Assembly (NCBI GenBank): GCA_951406725.2
Contig: OX597817.1
Span: forward strand, 146,134,001 to 146,198,000
Source: Octopus vulgaris
Lineage: Eukaryota
DNA: 64,000 bases
Direction: 5' to 3'
Each line of letters begins with the position of its first letter. Within the stretch, counting starts at the first letter, position 1. Below the pieces are notes generated by a model. It was not told where the DNA came from, did not search any database, and was given only the letters and a program-made list of their open reading frames with translations. Shown piece after piece: positions 1 to 64,000 of this stretch. The position numbers and the translations under genes are program-made.

Positions 1-2408
1 CTGAATCACTGGTTCAGCTGTTCAGTATAAACAATATGTAAAATATTTTCTGTTGTTAACAGAGAAAGGAATGATATTCTGGCAAATGACAATGATCAAA
101 GTGGATCTATCCATAGGAGAAATCCTTATCACTAACAGCTATTTTCCCCTCACACAAGACGGGGAAACTTTTAGGATGGTTCCAACCTCAAAGTTCACAA
201 TGAATGGCAAGGACAATTAGAGGTGAACACTGGCCTTTTACCCCCCATCTTTTTTTTTTCTTCTTGTTTCATTTCCTCTCCATAAAAAAAAAATCTGTGA
301 AAAATTCTTTCATTTATAGAAATCAATTGTTTCGCCTAACTAAAAATTATAAATTACAACAAAATAAAAAAAAACAACAATTTGATTGTATTTGGGTACA
401 AAGCAAAAAATTTTTTAAATAGTTAAAACTTTCTACATAAGTTTGGTTGGGGGAGGGGGGGAATAAGTGCTGGGGTTAATTACTTGCATAAAAAAGAGAA
501 ACAGTCTAAAAACTGTTAAACTATTTAACCATTTTGTTAACCCGGTCAATGATAATTTTGGCCTTCAGTTTGATACTACAGAATAGACATGTCAATATTA
601 CCATAAAATATACCAGGAAAGAATCTGGAAAGTGACACTGACAATGACTATAAAGATGCATCTATTACATAAAAGCAACCAGTATATTTTCTCTACACAT
701 AAGCAAACCTAGTCATCACTAAACCCTCCAGGCATACAAATACAGGCCGGACAGTAAGTTGAATGTATGATACAACACCAATCCCAGGCTATGAAAGAAA
801 GTGTAGTGAAACCAGACTAGATTATAGAATGTATATGATATGCTGGATCAGAAGACAATCAACAAATTATAATTGATATCCCTGATCGAGAAGCTTGCTT
901 GAATGGAACTGACTGGAGTTATTCAAAAACACATACAGCCATAAACAAACGTATGCATTAATCCCTGACAGAAAACTAATCATTAAATCCGAGTGAATTT
1001 CTAATGATACAGAAGACTGTTTAGTTGTAGGTGCATAGTGTCACATGGGGGATGGGGGTATTTTCTAGTCAATACATTTATAAATGGTGGAGCATAAGTG
1101 ACAGAAGACAACTGAAACCCTTCAGGCTTTTATTTCTGTCTTTGGTTACAAACTGCACCAACATTCAATGACAGTTCAAGCAAGTTAAAATAGAACAGGG
1201 TTACAATATGGAAGCACATTTTAGCCCTGGACCTTGATGGGAAGCAAATTTTCAAAATACTGATTCCTCTATTTTGGAAATTAGTCTGTCTTTTACGTGA
1301 GCATGACTGACATAATTCATATGCAATGTTCTGGGATTATGAGTCGTGACCCAAATCTATTTCAAATGGTTTATATAGAAGAATTCTTAACTGTCCACTA
1401 CTTCAAAAATAAAGACCAATTTTAAACAAGTAAAATAAGGAAAAATCAAAATATATATTGAAGGGGAGGAGGAAAATGTTTTAATTTAAAAACAAGTTTG
1501 CACTTAGTGCAAATATGTAATTTCCTTAGCAGTCTAAGGGTTTTTATCAAAGATTTTTCTATGAATATAGATGTTCGTTCCCAAATGTACATTTTTTAAT
1601 GAAGAATTTTAACTCTACTGAGTGTGTATAAAAAAAAGATAATTCCTATGGAGAAGATCAAAGGAATTATAAAAGAAATTACGGTGGGAAGGGGAGGCAA
1701 GACTGTTTAAATAAAATAACATAAAAACCACATTATTTACACACATACATGTACAGTCACATTAACTTTCACAATTGTATACACAATTTGGAAGGTGGTT
1801 GGAAAAAAAAAAGAGAGAGAGAAAGAGAGAGAGAGAGATACAACCGATGTACCTTTCTATCAATTATTTATCTCTAAATCACATTAACTCTAAAATTCAG
1901 AATTAAAAAAAAATTATTTTTGGTGGGGAGCAGTGATGAGCATGTGATATGAATGAGATGTGAAAAATACTAGCCTCAGGATATATATGCACATGAGAAT
2001 GAAACATGAGTGTCAGACCAGGTAAGATTAGATGTCTTCTCCAGTATTAATGTTTCTATTTACAACAATCAATATTTGTGAATTTTTTTTTTTTTTTTGG
2101 TTTCTCTTTATACATATACTTTTTATTTTGTTTTTCATAAAGAACATTTCTTCTTCAGCTCTCTAAAAATTACATCGCTGGAGACATTCCTGTTTAGTGA
2201 CTGCTCCAAAATGGAAACATGCATGCATACTTACACACACAATAGCTGACATCCAGTACCAAATTGGACCAGATAAGCTGTATTTCCTTATAAACACCAG
2301 TAGGAAAGTAGACAAACTACTAAAACAGAGTTCTGTAAATTTCCTACATTTTTTTTCTTCATGTTAGCAATTTTGTAACATTCACCCCCACCCAAATCAA
2401 TTTTGTTT
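1..2408 (-). other. Probable long 3' UTR
   Basis: No recognisable TE, AU-rich sequence downstream of the stop codon, with several minus-strand AATAAA (e.g. ~1128, ~2123). The true end is not determined. Confidence 0.5.
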
Positions 2409-4804
2409 TTAATCTATACAGATGACTTCTTCTAGAATCTGGATGTCATCATCCTCATCTAAATCATTAGCTCTTGGGCTTTGACCAACCCTTTGAATTC
2501 TGATTTTGTTACTATTGTAAGCACTATGCCAATTTTTAGTCCTTTGTTGATTGAAGTGTTTATTATGAGATACAGCTGTCTCTGGCTGGCTCCCTACCAG
2601 ATCATTGGCATAGTGTTTAGGGTTATGAGACTGCTCAACACGATTGATAACTTTGAGTGGACTACTTGTGCATATGTCAGGACTCCCTGTATGGAACTGC
2701 TTCAGCACCTGCTTCTCAAGATGACCAACAGATTTAATAATTGGAGCATACACATGCTTTGGACTCACCTGTTGATCACATGCATTGGACAGGTAATTGT
2801 TGCTATCGGAATAGTTTATGTTCTGATTCTGTTTGTTGTAGTTTACAATGACACGCATCGGTGAGTTCTCAACAGCATTAATGTTTGTGTTGTTAATGTT
2901 CTGGTCATTAATGCGTGGATTATTGTGATCAAGTACTTGAAAGTGAGGAATGGACTGCATATGAGAGGGAGGGAACCTAAAACAGGCATCAGGTGGACAC
3001 TGACAAGGACCACACCTACATATTGTACAACGAGTAATCCATGTCTGTTCGTCATCTTCAGAATCTGAAGATATGGTGTGGATAGACACATTGTCATCCC
3101 CTGCTTCATTCACATTTAAGTCATTTGGTGTGTTCGCTTGTGATTTGATTACAAGCTTCAATGGTTCTTGAGAGTTGGGTACAACACTATGAGATGGGGG
3201 CAATCCATGATTAGCAGCAATTTCTAGGTTGGCTTGCTCCTGTGCAATGTTTGCGGAAGAGTCTCCACTAACTGGTATCATCATTAGTGATGATGACGAT
3301 GGACAGTTTTGAGTTTCTGGAGGAATACATTTCATAAGAAACTGTGTGGTGACAGGACTGTTGGAAAGGTTGATGTAAGGTTGAGAACTGATGGGTTCAG
3401 TGTTTAATGATTTAATAGGTTTATAAGGGTTCCTATAATGTTGAGAAGTTTGGTCTAATTTAGGAGGTGCATGATGATTAGTTAAGAATCTAGACAATTC
3501 TGCAGAATGCCTCATTGGGAATGGGTGAGAGTCAGATAGGGGATGTTTTACTGAGGGAACAAACTGATGAACCCCAGGAAGAGATTTGGGTTTCGAGGTA
3601 GAATCGGCAGAGTACACACTCTTATATACTGTCATTGGATGAGGCAATTTTCGTACTTTTTTATGTACAGGACTACCAATTTTGTAATAATGATAACCTA
3701 TTCGACGAACTGGTGTAGATTGTCTATTAGGTGGAAAAGATTTAGAAAACTTTTGAGGAGACCAAGGATACATACTAGTAATATTTTGAGAGTCCTTCAA
3801 GCACTCTCGTTTAGAAGTCCATAAAAGTATTTGATCATGTGTCAAAGGCTGGATGTTTACACGAGCGTCCCTTTTAGGAGCTGTCCATTTCTTAATCTCC
3901 TCTTCATCTAATCGGCGAAGACGCACACTACACATCTTTAAACTGCGTTTAAGCATGCGACTCTGTTTATTCAGTCCTGTCTGAACAAGTTTCATAAATT
4001 CTTTCCTTTGAGCTTTAGTAAATTTGTATTCGTGACTATATTTTGTGTTAATTTTTTTAGAGTTTCTAAAAGTAATTGGATACGTAATTGGTCTGCTACG
4101 TAGTCTTTCTAAAGCATCATTTTTTTCTGGAGTCTTACAATACTGTTCGATATCAGGCAGAGCTTGCAGTGTAGTTTCTGCCTTGACATGCTTCTGAATT
4201 CGCAAGCCAAGTAGAGATGAAATATCAATACAAAGCAATGAATTGGTTTTGGAACTCTTCTTGAATGCATCGATCTCTTCAACTCCATTTCCAGTAGTGC
4301 TATAGCCACTGTCACCATCACTTTCTTCTGTATTTGTCGGACACAAGCGTTTCCGATGGAGCCCAGGCTCTACTTCCCGACTTAGCTGGGAGATCAGGGA
4401 CTTAGGAGTGCGTGGAGAAGTTTGCTGAACAGAGTCCCGGGGTTCAACATCAATTATTTGGCAGTCAACATCTGTATTCTGTCCCAGTTTTAATTTGTCA
4501 GATTTAATTTTCTCAGCTTTGTGAGTTTGGACCAACTGGAAATATTTTAAGAAACCTTCTTTTGTAGATTTCTGGGAATCATCCTCATTCAACAAACTTG
4601 TAACTGGCCGTACAGGTTGTCCTGCATGTGATAGCAGCTTTTTGGAGGAACAAGAGGGAGCTGGTGGGGGCGGAGGAGTTCGCATACCAGGCTGATTATC
4701 TGGACGGTGACTGCAGGCATTTTGGTGAATGCGCATTGCATCTTTATTAGTGAATTCTCTTTCACAGTGATAACAAATGTATATCTCCATGAAACCTGTA
4801 CAGC
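2409..4804 (-). CDS. Terminal coding exon of an uncharacterised nuclear protein (C2HC zinc finger plus long disordered tail; NRF1/EWG-like family)
   Basis: About 800 open codons in AT-rich DNA. Acceptor ttttcttcAG|GC ends at 4805 (phase 1); stop TAA at 2409-2411. C-x2-C-x3-F-x8-H-x3-C finger at 4713-4775. Confidence 0.93.
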
Positions 4805-5466
4805 CTGAAGAAAAAGGTAAAAGAAAAAACAGCTTTAAACTAACAAGAAAATACACACAAATACATATAAATTTGAAATCAATTCAATTCATTCATAAGT
4901 ATACATAAAATAAATTTACATTTTCATCTGAAGGTGCTGCTGGTCAACTAATCTTAATTCAGTATTTTCATTTTTTTAATCTACCCATCAAAAACTCATG
5001 CGAGACTGAATAGCTAAAATTTAACGACTAGTTTCAGTCACTGAGCTGTGGCACAGCCATCAAAAGTCTTAGTTGATCACATCAATGCCTGTACCTATTT
5101 TATAGATCTCTTTTTGCTGAACCATTAAGTTACAGACATAAAGAACAACATTGGTTTTTAGACTGATGTTGTGTGTGTGATATAAACACACACACACACA
5201 CGACAGGCTTCTGCCCAGTTTCCGTCTACTGTACCCCATTCACAAGGTATAGACCAAGCTACGCTTTATAAAAGATATATACCCAAGATAGAGAGATAGT
5301 GAACTTAAACAACATGGCCATACCTGCACCTGATCAACATATTAAATCACTTGAAACACATCAAAACAACCATGTGTACTCAGCTTACTCTCCACTAGAT
5401 CCTGTTACATTTGCCTTTTTATCTTAGCGGCATAGAGATACCCTTTTATAACCCTTAAACATTTAA

Positions 5467-5686
5467 CCCTTTGGTGTTCAGATTACTCTGTTAAATGTAA
5501 TACTTTTTCACTCAAATTGTTTTGAATTAATCATGCATTACGTTATAGCTTTGAGGTTTCAATGATATGATTGTTTATTTTTAGAATGTCAATGTAGGTT
5601 AGATGTGAGAGGCTAGATATGGCCAATTTGAATATAAAACATTTAGAATATCTGGGCCAGATATGGCCGGTTTAAACACTAAAGGG
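5467..5686. mobile_element. piggyBac-like MITE
   Basis: TTAA|CCCTTTGGTGTT...AACACTAAAGGG|TTAA termini. Confidence 0.8.
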
Positions 5687-5690
5687 TTAA

Positions 5691-5882
5691 GCCAGCCACA
5701 TCCAGCCCAAATATTATACTTGTTTTATGTTCAAACCAGCCAAACTTACCCTATGATGTCATTCTAAAAAACTACTATCACACTGTAAAAATTTTGAAGC
5801 TACAAAATAATGCATGACTAATTCAAAACAATGTGACTAAATAAGCATTACATTTGACAGAGTAACTGAAATGTTAAGGAGT
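5691..5882. mobile_element. Inverted, diverged copy of the same piggyBac-like MITE
   Basis: Reverse-complement similarity to ~5480-5675. Confidence 0.65.
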
Positions 5883-7297
5883 GAAGCAAAAATCTTTGAT
5901 TATGTTAGGTATTCAAATTTAAAATCCAGTATGTTGCAATTCAAAGCAAAGCTTTGTATCTAAAGTTTATTAATTTACTTGGTATTAAGAAATATAATCT
6001 ACAATTTCCTATTATCATCAAACTTTGCTTTGTTATTGCCAGCTATCACTCTCTCTTCTACTTCTTAATCATTATTATTAACAATAATCTCTCTTCTTCA
6101 TCCCTTTACATGTTTTCTATGCTAGCATGGGTTGGCTGGTCATTAAAGTCCAATTCAGTTTTTAATCAGAGTTACTGCCTTTCTAGAAAAGTTAGATGAA
6201 CATATCTTACTCATAAGTTTCATTTTTGCTTGTATTCTACAACCTGATGCCCTTCCTATCAGCAAGCAGCACTTCAAAAGACACCTAGTACAGATTATTT
6301 TGAGTGCATTTACCATGGCATCTGATTAGGGAAGTTGTAACATTCTCTTGGACCCACATTATCTCCACTTGTTTGGCAAACACTTTGGAGTGTATTAAGG
6401 CAACTAGTACTAGTAATTTGCCTTATTCCTTCTAAAACTAAAAATTTATCACTCCTCTATTATGTATTCTAACATCACCCATCTTTATTATTACTATACA
6501 GCACTCTCTCCCTCATACATTATTTCCTCCTTTATCACTGCTGACATACACCACTCACCCTACTCCCATCACTCTTTTCTCATTATCATTACTCTCTTTT
6601 CAAACAGCTTACCTCCATCCTTTAAACTCTTTCTTCCTCCATCATATCACTTAGGCTGATTCTACTATTCAACCCAATTATCTCTCCACCTCTCATCACC
6701 CTTCTTGTGTCCAACCTCCAGATCCTGCACTAGCTACTGTACTCAGCCCATCCCTGCCAGAACACTGACCCTCTGGAATCTCCTCCCAACTCACAGATAG
6801 AAACTACACAATATGATGGGGCTTTTCATATAATATATTAAGTTGAAAAACTTTGATTAACTGAGATTGTCCCTGCAATTAACAAACAATAATTCTCCCT
6901 ACAAATGGTTAGCATCTTGAAAAACATTGAAAGGGATAATTCCTGTTAATTAGGGTTTTTCAAAATACTTTATATGTGGAGACCCTACTCAATGTATATT
7001 TAGCATGTACAACACTCCACTCAACTCTGTTGCTGATATTTATAATCAGTATCAATACATTTCTTATTTCTCAATATACTTTGTAGAATATGCTTCGCTG
7101 AGGAGGTGTAATAACAAACTCAAAACAGGTCCACCACAGCACTGATTGGTTTTAAATATAAGATTTGCACCTATCATCATCTTTATATTTTTCAAAAATT
7201 TGGGTTAACTGATACTGGAGTTATCTCCCTTACTTGCTGTTTCAGATTTTAAACACATTGACAGTCGAAGTATTTTTGTCTTGTGATTTATATAAAA

Positions 7298-7801
7298 CTA
7301 GCAGCATAGCCCGGCATTGTAAGAGCCCCTGGAGCAGACATGATGCTTGCTGTGAATTTTAAAAAAATTCCTGCCAATTTGTGAAAGATACTGTCGAAAA
7401 TATGTCATCTTGAATTTGAACGCGATTTCCCAAAATGGCATGATTTTATCGATTTTTCTGATGGTAAGGTATTGCATGGAAAACTAATGTCAGAATTAAG
7501 TTTCTTAGGGTAACATTAAGCTTCACCATGAGTTTGGTGGAAATCGATTGCAAGTTGCGAAAACTACAACAGAAAATGTGTTGCAAATAAAAAGCTTAGA
7601 TTCTCAACCCCATGTCGAATTTATCTATTTTTTTCAGAACTGGGGAGACTTTTCAAAATTTTCGCTGCGTTAGTTTTGAATTATGACATTGGGCTATGTG
7701 TGTGTCAAGTTTCATCAGAATCGGTTGAAAGCCGTGGTTAGGGTGAGGGTACAACCTGACAGACACACAGACAGACAAACTGCCGTTTATATATAGAGAG
7801 A
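7298..7801 (-). mobile_element. Non-autonomous Helitron
   Basis: Minus strand reads A|TCTCTCTATATATAAAC...(GTCT)n...GCCGGGCTATGCTGCTAG|T: 5' TC, 3' CTAG, inserted between A and T, no TSD. Confidence 0.8.
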
Positions 7802-8751
7802 TATGGGGCAGTGGAGTCAGAGATGTAGAGAGCTTAGAGTCAGTCACGGAGTATGGTTCAGTAAACATGTACTGCTCCAGTTCTGACTAAAATATGAAAT
7901 GTAATATAAATGCACTAAACATCCCAATTTGAATTTAAATATAAAGAAAGAAATCAGACTTAAAAGAATTTGATAAAAGATCTAGTAGCAACAATTCACA
8001 CAATAAAACAACTCTTTCATAAATTTGGTACGAATAAGCTTTTCAATCCTTTGGTAGGATTTTTATTTCATCTTAAGTAATCTTTCAAGTTAAATTCTCT
8101 TCAAATTTATATTCCAACAAAGCTTTAACCTCAAAAGAACACTTGAGTAAATATTTCATTTAAAATGATCAATTGCTAAGTTGCTTAAATTTTTAACTTC
8201 AGATTTTGGAACTAGCAGGCTAAGATGCTCCTGATGTGTTTTCATAATATATTAATAGTTTATTTCTTTTACATGCCTTTTTAATAAGAACAGCCATTTT
8301 TAATTTTCTAAGTTTTGTCTTGTGCTTAATTGCTTTAAGTAAATATTTTGAAAAAAGCCACGGCAGAGCTATGGTCTTTAAACCTAAACAGTTAAGACTG
8401 CTAAAAAGTAGCCTTATGATTCATATTGGGCAGAACTGTTATGTGCTCTCAATCAACATAAGAAATATCACATGATTGACAAGACTATCAGACGTTACTC
8501 ATCACTGTTCACAATGCACTTTGCATCAATATAGCTTTTGAATGATGGCTGGGTGAGCAGGCCAACATCCCACCTGATTGGAAGGCTACCCATTTACAGT
8601 TGAGTGAAGGTACCATTGCAGTGTAATTAAACCAAAAAGCACATGGCTGCTAAGTGAATGTCTGAACCTCACAAAAATACCCGTACTCAGATAAACTCAT
8701 TAGGAAAAATAACTTCTAACCAGATAATTCAAATTAAAAACTTCAACTTAC

Positions 8752-8818
8752 CAGTTAAATCTTGATTATTGCAACTAGAGGCAGAATCCCAGGGATTTGG
8801 TACCTTGCCAATATCTTC
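8752..8818 (-). CDS. Internal coding exon (67 nt, EDIGKVPNPWDSASSCNNQDLT-G)
   Basis: ttacAG acceptor and CTG|GTAAGT donor. Phase 0 to phase 1 matches both neighbouring exons with an open frame. Confidence 0.85.
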
Positions 8819-9947
8819 CTGTAATTACAAGTTAAATGAATTAAAATAAATTTAAAACCAACGCTTGTTGAAAATATATTTGAACACACTTTTACATCAT
8901 GAAACAATTATGGGATAAGTGAATTAGATAATTTAATGCTTAATAAGCATGGAAAAACACACATTAAATGACAGTGGATAATATATTTTTAAAAAAATAA
9001 AGAACCTCTCATATGGACTTGTGGTGCATATAAAAACTCATGTTCATATTGCTAGCAGGAAATAATCAACACTGGAGTCACAAATTACCAGTGGGCTCAT
9101 CAAAAAATAATTATTAGTGACAGAAGCAGCCTTAATACTGAAAGGTAATACTTATCCCCACCAGTGTCTCACTAGGCACCAAGATCCTATTTATATTGCT
9201 GACAGAGGCATATACAAAGGCCAAAAATCACCTTATCTGGTAGTCCCAGCAGCAAATTGCAGACAATTATATCCTACTAGCAGTATAAACATGAGTGCTT
9301 ATATGCACCTTAGGTCCATATGAAAGATTCTTTCATGGTAAATAACTTAGTATTTTATGTTCTAATATAACATCCACTTTTACACAGGAATAAATTTATT
9401 TTTAAATTGGTTCAATCTGTAATAATTGTATAATATTGATATAAGCAATTTAACTTGTTTTGATCTAATTTCATTTATCAACATAATTACATGTAAAAAA
9501 CATTCTTTCAAATGCTTACAAAGCACACTTTAAGTAGTTGATAGCTTTTGTTAATCAGCAGTGGAAGCTAGTTGAAAGCACAGAAGCTAATGTAAGATAC
9601 AAAGTAGAAAAAGTTTAAGGAGCTATTACCTCAGCTAGTAACAAAGGGTTTCTCCTCGCCCCTCTCAGAACGAGAACCAGTTTGTATGGAGAATAATGAT
9701 GATTTGAAAAAGATAGGAAAAAATGAAGCACCACTGGATATGTAAATATTAGTCTGCATAAATTAGGTAGAACAAACTGAAAGAAAATCTGGATAGAAAA
9801 GGAATCAGATGTAGTGTGCAAGAGAGAGAACTGCACTGTTATGGACATCTGATGCATATGGAGCATGATAAATGCATGAAGTGCAGGGCACTCTCACTAA
9901 CATCTCTTTTCTCATTACTCCTTCCATCACTTTCTCACATCCATTAA

Positions 9948-11019
9948 CCCTTTCGTTACTATATTTCTGACCAAAATACACCCCTCATGAGTTTCAATTA
10001 AATTCTAAAATAATCATGAATCTAGGCTTGTTTCATTAAATAACTGTAACTTTTTTACTTATCAACATATTAATGTGATATTTGGAACATAATTAAAGAA
10101 AGGGTTCTTAATCAATTCTATTGTATAACTTTTGTCTCAAAGTGACTTTAATTACAGGTAAATCCAGGTAAATTGAGCAAAAGGTAAAAATATTAAAATT
10201 TTAAATTGAGCTAAAGGTAAAAATATTAAAATTTTGTTTAAACATCACCATAGAAAATGAATCATCAGCTAATATTCAAATAGGTATGCAACAAAATTTT
10301 GATAAAGAAGAACTGTGCACATCACTATATCATCAGTTGAATTTAATGCACAACAGGTGTACCATAAAGGTATAAAGTGAAATACTGGAATCCACCGCAA
10401 GTTTGACCGAACTAAAGAAATCGGTCAAAAAATAATATACGGCCCTGCTTATGGTATGGAAGTGATAAATTCCAGACCACATCGTTCCCTAGGCCATGCT
10501 GACTAACATTATTTTCCCTGTATAAAAACTAAATCCACGCAGTACCCAGTATTTGCTTCACAAATTTTCCGATAAATTTGAACCCCCATTTTGTGTTTGT
10601 TTACATTCTGCGTAAGTTTGTTTCTGCATTGATCGCTTCAAACAATAAATTCCAGACCACATCATACCCTAAGCCATGCTGACTAACATTAGTTTCCCAG
10701 TATAAAAACTAAATCCACAACAGTACCCAGTATTTGCTTCACAAATTTTCCAATTCGGAATCAATGCTTGATAACATGAAACTCCTATCCATTTTCAAAG
10801 TTGAAGAAAAATCGATGCCGAAAAAAATTTGGAAAAAAAATCTCCCAAAATCCAGGGAATTAAAGTTACACGTCGATCGTTGTACAAAACTGTAGATGAA
10901 CTGTTTACGAAGTATAATCACGTGTTTTCACGAATGTACTAAAGAGATTTGCTCTGATATTCTCATTTAAATATGAATAGGTAAATACAGGCGGCTTTGG
11001 CGGTTTGGTAACGAAAGGG
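9948..11019. mobile_element. Non-autonomous piggyBac-like element (1072 bp)
   Basis: TTAA TSD on both sides, 12-bp TIR CCCTTTCGTTAC/GTAACGAAAGGG, internal ~105-bp direct duplication (~10466 and ~10646), CpGs retained. Confidence 0.85.
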
Positions 11020-11799
11020 TTAACTGTCTCATTCCCATTGCTTTTTTTCTTCCCCTATCCACCATTCATGCTGTTTTCCTATTCCAATTCCTTACCCATA
11101 ACCAACATGTAGCTGCGTATCAGTCACACTTCTATTATTTCCTGTTTTCTCCTTCACTTTCCTCTCTTGTTCAAGTGGAGACTCTTGGTCTCCTCTTGAA
11201 CAAATAGAGACAATATTGAGAGAACTCAATTTTGCCATGGACTGAATAACTTCTCTAGTACTGATATCAAATCAAATGTACCTCATATACACTATAAAGT
11301 GGCTGGTTTTAGGAAGGGCACCTAGCCACAGAAACAATGCCACAAATGGACTGTTAAGTAAGATCCTCCTATCCTATCTACTATGATGATAAAACGCCTC
11401 CTTTTTGGCCAGCGGACTAAGTACTTGCACAAGTAGAAGGACAATTTGAAATCAAGAATATTACATGCCAATGCATCAATTTCAACTATATCATTGCAAA
11501 TGTTTTCTCTTAGACTACCGTATCATCATTTTGCTTCCAATAGACAACAAATCATTCAAGACCGCAAAAGATTTTCTCATCAAAACACTTCAAAATCTGG
11601 CCTAAGGAACATTCAGATAAAACACAGTGAGCTACCAAGGGATTTAAGTCCTATTCCCACCTACTGAACCACATATGTACACACTGTAGCAAGATGGTCC
11701 TACTGAGAAAATTTACTGTATTAACTTTTACTACAACTACTATCAAATGGTAATACATCTGGCATTAGTGATTTTAACACTAGTGGAAATGGCCAACAT

Positions 11800-13260
11800 A
11801 ATTCTATGGACTTGGAAAGTTCCTTTAACACACTTGTCAAATTTTTCAACAGTGGTTGTTAGATCAGCAAAAGTTAGCTGACCTGATAATCATGGTCAAC
11901 AAATTGTTACAACCAAGGTTAACAAATTGATCTTCTTTGCAATTCCTACATCCAACTTGTAGTGATGAACCACAAATTTGGTACCAAAATTAAGGAATAC
12001 AAATGTCTAAACAAATTTTTCAGGAAACAAAGGGCCCATTACTAATGACAATACATGGCAGCGCAATGAGTAACACCACTTTTTATTAAATAGAGTAAGT
12101 ATAATAGCTTTATCTCCAGTTACCACTTTGGTGAGCCATATCAATGAAATACCTCAAGCTTCCATCAACAATCTCTCAATGAAAGCCCAGTGACAACTTT
12201 TGCTAGATGGAACACTAACACTTTCTAGTAAGTTTTCATTGAAGCAGATGTTCTCCTCATCCTATTGACAAGTGCTGTTTGCATACCACTGTTAATAGTC
12301 ACCATTACCACTGGATATGACCACTAACCTGAGTAGCAAAGATCACAGCAGTTTCAATCTATAAACACTGCACAATCATAGACTTAGGTATGAAGGTAGT
12401 CTCACTAAATCCCTATTAGGTGTTAAAACTCCACTAGGTGATCTACCTGTACTTCAATGATATGGCAGGTACATCAAATCAACACAAAGACACAGCCTGT
12501 TTTGCACAGGAAAGGAAGCTCGTTCTCCCACCAAAGTATCACTAAACACTGTTGGTTCATTTCTTCCGTCAAAAGGTGATCATTCATTCATTATTTGCTC
12601 ACAGTGATCAATTTACATATTGCCTTGAAGTGACCAAATTTACTGCAGAAACACTTGCATCATCACTTCTTACCAAGTGAATTTTTCACTTTGAAGTGCT
12701 GTTAATTATAACTTTTGATCATAATACTGAATATGAATCTACACTTTTCCGACAAAACTGTACACACCAGACTAACAGCCAATAAATTTATTAAATATTT
12801 TTAAAGTCATCAAGTTTGAAGCTAGTTCAAAGGTCAGCCAAAACCTGATAAACTGGAGTATCTAAGTTTGGCATTCACACTGTTATTAAAGACCTTGGAG
12901 TTCCTACAATCAAACTCATAGGATCCACCTATGACTTCCAGTAGAATATTTTCTGTCTGACACCACAAAAAGCAACACTGACCAGACCAAAGTCAACAAA
13001 GAGTTTGCATTTACCTACGATGATATTGTTTGCCAGCCATTAGATTGTCCATTTAACACTCAAGCATATGAATCATAAAACCAAACATGCTTAACTTTCA
13101 CAACTGCCAAAACACTACTTGATTGCTTCAACTGAAATCAGCATGCATCTACCCAGATAATCAAACCCTGCTTACTTCAACTTCCAGATCTGACAATCTC
13201 ATCACTCAAGGACCCACATGACACTTAACCACTGTTGGAGAAGAACTATATAGTTAAGTT
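11800..13260 (+). mobile_element. Heavily degraded Gypsy-like LTR retrotransposon fragments
   Basis: Scattered remnants: EPQIWY (gag-like), FGIHTVIKDLG, FAFTYDDI (YxDD-like), NPAY and a purine run near 13235. No intact ORF. Confidence 0.3.
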
Positions 13261-13407
13261 TCAGCTTGGTTTAGCTTTAATCTGTTATAAATATTGTAGT
13301 GGCTTTACTTCACCCCCCAGAAGAAACCCAAGCATTTGAATTTTTAATGCTTTCATCGAAATGTCAACTTAATTGTCAGCAACTAACTTGTAAACAGTAG
13401 TCTGTTT

Positions 13408-13472
13408 ACCAACCTACCAGCAACCATTGTTACCAACCTACCAGCAAAAACTGTCACCAACCTACAAGCAAC
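13408..13472 (+). repeat. Tandem repeat, ~2.7 copies of 24 bp (ACCAACCTACCAGCAA...)
   Basis: Directly visible. Confidence 0.8.
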
Positions 13473-16400
13473 TATTAGTCTACATTGTTGCCTGATGCTT
13501 CTAGCTATCAAGTAATCCATTCTACTGATTTTTCAGCAAGTCTTGAAATATACTTCAAACTATAGTTTTTTATCAGTGCCAAAATCCATAGCAGTAATTG
13601 CCTTCTACGCTTTCAGTATACATAAAATGATATGGGATCATCACACACAAGTGTTTATCAGCTTATCTTCAAATGTATAATGTTATCTTCTCATTATCAT
13701 TATATTATAGCTGTCTTCAATGGTGATAAGAATTATTTATTAAATAGGTTAGCAACACATATCCCTTCTGTCCTTCTCAAGATTTCTTTTTCTCTACAAA
13801 CTCAAGCCTTTACATTAGTTCTCTCTACTAAGAATTAACAAAAAACAATTACTAATTATATTCCCACTATTTCCCCATTTATTAATTATGTCACCATTTA
13901 TGTGAAGTAATTAGTATTGATGTGATAGAATTTATCTATAACTTCTAAGAAACAAGCTCCAACAGCTACTTCAAAAATTCTGTTTTATTGTGAGTCTACC
14001 AGAGACCCCACACAACGTCTTATGTACTTTCACAAGTTCCTTAGTATTCTTCTATTACATATCACCGCAAACCATTTCCCCAATGACATTGAATGATTTT
14101 GCTCCCTGAACATAATTTGTATTCTAGTTACTGATGTACTTTTTTTCAAAAGCCCTTTGACTCTAAACCACTCTTGCATGAGTCATGTAAAAGAAATCAT
14201 TAAAACAAAAGTATAGAGCATTTTTACTGAAATAAGCAATAATGTGCATGTTCTATGACATAAGCATGGACAAATATTTGTGAGGTGTAGAATTAATCTA
14301 TAGAGCAATTTTGCACTAGCTTGACTTATGATATAAAATTATGCAATGCAGCTCTATATGAGATAATAACAGAAGAACCCCAGTGGACTTTCACATTATG
14401 TAACACAGCAAACATTGCTGATAAAGAGTAAAAATGTGTCATACATTCTCACACTATACGCAATTCTAGTTCAAATCAGGTCAACATTTGACATATCTTG
14501 ATTAAAAAGACTGGCCTTGAAATCCTTACCAAGATATTCAATGTATCAGTTTTCTATACTTTAAGGTGGCATTTTGTGGGTAACAGTCATTGGTTATAGG
14601 TTCTGAACAGGCCCGTTACTGGTTCACTGCATTTGTGATGGCAGATGTCCATGTTACTTGAGCAGAACCAATATGACAATGTATTTCATTTGAAAGCATC
14701 AGTTTATTGGTTATTTGACCAAATGTTTCATCATTCACTGATAATCACATGCATATAAATATATGACAGTTTACATCCACAACAAAAATTCTGACTATCA
14801 AATCTCTATCATAAGTCATTGGCCAACTCGAGGTTATGGTAGAAGACACCTGCCAAGGCTCCTACAGAGATGATCAAACCAAGAATGATGTAGTTGTCAA
14901 GTAAACTTTTAAACTACCCAGCCATGCTAGTGTCCATATAGTTAGGAGTTAGATAAATTTCACAACATGGATGTGTTGATGGAGACCATGACCCATTTTC
15001 AATTTTTACTTCTAGAAAAGTATTCCTTCATTCCACCTTTTTCTATTTCTTAATTCTCACGAATAATGAGAAATCATTATTACCACCATCAAAACCAGAG
15101 TCATAATTTTAATTAAGAATCAATCAACAAAGAGATAATAGAATGTCACTCTTACTATAAAGATCAACTGAGTCTTAAAAGAGGTGACTGATAATAGTCT
15201 TAAGAAAGGTGATTGATAATGTACAACAGGTCAAGTATCTAATTTTTCACTTAAATATAATCAAAACAGATTTTATATAAACTTCTTTTCCCTTTCAGTA
15301 CTGCACACACTAGGCTTTTTGGATTTTATTAAAAGAGAATAGTTGTTAAAATAAGAGCCTATGAAATAAAGCAAATAAGTTTGGTCAACTGCATTTATTA
15401 AGATATAAACTCTTATCATACATGACAACTGATAATGGGTGAATTCACAACTCAAACAAAATAGCATGCATGTACAGGTGCATGAATATGTTTGTAAGGA
15501 AACATGACCTGCCTAAATATGCTATAATTCAGCTGAAACATTGAGATCAATAAACTATTCATTACCATCGTCATTTTACTTCTGGTCTTCCATATTTGTA
15601 TGCATTCTCTAGTAAGCAGTCATGCCACTTGTCATGGCTCTTTGCAGTTTTCTTCATAGGGTTTAATATCCCGAGATAAGCTGCTAGACACTTCTTTATC
15701 CAACTGTCACCCTACATACACATCACTTATCCATACCATCACAGTCTTCTTTCTTGCACACAAAAGTCAATTTCTCTAAAACACTGTCTTTCTCTCAACC
15801 CTTTGTGCTTTGTTATTCATTCACACAAACACTGAACATCTAATGGAGCATACTTGCCTCATTTTTTTCCAGCTTTTGCACATACTCTTCATTCAGAGTT
15901 CATGTTTGGAAACCATGCAATAGCATACTTTCTACACAAACATTTTATTCTGCTTTTAACCTGGAGTAATAATCCCATCATTATCAGCAGAGGCAACAGT
16001 TCCTCAAAATTAATTCTTTTTCCTTACTCAGGCTATTATGCTTTTTTTGGACACCCACCACCACCCAGTAGTAGTAGAAGCAGTCAGGGAGCCAGGAACC
16101 TTCTAAACATCTGAAAGAATTTATTTCACAGGTGCTGTTACTGTTAACTAATCCTGGGGTTTTGCAACTTACAAAATTCTTCTATTGCAGATTTAAAAAG
16201 ATCTGGAACATTACTAATTTAACTGTAATTTTGAACTATTATATTAACATAAGCAGATTTTCTTTTGCCTAGAGATGGCTTATTGGAACAGTTAATATAA
16301 AATTGTAATACATGAAAAGATTTTGGAAGACTTAAAGGTAATCGAATGAACTCAAGTGGGAAAATATTTTAAAAAATTAATGAAGCAAACAGAAAATGCC

Positions 16401-16776
16401 ATAATTTGTAAAATAACATAAGTTAGGAGAAGTGAGTTCCGAAAGAACAGTTCTCACTTCTGTTTACAATCCATAAACTTTCCCAATCCTAACCATCACT
16501 AGTTTCCCTTAACTAGATTTTTTTTTATCTGTATTTTTTTCTTTAAAAATTATTTCATTAGTCAAATGAAATAGTCAAGTAAAATCTGAAAATTTAAAAG
16601 GGATTTTTTCCAAAGTGGAAGTTACATAATCAACAGGCATGAATGAATGATGCGATAAAATGATCAAATTATTTATTTTTCTATTAATACTGGTTTAGTT
16701 TGGAAGGAGAGGCTGCATCCATAGCCTTTACATGTGTACTTGATGTTAACATTAAAATAAAAAAAAAGTTCCTTAC

Positions 16777-16944
16777 CCAACTTTTTCTTTCATTGATAAC
16801 AAGCTCACAAGGCATAAAACTGAGTGGAATTGACGAAGTGGGTACTTTAGGCTGAGTTGGAGAGTATGTGTCGTCATGTAGCAAATTTTCCCTTCCAAAG
16901 CAACTGTAGCAGTTCCTGAGGAGTTCCACCTCAGCCCAAGGTGA
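16777..16944 (-). CDS. Internal coding exon (168 nt, SPWAEVELLRNCYSCFGRENLLHDD...ERKSW), NRF1/EWG-like segment
   Basis: ctttttttttAG acceptor and TGG|GTAAGG donor, phase 0/0. LLRNCYSCFGRENLL resembles the end of the NRF1 DNA-binding domain (IVKNCYKQHGREDLL, recalled from memory). Confidence 0.82.
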
Positions 16945-17645
16945 CTAAAAAAAAGATTAAAAAATATTTATTTTACAAAATACATATAGATTTATTAATT
17001 CTTAAGAAGGTCTATCAACTATTAATCGGCCCCAAAGACTATTGTTTATAAATTCAGGCTTCTCATAAAGCAATAACCAAGAATTTAAACTGACTATAAT
17101 AGATTTCATAATACATGTATGGAGAAATTTACTTTCTGAATCAATTACAGCATGGAATACAGATATTAACCATTAAAAAAAAACACAAAGACAGTCTTAG
17201 TGAAGTTAACTTCACAAACATGTGTCTTCTACATTATAATCATTTTAGTTTCAACACACAGTCTCAGATCAAATCAGGAATGATGATAAACCAAAACAGA
17301 GAAGCTGATTCACACACTAAATACTTGTATAGTAAAGTACCTTCATCTTTAATTCCTTTTTTGACTCTAGCATCTATAACTTCCATATCACCTCTAATGG
17401 TGAACATACCACTTCTCAGTCTCCCTGACATTTTTCAATTGCAAGCATCTTCACTCCTGGCAAACTACATCTCCTTTCCATTACAGAATTTTAAACATAT
17501 TTCTGAAATATGATTAAATAATTCCCCTTAACAATGTTTACAAAATAAAAAGTTAATGCCCATGAACAAAACACAGCTAAAGAACTGCGATTCACATCAA
17601 CAAAGCATAACTAAAAATCTCTACACAGGTTTAACTATAACTTGA

Positions 17646-19140
17646 CAAAGGATGGCTAACCTATGGCACACTGCAGATCTGTTCATAATAGTTCAATACA
17701 TGTTCGATACTTGTTACACCTTGAGGTAGCAAACAGTTCCAATCCATTGCAGCTTTTTCCCAGTCAGTTTACAGCTTACTCTTTGTGCATTAGGCTTTGC
17801 TTATATTTTACTCACAGTGTGTGAAAATAGTTCCACACATAATAATAATAAACAGTAAAAAACACGACATCAAACTCAAACAGAATGAAAAGAAGTGGAG
17901 ATAGTGCCTGTGTCTGAGTTATGGAAAGAATACACGATTAAGAAAAATTTGTAAGGCTTTACTTTCAGATATTTGCAAGATACCTTAATGATTCAAAGAA
18001 AAGAACACAAGACTGTGCTGGTCAAAGGCAACAGTTACAAGGCACTAACAACTCTCTTACGTATCATAATCGGGTGAAAAAACCTTCTCTGTGCTTCTGC
18101 TTTTATGTAAATTTCAGTGAACTCATAGGGATGGTAAGTTGCTTGAAAAATTGTTTAGACTGTCCTCCATTTAAATATTACTATGGTATACACAAAGGGT
18201 TATCCAATGGAAAATTTAAACTTGCAATCTGTTATGTTAATGGTTATGAGATATGTGAATAAAATTACAGCAGAAGTGGATGGTGGGAATTCAGAGAATA
18301 TTGCAAAATATTTGATTTGGAATATGAAAATCTAGTTCTGCATTGAGGCACACTGGTTTTCTAGGGGATAAGTTCTGGGCAGATTTTGGAAATTAAAAAG
18401 TATTATTCAAAATTTTCTAGAAGTGAAAAATAAGAACTCCATTCCCAAAGCCTTTTAATATGATACACTGGCTATTTGATTTAGCATATTTAGTTTGATG
18501 TAACCAGTTTTCTCATTGATTTAATACGAAATTGCACAGCAAGAACAGTTTAACTTAGTAATTGATATCAATGTTTTCAAAATGAAATTTAAACCATTCA
18601 TCTCTCAATCAAAATAATGTACTGCGAATAATAGCTATTTTACAAAACATGTTGACAATGCATGAGTCATTTTGATAAAGCCGAAGACTGCAAACTTGCA
18701 TTTAAACCCAATTCCATTTAGAGAACAAAATGAAAATGCTTAGTAACATGGAAATGGAACTTATAGATTAAAAAAAAAATTCGTTAGAAAAATAAATCTG
18801 ACAAACTTCCATTGGTTCCAAATGTTGTCACTGAAATTCTGGTAAACATTTTTTGGAACTAAGAAAATTTACTCAGTTACATTTGTTGTTTCAGAATAAT
18901 GTAAGATATGAACAAATATTTCCATCCATTAAACTAATGAAATACAAAGTAAGGTCAGAGTTGACTAACTCAAATTTGAATAATTCTCTGCTGTTTGCAA
19001 TAGCTAATTTAACTCCAAACAGCTTAGTGAAATCAGAACAAACTCAAAAGTCTCTTTAAAACATATTTTATACAAGAACTCAAGCATAAAAAAATTGGCA
19101 CATGGGCCATATCTAAACAATACATCTTCAAAATGGATCA
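17646..19140 (+). mobile_element. hAT (Buster/Charlie-type) transposase relic
   Basis: ~18340-18400 reads EAHWFSRG*VLGRFWKL (consensus EVRWLSRGKVLxRF), followed by WLFDLAYL. Stops and frameshifts throughout; boundaries approximate. Confidence 0.6.
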
Positions 19141-21564
19141 AAAGCTATTTCCTATCATATGACCATTGTTTGGCTGTCTTGTTTCTGTTTTATCATTACT
19201 ATATTATTTACTCTACATGCTATGTGTCTTCACTTTAGTGTGTGTGTGTGTGTGACATATCATGTATATTTTCTCCAAAACATCTTATTTGTTTATTTCT
19301 TAGTCTCTCACTTTTTTTTTGGCTTCTTTTTCAAGAATGCATTTCCTGGTTGCATGTTCCTTATTGAGACTTGTGATCTAATGTATAATTCAAATTCACT
19401 GTTAGCCATATTGGCAACTATTTCGCCATTCTTGTCTAATAGAAAAAAAAAATGAAAGGAAAGAAAACAGAAACATCTGTCGAAAATATTTAAAATGTAA
19501 CAAAAACAGGAAACTAAATCAATTGATAATGAGTTCCTGGGGAGAGGGGTGATGCTAAGGCAGGTGATGATGATGCAGATGTTGACAATGACAGAAACAA
19601 ACATGGGTGGGGAGAAAGCTTCAAGGGTTGACATTTGAAGGAGGAAGAACTGGGCAGTGGTTAGGGCAGGGTCTGGAGAGGTGGTGCAATAAAGTATGAG
19701 GGACAAGAAGATAGACAAGTGTGTTGGGTGGGCCTGGGTGGAGTTAGCCTGAGAGTAATCGGCTTCGAGAAGTAGAGGTCATTATAGTGGTTGTAAAAAA
19801 GACAGAGTAAGGCAACAAAAATAACTGATATTTAATGTGACAATAACACATTTATAATAAATCAGTTCTAATATATCTCACACCTAATTCACATTCGGCA
19901 ATATTCAAAGAAGTGCTTCTATCAAAAACTCAACAATAACCACTTTAGCTGCTGCCAGCAAATATGGATTTCATGAAGTTAAACAAAGCAGAATAAATTA
20001 GAAACTTGCTGTACTTTAGTTATATTTTAAAACTTCACCAACATGATTCCTTTTCATTTGCTATCAATCAGCTTTGTGTGTCCACCAGAAATAACATCCC
20101 TAAACCATGCCTCATCACCAAAGAAATGAGGTGTGAACTTTAAACAGCTTTGTTATTTACATAAATAAAATTAGTGATATGTTACCCCAACATCATAACA
20201 TTGTCCTTTATGATCTGCAGAAGGAAAACAGTATATTCTTTATCTAAGAAGCACAAAAGCTATGAACTAATTAGACTAGATAAATTATAATTTATTTGCC
20301 AATTCCTATAAACAAGAGTTTGTGCTCTTACTAGACCCATCAGTCCAGTAGAGTAGCTTCAACTGATAAGACATGCAATGAGGTCAAAACACCAGTGTCT
20401 TGAAATTTCCTTTCAGCAGTGAATTGTGTGTCATGAACACACATCATCTATGGGGAAGATATGTTCTCAGTTGACAAAACCGATCGGATATTCATGTTTG
20501 AATTTTACATGTCCTGCATGAGCCCCATGAATAATTGGATTCACTTGTCTCTTTAATGCTGAGCAATGAATAAATAAAATAAACCGCAAACTAATTGATA
20601 CACTATGGTTAAAATATATAATTCAAACACATTTTAAAGTACTCCTCAATGGTTGGTATTTAAATATGAGAGATTTTTAAAAAATGTTATCTTCTTTCTT
20701 GTAATGACTTATGGGAACAGACATAAACTCTGAAACCGTAATAAGATAATCAAAAGATTTGCTTTCAATAAAATATTTTACTAGTTGGCTACATTTACTT
20801 GCACAATACAAAATGCTCGTTTAGCCTTGTCAGACTTCACCTTGCAACTTATTTTGAAAGATAAGCTTTTATGTAGTTGTAACCTTTCTTCTAAACACTG
20901 CCAATCCCAAATATAGTCATTCTTACACATTCATAATTATATAATGAAGTCATAATAGCACTTAAAAAGTTATGTCAAATGAGTACAATGATGTATTGAA
21001 CTTGCTTGTGGCTTCAGCCAATAATAGACCTGACCTCCCAGCACTTCCACTGCCATTAAGCAGTAAAGACCAACAGGAAATAAATAAGACAATCCCTTTA
21101 TGATATTTCTATCAAAATACACTACTTTGTTTCAGTCAATTTTAAAATTAATGAATTTCGTAAAATAACTTTGTCGTTATTAAATTGGTGCTTGAAATGT
21201 AAATTAATATGAAATTTTGATAGAAAGTATAATAATATATAGGAAGTTTTTTTGTTTTTTTTATAGAAATATAATAAATAGGAAATTTGTGTCATCAAAT
21301 TAGGGAGAATTTAAGGAAGGTTAGTATCAAAAGCATTAAAACCTCTGACAACATGTGAGAATATATTGACAAGATTAACCACCATTATACAGCCAATGGA
21401 TTAACATTCTTGGCTCATGTCTATGATGCACTATCTATCCAACACTAGTATTCTGAATTATTCTGTTATGGTCTTCTATCAAGGAACATAAGTAGAGCAC
21501 TCTTTGATTCTGTCCCAAATCAAGTAAGTCTTAAAATAAAATTTGAAGAAAAAAAAAAACTTAC

Positions 21565-21584
21565 AGACCTCAATAAATCCAAAC
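21565..21584 (-). CDS. Candidate 20-nt microexon
   Basis: tgttgcAG|GTTTGGATTTATTGAGGTCT|GTAAGT. Keeps frame only together with the 13-nt exon. Confidence 0.45.
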
Positions 21585-21712
21585 CTGCAACATTACACAA
21601 CTACCCACTACTGAGTCACAAACAAGCTAAAATTGTCATGCTCCTAATCAATTTTGCAAATAACTTTTCATAGACAGTACATGTTTTTAGCAAACTCAAC
21701 GCTGTTTGAAGG

Positions 21713-21880
21713 TGCAGATATGGTTGTGTGGTTAAGGCGTTTACTTCAATACCATGTGGTTTCAGGTTCTATCCCGTGTGTAATCATTTTGAGCAAGAGT
21801 CTTCTACTATACCCTTCAGCCAATCAATGCCTTGTGAATGGTACTGGTAGATAGAAACTGTACAGAAGTTGAGTGTCTCT
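21713..21880 (+). mobile_element. tRNA-derived SINE (abundant family; further copies near 5190, 14800, 25200, 27050, 33230, 37670, 44030, 50880, 63330)
   Basis: A-box-like TGGTTGTGTGG and B-box-like GGTTCTATCCC, shared body GGCAAGTGTCTTCTACTATA...GGTAGACxGAAACTG, ending in (TG/TA)n. Confidence 0.7.
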
Positions 21881-24633
21881 GTGAGTATACATATGTACCT
21901 ACGTATATGATGTATATGTATGTGTGTGTGTGTGTGCACACATATACATACACAATGTATATGTATGCATGTATGTATGTTTATGTGTGTGAATGTTAGC
22001 CTTTTTATCTCCACGTGACACTGTCTGAGCAAAACTGAAATATCTTGCTTACATTGCAAACGACATGTCCTGTAACTCTGCATTTTTGAGCACCATAGGA
22101 ATAATAAATTCTTTACTTGAAAAAAGGTAAAGTTTGATGACAAAGAAGGGCAGCAGGATACAAAATGATGCCTCTATAAGTCTGTGTATAACACATATCA
22201 ACATAGAAAAATGAACACAAAATGAATGACTGAATGAATGAAGTTTATATTGGCACAAAACTTGAATTGCAAGATAAATATTCAGTTTAAATAAACGATG
22301 AGCTCTACAAGATGCATTGAGTACTTACTGATTATTCATTTGACATTCATCAACATACACACAGACACATGGAGAGACAGAAAACGCCATTAAAGGTATC
22401 AAGAGAGACAATAACACTGGTACAGACATATGATGCAAACGGATGATGAGTGCTGGGTAAAAAAAACATACATATGGAAGGTGGATAAAGAAATGGGAGG
22501 TTATCTTCTAAAGGTAACAGAGCTTATAAATAAGGTTATGCAGGACTGAGATGAAAAGAAATGTACTGTACAGGAAACTCGTCCAACCAGCATGGAAAAG
22601 CAGACCGTAAACTGATGATGATAATGATGACGTTACACTTTTAAAACAATTAGAGGACAATTATGAAGCCTAAGTTTTTCTTTAAATCCCTGTTATTTCA
22701 AGTCCATATGCTGACTTAACCTGACAAGCTAGCATACACATTAGCAAAAGTTTTGTTTGCTGACTTTTATATATAAGAATAGAAGTTCCTAATTAGTACC
22801 AGATAACTGAGGTGGTGTCTGTCAGTGAGGAGGCAAAATTATACTTAAACACCAGAGTCTGACAATCTGCTGACATCATTTGTAGCACACAAGCTATGTT
22901 TTTCAAGCAAAGTCTTTCTCTAGATAAATCTCCCAATCTGGTTGGAAATTAAATGAAATGCAGTTAGGCCAGTATAACTATTCTAAAACAATTGCATGAA
23001 TTTGGATGAAACTTCCTGATACATTATAATAATTGTTGGTGTACGTTATGAATGTGGTTTTTACCTGTTATAAAGTCATTTTCACCTCTGCCCAAGTAAA
23101 ATGAATACAAACAGGTAAATTGATTACAAGTGATTGTTTTCATATATGTTTATCAATTCCTGGGTATTAATTTCTTGTCTGAGCAGAATTTGTATTCTTG
23201 TAATCTATGTGACTTGGAAGCCGCAGAACTAGCATCAGAAAAAGCCTTCTGTTTCGTCTCCTCTATCGATGGAATGAAGGTGGTGGTGTCCTGTTTGCAC
23301 ACATACCTTATGGTCTCATCAATCATCAGTACAAAAAATTTCTACATGAAAGGATCCAGATGATTAATGAAAAACTGATGCAATGATCAAGTATGTAATA
23401 ATGCCACTCCTCCTCAGAATTGATAAATCCTGATGTCATTATTTTCTCTAATTAAGTCATTAATAAATGTTTCAAATTTAAGCTCAAGGTCAGCAATTTA
23501 AGGAGGGGGGGATTAAGTGAGAATATCAACCCCCAGGTCTTGACTGTGAAAGGATGAGAAGCAAAGTTGACCTTGGCAGTATTTGAATTCAGAATGAAAA
23601 GAGCTGGAAGAACTGCTACTAAATTATATTTTGGTCTAAAATAAATAATATCACCAAATTCTAACTCAGTTTGAGATATTAACTGCATGATGCTCAAAAA
23701 TCAAATGAAAAAATTTAGAGAAATTCACTTGATTAAATAAACCCATATGGTGCAAACAGGAAGTCTTTAGACAAGAAGTTCTTTCTAAAATGAGGCTAAA
23801 CTTGCTGATAATAAAAATGGTTTAGAATATAGAAACATTGCTGGTAGTCACAACCTAAATTACCTAAATAACCTAAAATTGTCTTTGATTTGTTTCATAA
23901 TCTTTTTCCAATTACTTTCTATTTTCTTCACATCAATATCTTACAACCATTTCTTTCTACAAGCCTCTCCATTTTTTATTTTGGATTTTTTAAGACAATA
24001 AAGGACAATTTATTTACCACAAATAATGCTTACATTCAGTTTTATTTCTAATTTTATTATGTAGATAAATTATATGTTCATTTTTACATAATTTGGTGTA
24101 GCCTTCAACAAACATAGGGGCAATAAAATTTAACAGAAATCTACACATGCAAAAGCCATAGAATAAGTCTGAGACTAAGAAGGACAAGGAATTTATAACC
24201 CTAAAGATGGAGCAACAGAATGGTGACAGTCCAGTCACAGAAAAGAATAAAAGAATACAATTTATTCCTTGAACAAATTGGGCACAAGATCAAAGAAGGT
24301 AAATGAACATCAAATATATTGAGTGTATATGCAGGAAAGGTAATGGCAATGGTGTGAATGGGTAGCCCAGTGTTTAGGACTGTTGAGTTATGGGTTCAAT
24401 TCCTGAACTGAATTGGTATGCTGTGTCATTCAACAGGGCACTTTAGCTCACATTGCTCCAATCTACTCAATTGTAATGAACTGGTGCACCCCTCTCTCCT
24501 TCTAGCTGTCGCCTGGATATTCTGCTGGGTCAAGAGTGGGAAGGCTGAGAAAATGTCTACGCCTACATGCAACTACATAGACATATAAAATAAGCTAGTG
24601 AAAGCATGGTATATGCTGTCAAGTCATACTCAC

Positions 24634-24646
24634 CTGTGAGAGAAGG
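24634..24646 (-). CDS. Candidate 13-nt microexon (or recursive AG|GT site)
   Basis: ccacAG|CCTTCTCTCACAG|GTGAGT, preceded by more than 70 nt with no AG dinucleotide. Confidence 0.45.
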
Positions 24647-27479
24647 CTGTGGTGATTTTTATGACAGTAAAAGTAAACAGGCAATGTATAATAAGGCCAA
24701 AAACAAAATTTTAAAGGATTAAATTATATAGAAAACTGATATGTTGCAGGTTTTCATAATCTAGTAGATTAATGATGATAGGAAGAGAAAGAAAGAGGAG
24801 AAAAGATAATGAATTCTATGAATTACAAAAAAAAAATTTTTTTTTTAATTAAAACAAACTTTAATATATTTTTTCTTTAAAATGGGGCCATGAAGATTCT
24901 CAAAGAGGAAAAGTCTGGTTGTGATGTACATAACTGCACTAAGATCATTATTTTTTATTTTTTCATTTTAAAATTCTATATTGCATTTTGTGGACAAAAA
25001 CATTTTGCAGGTTCCTAAGAACTTATTTCAGTGAAATGAGTGACAAAGAAATATCTTCACAACACAGTGAGAACAAATATTACAAGGTATTTTGAAAGCA
25101 GTGATTTATCAACTTTGCTGCTAGTCTTTACAACTTTTGAAATATGCTTCAGTGTGAGATATGTACACATACCATCATCAAGTATGATTGTTTGCTACAG
25201 AGTTTGTTTGATAACCATATACTTTTGAGTCTATTTCACTGCACGGTACCTTTGGCAAGTATCTTCTGCTATAGCCTTGTCCCAACCAATGACCATTGCA
25301 ATATATTATGTGGTTGTTTACATTCCAGATTTTTTCCATGGCACTGGCTGAGCAAAAGGGCGACAACATTCTCAACAAACAATATGTCCAGTAGTTCTTC
25401 ATATTTGAAAACAAATGGAATAAAAAATCCATTAATTAAAATCAGATAAGAGATAACAACATCCAGCCACAAAATAATGTCTCAATAACTATCTGCCCAA
25501 CTCAAGTAACCATGGGAAAATGAATGGACAAACATTATCATTTTACATCACTTAAATGCTGGTATGCTTTGGACAGGCTTTCATGGTTCAGGTCAGTTGA
25601 TATTTAGAGTTACTACTTTCCAAGATAGGTCAAGGACCAGATCTCATTTGTGTACCTCCAGTTTTGGCATGGTTCTACAGCTGGAAGCCTTTCCTATCAC
25701 CAACCACTTTATAGAGTGTACTGGGTGCATTTTATAAAGGCCAGAAAGATTGTCTTGATCCCTGCAAGAGTAAACCATCCCCATTCTCTTGCATTGTCTC
25801 TGTTCCTTTCTTTCTAGACAGATGGATAGGAGGGAGGAAGAGGAAGTAATTGGAGAGGGCCAAGTGATAAAACCAAAAAGATGATAAAGAGAGCTAGAAC
25901 AGAAGTGAGATACAAAGGAGTGTAATGAGAGAGTGGTAGACAGCTACATAAAGCAGTATTGGTGAAAGCATTAAATAAGAACAGCATAACCAAGAGTCAT
26001 AAAAAAAAAGAGTAAAAGAAGAGAACAAAAGTGATAGAAGTGTGTGATAGACAGCAGATAGAATAATGGAGGAGAATGAAGGATAATAGAGAAGTAGGTG
26101 AAGGTAAGATTAAATAAGGAAAAAATCCTGTGTTTCCATGTGTTGTTTCACAGGTAAATAAGCAAGAGTGACTCAGATGTAGGTATTAAACAACTTCATA
26201 ACAATCATCATTTTTATGATTGCTTTTCCATGCTTGCTGGGGTCATGTGGGTCTTCTCCAGCACAATGGTTTGTTATTTGTCACATTTCTTTATCATCAT
26301 CTTTATCAAAGTCAGTCACCTTAAGATTAGTTTTCATCACTTCATTCCATACTTTCTTTGGTTTCCTCCTCCCATAGGTTTCACACGTTTGGAGTACTTG
26401 ATACATCTTAACAAAACCCAATAGCCACCACATGAACTATACGCCCATAGCAATGTGGCCCTCCCACTTGCATTCCATGCCTGATTCCACTTATATCTAG
26501 TTTTGCACTCATCTCACCTATATCTCACCATTCATACATGCCAACATTACACATCTATTGTAGTATGATGTTCACTTTATTACTGTGCAGCATTCAAATA
26601 TCTTCTACAGTCAGGGCCCTACAATAGTCTACCAAGGGATTTACTCAGGGGCTGCTAAAATCTCACACAAAATAAAGAATTGTTCATTATAAATCAAGAA
26701 CTAGTGCACTTGTTCTTATTTCAAACTGAAATCCACAAGGAGTTTCATTTTCACCTTCATGTCATATCTCATAATATGGAGAATCTGGAAAAGGTTGGCA
26801 AAAATCCAAGATTAGCTTGCAATGAAGAACACAAAATTTCAGAGTCACACATGAAGGGAGTAGGCAGGAACTCAATGAGCAAGCAGGTAAATGAATGGAC
26901 AGACAAAAGGTGCACATGGATCGCTGGCAGGGTAAATAAAGAACCTAATCTTCAGGTGTGATAAATAAGCAAGACTAGTTAGCAGCAAGAAGTGCCATAA
27001 ACTCTTAGATGGCTTACTAGATGTAATTAACACACACAAACATAATGGGTTTCTGCTCAGTTTACAGCAATCAAATTCTATTCTCAAGCATTGGCCAATT
27101 TGAGGCAATGGTAGAAGATACTTGCTTGAGGAGCTACACAATAGGATCAAGCTGAGAACCATGTGGCTGTGAAATTAACCTCACTGCCATGCCTATATCC
27201 ATCACTTTCTTCATCAAAGCTATCACAAATTGATAAGACTGATATATTTCTGTTTCATTTAATGTAATTGTTAAGCAATCTTTTACCATTAAAAAGTGTG
27301 CATATCAGGATATATTATTGTTATTATTATGATGCTGTATATGTCATCTGTTTGTGGTTTTGAAGTTTGTCGGTTGTTTTTGTAGCTTGAGATATACATA
27401 AATTTCCATTGTAAAAAAAATTAACATTGCGTTGAATTTTAATTGAAATTATGCAAGTGGCACTGAAAAGGTTAGTAAC

Positions 27480-27569
27480 CTGTGTAATAGATCCAAGGGA
27501 AAGTGTTGGAAGCTCTGTCATAATCACGGGATCTGGAGGATGGCTACCACCTGCTATTGCTTCAGGCAT
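27480..27569 (-). CDS. Probable first coding exon (MPEAIAGGSHPPDPVIMTELPTLSLGSITQ); exon begins at 27581
   Basis: tttatttcAG acceptor at 27582-27583, aagATG start context and a weak CAG|GTTACT donor. ELPTL..ITQ resembles the start of the NRF1 domain (ELPPL...MTQ, from memory). Phase 0. Confidence 0.6.
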
Positions 27570-28214
27570 CTTGGAATAATTCTGAAATAAACAAATACAA
27601 TACAAAACAAGTTATTTTATTGCTAGAAGCATATAAAGCAATTAAAATCAACAATATTCATATGCTGCGTACATACTACAAGTGTCTACTGTTCAGATAT
27701 TCTCTTGTTCTAAGTGTCTTGATGCTTGTGAGCAAATGAAAAGACATATTATGTCATTTGGGTGTTGTATGTATAATTAACATGTTTGCATTTGTGTGGA
27801 ATCAGTGTTATATAACAAGCACTAAATACCCCCCAAATAGCTTCTATCAGCTAGTAGTCAAATAGCATACCCATTTTGATTCTACATCACATTTCAAAGG
27901 TTTGTTCTGTAAGGTAAAAAAAATTCTATTAATAACATATGTACCACATTTTCCAGCTGTGATGCACAGATTACATCTTGAGATACATAGTCTGCAATAA
28001 ATTTTATCACTGCTAGATAAAGGTGATCTATGTTCTAAAATGCTTCAGCTGTAATCATCCCCACCTTTAACATAAAAAAAAAAGTAGTGCATCGAGGATT
28101 ACATTATCTAATGTGTCCTTTGAAATAGAATATGATTTTGAGACTTCGCTGCTATTTCTTGTAAGCTGAATGATGTTGAGTTGCAGACCCAATCAAATAA
28201 TTTGGATATACCTA

Positions 28215-29083
28215 TGAGGTGGGATCAAAAGGTTACTGGACTAGTTATGGTTAATAAAAAAAATTATTATTTACTTAAGTTTTAACATCATTTCTTTCGA
28301 AATAGCAATACACTGGTCCCAGCATCCCTGCCACTTTTGGAATTCATTTTCCATAAGTTGAAGATCTTCTGCGACTTGCTCTTCATATTGACAACAGCAT
28401 TAATATGGCAACCTTTGAGTGACATTTTCATCTTGGGGAAGAGATGGAAGTCAGCAAATGCTAAATCTGGCAAATAGGGCAGAAGCAATGTAGTTTTTGG
28501 CGAGAAACTCACAACTGAGGAGAGCTCGGTGACAGGGTGCATTGTCAGGAAGAATCCAATTCTTTGCGCTCCACAGATCCAGTTGCTTTTGCCTAATGTC
28601 CTCTCTCAAATGCTTCAAAACGTTACAGTAAAACTCTCAATTGACAATCTGGCCCTGGAGGATGAATTCTCAATGCACAATACCACATTTCTGGAGGTGA
28701 CACATGTGGCATGTCTTCCAGATCGTTGATCATCTTCCAAGGATATTCTTCCACTTTTGAAGTGCCCATGCCACTCAAAATATTGCATATGACCCATCGC
28801 CTTATCGCCATAAGCTTGCTGAAGCATGCTCAATGTCTCAGTAGCATACTTCCCGAGTTAAATGCAGAATTTCATGTTGGCTCTTTGTTCCTGTCCACGA
28901 CAAAATCGCAAACTACAGCATACATGTGATCACAAAAACACAACTTGCGAAGTAAACACAGCGATGTCACTTGGTATACTGCCTCATGAAGGGGACTGCT
29001 AGCTCCTACTGCACACACAACGATGTGCTGCCACCTATTGGCACGTGACAGAACTAGTCCGGGAACTTTTTGATACCACCTCA
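28215..29083 (-). mobile_element. Internally deleted mariner (869 bp)
   Basis: TA TSD, ~31-bp TIR (TGAGGTGGTATCAAAAAGTTCCCGGACTAGT). Transposase remnants FEWHGHFKSGRISLEDDQRSGR, DNAP and YLPDLAFADFHLFPKMK. Confidence 0.9.
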
Positions 29084-31512
29084 TAAAGTAACTAATTGTT
29101 CTTCAAGAGAATTGGTTTAGGTTGACCACCATATTAAACTCTTTGGTTTCATTATTTTAATACCTACTCTCTAATTCTGATGCAAGATGGACAGTTCTGT
29201 AATATAAAATTTATTCTGAATTATAGCATTCATGTTATTCAATTACTACTTCATCTTGAATTTATTTAGTATACATCACCATCAATTTACAAGACATTTT
29301 CACCCAGCATGCATTAGTCACCTGTATAGCCGCAAACATGTAATCATCTATGTTGTTTGCAATAAACTAATAGTTTCAATAACCAGTCACTTTCTCAACT
29401 CAAAACTTCTTCATATTCACATGACACACCCAGCAGAATCTATTAATTAGTCTTTTTTTCTTTCTTAACCCTTTAGCATTTAAACTGGCCATATCCAGCC
29501 CAAATAATCTGTTTTATCTTCAAATTAGCCAGATCTGGTCTAAATAAACATTACATTTAACAGACAACTCCTTCATACCAGTAACTTCAAATTGGTTAAT
29601 ATCCTAGATTAATGTGCTCCACTAGGCTGACCCATTGATGACTTATTCAGAATGAAATTGGAAGAAAAAGAGAGAGAAAAAGCCACTCAATAGCACATAT
29701 GTAGAATCAACATTTTGTAAAATAAGTGTTCTGAGCAATGTATGGTGTTCAGCTCAATACCAATTCACTTATTTACTTTGTTTATCTTGCTGCATCATGG
29801 GCCCTTGTCTTCTGTCGGTCTGCCAAAGCAACTGACACCACATATTTTGTGCACTATCAACTTGGTACAGAATTCTTGTCTACTGCTTTCCTGCGCATGA
29901 AAGACAGCTATTTCACTTATATATTGTTAGCTTCAGATGGGTGTTACTAACTACTAATGAACTAGCTACCAGCACTTATGATTTTAAAATTACAACTGAC
30001 ATTCCATAATCACCCAGCAGTTTATGAAATAAAGTAACATCGCAAGCAACCAATGTCTTTTCCTTCTGATTCTCTGCTAGAGTGCTTTCAAGCTTTTGTA
30101 CGTCAGTGCTACCACTGATGAACTCGGCTTTGAAAATGTTTCCCTTCTCCATATGTTTTGAGAAAGAAAAAGAAGAAAGCAGAACTTCTTTTGTTCAATG
30201 GTTTATTTCTCTATTTTCTTTCACTATACCAATTAGCGTGTGTTCCTTTTTAAATATTTGTGTGGTTTAATGTGTTTATCTTCAATTTTTACGGAAATTA
30301 CTGAAGATGAAGAGGACATATAATGAAATTATATTGAACCTTGAAACACAAGACATATTTCTGTTCACTGATAACATGTCCAACTCATATTCTAATTCTG
30401 TGTTTAAAGTGTCTACATTTATTTCAATATAGTCAAATTATAAATATTGCACTTGGTTTAAACATCTTATTTCTAAATCACACCCATTCATAATGCCCCC
30501 AAGTGACTTCAGAATTCCCTCACGACAATACTACCATCCTGGTTAAGGTTCACTGTTCTACAACAAACAACTGCGGTTATCAAGATTTTGAACATTATAC
30601 AGCCCAACTTGTGAAGATCATACTAAATAATCAGCTGCTCAAAAGAGGATATAATTAATTTGTTGTCAAAGGAATGTTGGTGCATATTAAACGTTAAAAC
30701 AGTCATTTATGACCTATACTTTGCAGGCAGAAGAAACAAAATGTTGTGTTTTTTTTAATGTTTTCGGCAGAGGCAATGCCTCAGAACTGAAAGTAGTACA
30801 GTAATTATTATATTATAGACTGAAAATCAGTCATTGTGAGTTACAAAATATCCAATGATTGTAAAAACAATGAGGTGAGATTCAGTGAAGATAATGATGT
30901 AGTTTTTGGCCAACAAAAATTCATAATACTTATTTTATCAATCTCTATTGACTGAATTGGTTACTACTAGCATGAAGGGATGCAACTCAATAAAATGGTT
31001 ACCATTCTACATGGTTATTTACAAACAAAATTTGCCTTGTATCTACATAAGTGCGTAGCATGCATAAACATCTAATGATGGCTACTAAACAAAAATTTCT
31101 AAGTAACTGTCCAACCATCCCTTTGTAAAAATAAAAATAATGAATCATATTCGTTCTTGACAGATTCAAAAGTGAATATCTGATCGACGTTGTTTATTCA
31201 GTCCGGTGAAGAAGCTTTGACTAAGGATTCACATAAAAATACAAACTTCAAAGTCTTCTTACATCATGTGAACCAGTGATCATAAGTGTTATGAACACAC
31301 CATTTAAAGGGAGGAGGCATTCTCAATGATGAACAACAGAGATCAAATATTCAAATTTGAATCTACTAGAATGTATTAAGAACGAATAATATATATAAGC
31401 TTTCAGCACAATTCCTGTTCATCAAATTCTACTCATCAAAATAAATTCACTAGAATACCACAATCATTATTAGCCACTTCAAGATTTTGAGATAATTTAG
31501 GTGACAGACTAT

Positions 31513-32290
31513 AAAGGATGTTCAGGCTAAATCTGACAGTTTGTGTGAAAACAAAATATCCTATCCAAAAATAAAAGTATTAAAAAAAAATATTAACTAG
31601 ATTTTGGCTGGGAGATAACAGTTTAGTTTCCACCATAACCTCAAAATGCCTCCAAAACCTAGCAGATGTATTCTTCACTGTGGGCTGGGGAGATCTTCAA
31701 ACACCTTGATCTTGGCTACCAGCTCAGTCTCAGTGTTACAGGCAGTTGGTGTTTTTTCTAACTGCACTCCACACATAGTAATCCATTGGATTTCTGTCAG
31801 GGGACTTAAGAGGCTAGAAATTGGGGATGGTGAAGTTGTAGAAATTCTCCAACAAACATTTCTGGAGTTATGGTAAGGACCTGAATCCTGCTGTCATACA
31901 TGACTTTCCAGCAGTAACCCCCTCCAGCCAGAGATTGATCATAGTTTCCAGCAGATTCACATAGCCATCTGAATTGAGCTTAAGGCTTTGTTCAAAGATG
32001 TGAGGTGGCATGATATTACCCTCAATGGAAACACACCCAAAGACCATCACCTTCCTGCTGATTATGGCTTCTTAGTCTCCATTGCAGCTGCTCATGGTCA
32101 TGTCTTACAGCCTTTACAGTGCTCACAGAGCAGCAGTCATGATGTTGGCATTTTGAAATGCAGTGTGAATTATCATGATGCAGGTAACACTTTTCCAATA
32201 TTCAGATGGCTTCCAATCCATCATGTTAGCTAACTTTTTCTCAACTACAACTTTAATCTTTATGTTCTTCAATACATCACTGTTCCTGAA
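31513..32290 (-). mobile_element. Tc1/mariner DD37D (maT-like) transposase relic
   Basis: MVFGCVSIEGNIMPPHIFEQSLKLN...NPMDYYVWSAV motifs, with frameshifts. Ends approximate. Confidence 0.75.
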
Positions 32291-34809
32291 AAACAAGGAG
32301 ACATATAATATCGTCTAATTTAACCCAAAATTCTATAATTGTGTTAGAGAAATAACTATTAGGAAGAAAAAAGGCAACTAGAAAGTATATATAACTGAAA
32401 GGGTGTTCAAACTTTTAAATCATGTGAAAAAATGGTTTTTCATCATTTGGAAAGACAGTAGTGATCTATCTTATAGGAAAATTTACCCAATATGTATGGG
32501 TGGCTTGAACAATTTAAATCTTTCCAAAAGAGAATTCAAGCCAATCCATCAGATGATAACTCATTAGTAACTTAGTTTTTAATAATGAGCAGCCTAACAT
32601 AGACATTCCCTTACACTAGGAAATGAAGGATTAAAAAAATATTTTTTACAGAGAGAAATAAAGATGGTTAAGAAGTTTGCTTTGCAACCTTGTGGTTTTG
32701 AGTTTGATCCCTTTTCCCAGTACCTTAGTTTTGGGTGAGACCAACACTTTTTGGATATGATTTGGAACGCAAAAAATGTCACATCTTTCACCAATGTATA
32801 TGGTAAATATGAGGGATCAAACTGAAAATCAAGAGTTCTTCAAAACCAGTCCATTACACTATGTTTTGTACGAAGTTACTGACAATCCGTTGTCACTTTT
32901 GCAGTCACAAACACAGTGAACCTGTGATTGGAACATTAGAAACCTGTAACCTATGATGCTATCATTCACAAATGCAATGTAAAATAAATGACTCTTCGAA
33001 CATCATCATCATGTTCACTTTTCTATGCTTGCATGAGTGAAATGAATTTGCTGGTGCAGATTCTCTATGGCGAGATGCTCTTCTTGTTGCCAAGAATATA
33101 AACATTAATATTTCCCATGGTTAGACATATTTTTTATGGAAGATTGGAAAGGAACAACCTTGCTATGATGATGCTCATTTACAACTACCATGTGGTGCCA
33201 AGACAAGGGTTTTACATACACACACACCAGGCTTCCATACAGTTTTCATTTACCAAATCCACTCACAAGGTCTGGTTGGCTTGCAGGTTATAGAAGAAGA
33301 CACTTGTCCAAGGTGCACACAATAGGCATAAACCCAAAGCCACATGGTTGGGAAGCAAGCTTTTTAACCACACAGCCACACCCGCACCTACTGACATATT
33401 TTGCTATCCGATACATTTCAGGATGATAAACTTACTGGAAATGTAAACTATTGAAATTCTTTGCCAGTGTGTACAACTTTGTTTTACCAATTCAAATAAT
33501 CATAATTATGGATGGCAAGCAGACACTTTGTAAAGGGGTATTTTAAACAATATTTAATCATACAGAACCAGATTAGTATTTACAGCAATGTAATGTTAAT
33601 ATAGAACTGATTTATCCATTTGTAGTCACAATAACAAAATTATTGCCATATTTTCAGAAAAGTGAATTGCAAGCTGGGGAATGGAACACTTTGGAAGAAT
33701 TTTTTAGAGAGTCACTCATGATGCTAAATGTTAATTTGAGTTCAGCAGTAAAAGTATTGAAGAGCTGATTTGATATCAAGATCTTGGCTTCCAAATCTTT
33801 TGCTTCAATCTTTCTAATATTTTAAGAAATAACACAAGAGTCCAAGGGTGGGTTTTATATGAAATGAATCTGATTGATTTGCTTCTCACTGCACAATCTT
33901 TCGACAAGGAAGTTTGAATTATGAAGGGGAAAAGTCAACAATATTAATTGAGTTGGCCTTCTTTGGGTTCCACAGGACAATTAGATCAGAACTTAATACT
34001 ATCACTACAAAAAATATATATATATCTGCAGAAATTGTACATCAGGATACTGAGTATATTGATAAACTAAAATTATGAAAATATTATATGCATGGAAGAA
34101 ACTAGCAGTATAATTAGCTATTAAAAACCATGGACTGTTTAGTTGACATGCTAAAAGTTGTACATATGTAATGAAAGTAAGGGATGGGAGAAGTTTGAGG
34201 AATCATTATTCTTTTTTTGCAACTAAGACTTTTACTCTCTATATACAAAAAGATAACACGAAACAAGGGCAAACAATTTGATACTGTATGACAGGAAATA
34301 CAGAAGATATACTGCAATAAGGAATCAGTGAATAATAGTTAGCTAAATGCGCAATATGAAGAGAGATGGAGTACAAAACCAGCTAAGAAGGTAACATAGT
34401 ATTAAAACATTTAGTTAATGTGTAATAGAAAGAGGACTACACTGATTTGGACATGTAATACAAACTGACGAGATATGTTGTAAGTAGAAGAGCATATATG
34501 CTACAGAACTTTAGAAATGTTGAGGGGAATTTAGTTAAAGTGGATCTTAAGTTAGCTGTTAAAGGACTGGAGGTAAGAGAATCAGGCTTGTTTGTTGCTA
34601 CAAATATTCTTTAATTCCAGATACCAATTACTCTAGGAAATTAAATTAGTACAGATTTATCAGTTAGTTACTGGAGATAGACTGATCTCATGGCCTTGAT
34701 AACACCACCAATAAACAATATTATTAACTCGCTTACTAGCTTCATCAATAACAACAACCTAAGAAATTTGGTTAATGTTAAAGTCTAATTATATAATAAT
34801 TCTCTTGCA

Positions 34810-34843
<34 letters not shown>

Positions 34844-34850
34844 AACTTAC

Positions 34851-34910
34851 TATTTTTCAACAGGAAGTAAAATGCCCTTCTGATTATGATTATCCAATAT
34901 CACCAATATT
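34851..34910 (-). other. Candidate 5' UTR exon with a NAGNAG acceptor
   Basis: ttttAGcAG acceptor and ATA|GTAAGT donor. No ATG, and an in-frame stop upstream of the 27569 ATG. Confidence 0.45.
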
Positions 34911-36399
34911 CTGCTAAAACAGACAGCTAAATAATATTCAGCTGACTAATACGACCAAAAAATAGATCGGGTTTGATTTTGGTATATAAAAAGTGAAACC
35001 AATGTCAAAATTGCATAACAGAGCAAGATTTTTATTTATTTATTTATTTATTTTACGAACAAGAAAGGAGTGTGTGCCAATGAGATGACCAGAAAGAATC
35101 AAATTTAAAAAATGAATATAGTGATATGCCATCACCGGAGTAAATCTATTTAGGCTCAAAGACTGCTTTATTTATTTCTTTTGTGAGCACACTATTTTGA
35201 CGAAATGCCGACATGTGTGTTTATATGCGTAAGACAGACATTTAAACATGTTTGTTTGTTTTTCCAGTTAATAAATTCCGAATACAAATATCTTAAAATT
35301 CGTGAAATACACGAAGATTAAATTAATATCAAAACAATGTTTTTTAAAATTTAATTTAGATCCTATTTCTTTATAGTGATGGATAATCAATCTTGAAATC
35401 GTATGCAGTATTTGTGTTTATACGTATTAACAAAACAGAGACAGTAATTAAAAATTAAAACTTTCACTGCTCCAATTAGTTTTTCATACGTTTAATACTA
35501 AATACATTAATATGTTTATTACAAAACTAAACCAGAAATGATGAAAACAAATGGACATATTTTCGTAAGACATGTCAATCAACTACAGTTATAAACATTA
35601 CAAGTTATTATTATTATTATTATAAGAAGACAGGTAATAAAACTTTTAAAATGTAGTAACAAGTTGTAAAGTGAATAGTCGAAAAGAATCAGCCGTTTAT
35701 CAAGAAACTTAACTTTTAATCAAGCAACCAGCTGCTATTAAAGCAAAATATTCCTAGAACCTTTTAAAAAATTAAAAGGCTTTTATTTGCATTATCAGAA
35801 ATGGTGGACAAATAAAAGAACGTGGATGCAATGTAAAAGATACAAAAACAACAGTAACTAAATAATAATAATAAATAATAAATAATAATAACCACAACAA
35901 CTAGTAATAATAACTATGCCAACAATGACAACTAATGCAGATACTGCTAAATCAAAAACAACACACCGTTTTCGTTAGAAAAAGCAAAAGTAGAAACACC
36001 GTATAATATAGATAGATCGTGTTTTTATTAATCCTTGTGCAGTAACAAAGGACGATGAAACGAAATCAGAGGAGTGACAGCGAGAAAGACAACAACAATA
36101 AAAGAGCAGGCTTCTGGAGAAGAAGAAGATGGAAATTTAAGCAAAGGGTGAGAGAAAAAAGAAGAGAGAGGGGGGAAAAAAGAAAAAGCCATGAGTGGTA
36201 GCAGCGATAGCGGTGGTGGTAGTGCATTAAAATGTGAGCAAAGAGGAGATAATATCCCGAGCTGACGATATACAAGACATTGTAGCAGGAGCAAAGAACT
36301 ACAACTGAAGACAGATGAAGAAACGATATTTACAAAAACAATACCTGAATACCAGTACATTGGACTCTGACAATTTTCTACCGGTGGTTTTTGAACAGG

Positions 36400-36610
36400 T
36401 CAAAGGCTGTTGCTTTAGTGCCTTCACATGGCTATTTATAGCAGTAGTTGATTTCTTTGTTGTAACCGATGTTCACAGAAATTTTCAGCCTAACAGCAAG
36501 GACTGCCTAGCAAAGGGACACTGACAATTGTCTGCCTGTCTGCCTGCTTGCCTGACCGGCTGTCTGCCTACATCATTGATTGGCTACATTCCACACTTCT
36601 TTTATATAGC
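36400..36610 (-). promoter_or_regulatory. Probable promoter of the minus-strand gene
   Basis: Minus-strand TATAAATAG at 36432-36440 and AGCCAATCA (NF-Y box) around 36579-36583. Repeat-poor, CpG-retaining region at 35-36.6 kb, with a pyrimidine-rich leader downstream. Confidence 0.5.
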
Positions 36611-38795
36611 AACAAAGGCCAACACTCAGATAAAGTGAATATTTTTCAAATAAGAATATAAATAAAATAACAAATTTTCAGTTCTGTCCTTAAATATTTT
36701 TAATAAATGAAAAATTAATTTCGTATCTTATTTTTTTTTTTAAATAAAATTCTCAATACGAATCAAATTTTAACTGATTGAATTTTAAAGGAAGGGGAGG
36801 AGGAAAAAACCTAAGAATTCAATATTGATGCATATTTATTTTCTCCAAAATTAATCTAGAGAATCTGTAGTTCTAGGTTGATTTTGTAAATAAATCTAGG
36901 AGGAATTATATATATATATATATAAAAGTATATGGGGGGGGAAAACTATACAAGGGGAATTTTTGTGTGGCTAGAATTCAAAAGATGCATGACTGCAACA
37001 TTTCTTGCTTGGTTGCTTTTTTTTTTTCACTGTTAGACGTATTTTCAATTAAATATTTGAATAACATTTGTTTATTTTACTAAGATCTTCCATAATTCCT
37101 ATCTTAATTAAATACAACTATAAATAATATTTACAAAATGAAAATGACAATACAACTTCATTAAAGAAACCAATCTGATAGGCCAAATTATACTCGTGAA
37201 TATAAAGGATTATATGATTTAAAGTATTGAAATGTGTGTGGATAAAATTCTGGTTTAATTAAGCAAAAGGGTTAGTTGAAAAAGAATCAGAACGGAAACA
37301 AATCCTATTCTGAACATTCTAGTTAGTAGTTGTAAAATTTTTGGACCCACACCATCAATAATGGCAATATAACCAACAAATGCCAAAGAGCACTCACTGG
37401 CTAACAGGCTGAGACAAAGCACAAAGAGCAATAACTGTGATCTGGTCATCTATAAAAGATTACGGACTGTAGCAATGGATCACTAAAATAGGAAGAGAGA
37501 GAGAACACTTACTACCTAGTTAGCAGTATATTATTTGACATAGTAGACTAGTCAATAGTTAGAATTGGTATAAGAAGGAAGAGATATAGAGAGTTTTACA
37601 ATCATACTGAATATATTCTCTCTTTACATAAGGCTAACCTGATACATTAAATTAAATTATATATAGATGCAGGTATGGCTGTGTGGTAAGAAGTTTGCTT
37701 TCCAACTTTCAGATTCAGTCCTATTGTGTGACACCTTGGGCAAGTGTCTTTGGTAGACAGAAACTCAAAGTCGATCATATATATATAATCACCATCATTA
37801 TCATTGAACATCCATTTTACCATGCTGGCAGACAGTTTCAGGAGTTGGCAAGCCAGATGACTGCACCAAGCTCTACTGTCAGTTCTGACATGGTTTCTGC
37901 AGCTGGATGCCCTTCCTAATGCCAACCACTTTACAGAATACACTGGGTACTTCTTATGTGGCACCAGCACCAACAAGGATACCAAGTCACTTGCAAGACA
38001 AAGACGCTTCAACTGAAGGGCAAGTGGTACTGAGAGAGGTGGCTTTTGTGCCAGGTCAAAAGAGATTAGGAGGTAAGAGAAACAGGTGCCTTACAGTAGG
38101 AGATACATGGCTACCTCTGAAGGAAGAAGAGAAGAGACAGAGAAAGCAGATGGTGATGAAGATATGTTGGACGAGATTGGATAGGGTTAGGGGGCAGGAA
38201 AGTTCACGAGAGTGTGAAAGTAGTGGGATATGGTGGGGAGGGGTGTTAAGAAAATGAGTTGTAGAGAGAGACACCCACCAGGAACAAGTTTGTGAGAGTG
38301 TAAAAGAAGACCAGGAGATGGAGCGGGGGGGGGGGCACATAGTGAATGGTGAACACAATCAGGGGGAGGGAAGGGTGTTAGGTAGATGAGTTGCAGGGAA
38401 GAGAGGCATAGATAGAAACAACAAGCCTTAAGAGCCTCATGTTTACTTAGATGGACAGTGTGTGTTTGTGTGTGTGTGTGTGTGTGCGCGCGCACGTGCA
38501 CATGTGCATGAATGCATACATATGTTACTGTTTCCTTGCCTTGACATATTGTTAGTTGTAAACAAGTGATACTGTCGTGCAAGTAGTGTCCTTTGTTCCC
38601 AGTCTTCTGTCATGCCTGATCATAGGGAAATATCACCCTGCCTGGAAACAGGTGATGGTTGGTGACAGGCAGAGCATCCACCCATAGAAAATTTGCCTCA
38701 ATAAATTCCAGCCAACCCATGCAAGCATGGAAAAGTACAGATTAGAATTATGATGATGATTACATGCACACACACACACACACTCTCAGACACAC

Positions 38796-40026
38796 CAAGT
38801 AGTATCAAAAGTTCCCAGATTAGTTATGTTTAATAAAAAAAATAATAGCTTATTTACCCAAGATTTAACATCATCTCCTTCAAAATAGTCACCTTGTGCA
38901 GCAATACACTTGCCCTTGTTTTCCTGCTACTTTTGGAATGCAACCTGGAAGTTGTTTTCCGTAAGTGAGTTGAGGACCTTGTGATTCACTCTGGATCTCA
39001 GCAACAGTGTTAAAACAGTGACCTTTGAGCTGCATTTTAATCTTGGGGAAGGGATGGAAGTCCACATTTGCTAAATTTGGCAAATAGGGCAGGTGTGGAA
39101 GTGATACCATGTTGTTTTTGGTGAGAAACTCACAAGTGAGGAGAGCTTGGTGAAGAATCTAATTCTTCACACTCCACAGACCCAGCAGCTTTCATCGAAC
39201 GCTCTCCCTCGAATGCTTCAAAACATCGCAGTAGAACTCTCAATGCACAATAACACATTTCCAGGGGTGACACTTGTGCCAGATCTTCTGCTTTTGAAGT
39301 GACTGTGCAACTCGAAACATCGTACACAACTCATTGCTTCATCGCTGTTAAGCTTGCAGAAGCATGCTCAACATCTCTGTAGCAGACTTCCTAAGTTTAA
39401 TGCAGAATTTCATGTCGGCTCTTTGTTCCTGTTCATGACAAAATCTTTTTTTTTTTTTAGTGGAAGCACTCCGTCGGTTACGACGACAAGGGTTCCGGTT
39501 GATCCGAATCAACGGAACAGCCTACTCATGAAATTAACGTGTAAGTGGCTGAGCACTCCACAGACACGTGTACCCTTAACGTAGTTCTCAGGGATATTCA
39601 GCGTGACACAGAGAGTGACAAGGCCGGCCCTTTGAAATACAGGTACAACAGAAACAGGAAGTAAGAGTGAGAGAAAGTTGTGGTGAAAGAGTACAGCAGG
39701 GATCACCACCATCCCTGCCGGAGCCTCGTGGAGCTTTTAGGTGTTTTCGCTCAATAAACACTCACAACGCCCGGTCTGGGAATCGAAACCGCGAGTCCGC
39801 TGCCCTAACCACTGGGCCATTGCGCCTCCATGACAAAATCACAGACTATAGCAAACACATGATCACAAAAAAGCCAAATTTCACAACTTGCAAAGTAAAC
39901 ACAGCAATGTCACTTGGCACACTGCCCTATGAAGGTGACTACTAGCTCTTATTGCACATGCAACCATGTGCTGCTATCTGTTGGCTTGCTACAGAACTAG
40001 TCCAGGAACTTTTTGATACCACCTTG
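38796..40026 (-). mobile_element. Second copy of the 28.2-kb mariner derivative, interrupted by a SINE
   Basis: Same TIR (GATACCACC/GTATCAAAA), HLPYLPNLANVDFHPFPKIK motif, colinear with 28215-29083. Confidence 0.85.
39446..39828 (-). mobile_element. Young tRNA-derived SINE with poly(A) tail
   Basis: 12-bp TSD CATGACAAAATC (39434-39445 and 39829-39840). A box TGGCCCAGTGG, B box GGTTTCGATTCC, A-tail, CpG-rich. Confidence 0.92.
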
Positions 40027-42595
40027 TGTGTGTGTGTGTGTGTGTGTGATGGTTTTACAATATCTTGAAATAAAAATATTGTGAATGAATGAAAACAAAT
40101 GAAATATTCTTTTAAAATGATGAATGAATTTGGTTTGATATACAGTGAATGTTGGACAGTGGCATTGTGTGTTGGAAGCCGTCATAAGCAAAAGTAGGCT
40201 GAGGTCAGAGAATGCTAGGAAAGATATCTTAGTGAGGTATGCAATTTGTGCATAAATTACTTAAGTAAATTTGTTAAACCAATGTCAATAGAGAAAAAAG
40301 AATACTTAAAACCAATAATATATAGATTAGTTTGGCTTTTATATGTATCCTTTTAAAAAAAAATTCTATATATCTATATTTTTTCCCATAATTTATTGAT
40401 TCTTTTGATGTATTTGGAAAACTGAGAGGAAAAACTCTTAAACATCTCATATTCCAGTAACATTTTGTTTTAGGTAAATAGTTTGATATTGATATTTGTA
40501 TCAATTGTAAATGTGTTGTGTTACTATTTTGCTTGTTGAAAACCAGTGAGTTGTGACTATACTGAAGGCACAGCCATTAAATCCCTTAGTCTAATAAAAA
40601 TAATTTCTCTATATGTTCACTAAGAGTTGAGTTTACAAAGAGATCAGGTTTGTTGATAAACAACTGGCTTTATAGCTTTGACTCTCGCCTTATATTTCAA
40701 TATGTAATATTCGGGTCTTGTTCCTCATTTCCAAAACTATGTTCTCATGTTTTGTTGCTTAGTCCCACATCAACCTTGCTTGAGCATATGTACCAGCAAA
40801 AGCCTTCTAGTAATGACCATCATAGTTTTCAAAGCAGTGTATCAAGGACTACTTATATGTTTTCTTTCCTTTCTTTCTTTTTAGCATGAAAGGATGTGTT
40901 ATGTGGGAGACTTGGCTGCTATTTTTAGCAAGTCAAAAAGCTATGTAAATGTTGGCTGGGTAAGTTTACAACATTTATTTTGGTCTAGATCTTTCTTATA
41001 TATCCCATAAATAAATTAGAAAAGAAAGAATGACATTTTCATAAATATTTCTAAATTTAATTTTTCTTCACAATGCTCATATTAAACTACCAATCAATCT
41101 TTGTCTGATATATAGGCCAGTCAAAGAATGGATTGATTTAAATAAAGCTAACGCAATATAAACAACAGCAATGCTTCATGTAAACAAGTTGATTTTCATT
41201 AACTGTAATGATTTTAGATTAAATCAATTGATATAAAGAGTATTAGAAATAATAATAATAATAATGTTAACTGGTTTTTAAGACAAAAGTAGACCAAAGA
41301 TATAACTTAGAGGAATAAGGAATGATGAAAATCACAAGTGGCTGGAAAGTGAGCAAGCAACGCTATAGATTTATGATGATGGAAGCTAACAGAAAAATCA
41401 GGTGTGAAACTACCAACAATACTGAAAAGGTTTTAACACAAATACTCAACAACAGTGAATATTATAAAACAAATTTCTTTCTGAATTTTGTGATTTAACA
41501 ACTTTTTTGCTAAATCACTTCATTCTTTTTGCTAATTTTCACAACACATGTTCTGGTTATTTTATAAATCAATATGGATCTTTTCTCTTCAAAGAAGATA
41601 CACATGACACCTTCAATTTCCAATCACTTCTGAATTCAGTTTATCCTAAATTCCATTATATCTGCTGGATTTCTTTTTACTCCTTTAGAAAATCATTCCA
41701 CCATATGCCCCACCACCACTATCAATTTTCAATATTCCATAGTATTCAGAATATATATCAGTGCAGATGCAGACGAATGAGATGGAAGAGGAACAAGTAC
41801 AGAAGAAATTCACTTTGTGTTTAAATCCACAATTATTATTATAAAAAATAAATGCTATTCTCTGCCACAACCTACAGTTTCTCATGAGTATGCATTTGTT
41901 AGGGCAGTGAAAGGATATATATATACCAAACATCATGTACATATAATTTTAATGATTATGGTAATGGAGTTTTAGAAAGGATTCTATCAAAATACTACAA
42001 GCAAATAAAATATAAACACTCGCAGAAGTGACAAGTGTATTCATAATATTGTTTATCTAGTTAATAATACATAAATTTAGAGAGGAAGTTTGTACAAGCT
42101 AAAAGTAAAAGAAAAACTAGGAGAAAGCAAGTTAAAATAAGCCTACATACAGTATACTACTGTTAGAAATACGTTGCTAGCAAATTACAACCACTGTTGA
42201 CATAATGGAAGATAGAATTTCTTAAGTATAATAAATTTTAGATTAACAAAACTAACTATGTTAACAAGATGTACAAAAATGTGAAATTTGCAAGAAAGAA
42301 TTAAATTTTATTTGGTTTCGTGGAAATGAAAATACAAGATATATACTAACATAACTTAGTGTAAATAAAAAAAAATTTTAAATCATTGATATGTTAAAGA
42401 AAATTCCATTTTTGTACAATTATTTTTAAAATACATGCAGACAACATCAATTCTATATTAAATATGTAATAATATTGACAGACTTATTTTAGACAACTTT
42501 ATATATAACAATGTTCATAAACAACTTGTCTTTTATTCTGTGTCCATAGAAGATGCAGTTTTGCAAACTATTGGTTATATATATATATATATATC

Positions 42596-42705
42596 ACCGT
42601 GACTGACCAGGCTATCAGATGTTGCTACACATCGCTGGTCACAATGCGCTTAACATTGTTTTAGCCTTGAAATGACACCACTCCACTGGCTAAGCGAGCA
42701 GGCCA

Positions 42706-42706
<1 letters not shown>
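42596..42706. mobile_element. SINE/LINE-derived fragment between (TA)n and (TG)n
   Basis: Similar to a more diverged copy at ~8468-8570. Confidence 0.5.
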
Positions 42707-42745
<39 letters not shown>

Positions 42746-44531
42746 TTATTACATCAATAATGCTTCCTCTAAGTGTTTAGAGTTTGAATAAAGGAATTAT
42801 TTTATAAGATATGAAACATCAAAAATGAACTACATTAATCTAAAAAAATCTCATGATAAACTCTAAAGATGAGGCTTAACCAAGAAAACTGTACATCAGT
42901 AATCAAACTAATAAAATTATATTTTGCTCAAAATAGTATTGATGTTATTAATTTGTACTGATTGCATCACTATTGTTTGAATAGCTAATGAGATGATTAT
43001 ACTTGTGATCATTTAGGAAATTGTATAATGAATTATATGATGATAAACTTGTTTTGAAAGATATGAAATGATTTGTATTTGGTAGAACAAAAGCATTATT
43101 TTAATTGAAAGTATTATTTATAAATAAGAGCATTATTGAGATTAAGCCATTTTCCATGCGCTGAAGATATAGACAAATGTCACTATAAGACAACACAATA
43201 TTTGGAGCTGATGGTAAGAGGGATAAAGAAGATATGTCCTTAACAGAATCTAAAACACATACACTATTATATATCACAAATAAAGGCTTCAACATACAAT
43301 ACACAGTCATATAAAACTAATATTCAGTAACATTAACAACTCACTTATAAAAAGAAAGGTCCATCTTCCAGGTATCGCCAATCAAATAATACCATACAAA
43401 ATAACAGCAATTTCATTCTGAAATAAGCATAAAGGGAACACTAAAGCTTTCTCAACAGTAATTGAAGCAAATTGTGAGCATATCTAGATCAATATCCTAT
43501 GTGGGAATAACAGGCAAACTATTAATACCACCATACGGAATTATTTGGAAAAAATATGAAATAATACAAAACAGAACATTTCAGATAATTTTTGGTCACC
43601 AAAGGTGCAAGACAAGGATCTGGAATCATCATTTAAAAGACACTAAAAATCTAAGAATTTGTTCGAAGTCAATGGGTATCAGTGTGGCTTTGAATTCAGT
43701 AATATAAGCTGTGGTTAAATCTTAAAGTGAATCCTTATTAATAGTAAGTGTCTTGATTTATGGCCATCAAATATGAATTTCAGTTATTGCAATAGCTTTT
43801 ACTTGTTTCAGTCACCAGACTGCAGTGCTGCAGGGGCACCTCTATGAAAAATTTTCAATCTAACAAATTGACCCCAGTACCTTTTTATTTCTCTTTTCAA
43901 AGCTTGACACTTATTCTATTGGTCTCTTTTTTCTTTTTCTTTTTGCCAAATCATTAGGTTACAGGGATGCAAACAAACCAACACAAGTTGTCAAACAGTG
44001 GTGGAGGACAAACACACATGCATATATACATAGGCCCTTTCACTTTCTGCCTACCAAATCCACTCACAAGACTTTGGTCATCATGAGGCTAAAAAGGAAG
44101 GTACTTGCCCAAGGTACCACCATGTGGTTGAAAAGCAAACTTCTTACTACACAGCTATGCTTGCACCTAACATTAAAAAAAAAGTCAGGTTCTTTTGTAA
44201 GAAACAGTAAATACTCGGTTATAATAGTATTATTAACCTTCATTTTGTCTTTACAAGGGCAAATCTATTTTTAAACATTAACCCTTCTACCAACAAATAT
44301 AAATCTGAGCATTTAGTGATTCAATAGTTAACATCTTGAAAAGAATAAAATTATGTTAACGCTCTTAAGGTTGATATGCTTGGAGTTACTTCTAAACATT
44401 TTCATTGCTTATGTAATTAAACATTTTCATTGCTTATGTAATGTTTTTCAAATATTCCAACCATTAAAAATGGTTCTACCTATTTAACTACACAATCTGT
44501 TTGTTTTGTTTTGTTTTTTTCTTCTTTTTTC

Positions 44532-44795
44532 TTAGTTATCAGTGACAGAAGCAGCTATTGTAATGAATATTACTTAGCACATCCAACATGTTTTGGATGT
44601 GCTGCATAGAATGCTGCAGACTACAGTCAGCATCCTGAGAAATCATCTTGTGTAGATGGTAAATGCTAAAAAGCAGATATTATATCGGTTGACAAAATTT
44701 CATCAGCACCAGGGGATGGCACTGTTGCCTCACATATTAGGTTGGATGTGCTGATTAATATTTGTTACAAAGCTACTTCTGTTGCTAATAGCTAA
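44532..44795. mobile_element. Old MITE with ~55-bp imperfect TIRs
   Basis: 44532-44587 is the reverse complement of 44741-44795 (core AGCACATCCAAC/GTTGGATGTGCT), with mostly transition mismatches. Confidence 0.65.
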
Positions 44796-46499
44796 TTCAT
44801 ACACAGCCCACCAGCTTTTTGTGACATTGCTGACTGTTTAGTCAGTTAAACTATATCCGTTTGATTGATTTTTCAATCTTAATAAAAGAAGATAAATTTG
44901 CAGCCTTTAGTTGGCCTTCTTACTCTCACATTTTCAATTCTGAAACACATTGATGTTAGAAAATAAGACATTTTCCCAAGTTAACACAAATGACATCTCT
45001 AATAAGGAGTGTTCTGAACACAGAATCCATTCTAGATTCCTCACTCACCATGCAGGTTATAATTTGATAGTATCCCTTACAAATAAATTATATTCACTAG
45101 ACCTCTACCGTAATTATCATTACCAACAACAATACCACTTTAATATCTTTTTTTTTAAACCTCTTGTGCTCTCCCAAGCATATTGCTTTAATTTTGTATG
45201 CCATCTCATGTAATTTTCTCATCACTTTTTGGTAAACAGTGAAGTCTATGCTTCACTGAGAAAGTCTGATAAGAGGGAAATGTGCAGAATACCTTCCTAT
45301 GGATACTAAGTTGTTAAGCTAATGCTGTCTTTTCTTCACTGCATAATTATTTCAAACTGGATTTTCAATACATTAAATGTACTAACAATAATTCATAACC
45401 TGTGTGGCAAAACTTCCTTGTGAGCACAGTGAAGCTCATGAAAGAATGGTAAATACAGGGGAAAGGAGAAGACTGTGGAGGTGCTGAGTATTTAAAGGAA
45501 TTAAGATTTTTCTTGGAAATTATTTAAACCAGGTATAATATTTTTATTTTAAACACAGCTTCAAAAACATAAATAAGAATTTTGTTACATTGACGATCAG
45601 AAACATAACTGATGATGTGCCAAGATCAAATATAATTTCATTACATAAATCCTCATCTTTAGAAAATTCCATGAAAAAACTGACATAGGAATAGGTAACA
45701 TTAATCCACACAAATATCTAAAATGAGGCATGTGCTTGATACGATAATATAAAAAAACACTAAACCATTGAGCAAAATTAATTTTTGCTTGATTAAAATA
45801 ACAAAGAGAAGATGTTTGTAAAATACCATTCAGTCAAAGAGAGACTGGAGCAATTAAAAGTTGAAAAGCATTGTGATAAAACAAGCTTAGCAATTGTTTT
45901 TCATAATGATGACATCTCTGAGCAAATTAACCTCAGTCGTTTATTTTTTAGGTTAAAATTGCATTGCAGTATCAGTGGTGTGTGTATGTGTGTTACTGTG
46001 ACAAGCAGTTTTCACCAAATCTACACAGTAACAATTTACTGTATTTCTGTCTGATGAAATTTTAGGCCACCTTGATATTGACATTTTTCTGTTATTTACT
46101 GTTTTAATTTACTTTTAAAAAGAACACCAGTGAATGGGTGGGTGGGTGAATGAGTGAGAGAATGTATCCTTGTGTTTGTCTTTTGTTGAAGATGATCAAG
46201 ACTCAAGAATGGCTTGTATATTTGGTTTGATCTGGTAGGTAATGTTACACACGTACGCACACAAACACATAGTGATGGGATACATTTAAACACAAGTAAT
46301 TTGGACTGGAACAAGTATGTTTATAATGGAAAGTGTATAATACAAAATCTGTGACCAGCAGTCCTACCATTATGAGGCACCATGTGTATGTGTGTGTGCA
46401 TTTATAGAATCTAGTAATGATGGAACTAGTGGCCACAGTTATATATTAAAATTATAAGTTTAAAAATTTTAAAAGATAAATCATAACAATAACAAAATT

Positions 46500-47400
46500 T
46501 AATAATCAAGTCTACAGTTTGGGTAATGTCAGTGTGCATGCCCGACAGAGTGTAAAAGATTTAAGAGGAAAACTGTATAAGAGGCATCAGATGTTGTGTG
46601 CAAGAGAGAAGGCTGTGCTGGTTTTGTCATGTGATGTATATGGATGAGGACAGTGTGGTAATAATTACTGTTATTATTACTACTCACAGTTATTGCCATC
46701 ATCTTGCCAGCCAGTCAAAAATGAGGCTTTGGAATGATATTTAAACATGGCTAACTCTTGATCAGCAAGGTTCACGACTAAAACAACTAATGACAGATAC
46801 CCTTGTTCTTAGAAGAGTAATGCCTATTTGCACCCAATTATTTTCAGTCTTCTATATTCAACAATCTCACCAGTTTGATAAAGCAGAATTACTACAATTT
46901 ATTCTTCTAAGAACGAGGGTATGGTATATGTCAATTGTTTTAGTCGTGAACCTTGCTGATCAAGAGTTAGCCATGTTTAAATATCATTCCAAAGCCTTGT
47001 TTTCGGCTGGCTGGTGAGATGATGGAAATAACTGTGAGTAGTAATAATAACAGTAATTATTACCACATTCTCCCCTGCTGAAGAATCTGAGTACCACACA
47101 GCGAGTTCATAAAGTTCTTAGTCATTAAAATGTGTGTGTGTGTGTGTGTGTGAGTTGTGAATGTAACTAGGGAATGGCAGGAATAATATAGGGTATTACA
47201 GAATTTTGGATAGTTCACACCTCAACAATCTCACCAGTTCAATAACCAGAATTACTACAGACAGCTGCATAAAGTGCCGAGCTCTAATTGTGGTGGGTAC
47301 CTGTGGAAGGGGTGGACCCAGGAAGACGTGGGACAAAGTGATGAGAAAGGACTGGGAGATGTGGTGATTTGCCATACTTGATAAGATGCATCAAGTAAAA
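46500..47400 (+). mobile_element. RTE-clade LINE 3' fragment split by an LTR-type insertion
   Basis: RRLCWFCHVMYMDED before 46653 continues as DSCIK..CRALIVVGTCGRGGPRKTWDKV after 47260, the typical RTE ORF C-terminus. Confidence 0.75.
46654..47259 (+). mobile_element. Miniature LTR retroelement (TRIM-like) with an internal inversion
   Basis: TGTGGTAAT...ATTACTACA termini and 5-bp TSD GACAG. A 243-bp LTR, an inverted partial second LTR with an adjacent polypurine tract, and a repeated LTR 3' end. Confidence 0.75.
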
Positions 47401-48325
47401 TTGTTTTCTTCTACACAGGCTTGTCCTTTCAGGGTAGGAGCCACTTAAAATGCACCCACACTAGTTTCATTTAAAAAGTACCCGTGCCACTTAAAAAGCA
47501 CCTGTTGCTGGTGCTGCATTAACACACCCATGCCAGGGGCGCATAAAAAGCATCCAACACTTAAGTGGTTGGCATCCATCTGTAGAAACCATGCCACAAC
47601 AGACAGTTGGAGTCTAGACAGCTCCCTGCTACCCAGTTCCATGTCAAACCGTCCAACCCATGCCAGCATGGAGAGTGGAGATTAAATGATGAGGAGATGA
47701 TGATGATGAATACTTGACTCAAGTATTTTACTAGCATACTGTTGCTAATAAATTAAATGAGTCTAACTCCAATATCACCTTTCAGATAAACACATTTTAA
47801 AGTTGGTGTGGAATTTTAAATTTTTTCTTGTAATACACAACTAATTAAATTTATATGCACATTATCAAAAAATATAATGTATGGGCAGTCAATAATTTCA
47901 ATAAATAGGAAATATATAAAATACAAATAATAATTCACAGGGTGCATGCAAAACACCAAGAATCCAGAAAATAATGCAACCACTAATTCTCAATGTCCTC
48001 TGGCAGATTGAAATATGAATATGCTGAGTACTGTTGTATTTCCTCATTAGAGAACGGTGGCAAAAATACAACAGCAATCAGCATGTTTGCATATCCCTTC
48101 ATTCCTTGTCTGCCAGAACAGACTGGGAATGAAGAGATATGTCACTGTGTAGAAAACACTAAGTTATATGACTCTTCTGTGGTTTCTAGGTCTTGCAACC
48201 AACTGTTTGTAGAAAATATGGTAACTTTCTGGTATTGTGATCTTTTGGCAAAGGGATCCATCATCGTTTTCCCCTTCACCTTTGAAATACCAATTTGACC
48301 AGGGTACTGCTTCTTTTAAAACTAT

Positions 48326-48355
48326 TTTCTTCTTCTTCTTCTTCTTCTTCTTCTT
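48326..48355. repeat. (TTC)n microsatellite
   Basis: Directly visible. Many (CA)n, (TA)n and (TAA)n tracts occur elsewhere. Confidence 0.9.
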
Positions 48356-50071
48356 TATTATATTGATGCTTTGGTTACTTGGTTCCATCAAAATAGGCTC
48401 ACTTATCAAGATACTGACTGTTGTGAATTTGTGATTGAAATGTTGACTTGTTCCTTGTCAAAAATCATACCATTTATTTTCTCTTCTTTACAGCACAATC
48501 AACAATGTTATAGAACAATTCTGGAGTGGGAATTTCAGAATTTTTGTTCTCATTAAATTATGTACACTGTCATTATCACTATGGCTTCATTTTAAAAAAA
48601 AATGAATAATCTCCTTTGTGCTCCTGGCATTAGAATTCAAAAACTTAATGAACAAGCTTCTAACAGTCCAGTTGTGAACTGAAATGAACTGTTGGGAACT
48701 GCTATGTATCACAGAATATGATGAAATTTTCTAATAGTTGTAACTCTCACTAATATCTAACAAAATTACTTTAGAGATACAATTGTTCATACTTTTAGTA
48801 TTTTGAAAACTAAAGGTCATTGAGATATGATGCTTTCACTGAAAGAAACTAGAGAACTTAGATATCTACAATACACACATGGTGGACTTAACGACTTTTT
48901 AGGAGAAAAGACTATTCAGATTATTAGCAACAAAATACAAATATAAATTCAGTTTTCATACAACTATTAACTCCTTACTTAATAGCGCTTGATTACAAAT
49001 GACATTTACAGAAACAAAAGGTTCATAGATATTACCACACATATACAATACGAGAATAACCTACAACGAAATTTATCAGTTATAGTGGGATCCCTAATAA
49101 AGCTTGCTAAATAACCTGAAAGTAGTCATTAACAATGCTATTTGATATAAAGCAAAATAGAAATGAAGAGATCTGAAACTGGTTCAGTTTTATATTTCTA
49201 AACCAGTAAAGATTATTTGGGTTTTTAGATTAGTTTCATCAATGTGAATAAGAAAGCATTTGAATTTTTTCGTGGTTTACTTAAAACAAAAATATAAGTC
49301 TGATATTTCTATTTATCTAGCTTGAGTTGTTGATTTGGGAAATTTCAAAATGAATAATTATATATGAAAAATGAGGTTACAGTGAAAACAAAAAATTGCT
49401 TATTGAGTTATCAAGAGCATGGAAATAAGTCAAAATAGAAAATAAAACAGGCACTATAATGAAGACTTATTAGGTACCAATTAATACTTGTAACAAATAT
49501 TTCAAATGGACCTGTTCAAAGTATAAATTTATCCAATGCAAAGTGTTTTCTTTTGTTTCAATAATCAATAACAAACTTTCCCACCAGCCTATATACCATA
49601 TTTACTTGTGTAAAAGTTGCTTACTCACACATATTAGGGGAAAGGCTGGTACAAAACTTTTATAATCAAAATCTACATGAGAGATGAGGCAAAGGCCAAG
49701 GTGCTTTTCAAATTACGCAACATATCTACTGTTAGCTATTAGTGCAATTAGATAAATGAGCTGTCATGTAGAATACAATGACAAAAGAAAATGTAAACAT
49801 GATTATGGAATAGCTGCTATATGCAAAATACATAACCACGAACTATTATAATAGTAAAGAAGTTATTAAAGGAAATTCAATTCTGGCACCAAAGTAGATT
49901 TAAGGTGAAGCATAATTATGAAATTATCTCAATAGCAAAATTATATTTACTTGTGTACAATATAGCATTAACTCAAGCGTAAAGAAGAGGATAAAGTATA
50001 TAACTGATAATTAGATACAAAATATGGCAAAGTCACATTATATTCAAGTAAATATGGTAATTATAACTTAA

Positions 50072-50690
50072 AAACCATCAAAGCCAAGTTCTTCATCATC
50101 AATGATACCAAAGAGTTCCTCATATTCCAGCTGTGTCAGCTTTTTGTCTGCATCCTATAATGGTGGTACTTCCTCTTTTTCATCTTGCAGTTCTTGGCTA
50201 TCTGAAATTCATCTTCAGTCATATCTATCCTTACTATTTGATATTCCTGTCCTCAAGAAACAATCATTTAGGCTGGAATATCATCCTGCACATTCTTTAC
50301 TCAAAATGCTACAAAAGACAAGCTTGGTTTCTTGAGGTTGCCACTTTTAGTCAGTTCTCTTTGATATGCAAACATCCGTGTCATCTACATCTGATGTATC
50401 GTATCCTTCAATACCTTATTCAGTACCACATCCAAAAGTTGCAGCAAACATGTGAGGCCATTTTGTATCATGGTTTGAGCTGTATTCTGTGACTTAAACC
50501 CGCTCTTTTACCTTTTCTGTCTTGAGTGGATGGAAACAGTTTGATCTCTCGACATGGTTTCTTCTTTAGACATTTCCTGATTTTGTTTCATGTTTGGTTG
50601 AGCCACACTACAACTCCATCTTCATCCATCCAGCCCTTGGGAAAATGGTAAACTCCAAACAAAAAAAACATCAGTTTCCAGACCCTCCAT
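50072..50690 (-). mobile_element. pogo/Tigger (POGK-like DDE_1) transposase relic
   Basis: GWMDEDGVVVWL, IQNGLTCLLQLLDVVLNKVLKD, TKSGNLKKPS, GISN and acidic ELF..DDEE..FDGF* C-terminus, with stops. Confidence 0.8.
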
Positions 50691-51937
50691 CCAGTTTCAA
50701 TAGTGAGTATTCAACTAAACTACCAACTCATTGTATAAGTATGTAAGTGACAGAGTATTCCACAAACACAATGTCCATAACATAATTCACATGCCAAATC
50801 AGCAATTTACAGTTTATGTAGTAAGCTTAACCCTTTGAGTAACTGTACCAGTAATCCATTTTTGCCACAGTTCTGTCAATCCAATTTCAATCACAAAGCC
50901 TGGGCTGACACAAGGTTATGGTGGAAAACTTGTTCAAGATGCTGCACAGTGTGAAATGAACTTGATAACCAGTTGGCTGTTTCTGTACCCTGTACATGTG
51001 TGTAATGTAAATATATTAATTTTGGGGTTGTGACTATAAAGGAATTTCAAGAAGTAACAGAACATTTACTGATGGTAGGGCATTCAATATATTTATCATA
51101 AAATCAGTTTTGACTGGGATTTCAAGTTTTGTCTGATAGCTTATTCAATCAACTTGAGCAGCTACGCAAAACTTGAAGTCCAGTCAAAGCTAATTAAACA
51201 GAAAAATGCACAGAAATTTTATGTTGGGCAAAAACTTTTTTTATGAAATGAAATATTACATAGTCACTCGGTTTCACTTGTGCTAATGACTAAGAAGTTA
51301 GTGATGTTTTGTGTGTGTGTTTTACATCCATTTATCTACACATCAAATTTTTATTGGAAGAATTGTCTCTGCAGCTGAATGCTGTTTTTTACTGCTGTCT
51401 ACTCCCAAACAGAGTAGAACGAGTATTCCTCATTTAAGCAAAATTAATGGGGCAGTGTCATGTATCTTGTTCAGGGGCAACATAGTGCCTATGGCAGTAA
51501 GGTTTGTATCAATGATCATGTGATCAGTAGTCCAGTACATTAACTGCACACCTATTGTGTATAGATCGATCTTACACATTTCCTATCCTTTCAGAGTGTA
51601 AACCTGTTAAAATGGATTGTTTTAATTGTTAGTACCAATTAAATGACTGAGATCTACAATAAATGTAGGTAAGTCTATCTTCATTCTCATCTTCATTTCA
51701 ATATTTACGTTTCCACACAAGAATGAATTACATGTAGCCAATCCTCACCTGTTTACAAGTAAAATGACATTTCCATTGTCCTTCAAACACAAACAGCTCA
51801 ACGGCAGACATGCTTTCAAAGAAGATTACAAACAAATGATACTGTTTTTGCATGAACAGTGACATTGTTTACAATCAGTGTGCAAATGCCAAACACAGAG
51901 ACGCAAACAAACACACAAGGGGCTTCTTACAGTTTCT

Positions 51938-52168
51938 CAGTTCTTTATTGCCCACAAGGGGCTAAACATAGAGGGAACAAACACGGACAGACAAAGGAAT
52001 TAAGTCGATTACATTGACCCCAGTGCATAAGTGGTACTTAATTTATCGATCCCGAAAGGATGAAAAGCAAAGTCAACCTCGACGGAATTTGAACTCAGAA
52101 CGCAATGGCAGACGAAATACCGCTAAGCATTTCGCCTGGCATGCTAACGTTTCTGCCAGCTCGCCGCC
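51938..52168 (-). mobile_element. tRNA-derived SINE with a Meta/MESC-like central domain, nested in an older SINE
   Basis: TSD CTTACAGTTTCT (51926-51937 and 52168-52179). A box TGGCAGAAACG, B box GAGTTCAAATTCC, core GCTTTTCATCCTTTCGGGATCGATAAATTAAGTACC. The domain name is from memory. Confidence 0.85.
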
Positions 52169-55100
52169 TTACAGTTTCTGTCTACCAAATTCATTTATAG
52201 GATTTGGTTGTCCTGGGACTAAAGCAGAAGAAACTTGCTCAATGAGCCATACAGTAGGACTACTTTTATAAACTATGTTATGTTTGTGCCTATAGACACT
52301 GATATAAGAATAGTATTGTTATTTTTACATGGAGTATTTTGTGTTATTGTGAGTTGGGTAGTTCAACATGTTCAAATATATGAAATCAAATATATTTTAC
52401 ACTTGCCTCCTCATTTTTTATACCACCAACTACACAATATGTTCCAAGCTAGTTAATCATGTAATGCACCTTGCCTCAAACACACACACCAGTTCTTAGA
52501 CTTGAAACCGATTTAAGGATCAGTAAACCATGCCATCAAAACAGTCTTTATAAACCAAATATTATCTCTAGAGAAAGGAGAAGCTTAAAAGAATTTATGT
52601 TCTATATGAAACAGGAATTTCTAATCCCTTTTGTTTTTTTCTTGCTTTCCTGAAACTGTCATGGTAGATAAACATTACGATAATCATACATTAATTTTAT
52701 ATTTCAATTTATTACTGATAAGTTACCTTAGCTGGCAAAACAATAAAATCTCTCTCATTAATGTCCCTTGCTTTCATCAGTTGGCTTTAACCAGATTCAC
52801 TCCAATTTCCATTGTCTATACTGTTTAAAAATTATCATCTTGTTTGCTTGTTTGAATCATCTTATTCACTCGTTTTTAGATTCAATACCCCCTTTAGGTA
52901 ATTTTTGTTTACTAATTGCCTGGATAATCTCAGCCAATCAGAAGTTTTTTTAGCTCACTATGCACCTAAGAGCCAACTGTATGGTATATAGCATGCAGAA
53001 CACCCCAATGAGCTATTTTGTCTATCATATTATTGATCTCTTACTGGTCATCTTTCTAAAAGATTAACTTTGCTTACTGATCTTGAACTTTCTATGACTT
53101 TTTATCATCCTTTTAAACAAACAATCTACTGAACTGTAGTTGTGTTAGTATTTTATTAATCTTTCACAGCTGGTACTGTTATGACATTTATAACATGAAA
53201 ACATTTACATACCTAATTCATTTATACCTAGTTAAATAGATCAGGGTTTCTCAAATTGGGTTCTGCATCAGCTATTACTGGTTCCATGGATAATTTTAGG
53301 GAAATAAACCTGTGGTATACATAGATAATTGCAATGATAGTTATTTTAAAAAATCTGTAAAGAGGTTGATGAAATGAGTAGAGATAGATTAGGTTCAAGA
53401 AGATTCTTTAGTCTTGCTAAGAGAATGATAACCCTCTTTAGTGCTAGTACCAAGATAAAATGCACCCAGTATACTTTGTAAATTGTGTGGTGTTAGAAAG
53501 GGCATCCAGCTGTAGAAACTATTTTAAAGACTGAGACATGGGAAATACATGGTCCACTGAGCTGTCCAGTAGGGCAATAACTTCAAATAAGAAGTGATTC
53601 AGACCCAACCAACCAGCCAATGCCAACAAGAGAAACAAACTTTAAAAGTTACAATCTTTGTATTTATGTTTATCCTTATCAATCAGAATAAACAAATACA
53701 ATTTACTGCAAAAATGTTCATTGTTTTAAACATGTTTTGAGATTTTGATAAAAACTCAAAATTCCATTACTAGTGTCTGTGGACCCACCAATAATTCCAA
53801 GTAAGAGAACTCTGCACAAAAAGAACTTAGTACATGAACTAACAAAAAATAAAACTATGGAGTTGAAATAATTTATGGAAACACTTTCTATTCAGTTTCC
53901 TAACACCAACATTTAATCCCTTCCAGGCCTACTGTTACTGCTATCACTATTTCTCCTCAACACACTCATGCTCTCTCTTACTCCTTTGGTCACTCATTTA
54001 TTCACCCTCTAAGTGACATTTGAATCCAATGAATGGAGACTACACATAGAGGACTCTTTACTTTTACAGGCAACAAGGCAACCTCACTAGTGCAAGCATT
54101 ATGATAAAATATACCCAGAGCACTTTATAAAGTAGTTGATCTTGGGAGAGCATTCCACCCATATAAACTATGCTAGAAATGGAACATGCGGATGAAACAT
54201 AATCCTGTGACTTGTCTAAGACACTAGTAACTCTAAGAACTGAGATGGATTGCAACAACTTGTACAACCCAAATCAGCATGGAAAGTGGACATAAGATGA
54301 TGATGATGATAATGATGAATTTACTTTTGCATTTCAATTTCATAACTTATAAAGACAATAACACTGCATTGGAGTAACCAAATATAAATATATATATTTT
54401 AGGTTGTTTAGTACAAAAACTACTGGGTCAAGAAAATCAAACTGAATGCAGAATTTACAGTAAATTTTTCTAGCTCCAACATACTAGATTAACTGATCTT
54501 TTGATATCAACCCACCTGAGACAATTTCAGTTTGATACTTACATCCAGTTTTGAAGTGATCAAAATTAAAACCACCCATTAAAATTTCAAGTTTAATAAT
54601 GATTAAGATTTATTTTATTGAATTCATTACTTTCAAAATTAATTGAAACAAATATAGCATATTTCAATATAAATATGGTGACAAAATGGTTAAATAGAGC
54701 ATGTTAGTACATACATACCATTTACACAGACCAAGAGAAGCTACTAACACCAACTGTCCACTATGACAAACCAATTGAACTTTCGAACTATTTTCAGCTG
54801 CTTAAAATTCTTTCCTTTTTAACCACTCCATTACACCACATTTTGAACATTTAGAACTCATTGGTCCAGCATACTTTTTATTCTTGTTTCTTCAAATACA
54901 TTGTCATATATTGTGAAAGAGACTTATCTTTTCTGGTTCCTTTAAAGCACCCAATGTAGCATTCTTCCTCTCATTCTCCTTTCTTCACTTGAAACTGAAC
55001 CAACTTCCCATTTACAGTACACAACACACTTTGATAAAAAAAAAAATAAGACCTACACAAACTCACACAGAAAAACCATGAAAACCTCATACATAGTTAC

Positions 55101-55453
55101 ACTTATATTTGCACATGCATCTACTCATATTCTACTGCTACAAAACAAACATTCTCTCTAATGTTCACCTTGGTACTTTTGCCCTCTGTTCTTTCTCTCT
55201 GCTGGTAAATACTATTACTCAACCCACCCCATCTCATTTTTATTAACTTCCAACCTTTTCCCAATGCTTTGCTTATTCTAACATCACCTTTTCCCACTGC
55301 TGCTACTCCACTTCCCTCTCCTGTTGTTTACCTTAGTTTGTCATTGTTGTGCTTGCAGTATGACATCGAACTGATTGTTGTGATGTGATTGTGAAATTTT
55401 GAAATTGATGTTGCTTAAGTTGACAAGTGGTGCATAGACACATATATTTCTTT

Positions 55454-56406
55454 CATCATCATCATCATCATCGTTTAACGTCCGTTTTCCGCGCTAGCAC
55501 GGGTTGGACGGTTTGACCGGGGTCTGGGAAGCCAGAGGCCTCTCCAGGCTCCAGTCTGATCTGGCAAAAAGTTTCTACGGCTGGATGCCCTTCCTAACAC
55601 CAACCACTCCGCGAGTGGATTGGGTGCTTTTTACGTGCCACCTGCACGGGCCGGGGGGTCCGGCATCGGTCACAATCGGTTCGAGCTTTTCTAGAGTTGA
55701 GTTAACAGGAGGTAACATAAGATCAGTGGGGCAGTTAATGAGCTAGGATGGAGGAGGGCATATCCGGTGTAGATGGTGAGAAGTGTTCACCGGTATTGGT
55801 GGTGAGAAGTGCTCACCGGTATTGGTGGTGGGGGTGAGAAGTGTTCACCGGTATTGGTGGTGGGGGTGGGAGGGCAGGGGCACCGCCGAATGGCGGAAAA
55901 GATGGAAATTAAGGATTGAAGGATTAAAGGGTTAAATTTCGTAGAGAAAAGATAGGAAAAACGAAGCAGTTATTGTATGAGTACAGACGTTTAACAATAG
56001 TAACGAATGAGGTACGAAAGATAATGGGATAAAATGTTTTTGCAACTTGCTGCGAATATGAAAGCCGGAAGCCGCTGTTGGAGAAGAAAGGAAGTCTAAA
56101 AATTGGGAACCGTAAATCGTAATGGCGACTAAGAAGAAGAAGAAAAGAAGAAGACGAATGGCAGAAAAGATGGAAATTAAGGATTGAAGGATTAAAGGGT
56201 TAAATTTCGTAGAGAAAAGATAGGAAAAACGAAGCAGTTATTGTATGAGTACAGACGTTTAACAATAGTAACGAATGAGGTACGAAAGATAATGGGATAA
56301 AATGTTTTTGCAACTTGCTGCGAATATGAAAGCCGGAAGCCGCTGTTGGAGAAGAAAGGAAGTCTAAAAATTGGGAACCGTAAATCGTAATGGCGACTAA
56401 GAAGAA
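55454..56406 (-). mobile_element. Young bipartite non-autonomous RTE-derived element with a duplicated 5' monomer
   Basis: (ATG)n tail and 3' end shared with many decayed copies in the window (e.g. ~33000, 37790, 47640, 63200). CpG-rich, no ORF. Confidence 0.7.
55887..56406. repeat. Tandem duplication, period 268 bp, one visible mismatch
   Basis: 55887-56136 matches 56155-56404, separated by (AAG)n. Confidence 0.95.
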
Positions 56407-56698
56407 TTTAATAAAAATATAAGCTTTTCTAATTAATGAAAGTACAACTACACAAGATTTGATTGAAGGCCAAAAATTTATACATGTATGAAAGCTGGGT
56501 TTTTTGGAGGGGGGGGGGGGGGAGGCTACAATATATAATTAGATTATCTTTGTTTTAAGTTTTTCTCAATTTCCTATGAAAAATTAACAATCATTCTTGT
56601 TCAAAATTGTTTAAAATTATAATAATCTACAAATGAAATGCTTCTGTGCAAACCAGACTATATGAAAATTCTCTAATTGTAAATTGTGCATATATAAT

Positions 56699-56821
56699 AT
56701 ATATTATTTAGAGCAATTTGATTCAGTTCTGTGCAACTTAGTTTCGCTGGCCTCTGACAGCTGAAAGAGAACAGGCTCTGTTCGAGGATAAAACTGAATC
56801 AAATTGCTTTAAATAATATAT
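56699..56821. mobile_element. 123-bp palindromic MITE-like element
   Basis: 30-bp arms ATATATTATTTAGAGCAATTTGATTCAGTT / AACTGAATCAAATTGCTTTAAATAATATAT, one mismatch. Confidence 0.65.
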
Positions 56822-56914
56822 GTAACTTCTACTAAATGTGTTGAGTGTCCTTTAATATATACACACACAAATTTTGTATGTGTTTGTATAGCTTGTAATA
56901 CATACAGTAATATA

Positions 56915-57783
56915 TGAGGGTAATCCCAAAGGTAAGGTCTCCAAAGTGCTGGGGACGCAGGGAAACTGTGCATACGGCTATTGGCAATACTGTTGTGTTT
57001 GTTGCACCTGCATGCGCCTCACTGCCACACTCAGTCTTGGTTTGGCAGTCGTATCTGATGGCGCTCTCGATTGATGCTACCACCAAATATGAAGTTCACA
57101 CAGATATTAAGTTTTTGAATGCAAAAAGCATTAAACCAATTGAAATTCATCACCAATTAATGGAAGTGAATGGTGATTCATGCGTGGATGTCAAAAACAT
57201 CCGCAAGTGCTGTAGGGAGTTTGCAGCTGGTCATCCTGAAATTCATGATGAAGAAAGAAGCAGGCAATCATCAATTTATGACAAGACAATTGCAATGGTT
57301 GAGCAAATCCTGCATGAAAATTGGCAGATCACTCTGGATGATCTCCGCATTTTGGTTCCTGAGATTTCCTGAAGCACCATTCATAGGGTTTTGAGTTGCA
57401 ATATTGGAAGATATGCACAAGATGGGTCTCACAAATGTTCACAGAAGACCATAAACAGCAACCCACCTCATAGTCTGGACTTGGCTTCCAGTGACTATCA
57501 CCTGTTCCCTAAGCTGAAAGAACATTTGCTGGAACGTACTTCAGCAACAACGATGGGGTAAAAGATGAGGTTCAACACTTCCTCAACAACATAGCAGTGA
57601 GCTGGTATGACATGGGCATACAAAAACTGCCCCAACGCCTACAAAAATGCATCGACCGAAATGGCAATTATGTAGAAAAATAGATAAATGTTCAAACTTT
57701 AAAATGATGTAAACATCATTGACAATAACTGTTTCCGTGATTTCTAAGTATTTTTGGAGACCTTATTTTTGGGATTACCCTCG
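56915..57783 (+). mobile_element. Internally deleted mariner of a second family (869 bp)
   Basis: TA TSD, TIR (T/C)GAGGGTAATCCCAAA..TAAGGTCTCCAAA. HTH remnant IKFLNAKSIKPIEIHHQLMEV, then ARWVSQMFT and HSLDLASSDYHLFPKLKEHL. Confidence 0.92.
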
Positions 57784-57959
57784 TATTTCAAAATGAATAA
57801 GAAGTTGAAAAGTATATGTAGAATGTACCTTAATACCAATTCTCTGTATAGAGTTGGATGTGAACAGAACTACTTGTTTCACACCATAATTAAATATTCA
57901 AACAACTAAACTTTCATTAGTGATACATATCAGCCCTATAAATTAGATAGCGAGACATT

Positions 57960-59100
57960 CAGAGACAAAACATTTTTTTTTTTAAATCTCAGTGAAGAAA
58001 TTCATAAAGGATGTGTTTGGAATTGAATCAAACGACGGCTTTATTTTTTGGCTCATATTGCATTGGTTAAAGGCTAGCAAAAACAGGTGAAGCAGAAGCA
58101 ATTGCAGAAAACTTAATATCTGTGCAGTCTCAAGGCATATTTCATGAAATGTTAAATTTTTGTCAAACTGAGTTAATGAGACAGGTTAAAATAAGCTCAA
58201 CATTCTCTCTTGAAAAACATGAGTCAACAGATGCTGTTGGATTAGCAGTTTTGCTTGAGTTTGTTTATTCTATTTATGAAAGTGGCATTGAAAAAGACTT
58301 ATTAATTTGCCAACCTTTGGAAAGTCATGCTACAGGGAAAGCGATATTTAATTCATTTATGGAGAGAAAATGAAATTTCATGGAAACTTTGTTCAATTAT
58401 TTGCATCGATGAAGCTGCAGCTATGGGAGGCAAAATTCTTAGTTCTGTTGCAAGAATGAAAAAAATTCATTTTGCTGATTGTGTTCACTATCTTTTTCAT
58501 CAGGCACTAACAATGAAGATTGACAAGATTTGAAATTAGCAATAAACAATGCTGCAAATTTGGTCAATTTTACAAAATGAAAACCATAAGTACATCTTCA
58601 GTTTATGTGAAAATATAAGAACTATGCATGTAATTATATTACTATGTGCTGAAGTGTGCTACTTATCATATGGCTTTTCAAACTGCATGTAGAAATGGGT
58701 TATTTTTATCAGAACATCCTTTTGAACTTTCAACTAAATGAAAGAAAGTGTTGGATGGGTAAACAGCATAACTTTCTGATTTTACATTAATAAGATTTAA
58801 TCATGTAATGCAGGGTACCAGTATAACATCTTTCAAAGTCTTAAGTGTAAACTAAAACTCTAAGGAGATCATGTAGCTAAGGATATCTTGAGTGTTTTGA
58901 AAACTTTAGTACTTTTTTTTTAACTGTCAATCAAAATTTAAGTTGAAAAGCTGTTTGTAGACGTATTAAATTTAAGCAACCTTTTGAAGGAAGAAAAGGA
59001 AGAACAACCATTCACTGCAATGGATTTTATACTTAAAAATTCCAGCAAGTGGAAGTGATGAAAGTTTGGAGTGCATTATCAATGAAAAGCAAAATTTTCA
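57960..59100 (+). mobile_element. hAT Buster/Charlie (ZBED5/SCAND3-like) transposase relic
   Basis: FSLEKHESTDAVGLAVLLEFV (DESTD motif), EKDLLICQPL..ATGKAIF and ISWKLCSIICIDEAAAM (CTDGA motif), frameshifted. Confidence 0.85.
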
Positions 59101-59295
59101 AACTACACATACATTTTTAATGTATCTAATGACAAATATGAGATTTAGAAATAGACTGAATTTAGAAGCTGACTTAAGGTTTACACATAACATTCAGACT
59201 ATTTCTGAAACTAGCAGCAGGTGATGAAGTTAAGTTTTTCAAACTACTAAAGAAGGAAAACTAACTGAATTATGCTAACACAATGTTATTTTCAA

Positions 59296-59478
59296 CCCTT
59301 TCAATACCAAATTACTGGAGACCACCTTTGTCCTATGGTACAAACTTCCTGTTTTAAAGTGATCTAAATTACAGTTTATCATCAAAATTTCATGTTGTGT
59401 TCCAGACTCCAGTTTAATAATTAGTTATTCTTTATTATTTTGGCAGTGCATTTCAACAGAAATATGGTAGCAAAAGGG
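59296..59478. mobile_element. Short piggyBac-like MITE (same terminus family as 9948-11019; decayed copies near 21130, 54500, 60570)
   Basis: CCCTTTC...AAAAGGG|TTAA termini. Confidence 0.65.
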
Positions 59479-59739
59479 TTAATGTTTATTTGCAGCATAG
59501 ATATAATTCACTTTTCCAAATATCTTTTAGGTTCTAAAATGTTTCTCCCTAAGGTATTCCATTCATAGAAAATGCTTGAGACGCCTGAAATAAAGCTAAA
59601 ATTTTTCATTCTGTGCAAAGAATTGTACACTATCAAAAACTTAAACTACTAACCTACCCTCTAATCAATCATTTTACAAATAATAATTGTGTTACATGCT
59701 ATTTTGGTGGGTTTTATGAGATCCAAAGTATTATGAATA

Positions 59740-60130
59740 AATCTATCAACAATTTGTCCTAACTTACTTCATTCAGAATCAAGTTGATGGGTCCTCTCCT
59801 TTTCTATTAGTTTGGAATCTTTAACTCATTTACAGATTGTATCTTCATTGCGTCTTTTCTATAAGCATTTCCATCGTTGTTCTGATTAGCTTTCTGCTCT
59901 AGTACTCTACCAAAACCTTTACATGTTTCACCTTCTTCTCTTCCCAGGCACATCGTTTCTCTGTTGAGCTTTCCGTTAGTCATAAGTCCTTTTATTCTAA
60001 TAGCTTCTTTCCTCAAAGTGCTGTTCTCTGGAACTCACTACCATCCTCCTTTTTCCCTCTGTAAGTTTTTTGTCAATCAATATCTTTTAAATTTATAGGC
60101 CCCCTTCTTTTCACTTTTTGTAATCCTTTA
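59740..60130 (+). mobile_element. 3' fragment of a Jockey/CR1-like LINE
   Basis: LESLTHLQIVSSLRLFYKHF and FYSNSFFPQSAVLWNSLPSSFFP, typical of the RT C-terminal region. Confidence 0.75.
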
Positions 60131-63100
60131 AACTACATTGGTCTCAAGTTAAATTAAAGACGTTTACACCTCTGCTCAACAGGCTATGAGCACTGCTTAT
60201 CCTGCACACGTCAAGTAGTAACAGTTATGATTATGCTTTCAACTTGAGATTCTCTCAAATTTACACTACCACTTGGCTCATGAGAATTTTTTATTGTAAA
60301 CATTTGGAAGAGGTCTCTGATCTGAGGATAACAGTTTTTCCAACAACTATAGAAGCTCTGAAAAGAGCAATGGATAGTGCTCCTTCTCTCACTGTGTCAG
60401 ATTCAATATCCAATATAAATTCATTAAACACTGCAATCCACTTTCTCAAAATTATTTTGTATGTGATTGCTGTTAGCCATGATGTTAAAATTTTTTCCTT
60501 CTTCATTGTAGTATCTTTCTCAGCATAAATTTCATTTTCATCTCATGACCATCACTGTCTACATGTTTCTATTAATTTTGAAAATTAATAAGAATTTGAA
60601 AGGATTTAGAGAAATAAACTTTTCGTTATTAAACTGGCTTGTAAAACATAGCTGAAACAAGGGGATCTTGGATAAAAATTATAATGGAAGGTTTTAATTT
60701 AAATACGAATCCTTTTAAGACAAGCAGTTTTGTATCAATAAACTAGAGGTTTGGTATCAAAATGTTTAAACGCATACTGAATCATATTAGAGATAGCAAT
60801 ATCAGTTAGTTTAATGTATTCAAGAAGCTGAGATTTATTTTAACAGCCAACAATCACTGAATCACTAGAAAATCTAGAATTACACAAATGAACAGAATGC
60901 AGAAGCTATCCAGATTTTTTTCTAATTGCTAGCAAGAACTAAAAGCTTTTTCTTTTCTTTCTTTCCTTTTTTTCTTTTGAACTTTTGTTTCTGAACAAAT
61001 GTAATTTGTAAGAGACTAACTTTTTCAGATCTATAACAATACAGCTCAAAACCTGAAGCCCAAATATTAAGCATTGACCAAACAGTATTTGTGTGAAAAA
61101 TTTGTAAGGGAGTAAACAGATAGGAATGCTACTTGTAACCTTTTTTTTTTTCTAATCACATAAATCCTACGCAACCAAAACAATCATATCCAATAATAAA
61201 TAGCTAATTCAATTCATATGTTACCAAAGTGAATTCTTTAAAATCTTGTTAAACATTATAAAATTATCAAAATATTGATTTCTTACAAAAATATTAAGCT
61301 GCAAGTAAGTGAAAAGCAAATGGGAACTTGTGATGGCCATGCCTTGTATTAAGGGATTCCAACTGGCAATTAAAACTAAATTAGACTAATGATTCTGTAT
61401 AAGTTTCACTAAATTCCTAATATTTCGTTTGCACTTCAAGAGTGAAAAATAAAACAATAACAAACAGCTCTTTCGTCATGGATAACAGATAAGAATACAT
61501 GTAAGATAACAAATTACTTCCTAAGATAAACAACCAGAGAATCAATGATTTTTGGGTGTAAAACATGAAATAAAAAAAATTAAAAACAAAACAATTTTCA
61601 GGAAAATTTTACATAGTTCCAATAATAAGGTTATTTCTAAAACCATTTTTACACACTAATTGCTACTGAATTTTACAAGTGTAAATTGCATGCCTGTGCA
61701 AGTTCATATGTTTGCATAGATAGCTGGAACAAGTGTTTGCTCTTTCAGAAGCTAATCAACCTCAATCAAGAGTAGTAGGTGGTAGCACTAGAATGTATAA
61801 CAACTGCTGCATTTCTATTTGGTTACTGTGTATCTGTAATTATGTTTAGATATAATTGTTTATTGGCATTCTAAATGAAGCACACGCACACATGCACAAA
61901 CACACACACACATAAAAATCAAACTAGATGTAATTGTGATTTATAGAGGATAAATTCCTATCTCTAACCACAACAAAAGTAAACGAAGAAAATTCTAGAA
62001 TTACTGAACTGACACAGGAACTCATTGCTGCTAAGACACTTATTAACATAAAATTTATAGGATTTCAGAAAGGAATGCATCAAATATATATCTACTGGAT
62101 AAGTAAGTACAAGTAATTATAGTACAAATATTTATATTGATTAAAGAATTTTGACTACATTGTTAAATCCATATTTAGAAATTCTTTTCAAGCATAGTAA
62201 TCTCAAATAGCATTAATTAAAATCCTTAGAACATATTACCTAGGAATGTAAAAAAAAAGTAGTGCATTACTGGTATTTGTCAAAAAAATGAAAATTGTGT
62301 TCAAATACCATTGCGTTATCTCTGTCATAAAGGATGATAGTATTTGTAATACTGAAAGCATATATATCTCTATAAAACATTGATCTTGTGTCAATTCAAA
62401 AGAAATCTTTATTATTTTCCAGCCACGGGAGTGGAGTGAATAGGAAGAATCATTAGAACATCACATATAATGCCTTGTGGTATTTGTTCTGGCTCTTTAC
62501 TAGCTGAAATAATTTTTTTTTTCTTTTTTGTCTTTCATCCTATTGGAGTCAATACAATAAACTACCCATCAAGTAATCAACTAACCAACCCCTTACCCAA
62601 ATTGCTGGCCTTGAGTCTAAATTAGAAATTTATCACATAGCCATGGATTTGATACATTAGTGTGGTTATGCTGTTTTCCAATTTATATATGAGATAAAAT
62701 TTGACAAAGACTACTACTGCAACACTGCTACTGAAAGTTAAAAATTCATAAAGCTATCAAGTGACAATTAGATAATTGCTCTTTAGAATTTACCAAAACA
62801 ATACTTGTCTTCTTCTAATTCCATGAAAATGGCTCCTTTTTCTTCATCAGAGTAATGGTACCAGTATGGAGTAAATTGTATACTTTCATTTAAAGACTAT
62901 TCCATATAATATGGAGTAAAACTGAAATAATGGTAAATCTTTTATATCTATAACAAAATTAGATAAATTTGATGAATGCCTGACTATCCTACTCTCCACA
63001 AGAAGAATAATGGAATAACAGATCTGAAAGAGTTAAGATTTTGTTAGATCATGAAGATACTGTTAGTTAAATTTGTTTAAACTGCCTGAGGATAAAACTA

Positions 63101-64000
63101 TGAATTCTCACCATACACAATGGAAATTACAAATATGGGTCTTACTCGAGCTTTGTCAGTAACTATACTAGCTGAAGTGTGTGTGTGTGTGAATATAATC
63201 ATCATCATCATTTAACATCCACTTTTCCATGCTTGCATGGGTCAGACAGATTTTCTATGGTTGGGTACACTTCCTGTCGCCAACCTTTGCTTTGAAGCAA
63301 GGTAATATTCAATGGGCTTCTTTCAGCTTTCACCTATCAGATCCACTCGCAAAACTTAATCACCTCAGGGCTATAATAGAAGACACTTGCCCAAAGTGCC
63401 ATACAGAGGGACTGAACCTGAGACCACATGGTTGGGAAGGGAGCTTCTCAACCACAGCCACATCTGTGCCTGAAATAATAATTTCTGTCAGTGAACTCAA
63501 TGCATTACAACACAAAATGTTTTTCCTTAAACACTTAAAAATAGTATTGAAAGAAATCAATACACTAACAGACTTAACTTCTGTGTTTATAAGATGGAAC
63601 TGCTAGGCAACAACAATGATTAGTTTTACATCAGTGTTTAGAAGGACTATAAATGTTAGATAAAGCAGAATCCAAAAACTACCCCCAAAGTATCATCCTT
63701 GACAGAATTGATTAAGATGAGGATAAGACCAAGTCAATTTCTAAGAGGAAATAAACTATTTTCTTTCAAGAAATGGGGAAAAAAAACAAGTAATTTCATA
63801 GAAGTGGATAAAAGGAATTTACTACTTTTATAGTAAAACAAGAAAAATATCTATGCAGCATACATTTTGTCATTTCTCCCACTAACACAAAGACAAATTT
63901 TACCAGTACATATTTTATCAACACTTGAAAGATGAAAAGCAATATCATATTCGGCAGATTTAAACTACAGAACATTAAAGTAATATAACTGGCTAAATAC

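What the first reader, a model, noticed from the sequence alone, without database searches (positions are those of the whole stretch)
46654..47259. TRIM-like mini LTR retroelement rearranged into a long hairpin
Seen: a 606-bp insert interrupts an RTE reading frame, with TSD GACAG and TG...CA ends. Its order is LTR (46654-46896), inverted LTR 5' part (46897-47067), ~155 bp unique sequence, then LTR 3' end again (47223-47259). On the minus strand a polypurine tract AGCAGGGGAGAA directly precedes the inverted LTR start, which also contains AATAAA. Inference: LTR-internal-LTR with internal+U3 flipped. TRIMs are mainly known from plants and few animals. If the inverted layout recurs genome-wide it would be a new element architecture (DIRS-like inverted repeats, but with integrase-type ends and a TSD). 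No clear primer-binding site was seen.
Basis: partly seen in the sequence, partly recalled or inferred. Interest (0 to 1): 0.75.

Follow-up and report, generated by a model that had tools for sequence, protein, structure and literature searches.

The report
Folded-back self-priming Gypsy retrotransposon copy
This insert is a dead, shortened copy of an ordinary-sized jumping gene that turns back on itself exactly at its primer site, a site that pairs with the element's own repeat in this family and in many distant relatives, so the lineage likely starts copying itself without tRNA and this copy is likely a preserved copying accident.

Summary
The 606-bp insert, TG..CA ends, GACAG duplication and hairpin are real; contigs of four public runs bridge the central junction. 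It is not a TRIM or a new architecture. The 'unique' 155 bp is the 3' UTR plus polypurine tract of a gag-pol Gypsy family, which lies in direct layout at 10 other loci. The inversion starts exactly at the family's primer site. That site has no tRNA signature and pairs over 13 nt with an LTR segment ending in a poly(A)-signal-like hexamer. In 24 of 33 testable distant relatives (about 14 families, each with its own letters) the leader likewise pairs with its own LTR. A second locus has the same fold-back junction. Best reading: a likely Tf1-like self-priming, non-chromoviral animal Gypsy lineage, with this copy a likely reverse-transcription accident in which the RNA's 3' copy of the primer segment met the primer site. 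Start site and cleavage are untested. This scan noted self-priming signatures in animal Gypsy elements before, on other DNA.

The parts
46520..46653 (+). Host non-LTR retrotransposon fragment, left flank (RTE label not tested)
   Evidence: 39 other scored genomic matches at 88-92%; RVT_1 pieces in copy L216
46649..46653 (+). Target-site duplication GACAG, left copy
   Evidence: single GACAG in 7 of 11 empty host copies
46654..46896 (+). Complete 243-bp LTR, TG..CA
   Evidence: 79-87% to the best full-length family LTRs; solo LTRs with 5-bp TSDs at L047 and L048
46809..46821 (+). LTR segment complementary to the primer site, ending at the poly(A)-signal-like hexamer (candidate self-primer; one mismatch here)
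46897..46910 (+). Primer-binding position (one spacer base + 13 nt); also the first bases of the inverted arm: fold-back junction 1
   Evidence: same leader follows the 5' LTR in 6 of 6 normal copies; bridged by contigs in 4 runs
46897..47067 (-). Inverted LTR positions 1-171, taken from a 3' LTR
   Evidence: joined on its upstream side to the polypurine tract
47068..47079 (-). Polypurine tract
   Evidence: same position before the 3' LTR in direct-layout copies
47068..47222 (-). Last bases of pol, its stop codon and the 3' UTR of the Gypsy family (with a CA/GT microsatellite)
   Evidence: 76-80% to L031, L032, L034; position against the pol stop in L031
47223..47259 (+). Last 37 bp of the LTR (U5 end); junction 2 has only 1-3 shared bases
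   Evidence: bridged in run X3
47260..47264 (+). Target-site duplication GACAG, right copy; the host repeat resumes

Best explanation
The insert is a deleted, partly inverted copy of a gag-pol Gypsy LTR retrotransposon whose primer site pairs with its own LTR, so the family likely primes reverse transcription with its own RNA and this copy likely formed during reverse transcription. Shown: family identity, direct layout elsewhere, junction at the primer site, and family-specific LTR/leader pairing across distant relatives. Inferred: the RNA folds back, RNase H cuts just after the TAAA that ends the paired segment, and that end primes minus-strand DNA. Because the segment lies in R, the RNA's 3' end carries a second copy. 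Here that 3' copy would have primed, or captured the plus-strand strong-stop end. The plus strand then read LTR, primer site, inverted U3, polypurine tract and 155 nt of 3' UTR. A last switch to U5 would have rebuilt a CA end, and integrase inserted the product with a 5-bp duplication.
For: Family: integrase rve E 9e-15 and RT_RNaseH E 2e-11 in degraded copies; relatives are single ~1,150-1,240-aa gag-PR-RT-RH-IN frames, no chromodomain in 4 of 4 scanned. Primer site: 6 of 6 copies with a leader share it, no TGG at the LTR edge, pairing 9-13 nt with their own LTR; 0-2 of 60 shuffles reach the score. Relatives: 24 of 33 testable loci (of 80 fetched) have an 11-19-nt perfect complement; 0 of 30 shuffles reach it in 22 of the 24. 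Leaders of different families score at most 10 on each other's LTRs. Pairing starts one base after CA in 13 of 14 families and ends in TAAA in 13 of 14. Fold-back: second junction at G000:C10 ~83688840 with 44 nt of inverted LTR, E 7e-9; only 2 of 15 pattern hits are such junctions. There both U5-side arms begin near LTR 170, the predicted cut. The window's inverted arm continues into polypurine tract and UTR, not into host flank, so its template was a 3' LTR, although a matching site lies 76 nt away in the 5' LTR (inference). Arms carry 5 + 5 private changes, as expected of identical ends decaying apart.
Against: No transcription start, cut site or cDNA intermediate was observed. A DNA-level template switch gives the same sequence. 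A TATA-like TATTTAAA about 60 nt upstream of the paired segment could put the start well above it, unlike Tf1. Only 8 of 14 families end in AATAAA or ATTAAA. 13 of the 24 positive loci come from one assembly and form 3 families. 9 of 33 loci missed the 11-nt mark (3 pair at 12 of 13). The C10 locus is old, has no clear TSD, and its two U5 arms are only 71% alike. No fold-back was seen in 80 related loci from other genomes.
Confidence: 0.6

Rival explanations
1. Same self-pairing family, but the inversion arose after insertion. A replication or repair template switch used the 13-nt inverted match between primer site and 3' LTR, then switched back into U5, deleting about 3.5 kb.
For: Gives the identical sequence; the family is old and often deleted (L034, L053, L054); junction 2 has 1-3 shared bases.
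Against: The nearest matching site lies 76 nt away in the 5' LTR and would have produced inverted host flank. The same junction recurs at C10, with arms that start near the predicted cut. The junction is the same in four organism labels, with no direct-layout allele listed, though contigs cannot show absence.
Confidence: 0.25
2. The leader/LTR duplex mainly hides the 5' copy of the poly(A) signal to prevent premature polyadenylation, and priming uses something else (a tRNA fragment or protein). The inversion only exploits the duplex.
For: The paired segment ends in AATAAA or ATTAAA in 8 of 14 families, about 30-77 nt before the LTR end; the predicted stems are stable (windows were chosen around the stem, so z-scores are biased).
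Against: The pairing starts one base after the LTR's CA in 13 of 14 families, exactly where a primer 3' end must sit. Leaders differ in every family and none starts with TGG. Both roles can coexist.
Confidence: 0.1
3. One reading: a TRIM-like mini element that propagates in an inverted, DIRS-like layout.
For: Under 1 kb, TG..CA, TSD, polypurine tract; a second fold-back junction exists.
Against: No second copy of this layout among 40 scored candidates; 10 loci show direct layout; the internal piece is pol end plus UTR; the C10 locus has another layout.
Confidence: 0.04
4. Assembly artefact at a hairpin.
For: No listed contig spans the whole insert.
Against: Junction 1 is bridged in 4 runs from 4 studies, junction 2 in one; the arms differ at 10 sites.
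Confidence: 0.01

Closest known systems
Tf1/Tf2 (S. pombe), Tj1 (S. japonicus) and the Tf1/sushi and Tcn1 chromoviruses: self-primed reverse transcription (PMC7175516, PMC4600332, PMC6317226; passages read)
   Same: No tRNA primer site; the bases just after the 5' LTR are complementary (10 nt or more, starting 0-5 nt after the LTR, the criterion of PMC6317226) to a segment of the element's own LTR; Ty3/Gypsy domain order.
   Different: No chromodomain in 4 of 4 relatives scanned; hosts of the relatives include a fluke, tunicate, spider, insects and rays. The paired segment ends in TAAA, often a poly(A) hexamer, followed by RCC. That it is the RNA's 5' end is not shown.
TRIMs, including biv-TRIM of bivalves (PMC6934838: first fifth of the text and passages; PMC10886601: passages)
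   Same: Short, non-coding, LTR-like ends, polypurine tract, TSD; biv-TRIM also lacks a canonical primer site.
   Different: TRIMs have two direct repeats and multiply as short units; this is a single rearranged derivative of a coding family.
Cigr-1 clade, Mag lineage (PMC6238403: passages and supplement rows; it lists Cigr-1 families in an octopus and other cephalopods)
   Same: Short LTRs and one compact ORF fit what I recall of Cigr-1 (recalled, no call).
   Different: No named reference sequence was available, so placement is untested.
Fungal GalEa Conserved Hairpin Site (PMC5445492, passages)
   Same: A structure replaces the tRNA site right after the 5' LTR.
   Different: Copia elements; the hairpin lies inside the leader and does not pair with the LTR.
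DIRS elements (recalled)
   Same: Inverted terminal-repeat look.
   Different: DIRS use a tyrosine recombinase and leave no TSD; this family has a DDE integrase, TG..CA ends and a 5-bp TSD.

Membership tests
TRIM | Two direct terminal repeats | tested here: not met
   Second repeat is split and mostly inverted
TRIM | Multi-copy short non-coding unit with the same small internal part | tested here: not met
   Other copies continue into pol: 430-1,690 nt of shared internal sequence in 9 of 10 direct-layout loci, L061 being broken
TRIM | Under 1 kb, polypurine tract, TSD | tested here: met
Ty3/Gypsy LTR retrotransposon | gag-PR-RT-RH-IN order in the parent family | tested here: met
   gag/PR, RH and IN in order in L039; RT seen only in relatives from other genomes
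Ty3/Gypsy LTR retrotransposon | TG..CA LTRs, 5-bp TSD, solo LTRs | tested here: met
   window, L034, L047, L048
Self-priming LTR elements (works like Tf1) | Leader complementary to own LTR, 10 nt or more within 0-5 nt of the LTR end | tested here: met
Self-priming LTR elements (works like Tf1) | No tRNA-complementary primer site | tested here: inconclusive
   No TGG start in 14 of 14 family leaders or 6 of 6 host copies; not compared with a tRNA set, so tRNA fragments are not excluded
Self-priming LTR elements (works like Tf1) | Paired segment is the transcript's 5' end and is released by RNase H | not testable with these tools
   Only contigs were served; no RNA holder listed
Tf1/sushi chromoviruses | Chromodomain after integrase | tested here: not met
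   None in 4 of 4 full-length relatives; some chromoviruses lack it too (PMC6317226)
Tf1/sushi chromoviruses | RT/IN phylogeny within chromoviruses | not testable with these tools
   No named references held
Cigr-1 clade (Mag lineage) | RT/RH clustering with Cigr-1 | not testable with these tools
   No sequence of Cigr-1 available; 1 paper holds the term
DIRS | Tyrosine recombinase, no TSD | tested here: not met
   rve integrase; TSD present

The most novel reading that the evidence does not exclude
This widespread animal Gypsy lineage uses its poly(A) signal as its primer. One duplex hides the 5' poly(A) signal and, after a cut at TAAA, starts DNA synthesis. The RNA's 3' end can serve as the primer, and the window copy is an integrated fossil in which that 3'-end primer was read through.
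Probability: 0.2. Interest if true: 0.8.

Novelty: new variant of a known kind. Interest (0 to 1): 0.5.

Why it matters
Self-priming is described for chromoviruses (Tf1/sushi, Tcn1) and predicted for one plant Copia lineage. My ten searches of the held library listed no paper reporting it for a non-chromoviral invertebrate Gypsy lineage, or a primer site that pairs with the poly(A)-signal segment; subscription papers and Repbase notes are not held. If right, a broad animal lineage is tRNA-independent, and tRNA-based annotation will miss its primer sites. Fold-back copies like this one would record which RNA end met the primer site, a question that otherwise needs purified particles. The insert itself is dead DNA.

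Tried and rejected
TRIM and DIRS-like readings were rejected. Misassembly was rejected. Expression: no RNA holder listed. Runs of organism E showed family copies but no listed piece of this insertion; this proves nothing. LTR pairs of sister families in this genome (L062-L069, about 50% integrase identity) were not found within 10-kb stretches. Viral contigs gave no relatives. In one search two rows had wrongly placed LTR ends and scored at chance: L164 was corrected, and L168 proved to lie on the other strand. In one search, 47 of the 80 fetched loci were left out because they lacked the element's 5' end or a mapped start. Fold-backs in related loci: none in 80. The C10 inverted arm cannot be followed past LTR 128, because another repeat follows. 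The clade could not be named. Three Tf1 papers were not held. One scanned PDF and one slide file of PMC6238403 could not be read and may bear on clade naming. A search of this scan's notes by protein found nothing.

Full report
OBSERVATION. The insert runs 46654-47259 (606 bp), begins TG, ends CA and is flanked by GACAG twice. Other copies of the host repeat have one GACAG here (7 of 11; the other 4 carry a one-letter variant). The order is as described: a 243-bp LTR, an inverted copy of LTR 1-171, 155 bp on the minus strand ending in a polypurine tract, then the last 37 LTR bases. Contigs from four studies and four organism labels bridge the central junction: X1 with 0 differences; X3, X4 and X7 with 2. 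X3 bridges the second junction. One run may be the source sample, and no listed contig spans the whole insert.

WHAT IT IS. The window lies in a 2.8-Gb genome, called octopus in earlier notes. The LTR has dozens of old copies (82 matches among 40 scored candidates, a lower bound). Their median pairwise difference is 16.7% among 12 aligned arms, and they include solo LTRs with 5-bp duplications. The 'unique' 155 bp matches 6 other loci. At these and 4 more it lies directly before polypurine tract and LTR in ordinary direct layout. Upstream of it these copies encode decayed gag, protease, RNase H and integrase, and the piece starts at the last codons of pol. Relatives at 46-67% integrase identity are compact single-frame Gypsy elements; the named ones come from a fluke, a tunicate, a spider, insects and rays, and none of 4 scanned has a chromodomain. 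The insert is therefore a deleted, partly inverted Gypsy copy, not a TRIM.

THE MISSING PRIMER SITE. In 6 of 6 copies that keep their leader, the 5' LTR is followed by one spacer base and a sequence complementary to an LTR segment 63-75 nt before the LTR end. This holds in two subfamilies with different U5 ends. Window 46897-46910 is both this site and the start of the inverted arm. To test whether the pairing is kept, I fetched 80 related loci and scanned the 33 that had a usable 5' end. 24 of 33 have an 11-19-nt perfect complement between leader and own LTR; shuffled controls reached it 0 of 30 times in 22 of them. Of the 9 misses, 3 pair at 12 of 13 at the expected place and 3 have under 120 nt upstream. 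The 24 loci are about 14 families: 13 loci come from one assembly and form 3 families, and two families are related. Each family has its own letters, and leaders score at most 10 on other families' LTRs. The pairing starts one base after the LTR's CA in 13 of 14, ends in TAAA in 13 of 14, is followed by RCC in 12 of 14, and ends in AATAAA or ATTAAA in 8 of 14. None starts with TGG. This meets the sequence criterion that PMC6317226 uses to predict self-priming (passages). I did not compare leaders with a tRNA set.

RECURRENCE. A junction pattern found a second locus at G000:C10. There U5 and the primer site run on into 44 nt of inverted LTR (E 7e-9). A pattern blind to what follows the site gave 4 hits: 2 normal leaders, the window and C10. 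A looser fold-back pattern gave 15 hits, of which only these 2 are fold-backs. In all I saw 8 U5-leader junctions, 6 normal and 2 folded back; the sample is small and was partly selected for fold-backs. At C10 both U5-side arms lose similarity to the LTR near position 170, just after the hexamer, which is where a strong-stop DNA would end if the RNA were cut there. The locus is old, has no clear TSD, and counts only as a hint. None of the 80 loci from other genomes showed a fold-back.

MECHANISM. Shown: family, layout, breakpoint, conserved pairing. Inferred from Tf1 (PMC7175516, PMC4600332; passages): the RNA folds back, RNase H cuts at the end of the duplex, and the released end primes minus-strand DNA. 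The paired segment would lie in R and so be repeated at the RNA's 3' end. If that 3' copy primes, or if the plus-strand strong-stop end anneals to it, the plus strand reads LTR, primer site, inverted U3, polypurine tract and UTR. That is the window's order. A last switch to U5 with 1-3 shared bases restores a CA end. The two arms carry 5 private changes each and share 3 rare ones, as identical ends decaying apart would. A post-insertion template switch gives the same letters. It is less favoured because the nearest matching site, 76 nt away, would have copied host flank. My odds: Gypsy derivative 0.95, self-priming lineage about 0.75, accident during reverse transcription about 0.6.

COMPARISON. 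It works like Tf1/sushi self-priming by sequence, but membership of that group is not supported (no chromodomain; tree not testable). A Cigr-1/Mag placement is a recalled lead; PMC6238403 lists Cigr-1 under Mag, with families in cephalopods (passages and supplement rows). TRIM and DIRS fail their defining tests. Other papers seen as passages: PMC6934838 (also the first fifth of its text), PMC10886601, PMC3601003, PMC2774666, PMC5445492, PMC5006619. My ten searches listed no report of this pairing in such a lineage; most subscription journals are not held.

EARLIER NOTES. I reached the self-priming reading before looking (notes). The scan had already noted the same kind of signature in animal Gypsy elements of other genomes (e1-8035953, e1-7851694, e1-7814031, e1-7807396), dead-end products in a BEL family (e1-7882470), and ideas about a 3' copy of the primer (e1-7392319, e1-9860081). 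The last two shaped my wording of the 3'-copy route. They are unchecked leads, not support.

VERDICT. The insert is dead DNA, but its breakpoint marks a conserved tRNA-less primer site tied to a poly(A)-signal-like segment, and it may be a fossil of mis-priming. New variant of a known kind; interest 0.5.

Noticed in passing
L075:4626-4883 (G000:C10 ~83688625-83688882): Second fold-back remnant: inverted U5, about 55 nt of unplaced sequence, a diverged forward U5, then the primer site running into inverted LTR 171 to 128. Both U5 arms start near LTR 170; they are only 71% alike.
   Followed up: partly
L168:3786-8200: Young relative with identical LTRs and TSD GTGAC that carries a 1.5-kb internal inversion with a 380-bp inverted duplication; real or assembly error not checked.
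   Followed up: partly
L034:4010-5587: 1.58-kb internally deleted two-LTR copy with a very abundant short repeat inside and TSD ATAAG; LTRs 80% alike.
   Followed up: partly
L035/L036 (G000:C4 ~66.945-66.955 Mb): A solo LTR of this family is carried in five units of a ~2-kb tandem repeat.
   Followed up: no
L053, L054, L057, L051, L052: A second LTR subfamily with a different U5 end and an expanding ~19-nt repeat in U3 keeps the same primer pairing.
   Followed up: partly
L075:3888-4359: About 470-bp palindromic element, 82% self-complementary.
   Followed up: no
G000, e.g. C2:25438383: A young, more distant Gypsy family with many equal-scoring copies and open frames of about 1,080 codons; its primer site was not examined.
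   Followed up: no
window 2409-4883 (-): 824-codon open frame, likely a long exon; no Pfam hit.
   Followed up: partly
window 46654-47067: The two arms fold into a near-perfect 170-bp stem (-159 kcal/mol as DNA); if transcribed it would be an RNA-editing substrate. The arm differences are 8 transitions and 2 transversions.
   Followed up: no
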